Virus record (IMG/VR): IMGVR_UViG_3300026321_000001
From: an uncultured virus (IMG/VR IMGVR_UViG_3300026321_000001)
Taxonomy: Duplodnaviria > Heunggongvirae > Uroviricota > Caudoviricetes
DNA: 20,000 nucleotides
Strand: one strand, 5' to 3'
Shown here: one piece after another, positions 1-20,000 of the stretch
How positions within the stretch are numbered: position 1 is the stretch's first letter
How the letters are laid out: each line of letters opens with the position of its first letter
Translations under genes and position numbers: made by a program
The notes under the pieces: generated by a model
Seen by the model: only the letters and a program-made list of their open reading frames with translations
What the model was told of the DNA's origin: nothing
Database searches by the model: none

Positions 1-535
1 CCGATATACCTAACGGCATACCATCTGAGAAACTTCCTTGTCCAAAAGGATACACTAGGAACACTGCGAATGCAGCAGATACTGGTGCAGAATATGCAAC
101 ACAGATCCAAGGTCTCATACCTAAACGGTATGATAGTTCCCACTGTCTACCCATATAGGCAGAGATTCCAATAAGGAAGTGGAAGATTACCAACTGATAT
201 GGACCTCCATTATACAACCACTCATCTAGAGTAGCAGCTTCCCAGATGGGATAGAAGTGTAGTCCAATTGCGTTGGAAGATGGAACGACAGCACCAGAGA
301 TGATGTTGTTACCATATAAGAATGAACCTGCAACAGGTTCACGGATCCCATCGATATCGACAGGAGGAGCAGCTATAAATGCTATGATGAAACAAGTAGC
401 GGCAGCTAACAAGCAAGGAATCATTAAAACTCCAAACCAACCAACATAAATTCGGTTGTTTGTACTTGTTACCCAGTCGCAAAACTCGTCCCAATTCTTA
501 AGCGGGCTGCTCTGTGTTTTAGACAGAGTTGTCAT
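1..535 (-). CDS. psbA: Photosystem II D1 protein, 5' part (continues beyond the left edge)
   Basis: Not in the ORF track. Manual translation from ATG 535 gives [43 protein letters not shown]...[25 protein letters not shown]...[24 protein letters not shown]...[10 protein letters not shown], which is unmistakably D1. It has Gln at the 130-equivalent position and the Asp170-equivalent is present. Confidence 0.99.
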
Positions 536-559
536 TAAAAATGAGTGCGATTTTACTTG

Positions 560-605
560 TTATGATAAGACATTATGACCCCGTGGTCTTGGTTAGGGGG
601 TATGT
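560..605 (-). ncRNA. psbA 5' leader hairpin/pseudoknot, PhotoRC-II-like
   Basis: Minus strand reads ACCCC-CTAACCAAGACCAC-GGGGT-cataat-GTCTT-atcata. The loop AAGAC can pair with the downstream GTCTT. The position and shape recall the PhotoRC motifs upstream of cyanophage psbA (recalled, not searched). Confidence 0.6.
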
Positions 606-735
606 ATGAGGGTGGGATACATATGCTGCTTGTACTCAGCCCCATTGTATCATCGGGGGGACTTATTTGTGTTCAGAACTACCCAGCCACGCATAAATGC
701 GATTCATCGGTTCGGTCTTGCCCTTGCACCCGTCC

Positions 736-742
736 TATTTAT
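736..742 (-). promoter_or_regulatory. T4-type late promoter ATAAATA upstream of the psbA leader
   Basis: Intergenic ATAAATA, matching the gp55 consensus TATAAATA apart from the first base. Confidence 0.6.
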
Positions 743-759
743 TGTATCATAATGTTAAG

Positions 760-1065
760 TCAATGTCCACCATAAGGGTCATTGATATCATCATAGATCT
801 CTTCCTCTGGTCTTGGTGGCAACTGAATCTTCTCAGATCCACCACCTAACTGCTCTGATCCACCTACAGCAAAAGGATTGTACTTTGCAGTAGCAATCCT
901 ATACATCTTTTCGTGTATCGTTATCTCTTCTTCCTCTTGATCCACACCTGGAGGTTGTATCTCCGAGGGTGATGTGTCAATAGGTTCTTTGTCAGTTGCA
1001 ATAGGCATAGAGTCTAATGGATTATCAAACCAATCATCGTGAGGTATAATCGGTAGTCCCATCAT
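760..1065 (-). CDS. Hypothetical acidic, Pro-rich protein
   Basis: 101-aa ORF whose start overlaps the upstream stop codon. No recognisable motif. Confidence 0.7.
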   Translation of the reverse strand: MMGLPIIPHDDWFDNPLDSMPIATDKEPIDTSPSEIQPPGVDQEEEEITIHEKMYRIATAKYNPFAVGGSEQLGGGSEKIQLPPRPEEEIYDDINDPYGGH

Positions 1066-1415
1066 CCTAGTTCAGTAACGTCTCCTGTAACTCCTGCTGG
1101 AGTCTTAGGTGGTGAATCTATATGAATTGTACCGTGTAATGGTTGATGCTGGTGCTCAAGAAGATGATCTAACTTACGTTCGATAGATTCAAGTCTATCA
1201 ATCATCTCTGGATGAGGTGCGTGTGATGCTGGTGGAAGGTCGATAGTAAATGTACTTCCGTCACCTGCTGGTGGATATGCGTGTGCATATGCTGGATCAA
1301 CCCCAGTATCTAATGTGATGTTAGGATCTATTCCTGTTATTGGATCAGGTAATAGTCCAGGTGTTGTAGTAACCTCAGTACCTGGTACTGGATTAGTTCC
1401 TGCTGAGTCTGTCAT
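1062..1415 (-). CDS. Hypothetical Pro/Thr-rich protein with a short coiled coil
   Basis: 117-aa ORF with the heptad IDRLESIERKLDHLLE, preceded by TAAATA at 1437-1442. Confidence 0.7.
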   Translation of the reverse strand: MTDSAGTNPVPGTEVTTTPGLLPDPITGIDPNITLDTGVDPAYAHAYPPAGDGSTFTIDLPPASHAPHPEMIDRLESIERKLDHLLEHQHQPLHGTIHIDSPPKTPAGVTGDVTELG

Positions 1416-1439
1416 CGTGGAAATTTGGTAGTAAAATAT

Positions 1440-1784
1440 TTAGCGTCTGACTACAGCAGGTACATCCCCGTCGTCGTCATCGTCGTCATCATACCACGGA
1501 TCGTTTATCTCGTCTATCCTATTCTTTAAAGACTCTTGTAGATTAGAATCAGATGTCATCACTCTTCTCTGAAACTCTTCATCAGGTGTGAAATTTACAA
1601 CTAACAATTCATCACCTGGTTTTACCTCTGATAGTTCTGGATGAGGTGGTCTAGTAACTGTCTTCTTTGTTTCTATAAACTTACCAGCACCTAACTGTCT
1701 TGCCGCTGCAAACCCACCTGACATAAGTCTCAATGCCATAATGAATAGTATAAAAGTGCTTAGTAAGAATAGAAAGTTAATCAT
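1440..1784 (-). CDS. DUF2973-like small membrane protein
   Basis: N-terminal TM helix followed by HPEL...DELLVVNF, the pattern I recall for cyanobacterial DUF2973. Ends in a poly-Asp tail. Confidence 0.65.
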   Translation of the reverse strand: MINFLFLLSTFILFIMALRLMSGGFAAARQLGAGKFIETKKTVTRPPHPELSEVKPGDELLVVNFTPDEEFQRRVMTSDSNLQESLKNRIDEINDPWYDDDDDDDGDVPAVVRR

Positions 1785-1920
1785 TCTTTTTTACCTTCTT
1801 AGTCTGCTTCTTAATCATCTTGGCGTACCTAATGTCACTATCAGTGTACCAACCTTTATGTTCTTTAGCAAGTTTAATAATTTTCTTTGCTGCTTTTCGA
1901 TCGTCCTTCCTTTGAGACAT
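1777..1920 (-). CDS. Small basic hypothetical protein (47 aa)
   Basis: Not in the track. MSQRKDDRKAAKKIIKLAKEHKGWYTDSDIRYAKMIKKQTKKVKKND fills the gap and overlaps both neighbours. Confidence 0.65.
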   Translation of the reverse strand: MSQRKDDRKAAKKIIKLAKEHKGWYTDSDIRYAKMIKKQTKKVKKND

Positions 1921-2122
1921 TGTAATACCACTTAATGTATAGCTGTGCGAGGTCTGATTTAAAGAGGAAGTCCTCGTCTCTTAGTTGTTTATATTCTCCC
2001 GAATCTATAACCCAATCACAGAAGTCATAATGCTTTTGTTCTAGTGAATGAGATCTATCAACACAGTCCTGTAAACATCGTTGACGAACATTTAGAATAT
2101 CATCAGTGATTTTATAGGTCAT
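1874..2122 (-). CDS. Hypothetical protein
   Basis: 82-aa ORF in a tightly packed operon. Confidence 0.65.
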   Translation of the reverse strand: MTYKITDDILNVRQRCLQDCVDRSHSLEQKHYDFCDWVIDSGEYKQLRDEDFLFKSDLAQLYIKWYYNVSKEGRSKSSKENY

Positions 2123-2285
2123 TAACCATCCTCACGTTTTTGTAATTTGGTACATAATTTTTACCGAAGTTGCAAAGGTTAACATAGAAGTTAGCCTTTA
2201 CCTCGGAGAGACCACAGTATTTCCTTAAAGTAATCCAGTGGTCTGGGTTCTGTTCAACTTGTAAACTGTAAGTACGATTAGTCAT
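2112..2285 (-). CDS. Hypothetical protein
   Basis: Track ORF 2112..2294; ATG 2285 (MTNRTYS...) chosen to minimise overlap. Confidence 0.6.
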   Translation of the reverse strand: MTNRTYSLQVEQNPDHWITLRKYCGLSEVKANFYVNLCNFGKNYVPNYKNVRMVNDL

Positions 2286-2415
2286 CAGCATCAAGATTAG
2301 TAATTACTATCTTGTTACCTTCAATCGTGAATTGCAATTCATCTTCGTGATCCCAACACAGTTCTTCATAGAGTGTGTTGAGTCGATCCATATCTTCCCA
2401 AAGATCAGCAGTCAT
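2278..2415 (-). CDS. Small acidic hypothetical protein (45 aa)
   Basis: [29 protein letters not shown]...; its start is coupled to the petF stop (TGATG). Confidence 0.7.
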   Translation of the reverse strand: MTADLWEDMDRLNTLYEELCWDHEDELQFTIEGNKIVITNLDADD

Positions 2416-2705
2416 CAGTACAAATGCTCCTCCTGCTCCGTAAGAATAGTTACATCGGATGTAGGATATGCAACACAAGTTAATACAAAACCTGCTTCGA
2501 TCTGATCTTCATCTAAGAAGGACTGATCTTCTTGATTGACTGACCCTTCAACTACCTTACCTGCACAGGTACTACAAGCACCAGCACGACAAGAGTATGG
2601 GTGATCGATACCTGCTTCTTCAGCAGCGTCTAAGATGTACTGATCAGAAGCACATTCAAAAGTTTCTAGTTCACCTTCAGTGGACTTAAACGTTACAGTT
2701 GCCAT
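2415..2705 (-). CDS. petF: Plant-type [2Fe-2S] ferredoxin
   Basis: [28 protein letters not shown]...DQSFLD...[11 protein letters not shown] with all four Cys ligands. Confidence 0.98.
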
Positions 2706-2727
2706 TTTAATAATTCAGAGTCGAATC

Positions 2728-2761
2728 TATTTAGTATAGCATCAAAAAACCACCTTGGCAA
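2728..2761 (-). promoter_or_regulatory. Sigma70-like promoter TTGCCA-N17-TATACT with an overlapping late TAAATA, driving petF
   Basis: -35 at 2756-2761, -10 at 2733-2738, TAAATA at 2728-2733. Confidence 0.65.
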
Positions 2762-2769
2762 AGGTGGTT
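2744..2769 (-). terminator. Intrinsic terminator after the hli/microprotein operon
   Basis: AACCACCTT-TGCC-AAGGTGGTT followed by a T-run on the minus strand. Confidence 0.75.
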
Positions 2770-2869
2770 AGATTAATCCGAGTGTTCCTGCTGTCATACC
2801 CACACTCACAAAGAATGCAAATTCATACAGAGGGTACCACGGACTATTGAAAAGCGTATTGACCAACAT
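2768..2869 (-). CDS. 33-aa hydrophobic microprotein
   Basis: Not in the track. MLVNTLFNSPWYPLYEFAFFVSVGMTAGTLGLI ends directly at the terminator. Confidence 0.55.
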   Translation of the reverse strand: MLVNTLFNSPWYPLYEFAFFVSVGMTAGTLGLI

Positions 2870-2918
2870 TTGTGTAAGTAAAAGCGGCTAAACTAAAAAG
2901 GAATAAGATCTGATACAT
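2844..2918 (-). CDS. 24-aa hydrophobic microprotein
   Basis: Not in the track. MYQILFLFSLAAFTYTNVGQYAFQ starts one base after the upstream stop. Confidence 0.5.
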   Translation of the reverse strand: MYQILFLFSLAAFTYTNVGQYAFQ

Positions 2919-2919
2919 T

Positions 2920-3099
2920 TTAAGCTCCTGCTGGTACTGGAATCATCTTTCCACCACGGGGTTCATCGTCATCATCGTCATCAATAAATCCACCACCTGC
3001 TGCTGCCCAGAATCCCAGTAAAATTATTACTGGAATAAAGGGGAACACCAATGCCCATATTGGATTCACTGCTTCTGTTGCTGCTTGAAGTTCACCCAT
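2920..3099 (-). CDS. 59-aa single-TM protein with a poly-Asp tail
   Basis: MGELQAATEAVNPIWALVFPFIPVIILLGFW...DDDDDD. ATG 3099 follows the hli stop; the longer track start overlaps hli. Confidence 0.7.
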   Translation of the reverse strand: MGELQAATEAVNPIWALVFPFIPVIILLGFWAAAGGGFIDDDDDDEPRGGKMIPVPAGA

Positions 3100-3104
3100 T
3101 GCTT

Positions 3105-3296
3105 TTAGAATACTCCTGGAATAATTTGTCCTGTTGTAGCATATGCTCCGATGGCTGCTAAAAAACCAATCATTGCCCAACGTCCGTTGGTTTGTTCTGC
3201 TTGTTCGTTCATAGTCTTGTCCTGCTGGATGATTTGGATTTGAGGTTCAGTCGCAAACATATTCTGTCTGCCACCATCTTCTGTTGTTACAGTCAT
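3105..3296 (-). CDS. hli: High-light inducible protein
   Basis: AEQTNGRWAMIGF chlorophyll-binding ExxNGR motif and C-terminal TGQIIPGVF, typical of Prochlorococcus/phage multicopy hli. Confidence 0.95.
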   Translation of the reverse strand: MTVTTEDGGRQNMFATEPQIQIIQQDKTMNEQAEQTNGRWAMIGFLAAIGAYATTGQIIPGVF

Positions 3297-3323
3297 TTAA
3301 GTTTTGTGAAGTAACGTAACATA

Positions 3324-3362
3324 ATTATATAGCAAATCTGTACATCCCGTCAAGTATTTATA
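3324..3362 (-). promoter_or_regulatory. Tandem late (TATAAATA) and sigma70-like (TTGACG-N18-TATAAT) promoters for hli
   Basis: TATAAATA at 3355-3362, TTGACG at 3348-3353, TATAAT at 3324-3329. Confidence 0.7.
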
Positions 3363-3374
3363 CTCAGTATGTCT

Positions 3375-3848
3375 TCAACCCATAAAATAATCCTTGCGAT
3401 AATATCTCCCAAGGATGTTTGAATTATAAAAGGCAGGCTCCCCATCAGGACCTGCCTCTGTTAGTACATTATTTAAGAACAGTTGTCTTGTCTCTTCGAA
3501 GTTTACTCTTCCCTGAGTGTTGTGGAGACTGAGGATCTCACGCTTGAAAAGGTTTCGTCCATACTTTTTAATGTCTTGCTTAAGCTCCTCAGAACTTCCG
3601 TAGTACTTTTTCCAGTCACTCTCAGACGAAACACGGCGTTTCCCACCTCTAGGCTTTCTACGCTTGGTAAAATTTTTCCGTCCGATATATTGTTTACCCG
3701 ACTGGAGATTTGTAATACGGTAGACGTAACCGAAGAAATCGTTAATGTCGTTAGAAGTAAAAGTTGTACCTTGATAGGTCCAGGGGTTTTCATAACCTCC
3801 TTCAACCACTGTGGTCTTTTCATTCGTACTCTCCGTCGTTGTCATCAC
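3375..3848 (-). CDS. GIY-YIG family nuclease (Seg-like, free-standing)
   Basis: GYVYRITNLQSGKQYIGRK...YYGSS...E...FYNSNI. The exact start is uncertain. Confidence 0.85.
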   Translation of the reverse strand: MMTTTESTNEKTTVVEGGYENPWTYQGTTFTSNDINDFFGYVYRITNLQSGKQYIGRKNFTKRRKPRGGKRRVSSESDWKKYYGSSEELKQDIKKYGRNLFKREILSLHNTQGRVNFEETRQLFLNNVLTEAGPDGEPAFYNSNILGRYYRKDYFMG

Positions 3849-3966
3849 CGATCATAATGTTTGGTCCTTGTGTGTATTTAGATACGTCACTAAAGACCTC
3901 AGACTCAAGCTCAAAGGTGATGTCTTTAAGTTGTCTGATGATTTGTTTTACTCGCTCTCGATCCAT
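3820..3966 (-). CDS. Small hypothetical protein (48 aa)
   Basis: Not in the track. [31 protein letters not shown]...DDNDGEYE fills the gap between neighbours. Confidence 0.65.
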   Translation of the reverse strand: MDRERVKQIIRQLKDITFELESEVFSDVSKYTQGPNIMIGDDNDGEYE

Positions 3967-4118
3967 TTGGTTGGTTCTCCTGTGGGATTAATGTCTACAC
4001 CATCAATCGCTTTGACCATAGTCTTGGCTAGACTGTTAGCATCTTTGGCGAACTGGGTTTCAACCATCATACCATACTCATTCCCTTCGTGCAAGAAGGT
4101 GACCTTCCACTTATTCAT
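3948..4118 (-). CDS. Hypothetical protein
   Basis: Track ORF 3948..4136; ATG 4118 (MNKWKVTF) overlaps the pyrE stop. Confidence 0.65.
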
Positions 4119-4620
4119 AGAGATCTTCCAACTCAACTAGACTACACAGTTCTATACCGTTATCACGAAACATAGCTTCAGCACCCTCTTGTCTGTCTAC
4201 TATAGTAACTACACGATCAACAAAGTAACCTAAGTCTCTTAAAACTTTAACTGCTTTAAGAGATGAACCACCTGTAGTAGTTACATCTTCTAGTACTGTT
4301 ATAGTAGATCCTTTTGGTGGTAATGGACCTTCTACTTGTGACTCAGTACCGTGTCCTTTAGGTTCCTTACGAATGATAAGACCATTAATGTTACCTAATA
4401 ATGCTACACCTGATACTAATGGATCAGCACCTAATGTAAGACCTGCCACCCAATCTGTATCAACATACCTTAGCATCTGTTCTGATGCTAACCGTAACCC
4501 TGTACCATTAAGGATCACAGGTTTACAGTTGACATAATGATTACTAACAGTGCCTGAAGACAAAGTAAACTCACCTTCACGATAAGCTTTTGTCTTCAGT
4601 AGATACATTAACTCATTCAT
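4111..4620 (-). CDS. pyrE: Orotate phosphoribosyltransferase
   Basis: [23 protein letters not shown] and the PRPP-binding [11 protein letters not shown] motif. Confidence 0.95.
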
Positions 4621-5281
4621 CGGGGTGTAAACCCTCCATTAGTGTTGCCCAATCTCTATCGAAAGCTTCTAGTCCCATATCAGTTAGACAATGGTCGAAC
4701 AACCTGTTGAATACGTCGTACGGTACAGTACATACGTCAGCACCCATTCTGAATGCAGAGGGTACATCAATGGGGTTCCTAATACTTGCAGCAAGGATCT
4801 CAGTTTTAACATCATTTCTATCATAAATTGTACGGATATCCTTTATAAGAGTTAGTCCATCCCAATACTGGTCTGCGACTCTACCTATGAAAGGTGAGAT
4901 GTATGTTGCACCTGCCTTAGCAGCAAGTACTGCCTGTGCTGGACTGAATACAAGAGTTATATTAGTAGAGATATCATCTGCTGATAGATCACCACAAGCA
5001 ATTAGTCCTTCTCTATTACAGGGAAGTTTAATAGTAATATTAGGAGCTATCCTAACATAATTAGATGCCATCTCTAACATCTCTTCAGCATCGTTACCAA
5101 CAACTTCAGCAGATATAGATGAATCCCAAGGGAACATCTCTGCTATACGTTTGATAACTTCTTCAGGATCTTGTCCCAACTTCCTCATTAGAGTTGGGTT
5201 AGTGGTAATACCATCCACGAGACCAGTCTCATTAGCGTGTTTTATCAGATCTGGATCTGAACAATCGAGAAAGATTTTCAT
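4613..5281 (-). CDS. talC: TalC-family transaldolase
   Basis: MKIFLD...GITTNPTL...SAEV...IKLP (Schiff-base Lys)...NITLVFS...SPFIGR...LAASIR. The Glu and Phe signatures favour transaldolase over FSA. Start set at ATG 5281. Confidence 0.95.
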
Positions 5282-5304
5282 AGGTGGAATGTAGCTTAGA
5301 GTAT

Positions 5305-5333
5305 ATAGTACCACAAAAAAAGAGACCTATCAA
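5305..5333 (-). promoter_or_regulatory. Sigma70-like promoter TTGATA-N17-TACTAT for talC-pyrE
   Basis: -35 at 5328-5333 and -10 at 5305-5310 with an exact 17-nt spacer. Confidence 0.6.
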
Positions 5334-5340
5334 GGTCTCT
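5315..5340 (-). terminator. Intrinsic terminator after the DUF4278 peptide gene
   Basis: AGAGACCT-TGAT-AGGTCTCT followed by a T-run. Confidence 0.8.
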
Positions 5341-5367
5341 CTTAGTCCTAACAATCAAGCTAGTAGG

Positions 5368-5490
5368 TTAAGCATTGCATAGTTCTTTATTGAACTTGAC
5401 TCCACGATAAGACAGTTCAGTCTTATTGCAGCGTGTGCTTGGTGCTTTGTTGGTGTCGTACTTGACTCCACGGTAAGTGACTTGTGCCAT
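5368..5490 (-). CDS. DUF4278-family small protein (40 aa)
   Basis: Not in the track. MAQVTYRGVKYDTNKAPSTRCNKTELSYRGVKFNKELCNA has two YRGV repeats, an AGGAG Shine-Dalgarno and an upstream glutamine-riboswitch-like RNA. Confidence 0.85.
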   Translation of the reverse strand: MAQVTYRGVKYDTNKAPSTRCNKTELSYRGVKFNKELCNA

Positions 5491-5524
5491 TGGTTTACTC
5501 CTAAAGTAATTGGATTTTTAGCCC

Positions 5525-5698
5525 CGTTCCTTTAGTCATTTGCGTCCCAACACCCTGGTGTCTCCTCCTTTACAATCTGAATCATTTCAGATTTAAGATT
5601 GTCTTCAACTCTATAGACCTTCATCTTATCGACAAGATCTTGAGCATCAGAACAAGTTAAAGCAGCAGCTAATAACAAGGGCATCATAGGGATGAACG
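5525..5698 (-). ncRNA. Glutamine-II (Downstream-peptide) riboswitch-like aptamer 2 with a 140-nt insert in P2
   Basis: 5' arm CGTTC-A-TCCC (5698-5689) and 3' arm GGGA-CGCA-AATGACTAAAG-GAACG (5548-5525), sitting upstream of a DUF4278 gene. Confidence 0.7.
5532..5687 (-). CDS. 51-aa protein nested in the riboswitch loop
   Basis: MMPLLLAAALTCSDAQDLVDKMK...EETPGCWDAND has a hydrophobic N-terminus and two Cys, with GGAG 11 nt upstream. Confidence 0.6.
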   Translation of the reverse strand: MMPLLLAAALTCSDAQDLVDKMKVYRVEDNLKSEMIQIVKEETPGCWDAND

Positions 5699-5701
5699 CT
5701 C

Positions 5702-5739
5702 CGTTCCGTGACCTACTTGCAACCCCGAAGGGTCGAACG
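5702..5739 (-). ncRNA. Compact glutamine-riboswitch-like aptamer 1
   Basis: CGTTC-GACC-CTTCGG-GGTT-GCAAGTAGGTCAC-GGAACG: P1 CGTTC/GAACG, P2 capped by cUUCGg, and a GCAAGTA junction like glnA/Downstream-peptide motifs. Confidence 0.65.
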
Positions 5740-5765
5740 TAAGGATATGATAACATATCCATTAC

Positions 5766-5771
5766 TATTTA
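5766..5771 (-). promoter_or_regulatory. Late promoter core TAAATA for the riboswitch/DUF4278 transcript
   Basis: Intergenic CTAAATAG followed by the hairpin GGATATG-TTAT-CATATCC (5743-5760). Confidence 0.55.
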
Positions 5772-5790
5772 GCAAGAAATGTTACAAAGA

Positions 5791-5937
5791 CTACCGTTTG
5801 TATCGTCGTGGACCATTTGGTTTCCTTGCGTGCCACTTCTTATACCAGTCTTTCGTGATTTCTACTCTCGGTTCCTGCTTCAGTTCTCGTTTAAGTTCTC
5901 TGAGGAAACGGAGATGAAGTTGAAATTGATTACGCAT
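5791..5937 (-). CDS. Small, highly basic hypothetical protein (48 aa)
   Basis: Not in the track. MRNQFQLHLRFLRELKRELKQEPRVEITKDWYKKWHARKPNGPRRYKR overlaps the oxygenase 3' end. Confidence 0.5.
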   Translation of the reverse strand: MRNQFQLHLRFLRELKRELKQEPRVEITKDWYKKWHARKPNGPRRYKR

Positions 5938-6488
5938 CTCCAATCATTATATTGTGGGTTGCTACTTGTGTGGTAATGCAACCCATCGAATAAGACGAAC
6001 CTACCCTGTCTAGGTTCAACCTTTTGTTTAAGTTCTAATTTTTGTTTGTGACCATCATACTTCTGCTTAAAGAAGATAGTAGGACCATCAGAGTCATTCA
6101 CATAGTAAATGATAGTCCAGTGTGGTTGGTCAAAGTCAACGTGTGGAGTATGGTATAGATGTTTTGTCTCCCTTCTAGGTAAAAGATTAATCTTTATCCT
6201 TCTGAAAGAATCAAACTCTGGCATCTCTGTGTTAGATACTATCCATTTCCATACAGGTTCACACACCTTCTCGTAAGCATCAGGAGATACTATCTCTCCT
6301 AGGGTATTAATACAAGTGTGTAGGAACTGAGGATCTTCACCACTAACCTCATCAGGTATGGACGTAGCGAAGTTTGTATCATATGAAGTGGTCTCAGTAT
6401 TAATATACCAAGGCCAATATGAGTTGTGTAATAGTCTTGCTTTACACGGTTCACTAATAGACTTAGGAACCTCACCTATGTACATCAT
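5880..6488 (-). CDS. 2OG-Fe(II) oxygenase superfamily protein
   Basis: PHVD...TIIYYVNDSDGPTIFF...FDGLHYHTS...RCVINFN gives the HxD...H triad and the 2OG-binding Arg. Start is probably the ATGATG at 6488/6485. Confidence 0.85.
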   Translation of the reverse strand: MMYIGEVPKSISEPCKARLLHNSYWPWYINTETTSYDTNFATSIPDEVSGEDPQFLHTCINTLGEIVSPDAYEKVCEPVWKWIVSNTEMPEFDSFRRIKINLLPRRETKHLYHTPHVDFDQPHWTIIYYVNDSDGPTIFFKQKYDGHKQKLELKQKVEPRQGRFVLFDGLHYHTSSNPQYNDWRCVINFNFISVSSENLNEN

Positions 6489-6781
6489 CCGTCCACTCCT
6501 CCATCTCTTATCCATCTAGGTAGATAAAATATTAACCAAGCAAGTGTCCAGAAAGTTACTAATACTAAGACGTGTAATAATCTATGGTCATTGACTATCA
6601 ACCCACAAGTTACAAGTCCCATCCAAAGATAGTCTAAGGTACCGTGAAATCTATACCATACTTTGTCACCAAACTTATGAATAAGTTTATCTCTTTGTCT
6701 TGCGAACCACGGTGACACGTGCCTCATCATAACGAAACCTTCATTAAAAAACATAACGAAGAATCCAATCCAAAAAATCAT
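6485..6781 (-). CDS. Hypothetical membrane protein (about 3 TM)
   Basis: Hydrophobic 98-aa ORF overlapping the nrdB stop. Confidence 0.75.
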   Translation of the reverse strand: MIFWIGFFVMFFNEGFVMMRHVSPWFARQRDKLIHKFGDKVWYRFHGTLDYLWMGLVTCGLIVNDHRLLHVLVLVTFWTLAWLIFYLPRWIRDGGVDG

Positions 6782-7953
6782 AATTTAAATCCAGCGAAGG
6801 TGTCCTTCTTAACGTCTTGTTTGATACCACCGACAACATAAGATTCAATCTCTGTTTCTTGTGGTGCATTCTGTTGACCCTTAGAGTTCAACCAATGCTC
6901 AGTCCAAGGTAAGGGATTGTTACGTGCAGGTACATCGTATATAGGTTTTAAACCTACTGATTTCATCCTGCGATTTGCAATCCATTCAACATACTGACTG
7001 AGTAGTTTGTCATTTAATCCTATCATACTACCACCTTCAAACAAATACTCTGCCCATTCCTTCTCTTCTTGCACAGCATTCTTAAACATCTCTACTACAT
7101 TGTCCTGTTCTTCCTCAATAACCTCCTGCATCACAGGATCATCACCATTTTGCCAGTTTTTTATGATATTCTGAGTGAGCACAAGGTGTTGTGACTCATC
7201 TCGTGCAATTAAACTAATGATTTTTGCACTTCCCTCCATATATTTCAACTCACCAAAGGCAAAACTACAAGCAAACGATACATAAAATCTAATACCCTCA
7301 AGTATATTAACATTCATCACTGCACGGTATAGCATTCGTTTAAGATCTTTCTTCTGCCAGATAGCAGATGGAGAACCAATAGAGGATTCCTGCCACATAC
7401 ATCCACTACCCCACTCATTAGCACGTTCGATGAACTCATCGTATGCTTTGGTAACAGACTTAGCACGTGCGATAATCCTTTCGTCTTGAAGAATAGTATC
7501 AAAGACCTCAGATGGATCTGGATATATGTTCTTAATAATGTACGTGTAAGATCTACTATGGATCATCTCCATAAATTCCCAGACTTTCATCGCACCTTCT
7601 AACTCAGGAAGAGCTACGTAAGGTGCGAATGCCATACCAGGTCCACGTCCTTGAACTGAGTCAAGTAGTATCTGATACTTTAAATTGCTTGTGAATATGT
7701 GTTTCTGTGCTTTAGTTAAAGTACTGTAGTCTGCTCGGTCTTTCTGTAATGAAACCTCTTCAGGTCTCCAGAAGTATCCTAACATCTGTGTTGTTAACTT
7801 ATCAAAGATAGGATATTTAAAACCATCATACCTCTGGACTCCCAGAGGTTTACCAAAAAACATTGGTTGCTTCTTATGATCGTGCTGTTCACGATTGAAA
7901 ACGGTAACGCCTTGAACGTTAGACCTTGCAACTGTCACAGTCTTCCTCCGCAT
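6778..7953 (-). CDS. nrdB: Ribonucleotide reductase class Ia beta subunit
   Basis: FWRPEE, LLDSVQGR, EMIHSRSY (radical Tyr), LEGIRFYVSF, RDESQH, APQETE. The true start may be GTG 7935. Confidence 0.97.
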   Translation of the reverse strand: MRRKTVTVARSNVQGVTVFNREQHDHKKQPMFFGKPLGVQRYDGFKYPIFDKLTTQMLGYFWRPEEVSLQKDRADYSTLTKAQKHIFTSNLKYQILLDSVQGRGPGMAFAPYVALPELEGAMKVWEFMEMIHSRSYTYIIKNIYPDPSEVFDTILQDERIIARAKSVTKAYDEFIERANEWGSGCMWQESSIGSPSAIWQKKDLKRMLYRAVMNVNILEGIRFYVSFACSFAFGELKYMEGSAKIISLIARDESQHLVLTQNIIKNWQNGDDPVMQEVIEEEQDNVVEMFKNAVQEEKEWAEYLFEGGSMIGLNDKLLSQYVEWIANRRMKSVGLKPIYDVPARNNPLPWTEHWLNSKGQQNAPQETEIESYVVGGIKQDVKKDTFAGFKL

Positions 7954-10258
7954 ATGCTAGTTCATTAATCAGTTCGTCGAGGGATTGCTCCTTCTCAGGT
8001 AGATCATCCTTCCATCCTATTGGATGTGCTGGTTCATCTACATCCTTCTTAGCATCATATGTATTCTGATAGTAAGAAGTCTTCCACCCATACTTGTATG
8101 TTGTTAGGAAATCGTTTGCCATTACTGAGGTTGGTACCTCATTATCTGGGTAGTTCTCTGGATTATACGACCAGTTACCACTGATCGCTTGGTCAAAGAA
8201 CTTCTGCATCACTGCGACTATCTTTATGTATCCTTCATTAGATTCCATATCCCATAGCAGTGTGTACTTATTCTTTAGGTTGGGAAACCCAGGAACAATC
8301 TGCTTAAGGGGTCCTTTCTTTGATTTTTTAACGGACAGGTAGTCTCTAGGTGGTTCGATTCCATTGGTTGCGTTTGACACAATGGAACTGCTCTCCGAAG
8401 GCATTTGTGCGGACAGTGTTGAGTGCCTAAGACCGTAGGTTGCGATATCATTCCGTAAGCTATCCCAATCATAATTATAAGACGGTTCGGTAATCTCGTC
8501 TACCTCCTGCTTATATGTATCAATTGGAAGCGTACCGTCTGCATATTTAGTACGATCAAAACCATCACATTTACCTTTCTCTTGTGCTATTTGATTGCTA
8601 GACTTGAGTAGATTGTATTGGAATGATTCTGTCAACTGATGAACCAAATCATATGCTTCCTGATCATTATACTTCACACCATTCTTTGCTAGGTAGTGTG
8701 CTAATCCTATGAATCCTATGCCTAGAGACCGCCTGTATAATGTGCTACGTCTCGCAGCAGCAACAGGGTAATTCTGATAGTCTATAAGTTCTTCTAGACC
8801 CCTTACAGAAAGGTCACAGAGTTCTTCCATCTCATCTAGGTTACGTATCTTACCTACATTAATAGCAGATAGAATACAAAGAGCAATCTCTCCATCAGCA
8901 TCATCAATATGCTGAATAGGATCTGTAGGTAGAGTGATCTCCTGACAGAGATTACTCATATAAACTTTATCCTTAAAGGATGAGTGACTATTACAGTGAT
9001 CGATATTCATAATGTATATCCGACCAGTCTCTGCTCTCTCCTTAAGGAGATCAAGTATTAATTCTTGTGCCCTGACAGTCTTCCTAGGAACTGTTTCATC
9101 CTGTTCATATCGTTCATATAATTCATTAAAACTATCAGTCCCAAAAGATTCATACAAACCTGGAACGGTGTTAGGACTGAAGAGAGATATCTCTCCATCC
9201 TCAATGAACCTCTTGTAGAAGATTTGGCTAGTTTGGATACTGTAGTCGAGCTTTCTAACCCTATTGTCTTCCGTACCCTTATTATTTTTAAGTACAAGGA
9301 TGTCCTCTATTTCTTGGTGCCAGATGGGGAAGTGGACTGTTGCTGATCCACCTCTGATCCCATTTTGTGTACAACATCTAACAGTTGACTCAAACTTCTT
9401 GAGAAACGGGACGACACCCGTGTGCTGAACTTCTCCACCTCTGATTTTAGAGTTGATTCCTCTGATTCTACCAGCGTTAATACCGATACCAGCCCTCTGT
9501 GCGACGTATTTGCCAATAGCCATATCAGAGCTAAAGATACTATCGAGGGTGTCATCAGTATCAACCAGAACACAAGATGCAAATTGACGAATGGGTGTTC
9601 TGACCCCTGCAAGAACGGGCGTTGGGATGTTGATTTTTCCTTTGGAGGTTGCTGTGTAGTAGCGTCTGACATAATCGAGTCTCTTTTGTGGATCATAATT
9701 CTGGAAGAGCGTTGCTGCAACCATTATGTACATATATTGCGGAGTCTCATAGAGAGTCCCAGTTGATCTATCCTGTACTAGATACTTATCAACGATCTGC
9801 CTGAGTCCAGCGAATGTAAAACCATAGTCTCTATCGTGATCGATATAAGAATTAAGTAGGTTCCACTCACCTTCACTGTACTTATCTAGGATGCCAGCAT
9901 CATATACTCCATCCTCTACACACTTCTCTACGTGGTCCTTAAGGTGTGTATACCCTGTCTCATCTGCCCAACCAGGGAAGACCTGTCTACGTATATTAAA
10001 CAACAACAAACGTGCTGCTACGTACTGATAGTTAGGTGCTTCAGGACTGATGAGATCACTCGCTGACCTGATTAGTATCTCCTGTATCTCAGAGGATTTA
10101 ATTCCATCAAAGAACTGAAGATTAGCATTCATTTCTATTTGACTAGCGGACACACCTGCTAGTTCTTCACACGAAAATTCACACATCCTGTGAATCTTTT
10201 CAAGAGTAAGCGGTTCAGTAGCACCGTCTCTCTTAATTACTTTCATTCCCCCGTTCAT
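7919..10258 (-). CDS. nrdA: Ribonucleotide reductase class Ia alpha subunit
   Basis: ATP cone VIKRDG, QFASCVL, CCTQNGIRGG, SNLCQEI, KTSYY and C-terminal CDSC. No intein or intron is evident. Confidence 0.98.
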   Translation of the reverse strand: MNGGMKVIKRDGATEPLTLEKIHRMCEFSCEELAGVSASQIEMNANLQFFDGIKSSEIQEILIRSASDLISPEAPNYQYVAARLLLFNIRRQVFPGWADETGYTHLKDHVEKCVEDGVYDAGILDKYSEGEWNLLNSYIDHDRDYGFTFAGLRQIVDKYLVQDRSTGTLYETPQYMYIMVAATLFQNYDPQKRLDYVRRYYTATSKGKINIPTPVLAGVRTPIRQFASCVLVDTDDTLDSIFSSDMAIGKYVAQRAGIGINAGRIRGINSKIRGGEVQHTGVVPFLKKFESTVRCCTQNGIRGGSATVHFPIWHQEIEDILVLKNNKGTEDNRVRKLDYSIQTSQIFYKRFIEDGEISLFSPNTVPGLYESFGTDSFNELYERYEQDETVPRKTVRAQELILDLLKERAETGRIYIMNIDHCNSHSSFKDKVYMSNLCQEITLPTDPIQHIDDADGEIALCILSAINVGKIRNLDEMEELCDLSVRGLEELIDYQNYPVAAARRSTLYRRSLGIGFIGLAHYLAKNGVKYNDQEAYDLVHQLTESFQYNLLKSSNQIAQEKGKCDGFDRTKYADGTLPIDTYKQEVDEITEPSYNYDWDSLRNDIATYGLRHSTLSAQMPSESSSIVSNATNGIEPPRDYLSVKKSKKGPLKQIVPGFPNLKNKYTLLWDMESNEGYIKIVAVMQKFFDQAISGNWSYNPENYPDNEVPTSVMANDFLTTYKYGWKTSYYQNTYDAKKDVDEPAHPIGWKDDLPEKEQSLDELINELAYAEEDCDSCKV

Positions 10259-11247
10259 ACTTTTTTCCAGTGAGATAGTTTGAGTTTGGCTTGTAGACCT
10301 TGGTATGTATTTGATTCTACCAAGGAAGCAGGATTATGTCCAGCAAGGACCATATCGTTGATGTCCTTTTCAACAATACCATCTGGCCAGATGACTACTT
10401 TGTCACCTCTGTCGATGGCTGCTGTGATTCTATCGACGATTTGTTTGTTACGAGGTTCGTTATCATAAACCCAAATATAATTGCTCCAACCAAGCGACCG
10501 AATATTAACATCAGACCCAGCCATCGCAACGGCATTGCCCAAGAAGAGCGAGTCGATTGGTCCTTCGACGATGAAGATTGGTTGGTCATAATGAATGCGG
10601 TCGAGACCGAAGAGTTTGGGTTTAGACTCATCAAAGATGATTGTAATATATCGCAGTTTCGATTTGGGAGATAAAGACCTTCCTTGTAATCCGAACATCT
10701 TACCATCCTCATCTTTCAGAGGAATAATTATTCGGGGTTGATCATTATTCAGACTATCGAAGGTCTGTTTCCTTTCGTTTACAAACCGTTTGAATTTGTC
10801 AGCATAGAATAAATGATCTAATTTTTCCTGTGGAATTTTACGTTTCTCAAGATAAGAACGTGCTGGATGTTCTCTATTTAGAGATGCAATACTTGGGAGG
10901 TTGATACTTGGTTTAAACTTTGGTTTAGTTGTCTTAATAATTGGGTTCGGTGCTCTCCTATGCTTACCTGTTAGACCCTCTTTATATCTTTCCAGCACAA
11001 ATTCATCATAGATGTCACGTGCGTGGTCCTTGAGGAAGTTTCCTAACGTCCTACCAACTCCACAGTTGTGACACTTATAGATGAGATCATTTTGTTTCAG
11101 AAAAAAATACCCCCGTGCCTTACTCTTGTGCTTCTCTGAGTCACCACAGTAAGGACAACGGAAGTTGTATAGTCCTGATTTCTTTTCTTTGAATTTATCA
11201 AGTCGTCCACCTACAAGGCGAGCATACTTGATATCGATGTAACTCAC
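10255..11247 (-). CDS. gp61: T4-like DNA primase
   Basis: Zn finger RCPYCGDS...CHNC and TOPRIM motifs EGPIDSLF, YDNEPRN, KDINDM. Confidence 0.96.
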   Translation of the reverse strand: MSYIDIKYARLVGGRLDKFKEKKSGLYNFRCPYCGDSEKHKSKARGYFFLKQNDLIYKCHNCGVGRTLGNFLKDHARDIYDEFVLERYKEGLTGKHRRAPNPIIKTTKPKFKPSINLPSIASLNREHPARSYLEKRKIPQEKLDHLFYADKFKRFVNERKQTFDSLNNDQPRIIIPLKDEDGKMFGLQGRSLSPKSKLRYITIIFDESKPKLFGLDRIHYDQPIFIVEGPIDSLFLGNAVAMAGSDVNIRSLGWSNYIWVYDNEPRNKQIVDRITAAIDRGDKVVIWPDGIVEKDINDMVLAGHNPASLVESNTYQGLQAKLKLSHWKKV

Positions 11248-11636
11248 ACAATCATATCAGATGCTATTACTATAGGTGCTGGTCCTGAATCTGTCAAGAG
11301 TGGACGGATTATTTTCTGTCCGACTGGACTAACGATGAAAGATATAATAGCAAGACCACCAAAAATAGACCACATTTTCTTCTCCATAATCTGAAGACGG
11401 TCATCAACTTTTCTAATGTCTCTTTCACAGCCTGCTTTTATAAGGTTTGCTTCACGGTCAAGGGCACGATGCATCGATGCTATCTTTTCAAATAGAACCT
11501 CATCAACCTTGTCCTGTTTATCTAGCTTCTCATTATGGACGGCAAGAAGTTGCCCCATCTTCATAGAGTTATCTTGGAGAGTGGTAACTACACGTTCCAG
11601 TCTCTCTATAATTGCGGTGTTTATATCGTCAGCCAT
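11244..11636 (-). CDS. Coiled-coil protein with a C-terminal TM helix
   Basis: MADDINTAIIERLE... followed by WSIFGGLAIISFIV. ATG 11636 is coupled to the upstream stop (TAATG). Confidence 0.75.
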   Translation of the reverse strand: MADDINTAIIERLERVVTTLQDNSMKMGQLLAVHNEKLDKQDKVDEVLFEKIASMHRALDREANLIKAGCERDIRKVDDRLQIMEKKMWSIFGGLAIISFIVSPVGQKIIRPLLTDSGPAPIVIASDMIV

Positions 11637-12667
11637 TACATTGCCTGTTGTCTTTTCTGCCAATAAAATTTCAAGACATCAGGTGGATACACCCTTGTGA
11701 TGGTTAAATGATTTAATTTTTCTGGTCTGTATATCTTTCTTAGTTCAATCTTAACGTCTGCTGGAGACTTACCATAGTATATAAACTCCATACATCCAGG
11801 ACAGGTAGGACTATCACACCTGACTTTGAATGGTAAGTAACGTGGGTTCCCAGATGATGCAGCATCGTCTGGTTGTCTTCCTTCAGATACTTTCTTCTTT
11901 AATGATACAAAGGTACCTATCTTCTTAACAGACTTGTGATCAGTCGTTCTTGCTGCATCTGCTGGAGACTTTCTTCTGTACTCTATCGCAGCAGGTTTTT
12001 GACCAGACTTAGATTTCCTATTAGCACCGTGTGCTCCTCTGAACCCACCAACAGATTGTATTGATTTCTTTTCTGCTGACTTATTAACATCCTTAAGTTT
12101 CTCTTGTGGACCCATTGTCCATCTTCTTTTCTTACCTCTCTTTGCTGTTCTAAAAACCTCTTCAATATTCTCCTCTTTAACTCCTTTGACTCTGGAGTCA
12201 ACAAAGTTAACACCATCCTTAGACTTTTTTGTGCAATACCTTCGACCTTTCTTACAACCTTTACCTCTAGGTTGCTTTTGTGTACCACCTAACGGTTGAT
12301 CCAATCCTGCAACTGGACCTTGAGCATCTGCTTCACCAGAAAGACCAGCAGCCTCACCAGTAGAACCTGTACTCATAGTAGGAGCATCTTCAGGAATATA
12401 TTCTTGTGCAAGCATACCATATGGTACTGCCCTACCTTCGGATTCCCTCTTCTTCTTACGTGCCTTCTTGTCACGTTCGAGTCCTTTCTTTAGAGCCTTA
12501 ACAACTCCCTCATCAATACCTTCCTTTACTTTTTCAGGAAGACCTTTATGTTTTGTACCAGCAAACTCACGTGCAACCTTTCTACTAACACCTTCCTTCT
12601 CCCTCTCATCTTTATTAGATAAAAGGTAACCAAAGTATCTTTGTTGTGCTTTAGACTTGGCTGGCAT
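11636..12667 (-). CDS. Basic modular protein with an N-terminal DUF3008-like domain; putative internal virion protein
   Basis: MPAKSKAQQR...FAGTKHKGLPEK (DUF3008-like), followed by Lys-rich modules separated by hydrophobic-X-E sites. Confidence 0.7.
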   Translation of the reverse strand: MPAKSKAQQRYFGYLLSNKDEREKEGVSRKVAREFAGTKHKGLPEKVKEGIDEGVVKALKKGLERDKKARKKKRESEGRAVPYGMLAQEYIPEDAPTMSTGSTGEAAGLSGEADAQGPVAGLDQPLGGTQKQPRGKGCKKGRRYCTKKSKDGVNFVDSRVKGVKEENIEEVFRTAKRGKKRRWTMGPQEKLKDVNKSAEKKSIQSVGGFRGAHGANRKSKSGQKPAAIEYRRKSPADAARTTDHKSVKKIGTFVSLKKKVSEGRQPDDAASSGNPRYLPFKVRCDSPTCPGCMEFIYYGKSPADVKIELRKIYRPEKLNHLTITRVYPPDVLKFYWQKRQQAM

Positions 12668-12669
12668 TA

Positions 12670-13041
12670 TCAGAGTTCCGATAACTGTTTACTCACTTGT
12701 ACATCAATCTCAACATAATCTAAGGTTCCACAACCTGCCTCTGGATACCTGTTGAGGTATACAAGATAGGTCTTTAGTATATCCCAGTACTGTTTCTCTA
12801 ATTTATAAACAAGCAGCGGGATAGCTGCCTCACCGAATACATTGAACAGTACTATAAGATGATTCAATATCAAATGATTACGCAACGTCCCAGTCTTAAC
12901 ATATCTTCCAAAGAGTCTCTTGAGGTACTTAAACCTCATCATATCCTCTAGGAAATCATCATAAGTCACAGACTGGGGGTTATCGTAATGCTTCATTGCG
13001 AAGAACAAGAAGTTCTCCGCATTGAGATTACTAAAATTCAT
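12670..13041 (-). CDS. Conserved T4-like hypothetical protein
   Basis: FAMKHYDNP...RFKYLKRLF...LILNHLIVLFNVFG, a pattern I recall from T4-like phages. Confidence 0.8.
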   Translation of the reverse strand: MNFSNLNAENFLFFAMKHYDNPQSVTYDDFLEDMMRFKYLKRLFGRYVKTGTLRNHLILNHLIVLFNVFGEAAIPLLVYKLEKQYWDILKTYLVYLNRYPEAGCGTLDYVEIDVQVSKQLSEL

Positions 13042-13057
13042 ACCAAGTTAGTTGTAG

Positions 13058-13888
13058 TTAGCTACCAAACGTTAGTGTAGCGGCTCCATTGGTTCTCTTA
13101 GTTACAGCACCCTTACTGGTGTTAAACACACAGCGATACTTGTAACCGTCTAGTGCATCACTAGCAAGTGCACTGTATGCCAGTGTTGCTGTAGTGAAGT
13201 CTGCATATGTAATACCAGTGTCTAATCCACCAGCACCACCAACGATATCTACCCAACGAGTAGTAGCGTTTGCAGTCTGTCTCTGCCACTTGTATGTGAT
13301 AGTACCTGACTGATCTCTTGTTGCAGCAGCAACGAATGTTCCAGCTCCACTAGAAGAAGTAGAGTTTGCAGGTTGTGTACCAACGGTAATAGTTTCAAGT
13401 ACGTCAGCAGCGATTGTATCATCTGAGTAATCACCACTGGTTCCAGCAGCAACTTTCAAAGGTACTAAACATTCTGCTTTGTGCTTGGTGTCTCCATTGG
13501 CTGAGACAAATGAGCGATAAAGCCACCAACCAGGTCCTGAGATACCACGGGTCTTGTTAGATGCAATACTGTCTTCAGTTGTGTCACAGAAGACTAGTGA
13601 ATAGCTGTTGCTATCACCGCCCTTAACCACATACTCAGCAACTGCCTTGGGAGGCGTACGACGAATTGCACCTGAGAGATTTCCATTGGTTGAACCTGCA
13701 TATACTTTATGCAATTCAATTGCGGTAGTACTTGTAACTTCTCTAACGAGATAGTTAACACCACCTAGATCCAATAGATCTCCAACGACCACGGTATCCG
13801 CAGCGTTCTTAGTAACTGTTGCATCGTTTTGTGTTACGGCAACGTTATTACCAAAGGTTGCAGCATCGATTTTTCCGTGAACTGCCAT
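13058..13888 (-). CDS. Virion structural protein with a C-terminal Ig-like domain
   Basis: Thr/Gly/Ala-rich beta protein; TQPAN...TYKWQ...DGYKYRCV...ATLT Ig-like pattern; perfect late promoter upstream. Confidence 0.75.
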   Translation of the reverse strand: MAVHGKIDAATFGNNVAVTQNDATVTKNAADTVVVGDLLDLGGVNYLVREVTSTTAIELHKVYAGSTNGNLSGAIRRTPPKAVAEYVVKGGDSNSYSLVFCDTTEDSIASNKTRGISGPGWWLYRSFVSANGDTKHKAECLVPLKVAAGTSGDYSDDTIAADVLETITVGTQPANSTSSSGAGTFVAAATRDQSGTITYKWQRQTANATTRWVDIVGGAGGLDTGITYADFTTATLAYSALASDALDGYKYRCVFNTSKGAVTKRTNGAATLTFGS

Positions 13889-13923
13889 TGTTTTGTTCTC
13901 CAGGATTAATTTCTTTCTAAGTT

Positions 13924-13931
13924 TATTTATA
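13924..13931 (-). promoter_or_regulatory. T4 late promoter TATAAATA
   Basis: Perfect intergenic consensus, with a GGAG SD just before ATG 13888. Confidence 0.8.
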
Positions 13932-13935
13932 TGGA

Positions 13936-14124
13936 CTACGATTCGAGCAGTGCTTTCTGAAGCGCAACCACAAGTTCGTCATCCACTTTGTTTCCAGTCT
14001 TAGCTGCTGCTTTCTTGAGCAACTTAATGACAAAATCTTTGATAACAGAGTCAAGATCTTCAGGTATTCTATCAACAGCCTTATTGATTATGCTGATAGC
14101 AACGGGCATTAAAAAGTTAATCAT
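13936..14124 (-). CDS. Small amphipathic protein with a TxNxVDD motif
   Basis: 62-aa ORF containing LLKKAAAKTGNKVDDELV. Confidence 0.75.
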   Translation of the reverse strand: MINFLMPVAISIINKAVDRIPEDLDSVIKDFVIKLLKKAAAKTGNKVDDELVVALQKALLES

Positions 14125-14157
14125 AACATTAGGGTAACTAGTTACCTTTATATAGCA

Positions 14158-14451
14158 TCAATCGGGAGTAAATTTCCCATTCTTAACGTAACCCCACTTA
14201 CCACCTGAAACAGCCTTGACACCTTTCTTAGGATCTCTCCTAGCACTTGATGTCTTTTTCTTATCTAACTCACTCTTAAACTTCTTCCAATCTTTACCAA
14301 CCTTCTTCCCGTGAGTCATCCTAAGATTACGTTCAGTATTCTTATCCTCATTGTCCTGCATCTTCTTTTTCGCTTTGCTGTCGTTGAACTGCTGTAGTAC
14401 ACGTTCATCAAAGCGAGCCATTGGACCTAGATCATCGGGAAGGAAACTCAT
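14158..14451 (-). CDS. Small basic hypothetical protein
   Basis: 97-aa Lys-rich ORF overlapping the upstream stop. Confidence 0.75.
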   Translation of the reverse strand: MSFLPDDLGPMARFDERVLQQFNDSKAKKKMQDNEDKNTERNLRMTHGKKVGKDWKKFKSELDKKKTSSARRDPKKGVKAVSGGKWGYVKNGKFTPD

Positions 14452-15806
14452 TTTACTCTCTTACCTGCTACGTAACTACGCTTTGAGTGTAGCACAGCAT
14501 TCTCACCATATTTTTTCTTAAGGTCAGCTACAACATTGTCCACTGCCTTATCAGAGTTCTTTCTCTTGGTCATCTTATCATTACCTGAGTGCTTGCCACC
14601 ACCTGTAGAAGGTCTTGGTCTATCATATTCACCAGGTCTTGACCCATACTTCTCAAGGTGCTTGTCCTTGTAAGTATCATAGGCTTCTTCTTTAGCAACA
14701 GTTGCTTTACCACCTTTACTCTTAATACTGTCAGCAAACTTGTTAGCATCCTTCTCATCCTTATATGAGAACTGAGCTGGTCTACCTTTATCACCCTTGT
14801 CTCTAGCAAGAACTCTAAATGCTTCAAGATTAAATGATTCTGTCTCAACATACTGAGACTTATCACCTTTCTTCTTCTTGTAACCACGATCTGATCTATG
14901 GAGTGCTCTCCTTAGTTTACCGTGACCAGCAACGTTGTGACTGACACCAAACTTACGGATGTTTCTTGCCTTCTCCTTCTCTTCAGGAGTACCAGTGTCT
15001 ACCTTTGCTTCACCAACTACTGCCTTCTTTACTTTACCAGCAAACTTAACAGTGTCCTTAACACCAGACTTAACACCTTTAGCAAACTCTTTAGCACGCT
15101 TCTCAGGTACTTTACCCTTAGCACGTGTCTTCTTGTATGCTGCTTTAGCATCTCCTACTGCTTTCTGATGTCTCTCGACACCCTTCTTAACATAAGAGGA
15201 TACCTTATTAAGTAAACCTTTCTTCTCTGCTTTCTTAGCAGGTTGCTTCTTCTTAGCAACAGGTACTGACTTAGTAATCTTCTTAGATACTTCTGCCTTC
15301 TTCTTAGGTGATACTACCTTCTTCTTTACAACCTTCTTTACAGCAGGCTTCTTAGCAGCAGGTGTATCATCGTGAACAGTATTGTCTTCATCACCATACT
15401 TGTTCTTAGCAGCAGTGGTCTTAGCATACTCACCTTTACCTGCTTCCTTTCTTGCTTTGTCACCAGCATCAACCTTTGCCTTGACCTTCTCATATGAAGG
15501 GGCACTTGCTGCTGCTTTACGTGCAGATCTTTCTTCCATCAGAAGTTCTTCCTCTGGTGGATTGAGAACGAAGTCAACAAAATCTTCCAGACCAACCTCT
15601 TCTACAAGAAGATCAAGTCCTTCCTCATTGAGACCCATCTCATACAGATAGTCAGTAGCAACTTCTATTGCTGCTGCATCCCACTCTTCCTTCTTAGTCT
15701 TCTTCTTTTTAAGTTTAAGATCTTGAGTGCGATCAATGACTGCTTGTTTGAGTGCGTCAGACTGTTTCTGACTGACCATCTCATTGTACTGACTAAAACT
15801 TTTCAT
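14448..15806 (-). CDS. Lys-rich modular protein; putative internal head polyprotein
   Basis: N-terminus MKSFSQYNE resembles the T4 capsid-targeting sequence. An acidic segment is followed by basic modules delimited by Glu sites. Confidence 0.75.
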   Translation of the reverse strand: MKSFSQYNEMVSQKQSDALKQAVIDRTQDLKLKKKKTKKEEWDAAAIEVATDYLYEMGLNEEGLDLLVEEVGLEDFVDFVLNPPEEELLMEERSARKAAASAPSYEKVKAKVDAGDKARKEAGKGEYAKTTAAKNKYGDEDNTVHDDTPAAKKPAVKKVVKKKVVSPKKKAEVSKKITKSVPVAKKKQPAKKAEKKGLLNKVSSYVKKGVERHQKAVGDAKAAYKKTRAKGKVPEKRAKEFAKGVKSGVKDTVKFAGKVKKAVVGEAKVDTGTPEEKEKARNIRKFGVSHNVAGHGKLRRALHRSDRGYKKKKGDKSQYVETESFNLEAFRVLARDKGDKGRPAQFSYKDEKDANKFADSIKSKGGKATVAKEEAYDTYKDKHLEKYGSRPGEYDRPRPSTGGGKHSGNDKMTKRKNSDKAVDNVVADLKKKYGENAVLHSKRSYVAGKRVK

Positions 15807-16252
15807 TAGTGGCTGTGCTCCATCTCTACTATGATGTCAAGATCCTTAACGGATACTTTCTCGTACAGTTTACCTGACTCATCCTTAAGATCATAATGAA
15901 ATACTTCATAACTACCGTCCTCTTGCTCCACTAAATCGTGAGCCTCTTCAACGGTAGCACAAAGACCATACTCAGCGTGCTCAACATACTTGGCACACAG
16001 GTGGGTCTTCTTACCTAACTTCTTAGTAATTTTCTTACGACGATTCAAGAGATACTTGTCGTTATCATCTCTATCACCATCATTGTCAATGTCTTTGTCC
16101 TCTTTACCAACAGGATCTAACTTTTTCTTGGCTGCTTCACGCAGACTATCCACCTCAGAACGAAGTAGTGATTTGATTTCTTCTTTCATAAGATCGTCCT
16201 TCTTGGGATTGATGATGACGTTAGATTTTTTCACCCGTTTAGCTTTGGGCAT
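15806..16252 (-). CDS. Hypothetical protein with a DxDNDGDxD Ca-binding-like loop and a His-rich C-terminal domain
   Basis: LDPVGKEDKDIDNDGDRDDNDKYLLNRR followed by HLCAKYVEH...HSH. Confidence 0.75.
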   Translation of the reverse strand: MPKAKRVKKSNVIINPKKDDLMKEEIKSLLRSEVDSLREAAKKKLDPVGKEDKDIDNDGDRDDNDKYLLNRRKKITKKLGKKTHLCAKYVEHAEYGLCATVEEAHDLVEQEDGSYEVFHYDLKDESGKLYEKVSVKDLDIIVEMEHSH

Positions 16253-16256
16253 AATT

Positions 16257-17609
16257 TTACTTACCGAAGTTGGGGAAATGCTTTTTGAATAGAGCAGATG
16301 CTTCTTTATGCTTACCTTTGTTAGTTAGTTCCTTAGTTTGCTTGAGGACACCAGCTTTCTTCTTCTGCTCAGGTGTTTGCTCTTCTTCTAAGTCCCAACC
16401 TAAACGCTCTCTCCAAGAGTTAGCATCAGCATCGAGTGTCTTTTGATCGTGTGCCATAGTTTCTTGCATCGCAAGTATCTGACGAATACGACTTACTTTG
16501 TTTTCCATAGTGGAGTCTTCTCCAAGTTTCCTTGCTAGTTTGTCTGAGCCTTTAGAGACGGCACGTGAGGTTTTACCCACGACCTTCTTAAGTCCTCTAC
16601 CTATTGCACCAGCGGCACGACGGAGTAGAGATTTTTTCTTAGGTTGTTCACCAGCACCACCTGTTGTAGTGGTTGTTGTTGTGGAAGTTGAGGAAGAAGT
16701 TCCAGTTGGAGTAGTAGTTGATCCTGTTGCACCTGTAGCAGTTGGCTTACTGAGTTCAGTACGCTTTGCTTTAATGCGTGCAGCATCATAGGATCCAGCG
16801 GCGTGTCCTGCAGCCTTAGCAGCAGTACCGATAACTTTTTTAGCACCAGTTTTAACAGCAGACTTAACACCAGATCCAACTTTAGCAGCACCAGACTTAA
16901 TTTTTGCACCAAGTCCTTTAGCAGCATTAGCTAGACGTGACATACGTCCCTGTTTCTTTTCACCACCACCCAATTTTGCTCTAGCAAGAGCACCTGCATC
17001 CCTCTCCTTTGTTTTCTGAGGAGCTTGGACAGCAATGTTAGGGTTAGCACTATGCTTTGATGGTGCTTCTGTAAGCAACTCAAGTCCTTCAAAGGAATCG
17101 ATTGCTTCGCTAATTAATTCTTCGGATCCTAAGTCTTCGAGTGCCTCAAGGATTACGTTCTCCAAATCCTCGTCAGTCAACTCATCAAACTCTTCTCCTA
17201 ATTCTTCTACAACATCAGATAGCCAAGAGGTTTCTTCTTTCTGGACAACATTAGTTCCAGTACCTTCTAGTCCACCTTTGTATCCTACTTTCTTTGCATC
17301 GCCTTTTGGCTCGATAGACTTCATTGCAGGGGAAGTAGATCCCTCAGTTGATGGCTTCTCTTTAACCTTATCAATCTTACCACTGGCAGCACTACTCTTT
17401 CCATTGATAGTAGCAGCATTAGAGGTACCATTACCTTGCTCTAACAACTCAGCAATCTCTTTTTGAGCATTAGACTTACAATGCTCCTGTATATAATCCT
17501 GTACAGAATCACCCTCAAAATTGTTTCGAGCGTATGATAATGTATAACGTACTGCTTGCACGTCTGAAGGACTATACTTCAGAAGTTTTGACGTAAGAGT
17601 TAAATCCAT
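16257..17609 (-). CDS. Low-complexity acidic/basic modular protein; putative internal virion protein
   Basis: 450 aa with an acidic block, Ala/Lys/Gly amphipathic repeats and a Thr-rich linker; TAAATA at 17632-17637. Confidence 0.75.
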   Translation of the reverse strand: MDLTLTSKLLKYSPSDVQAVRYTLSYARNNFEGDSVQDYIQEHCKSNAQKEIAELLEQGNGTSNAATINGKSSAASGKIDKVKEKPSTEGSTSPAMKSIEPKGDAKKVGYKGGLEGTGTNVVQKEETSWLSDVVEELGEEFDELTDEDLENVILEALEDLGSEELISEAIDSFEGLELLTEAPSKHSANPNIAVQAPQKTKERDAGALARAKLGGGEKKQGRMSRLANAAKGLGAKIKSGAAKVGSGVKSAVKTGAKKVIGTAAKAAGHAAGSYDAARIKAKRTELSKPTATGATGSTTTPTGTSSSTSTTTTTTTGGAGEQPKKKSLLRRAAGAIGRGLKKVVGKTSRAVSKGSDKLARKLGEDSTMENKVSRIRQILAMQETMAHDQKTLDADANSWRERLGWDLEEEQTPEQKKKAGVLKQTKELTNKGKHKEASALFKKHFPNFGK

Positions 17610-17630
17610 CTGACTAATTCTTTGTAATTA

Positions 17631-18812
17631 CTATTTAGTAGGGGTTGTTTTTCGGAAGTCGCTAAACTTTTTAACAGGTTGACCAGGTGTCATTGCCTGT
17701 ATCGCTGTCCTAATGGTGTCTTGTCCAACCTTCCAGTCGTTACCATCGGGTCCATCATCTACTGATGGATGCTTCTCAACAACTTCAGTAAGTGAAGTTA
17801 ACCATACTTTGAACTCCCATCCGTGCTCATCTTGGAACGTAGCATAGTTAGTACCACGTTGTACAATCTCACCACGTACACCAGTATCGGTATGTTCTAC
17901 TAGAGTACCTATACTGAATACTTCCTCAGATATATATGCTTCACGTAGATCATCTTGAGCAAGCTTAGGAGCAATCTTCCAGAGTTCTTTTACTTCCTTC
18001 TTCTCCAGTTCGGGTGTCTCTACCTCTGGTGGTAGACCCATACCGATACGTACTTCTTTCATCAATTTCTTAACATCTTTGAATCCAGAGGGTACACCCT
18101 TAGAAAATTCTTCAATGTTACCTTCAGCAGCAAACGCACGCATCTTAGAAGCAGACATACCCTCAACACCTTCGGCATCGGGGTCTCTTTCTCCACCAGA
18201 TACTACTTCAAGTTCTTCGAAGTCGTATGCAACACCATTATATTTCTCAAGAAGTCCTTTGAATTCTGATACACGATCAGAACCAACGACCATAGTAACA
18301 CCAGAGTATCCTTCTTGATTTAATGTAGTTAATACATTAAAGATGTTGGACATATCAGCATCGTTAACGATTGCCTCAGAATGTTCTGAGAACATCGACT
18401 GCATAAACTGAATTTTAGATTCTGGTTCTAGTGGATTAGATTTTCTATCCACTGTACGTGATGGGTAAATCCTATAGTTATCTGCTCCTTCAGCAGCAAC
18501 AGTATCGAGAAGTTTCTCGTGTCCTATAGTTGGAGGATTGAAACGTCCAAAAGTTAATGCGATATGTCCTAGTCCTTCTCCACCATTCTCTTCTTTGTGA
18601 GCATCTTCAGCAGAACCTTGTTCAGCACCTTGTTGTGCTTGTTGTGCTTCTGATTTATCAACAGCAACCAGTCTTTCACCACCAACAGACTTGGCAACTA
18701 TGTTACCCTGTCTATCAGCATAGTATCCGTGACCAGCGTGCGAGAGTCCTCTTTTGGAAGCAGCTTCACCTGCTACCGTTCTGGCTTCTGATAAAAATTG
18801 ACTAAGCTTCAT
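17631..18812 (-). CDS. HIGH-superfamily nucleotidyltransferase (cyanophage 'cytidyltransferase')
   Basis: FGRFNPPTIGHEKL, NPL, VVGSDR and MSASKMR motifs; C-terminal SH3/KOW-like beta domain; N-terminus MKLSQFLSEA. Confidence 0.85.
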   Translation of the reverse strand: MKLSQFLSEARTVAGEAASKRGLSHAGHGYYADRQGNIVAKSVGGERLVAVDKSEAQQAQQGAEQGSAEDAHKEENGGEGLGHIALTFGRFNPPTIGHEKLLDTVAAEGADNYRIYPSRTVDRKSNPLEPESKIQFMQSMFSEHSEAIVNDADMSNIFNVLTTLNQEGYSGVTMVVGSDRVSEFKGLLEKYNGVAYDFEELEVVSGGERDPDAEGVEGMSASKMRAFAAEGNIEEFSKGVPSGFKDVKKLMKEVRIGMGLPPEVETPELEKKEVKELWKIAPKLAQDDLREAYISEEVFSIGTLVEHTDTGVRGEIVQRGTNYATFQDEHGWEFKVWLTSLTEVVEKHPSVDDGPDGNDWKVGQDTIRTAIQAMTPGQPVKKFSDFRKTTPTK

Positions 18813-18837
18813 CGCAACTTTTTTCGTTTCCGTTTAT

Positions 18838-18844
18838 TATTTAT
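18838..18844 (-). promoter_or_regulatory. Late promoter ATAAATA
   Basis: Immediately after the upstream stop and about 25 nt before ATG 18812. Confidence 0.6.
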
Positions 18845-20000
18845 CACCTCCACGACTTAGCAGCCGTGAAGTTAGCGCGGGAAAACTCTAGTCTATCAAC
18901 TAACTTCAATGCTTTTCCTGATTTAATCGCTACAAATCCTTCGGGTGCAGTCACTTTAAACCCAGTATCAGTCTTGAGATACGTGCCAACAGACTTAACT
19001 CCATTCAACTTAGCAATAACCATCTTCTTTGCCGCAACTATATTCATATATGATGCTACAGTCATATAAACTGCACGAGAATTTACCTTTAAAAACTTTA
19101 AACCATCTGCTTTTATCTTCTGATACTTCTTCTTGGTGTTCTCTGTCTTAACTGAAGCAATTTGCTTGTCCATAATCGCTACGTAGAACCCATTGAATCC
19201 AGTAGCAACTTGCATTGCATTAGTAATAGTCTTACCACCTCTTATATAAGAGTTGAAATACTGTTTGAATAGAGCAGAGAATAAGAACCTGCCATCACCT
19301 GTACCCTTAAGAGTATCAAGGAACTTAGATGACTGCTTCAATGATCCTAATGTCTTAGATACTTGTGCTTCAAACTTAGTCTTCTCATTTGGTGTGAAGG
19401 TAGACTGTCGTGACACGTCCTTCAGCGTTGCAGTACCAGCAAACACAGCAGGATCTTTAGTGAAACTACCACTAACATCACCCAGTAATGCATTCATAGA
19501 TCCAAGATCAGATCCTTGATACTTGGTATGAAATACTATACCTAACGTTGCAGCAGAAACTTCTTTATAAATGTCAGATCCTTTCTCTACACAATAGGTG
19601 ATAGTGTTAGGTGTGAATGCGATACAGTCTTTACCATCTATCTTCTTAGAAGACTTATCACCATTGGTGAATAGTAAATCACCTTGTATAACACCTTTGA
19701 TATTAAGTTTAGGTAAAAGTTCCAAACAAATACTAAGCTTCTTAGCTAGCTCACCACTGTAACCGTGGAATGATATATCACTTTGAGTTTTAATTAGTTT
19801 TGCTCCAGTCTTATTAAATACAGACTTAGTACCAACAAAGAATAAATCATCTTCAGGATCTATACCACATACAACAGCAGGAGCACCGTCCCACTTAGTA
19901 GTAACAGTAATAGAACTCTTAGGTTCTGATAACATCTTGCCTAGTTCCTTTAAAAAGGCTACAGCATTATGTCCTCCTGTTGTACCGTCATTCAGGATGT
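18844..20000 (-). CDS. RNA-ligase-like covalent nucleotidyltransferase (DUF6267-like); 5' end outside the window
   Basis: The frame is open to the right edge (...ILNDGTTGGHNAVAFLKELGKML). Motifs TTKWDG, IQGDL, PEGFV and LKLVDR occur in ligase motif I/III/IV/V order. Confidence 0.7.
   Translation of the reverse strand, partial: ILNDGTTGGHNAVAFLKELGKMLSEPKSSITVTTKWDGAPAVVCGIDPEDDLFFVGTKSVFNKTGAKLIKTQSDISFHGYSGELAKKLSICLELLPKLNIKGVIQGDLLFTNGDKSSKKIDGKDCIAFTPNTITYCVEKGSDIYKEVSAATLGIVFHTKYQGSDLGSMNALLGDVSGSFTKDPAVFAGTATLKDVSRQSTFTPNEKTKFEAQVSKTLGSLKQSSKFLDTLKGTGDGRFLFSALFKQYFNSYIRGGKTITNAMQVATGFNGFYVAIMDKQIASVKTENTKKKYQKIKADGLKFLKVNSRAVYMTVASYMNIVAAKKMVIAKLNGVKSVGTYLKTDTGFKVTAPEGFVAIKSGKALKLVDRLEFSRANFTAAKSWR

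What the first reader, a model, noticed from the sequence alone, without database searches (positions are those of the whole stretch)
5525..5698. Protein-coding ORF nested inside the P2 loop of a glutamine-riboswitch-like aptamer
Seen: the two halves of a Downstream-peptide/glutamine-II-type aptamer, CGTTCATCCC and GGGACGCA...GGAACG, are separated by 140 nt. An ATG begins 1 nt after the 5' arm. The 51-codon ORF runs through the loop and ends within the 3' arm, whose bases encode W-D-A-N-D-stop. Extra pairing (ATGCCCT/AGGGTGT) would extend P2 over the start region. Established: these aptamers bind glutamine, precede DUF4278 genes and normally have a short P2 loop. Inference: aptamer folding and translation of the nested ORF are mutually exclusive, so one switch could control two peptides reciprocally according to host nitrogen status. 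I cannot confirm that this arrangement is undescribed.
Basis: partly seen in the sequence, partly recalled or inferred. Interest (0 to 1): 0.85.

Follow-up and report, generated by a model that had tools for sequence, protein, structure and literature searches.

The report
Gene nested inside glutamine riboswitch
In this ocean cyanophage, a small conserved protein gene sits inside a hairpin of a two-core glutamine-sensing RNA, so the same letters act as sensor and as codons, and sensing nitrogen probably competes with translating that gene.

Summary
The arms at 5698..5689 and 5548..5524 match, nearly letter for letter, the arms of uninterrupted glutamine aptamers in related phages. They close around a real 51-codon gene (5687..5532, phrog_504).

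Of 124 related loci, 89 have this long-loop form, and all 89 hold an open frame from an AUG just after the 5' arm to a stop in or near the 3' arm. The closing pair across the gene covaries (CG 55, UA 18, UG 13, none unpaired of 86). The gene evolves like a protein gene (median dN/dS 0.27).

A covarying helix joins the two cores, which probably fold one inside the other as a Glutamine-I-like double sensor. This sensor lies ahead of a DUF4278 (IF17-like) gene, whose ribosome site pairs with the 3' arm.

Reciprocal control of the two peptides is plausible but untested. In my searches I found no paper that describes this layout. Notes from this scan show the same layout on at least six other genomes.

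The parts
5747..5775 (-). Promoter-like site: TTGCTA, 17 nt, TG-TATCAT. It would start the RNA at about 5740, at the first aptamer letters.
   Evidence: Consensus scan: 3 sites found against 1.2 expected, so this is weak evidence. RNA-library contigs reach 5760 and 5850, so the true start is not settled.
5701..5739 (-). Sensor core X. CGTTC 5739..5735; hairpin 5733..5722 with a UUCG loop; linking strand TGCAAGTA 5721..5714; inter-core helix strand GGTCA 5713..5709; GGAACGG 5707..5701.
   Evidence: Rfam sub-threshold matches: RF01739 and RF01704, both 19.8 bits. Homologous modules are in all related loci. The hairpin pairs covary in relatives.
5699..5702 (-). GGAG made by the AG linker between the cores, 11 nt before the nested AUG. 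Probably a Shine-Dalgarno-like site for the nested gene.
   Evidence: Among aptamers of the window's type, the AG linker is in 58 of 61 ORF-bearing loci and 0 of 10 ORF-free loci (Fisher 6e-10; the loci are related, so the p-value overstates).
5689..5698 (-). 5' arm of core Y. CGTTC 5698..5694, A 5693, and the 5' strand of the closing helix TCCC 5692..5689.
5532..5687 (-). Nested gene of 51 codons plus stop. Family phrog_504, two invariant cysteines, predicted two-helix hairpin.
   Evidence: PHROG match, E 2.4e-14 over the full length. An ORF is present in 89 of 89 long-loop loci. Coding signature. AlphaFold2 mean pLDDT 78.9.
5549..5556 (-). 3' strand of the window-specific 8-bp extension of the closing helix. 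It pairs with 5685..5678 and covers the second AUG.
   Evidence: Minimum-free-energy fold. It is one sequence only, and the fold's z-score is -1.47.
5524..5548 (-). 3' arm of core Y. Closing strand GGGA 5548..5545; linking strand CGCAAA 5544..5539; inter-core helix strand TGACT 5538..5534; AAA 5533..5531; GGAACGG 5530..5524. It also encodes W-D-A-N-D-stop.
   Evidence: Identical to the 3' arm of uninterrupted L081, which scores 40.2 bits with RF01739.
5498..5535 (-). Alternative hairpin: CTAAAG 5535..5530 pairs with CTTTAG 5506..5501. The hairpin overlaps the AGGAG ribosome site (5502..5498) of the downstream gene.
   Evidence: A 6-of-6 complement is found in 99 of 109 unique loci. A C partner occurs only opposite G: 31 of 66, against 0 of 35 opposite A. 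The hairpin is present in the minimum-free-energy fold.
5368..5490 (-). Downstream gene of 40 aa: a DUF4278 (IF17-like) peptide.
   Evidence: Pfam PF14105, 30.2 bits against a cut-off of 25.3. phrog_5049, E 1.1e-13.
5318..5343 (-). Intrinsic-terminator-like stem-loop with a T run. It ends the unit.
   Evidence: 11 pairs followed by a T run.

Best explanation
The locus is one small transcription unit: promoter-like site, double glutamine sensor, DUF4278 gene, terminator.

The sensor has two glutamine-binding cores, X and Y, joined by a shared helix. They most likely fold one inside the other:
- The first CGTTC pairs with the last GGAACG, forming an outer Glutamine-I-like three-way junction.
- The middle GGAACG and CGTTC form a local hairpin, the stem of the inner core.
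- The inner core's hairpin is closed by TCCC/GGGA around a real 51-codon gene.

That gene's GGAG site and AUG lie in the inner core's stems. Its last six codons and its stop are the linking strand, the shared helix and the E-loop of the sensor.

Without glutamine, the 3' arm's CTAAAG pairs with CTTTAG and partly masks the DUF4278 ribosome site. The nested gene's start is then free, and translating ribosomes keep the arms apart.

With glutamine, the folded sensor should bury the nested gene's start and release the DUF4278 ribosome site. Glutamine would then turn the IF17-like peptide on and the nested peptide down.

Shown here: the anatomy, the covarying helices, the coding status and the mutual exclusivity of the pairings. 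Inferred: ligand binding, the direction of each output, and the one-inside-the-other register as opposed to side-by-side folding.
For: Homology to intact aptamers:
- 33 of 124 related loci carry the same arms around a 9-25 nt loop, and 89 carry them around a 140-207 nt loop.
- Uninterrupted relatives reach RF01739 scores of 34-43.6 bits against a threshold of 35. L081, whose 3' arm is identical to the window's, scores 40.2 bits with RF01739 and 35.7 bits with RF01704 (threshold 33).

Closing helix across the gene:
- The fourth pair is CG 55, UA 18, UG 13, with 0 unpaired of 86.
- In the ungapped register, positions 4 and 5 pair in 86 and 77 of 87. The maxima in 1000 partner permutations were 79 and 68.

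Shared helix between the cores:
- X GTCG goes with Y CGAC in 67 loci and X GTCA with Y TGAC in 5 of 5. There are no mixed cases.
- In the longer type, X T/A goes with Y A/T: AU 8, UA 6, none unpaired.
- The full nested structure on 24 uninterrupted sequences is 97.1% paired, with 7 covarying pairs, and 0 of 500 shuffles reach it.
- Rfam's best alignments and RNAalifold both choose the nested register without being told to.

Real gene:
- 89 of 89 frames are open, against a 2.8% chance per shuffled interior. The other two frames are open in 1 and 0 of 89.
- Summed entropy by codon position is 46.9 / 22.4 / 65.1, and median dN/dS is 0.27 in the 124 of 210 pairs with finite dS.
- All 87 unique products have exactly 2 Cys.
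- The family is phrog_504.
- The GGAG linker is in 58 of 61 ORF-bearing loci and 0 of 10 ORF-free loci of the same type.
- L059 has its own AGGAGG inside the loop.

Expression platform:
- The CTAAAG/CTTTAG hairpin covaries.
- It uses letters that the folded sensor also needs.

Background:
- Glutamine riboswitches act as ON switches for IF17 and IF17-like genes (PMC6212724 abstract and passages; PMC6698751 passages).
Against: - The window does not reach either Rfam threshold: 19.8 bits, on core X only, and no hit at gathering level.
- Infernal cannot bridge the loop. My own model hit only 5741..5699 at 22.5 bits, so the split core has no direct model score.
- The closing helix is only 5 bp in 39 of 87 loci. 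The G of the AUG is paired no more often than under permuted partners (40 of 87 against a mean of 43).
- The CGTTC/GGAACG stems never vary, so covariation cannot tell nested from side-by-side folding.
- The window's minimum-free-energy fold is not unusually stable: z -1.47, and 15 of 200 shuffles fold as well.
- A ribosome terminating at 5534..5532 sits on the 5' strand of the ribosome-site hairpin. It could switch the DUF4278 gene on without glutamine, which argues against strictly reciprocal output.
- 25 of the 26 ORF-bearing loci of the longer aptamer type lack the GGAG.
- The loci are related, so counts are not independent events.
- No binding, structure-probing or translation data exist.
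Confidence: 0.55

Rival explanations
1. Translational coupling. The nested gene acts as an upstream reading frame. Ribosomes finishing at the stop inside the 3' arm unwind CTAAAG from the downstream ribosome site, so DUF4278 output follows nested-gene translation. Glutamine acts mainly by gating initiation of the nested gene through core X, and both peptides rise and fall together.
For: The stop codon (5534..5532) lies inside the 5' strand of the ribosome-site hairpin. The stop falls in the 3' arm, 15 or 18 nt past the first G of the arm's GACGC motif, in 82 of 89 loci. The nested AUG starts 11 nt after the GGAG, next to core X.
Against: Uninterrupted loci (33 of 124) have the same hairpin and ribosome site with no upstream frame, so the platform works without coupling. 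The stop-to-AUG distance is about 40 nt, which is long for re-initiation. There is no direct test.
Confidence: 0.2
2. Passenger gene. The hairpin loop does not touch the ligand, so it tolerates insertions. A small phage gene settled there for compactness and shared transcription, and has no regulatory role. The sensor works only on untranslated copies.
For: In the solved Glutamine-II structure the equivalent stem-loop is capped by a tetraloop and the conserved letters cluster elsewhere (PMC6698751 passages). A second, different gene family sits in the hairpin of core X in 25 of 26 long-hairpin loci, which would fit a permissive insertion site.
Against: The AUG begins 10 or 11 nt after the start of the CGTTC motif in 87 of 89 loci, and the stop lies at or within the 3' arm in 88 of 89, even though the proteins have diverged to 12-75% identity. 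A mere passenger should have drifting spacers. The GGAG linker is confined to ORF-bearing loci. The A of the AUG is paired in 77 of 87.
Confidence: 0.17
3. Decayed sensor. In ORF-bearing loci core Y no longer binds glutamine. The conserved arms persist only as codons, as a start-masking stem, or as the 5' strand of the ribosome-site hairpin.
For: The window scores below both Rfam thresholds. The last six codons would be conserved anyway if the peptide tail mattered.
Against: The tail varies exactly as ORF-free aptamers vary (AAACGAC, ACACGAC, AAATGAC, AAAAGCCGAC), and it covaries with core X. The third codon positions of the last six codons are almost invariant (1 of 6 variable), against 46 of 46 variable in the rest of the gene. 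That points to an RNA constraint, not a protein constraint.
Confidence: 0.06

Closest known systems
Glutamine-I riboswitch (glnA RNA, Rfam RF01739), e.g. the Synechocystis gifB/IF17 leader (Klahn et al. 2018, PMC6212724)
   Same: It has the same conserved core letters: the CGTTC/GGAACG stem, a hairpin next to it, an ACGCA linking strand, and AAGTA with GAA/AAA as the E-loop. A DUF4278 gene lies downstream, and an inhibitory pairing with the ribosome site fits an ON switch. Uninterrupted phage relatives pass the Rfam threshold.
   Different: Two cores share one helix and probably fold one inside the other. One hairpin holds a 51-codon gene, and the core letters double as codons and a stop. The window itself scores only 19.8 bits.
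Glutamine-II riboswitch (Downstream-peptide motif, RF01704; structure in PMC6698751)
   Same: The pocket letters and the GGGACGCA linking strand are the same, and so is the association with short DUF4278 peptides in marine picocyanobacteria.
   Different: The GGAACG is not in the loop of a tight P2 hairpin closed directly behind it. The hairpin here closes 16-23 nt later in most loci and contains the ribosome site. The window scores 19.8 bits against a threshold of 33.
Tandem glutamine riboswitches, described as pseudo-cooperative doublets (Sherlock et al. 2022, PMC9481103: 157 doublets, 4 triplets; passages read)
   Same: Two glutamine aptamers lie head to tail before one gene.
   Different: That survey counted tandems only when no ORF intervened, and it treats each unit as a complete riboswitch. 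Here there is one expression platform, a covarying helix between the aptamers, and an ORF inside the second aptamer.
Tandem glycine riboswitch (recalled; cited in PMC2864571 as refs 45-46)
   Same: Two like aptamers for one amino acid make contacts with each other and share a single expression platform.
   Different: It belongs to a different fold and ligand, it holds no gene inside an aptamer, and the contacts are tertiary rather than a shared helix.
Homing-endonuclease ORFs in peripheral loops of group I introns, e.g. phage T4 td with I-TevI (recalled from general knowledge, no call)
   Same: A protein gene is lodged in a stem-loop of a functional folded RNA, so translation and RNA folding can conflict.
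   Different: The host RNA there is a ribozyme, not a ligand sensor. The ORF is a mobile endonuclease gene, and its ends are not built from the RNA's conserved core.
Leader-peptide attenuators (trp, his; recalled)
   Same: A short ORF in a leader whose translation decides between alternative RNA pairings.
   Different: The sensing there is done by regulatory codons. Here Gln is only 2.7% of residues, the product is a conserved folded protein, and a ligand aptamer is present.

Membership tests
Glutamine-I riboswitch (RF01739) | Covariance-model score at or above the gathering threshold (35 bits) | tested here: not met
   In the window, RF01739 scores 19.8 bits and covers core X only, and the gathering scan found no hit. 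The model cannot span a 140-nt loop. Uninterrupted relatives score 34-43.6 bits. L081, with an identical 3' arm, scores 40.2 bits.
Glutamine-I riboswitch (RF01739) | Conserved core: CGTTC/GGAACG stem, adjacent hairpin, ACGCA-type linking strand, E-loop (AAGTA with GAA), and a P3 helix | tested here: met
   All elements are present when core X's 5' half is read with core Y's 3' end. The P3 equivalent, 5713..5709 with 5538..5534, covaries.
Glutamine-I riboswitch (RF01739) | The hairpin next to the CGTTC stem is closed by covarying pairs | tested here: met
   Across the gene: CG 55, UA 18, UG 13, 0 unpaired of 86. In short-loop relatives: CG 13, UA 10, GC 1.
Glutamine-I riboswitch (RF01739) | Selective binding of L-glutamine | not testable with these tools
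   This needs in-line probing or calorimetry of the 5742..5485 RNA.
Glutamine-I / Glutamine-II riboswitches | Located in the leader of a DUF4278 (IF17-like) gene | tested here: met
   The product of 5490..5368 matches PF14105 at 30.2 bits, against a cut-off of 25.3.
Glutamine-II riboswitch (RF01704) | Covariance-model score of at least 33 bits, with GGAACG in the loop of a P2 hairpin (pseudoknot) | tested here: not met
   19.8 bits, on core X only. The hairpin that holds GGAACG closes far downstream and includes the ribosome site.
Pseudo-cooperative tandem riboswitches (two complete units) | Each aptamer has its own expression platform and folds independently | tested here: not met
   Only 2 nt separate the cores (5700..5699). 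There is a single ribosome-site hairpin, after core Y. A covarying helix joins the cores.
Protein-coding gene (phrog_504) | Profile match, conserved open frame and purifying selection | tested here: met
   E 2.4e-14 over positions 1-53 of 53. Open frames in 89 of 89 loci. Median dN/dS 0.27, and third-position entropy is the highest.
Leader-peptide attenuator | Run or enrichment of codons for the sensed amino acid | tested here: not met
   Gln is 2.7% of 4843 residues in the unique nested products.

The most novel reading that the evidence does not exclude
This would be a riboswitch whose ligand-binding core is itself translated. Two glutamine pockets are built from swapped halves of two aptamers, one closed around a gene. 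Ribosome traffic on that gene and glutamine binding then compete for the same letters. One mRNA becomes a toggle: the 2-Cys nested peptide is made when glutamine is low and the IF17-like peptide when it is high. A second gene family uses the same trick in the other aptamer's hairpin in other phages.
Probability: 0.4. Interest if true: 0.9.

Novelty: new variant of a known kind. Interest (0 to 1): 0.8.

Why it matters
Riboswitch aptamers are treated as non-coding leaders, and surveys of tandem riboswitches explicitly drop cases with an ORF between the aptamers (PMC9481103). Here a conserved protein gene fills an aptamer hairpin. The gene's tail and stop codon are the ligand-pocket letters, so RNA and protein constraints overlap on the same bases.

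If the two outputs are reciprocal, one short mRNA gives a phage a two-way readout of host nitrogen status, next to a relative of the host's glutamine-synthetase inhibitor.

The layout is widespread: 89 of 124 loci sampled here, in viral contigs and named cyanophage isolates. It can be tested directly with probing, toeprints and dual reporters. It also shows that annotation pipelines and covariance models miss aptamers split by long loops.

Tried and rejected
1. I could not run it, because the Rfam tool reads only held sequence and I did not type a joined sequence. As a natural stand-in I scored uninterrupted relatives.

2. My own covariance model R1, built from 24 uninterrupted doublets, was searched over the window and 13 loci. 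It cannot bridge the long loop. In the window it hit only 5741..5699 at 22.5 bits, so the result is uninformative.

3. I scanned genome contigs for the junction pattern. All are chance matches in unrelated bacteria. This says nothing about whether hosts carry the layout.

I did not pursue the nearest virus record.

5. Fold energy: the z-score is -1.47 and 15 of 200 shuffles fold as well. This gives no support from stability alone.

6. Function of the nested protein:
   - Pfam gave no match.
   - The BFVD fold search gave only uncharacterized cyanophage proteins, best E 6.9e-3 and none at or below 0.001.
   - The Atlas gave unnamed viral clusters.
   - The big protein search gave 15 unnamed marine proteins.

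7. The 76-aa reading from the ATG at 5762 is rejected. Only 2 of 89 loci have any upstream in-frame ATG.

8. A glutamine-codon leader peptide is rejected, because Gln makes up only 2.7% of residues.

9. RNA evidence. Contigs from RNA libraries of two studies cover 5526-5693 (1 difference), 5664-5760 (0 differences) and 5664-5850 (0 differences, 1 gap). Contigs show no strand, no ends and no levels, and DNA carry-over is possible. This is only a hint that the region is transcribed. The parts without cover (5250-5438) prove nothing.

10. No complex prediction was run.

Full report
**What is in the window.** The window comes from a T4-like cyanomyovirus. Its genes include nrdA, nrdB, a transaldolase, a 2OG-Fe(II) oxygenase, a ferredoxin and a SegE-type GIY-YIG endonuclease.

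The finding lies on the minus strand:
- CGTTCATCCC is at 5698..5689.
- GGGACGCA...GGAACGG is at 5548..5524, 140 nt further on.
- An ATG at 5687 begins 1 nt after the 5' arm.
- The frame runs 51 codons and ends TGG GAC GCA AAT GAC TAA inside the 3' arm.

The downstream gene 5490..5368 is a DUF4278 peptide (30.2 bits against a cut-off of 25.3). A terminator-like stem-loop follows at 5343..5318, and a promoter-like site precedes at 5775..5747.

It runs from CGTTC at 5739..5735 to GGAACGG at 5707..5701. Rfam sees only this core, and only below threshold: RF01704 and RF01739 both score 19.8 bits against thresholds of 33 and 35. The gathering scan of the whole window found nothing.

**Relatives.** A distant blastn of the 461-nt region matched 339 phage records. 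In S-SSM4, S-P4, P-TIM40 and P-SSM7 the same order is present: core X, the arm, an ATG, a 53-60-codon ORF annotated as a hypothetical protein, the 3' arm, then the DUF4278 gene.

I dropped one unrelated GC-rich hit (L113) and added the four phage loci and the window. That gives 124 loci:
- 33 have the second aptamer with a 9-25 nt hairpin loop.
- 89 have a 140-207 nt loop.
- 2 lack the 3' arm in the DNA held.

The arms of the two forms are the same letters. L081, an uninterrupted locus, has a 3' arm identical to the window's over 26 nt. It scores 40.2 bits with RF01739 and 35.7 bits with RF01704. Other uninterrupted loci score 34-43.6 bits.

**The closing helix is selected.** In the 87 unique long-loop loci the first three pairs (U-A, C-G, C-G) are invariant. 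The fourth pair is CG 55, UA 18, UG 13, with 0 unpaired of 86.

In the ungapped register:
- Positions 4 and 5 pair in 86 and 77 of 87 loci. The maxima in 1000 partner permutations were 79 and 68.
- Position 6 pairs in 45 loci, against a maximum of 44.
- Position 7, the G of the AUG, shows no excess: 40 against a mean of 43.
- The helix is 5 bp in 39 loci and 7 bp or more in 25.

So the A of the start codon is paired in most loci and the whole AUG in a minority. In the window, the minimum-free-energy fold gives TCCC/GGGA, then a 3-nt bulge, then an 8-bp extension that covers the second AUG.

**The ORF is a gene.** All 89 long-loop loci have an open frame from an ATG that starts 10-21 nt after the first base of CGTTC (10 or 11 nt in 87). 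The stop ends at -13, 0, +11, +15 or +18 relative to the first G of the arm's GACGC motif, and 82 loci use +15 or +18. Further evidence:
- Shuffled interiors stay open 2.8% of the time, and the other two frames are open in 1 and 0 of 89 loci.
- In 21 unique 53-codon members, summed entropy by codon position is 46.9 / 22.4 / 65.1, and pN/pS is 0.46. Median dN/dS is 0.27 over the 124 of 210 pairs with finite dS.
- The last six codons are almost invariant at all three positions. That is an RNA constraint, not a protein one.
- The product matches phrog_504 end to end (E 2.4e-14) and has no Pfam family.
- All 87 unique products have exactly two cysteines.
- AlphaFold2 with 83 sequences gives a two-helix hairpin, helices 12-24 and 29-42, at mean pLDDT 78.9.
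- Fold and feature searches find only uncharacterized cyanophage proteins.
- The 76-codon reading from ATG 5762 is not conserved: only 2 of 89 loci have an upstream in-frame ATG.

**A ribosome site built into the sensor.** The linker between the cores is AG in the window, which makes GGAG 11 nt before the AUG. Among loci of the window's aptamer type, an AG linker occurs in 58 of 61 ORF-bearing loci and in 0 of 10 ORF-free loci. Among the longer type it occurs in 1 of 26 ORF-bearing loci. The loci are related, so the Fisher value of 6e-10 overstates the case. One locus (L059) instead carries AGGAGG inside the loop.

**The two cores are joined.** The strand after AAGTA in core X is complementary to the strand before AAAGGAACGG in core Y (window: 5713..5709 with 5538..5534).
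- X GTCG goes with Y CGAC in 67 loci, and X GTCA goes with Y TGAC in 5 of 5. These five include the window and span three ORF subfamilies and one ORF-free locus. There are no mixed cases.
- In the longer aptamer type the inner pair is AU 8 and UA 6, with none unpaired.
- Rare variants (L017, L061) change both sides of the outer pair.

The best Rfam alignments of uninterrupted loci join X's 5' half to Y's 3' end, leaving 38-46 nt in P3. RNAalifold, given no structure, also pairs the first CGTTC with the last GGAACG and the middle GGAACG with the middle CGTTC. The full nested structure on 24 sequences is 97.1% paired, with 7 covarying pairs, and 0 of 500 shuffles reach it.

The CGTTC and GGAACG letters never vary. 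The nested register is therefore favoured by fit to the Glutamine-I consensus and by energy, but it is not proven over side-by-side folding.

**The expression platform.** CTAAAG (5535..5530) spans the end of the shared helix, the E-loop A's and the first G of GGAACG. It pairs with CTTTAG (5506..5501), which overlaps the AGGAG site of the DUF4278 gene. A 6-of-6 complement is present in 99 of 109 unique loci. A C partner occurs only opposite G: 31 of 66, against 0 of 35 opposite A.

A folded sensor and this hairpin therefore exclude each other. That fits the ON-switch logic reported for glutamine riboswitches (PMC6212724, abstract and passages; PMC6698751, passages).

**Mechanism.**
- Shown: the pairings that bury the nested gene's GGAG and AUG, and those that free the DUF4278 ribosome site, belong to the same folded state. 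The open state does the reverse.
- Inferred: glutamine stabilises the folded state, so it lowers the nested peptide and raises the IF17-like peptide.
- Main caveat: a ribosome ending at the in-arm stop would itself open the ribosome-site hairpin, which would couple the two genes.

I put the toggle at about 0.4-0.55, coupling at 0.2, a passenger gene at 0.17 and a decayed core at 0.06.

**Expression.** Contigs from RNA libraries of two studies cover 5526-5693, 5664-5760 and 5664-5850 with 0-1 differences. Contigs give no strand, ends or levels, and DNA carry-over is possible, so this is only a hint.

**Literature.** I ran these searches:
- 'glutamine riboswitch' with 'cyanophage': 10 papers.
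- 'Downstream-peptide' with 'glnA RNA': 1 paper.
- The title of Ames and Breaker 2011 with 'glutamine': 33 papers, 10 listed.
- A six-term search on riboswitch, nested, ORF, aptamer, loop and small protein: 1 irrelevant paper.
- 'glutamine riboswitch' with 'tandem': 33 papers, 20 listed.

I read passages, not whole texts, of PMC2864571, PMC6212724, PMC6698751, PMC9481103, PMC9964418, PMC9004378, PMC12379486 and PMC7760959. They report tandem glutamine aptamers (157 doublets and 4 triplets, read as pseudo-cooperative) and cyanophage copies. None of the passages mentions a gene inside an aptamer or a shared helix. The tandem survey accepted tandems only when no ORF intervened.

Ames and Breaker 2011 is not in the library, and I did not see Additional File 1 of Weinberg 2010. 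Either could bear on the tandem layout.

**Earlier notes of this scan.** One search returned follow-up notes on at least six other genomes that describe the same layout: an interlocked double glutamine sensor closed around a 53-64-codon gene. They agree with what I derived before I looked. They are AI notes, not independent evidence. New here, as far as those summaries show, are:
- the GGAG linker confined to ORF-bearing loci;
- the second gene family in core X's hairpin (25 of 26 long-hairpin loci);
- the ribosome-site hairpin statistics;
- the RNA-library contigs;
- the protein model.

Noticed in passing
L005, L008, L016, L017, L023, L028, L033, L034 and 17 further loci (not in the window, whose core X hairpin is short, 5733..5722): A second small-gene family of 61-75 aa (hydrophobic N-terminus; the sequences printed each show two Cys) is nested in the hairpin of the first core. 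This holds in 25 of 26 loci with a long X hairpin. Its AUG again lies in the closing stem. Its stop either abuts GACGCAAG or is the UAA of the aptamer's own GGA CGC AAG UAA. Several loci carry genes in both cores.
   Followed up: partly
window 5772..5785 (-): An NtcA-box-like GTA-N8-TGC (5 of 6 consensus letters) overlaps the promoter-like -35 region upstream of the sensor. The consensus is recalled from memory. Earlier scan notes mention similar boxes.
   Followed up: no
window 5760: Two RNA-library contigs from one sample (5664-5760 and 5524-5760) end at 5760, 21 nt before the first CGTTC. This recalls the start about 20 nt upstream of the motif reported for yfr6 (PMC2864571). A contig from another study runs on to 5850. 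Contig ends are weak evidence.
   Followed up: no
L016, L021, L033, L055, L058, L059, L073, L089, L102: Some loci carry an extra inserted stem-loop (starting AACGGATC...) between GGAACGG and the ribosome-site strand. This lengthens the expression platform to 40-49 nt in the loci with the longer spacing.
   Followed up: no
L003 916-1110 (P-TIM40): A manA RNA (RF01745, 141.7 bits) lies between the DUF4278 gene and talC in P-TIM40. The window has no Rfam hit at gathering level in the same interval.
   Followed up: no
L104 259-584: A triple arrangement: a complete core, then an X-type core closed around a 67-codon gene ending ...IGRK, then an uninterrupted core. The linkers of the second and third cores pair as GTCA with TGAC.
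   Followed up: partly
window 3375..3848 (-): A SegE-type GIY-YIG homing-endonuclease gene (PF19835, 179.4 bits) lies two genes downstream of talC, and a 2Fe-2S ferredoxin gene is at 2415..2705.
   Followed up: no
window 5532..5762 (-); P0001, P0010, P0013: Gene callers sometimes extend the nested gene to 74-77 aa by starting at an ATG upstream of, or inside, core X. Conservation argues against this start: only 2 of 89 loci have an upstream in-frame ATG.
   Followed up: yes
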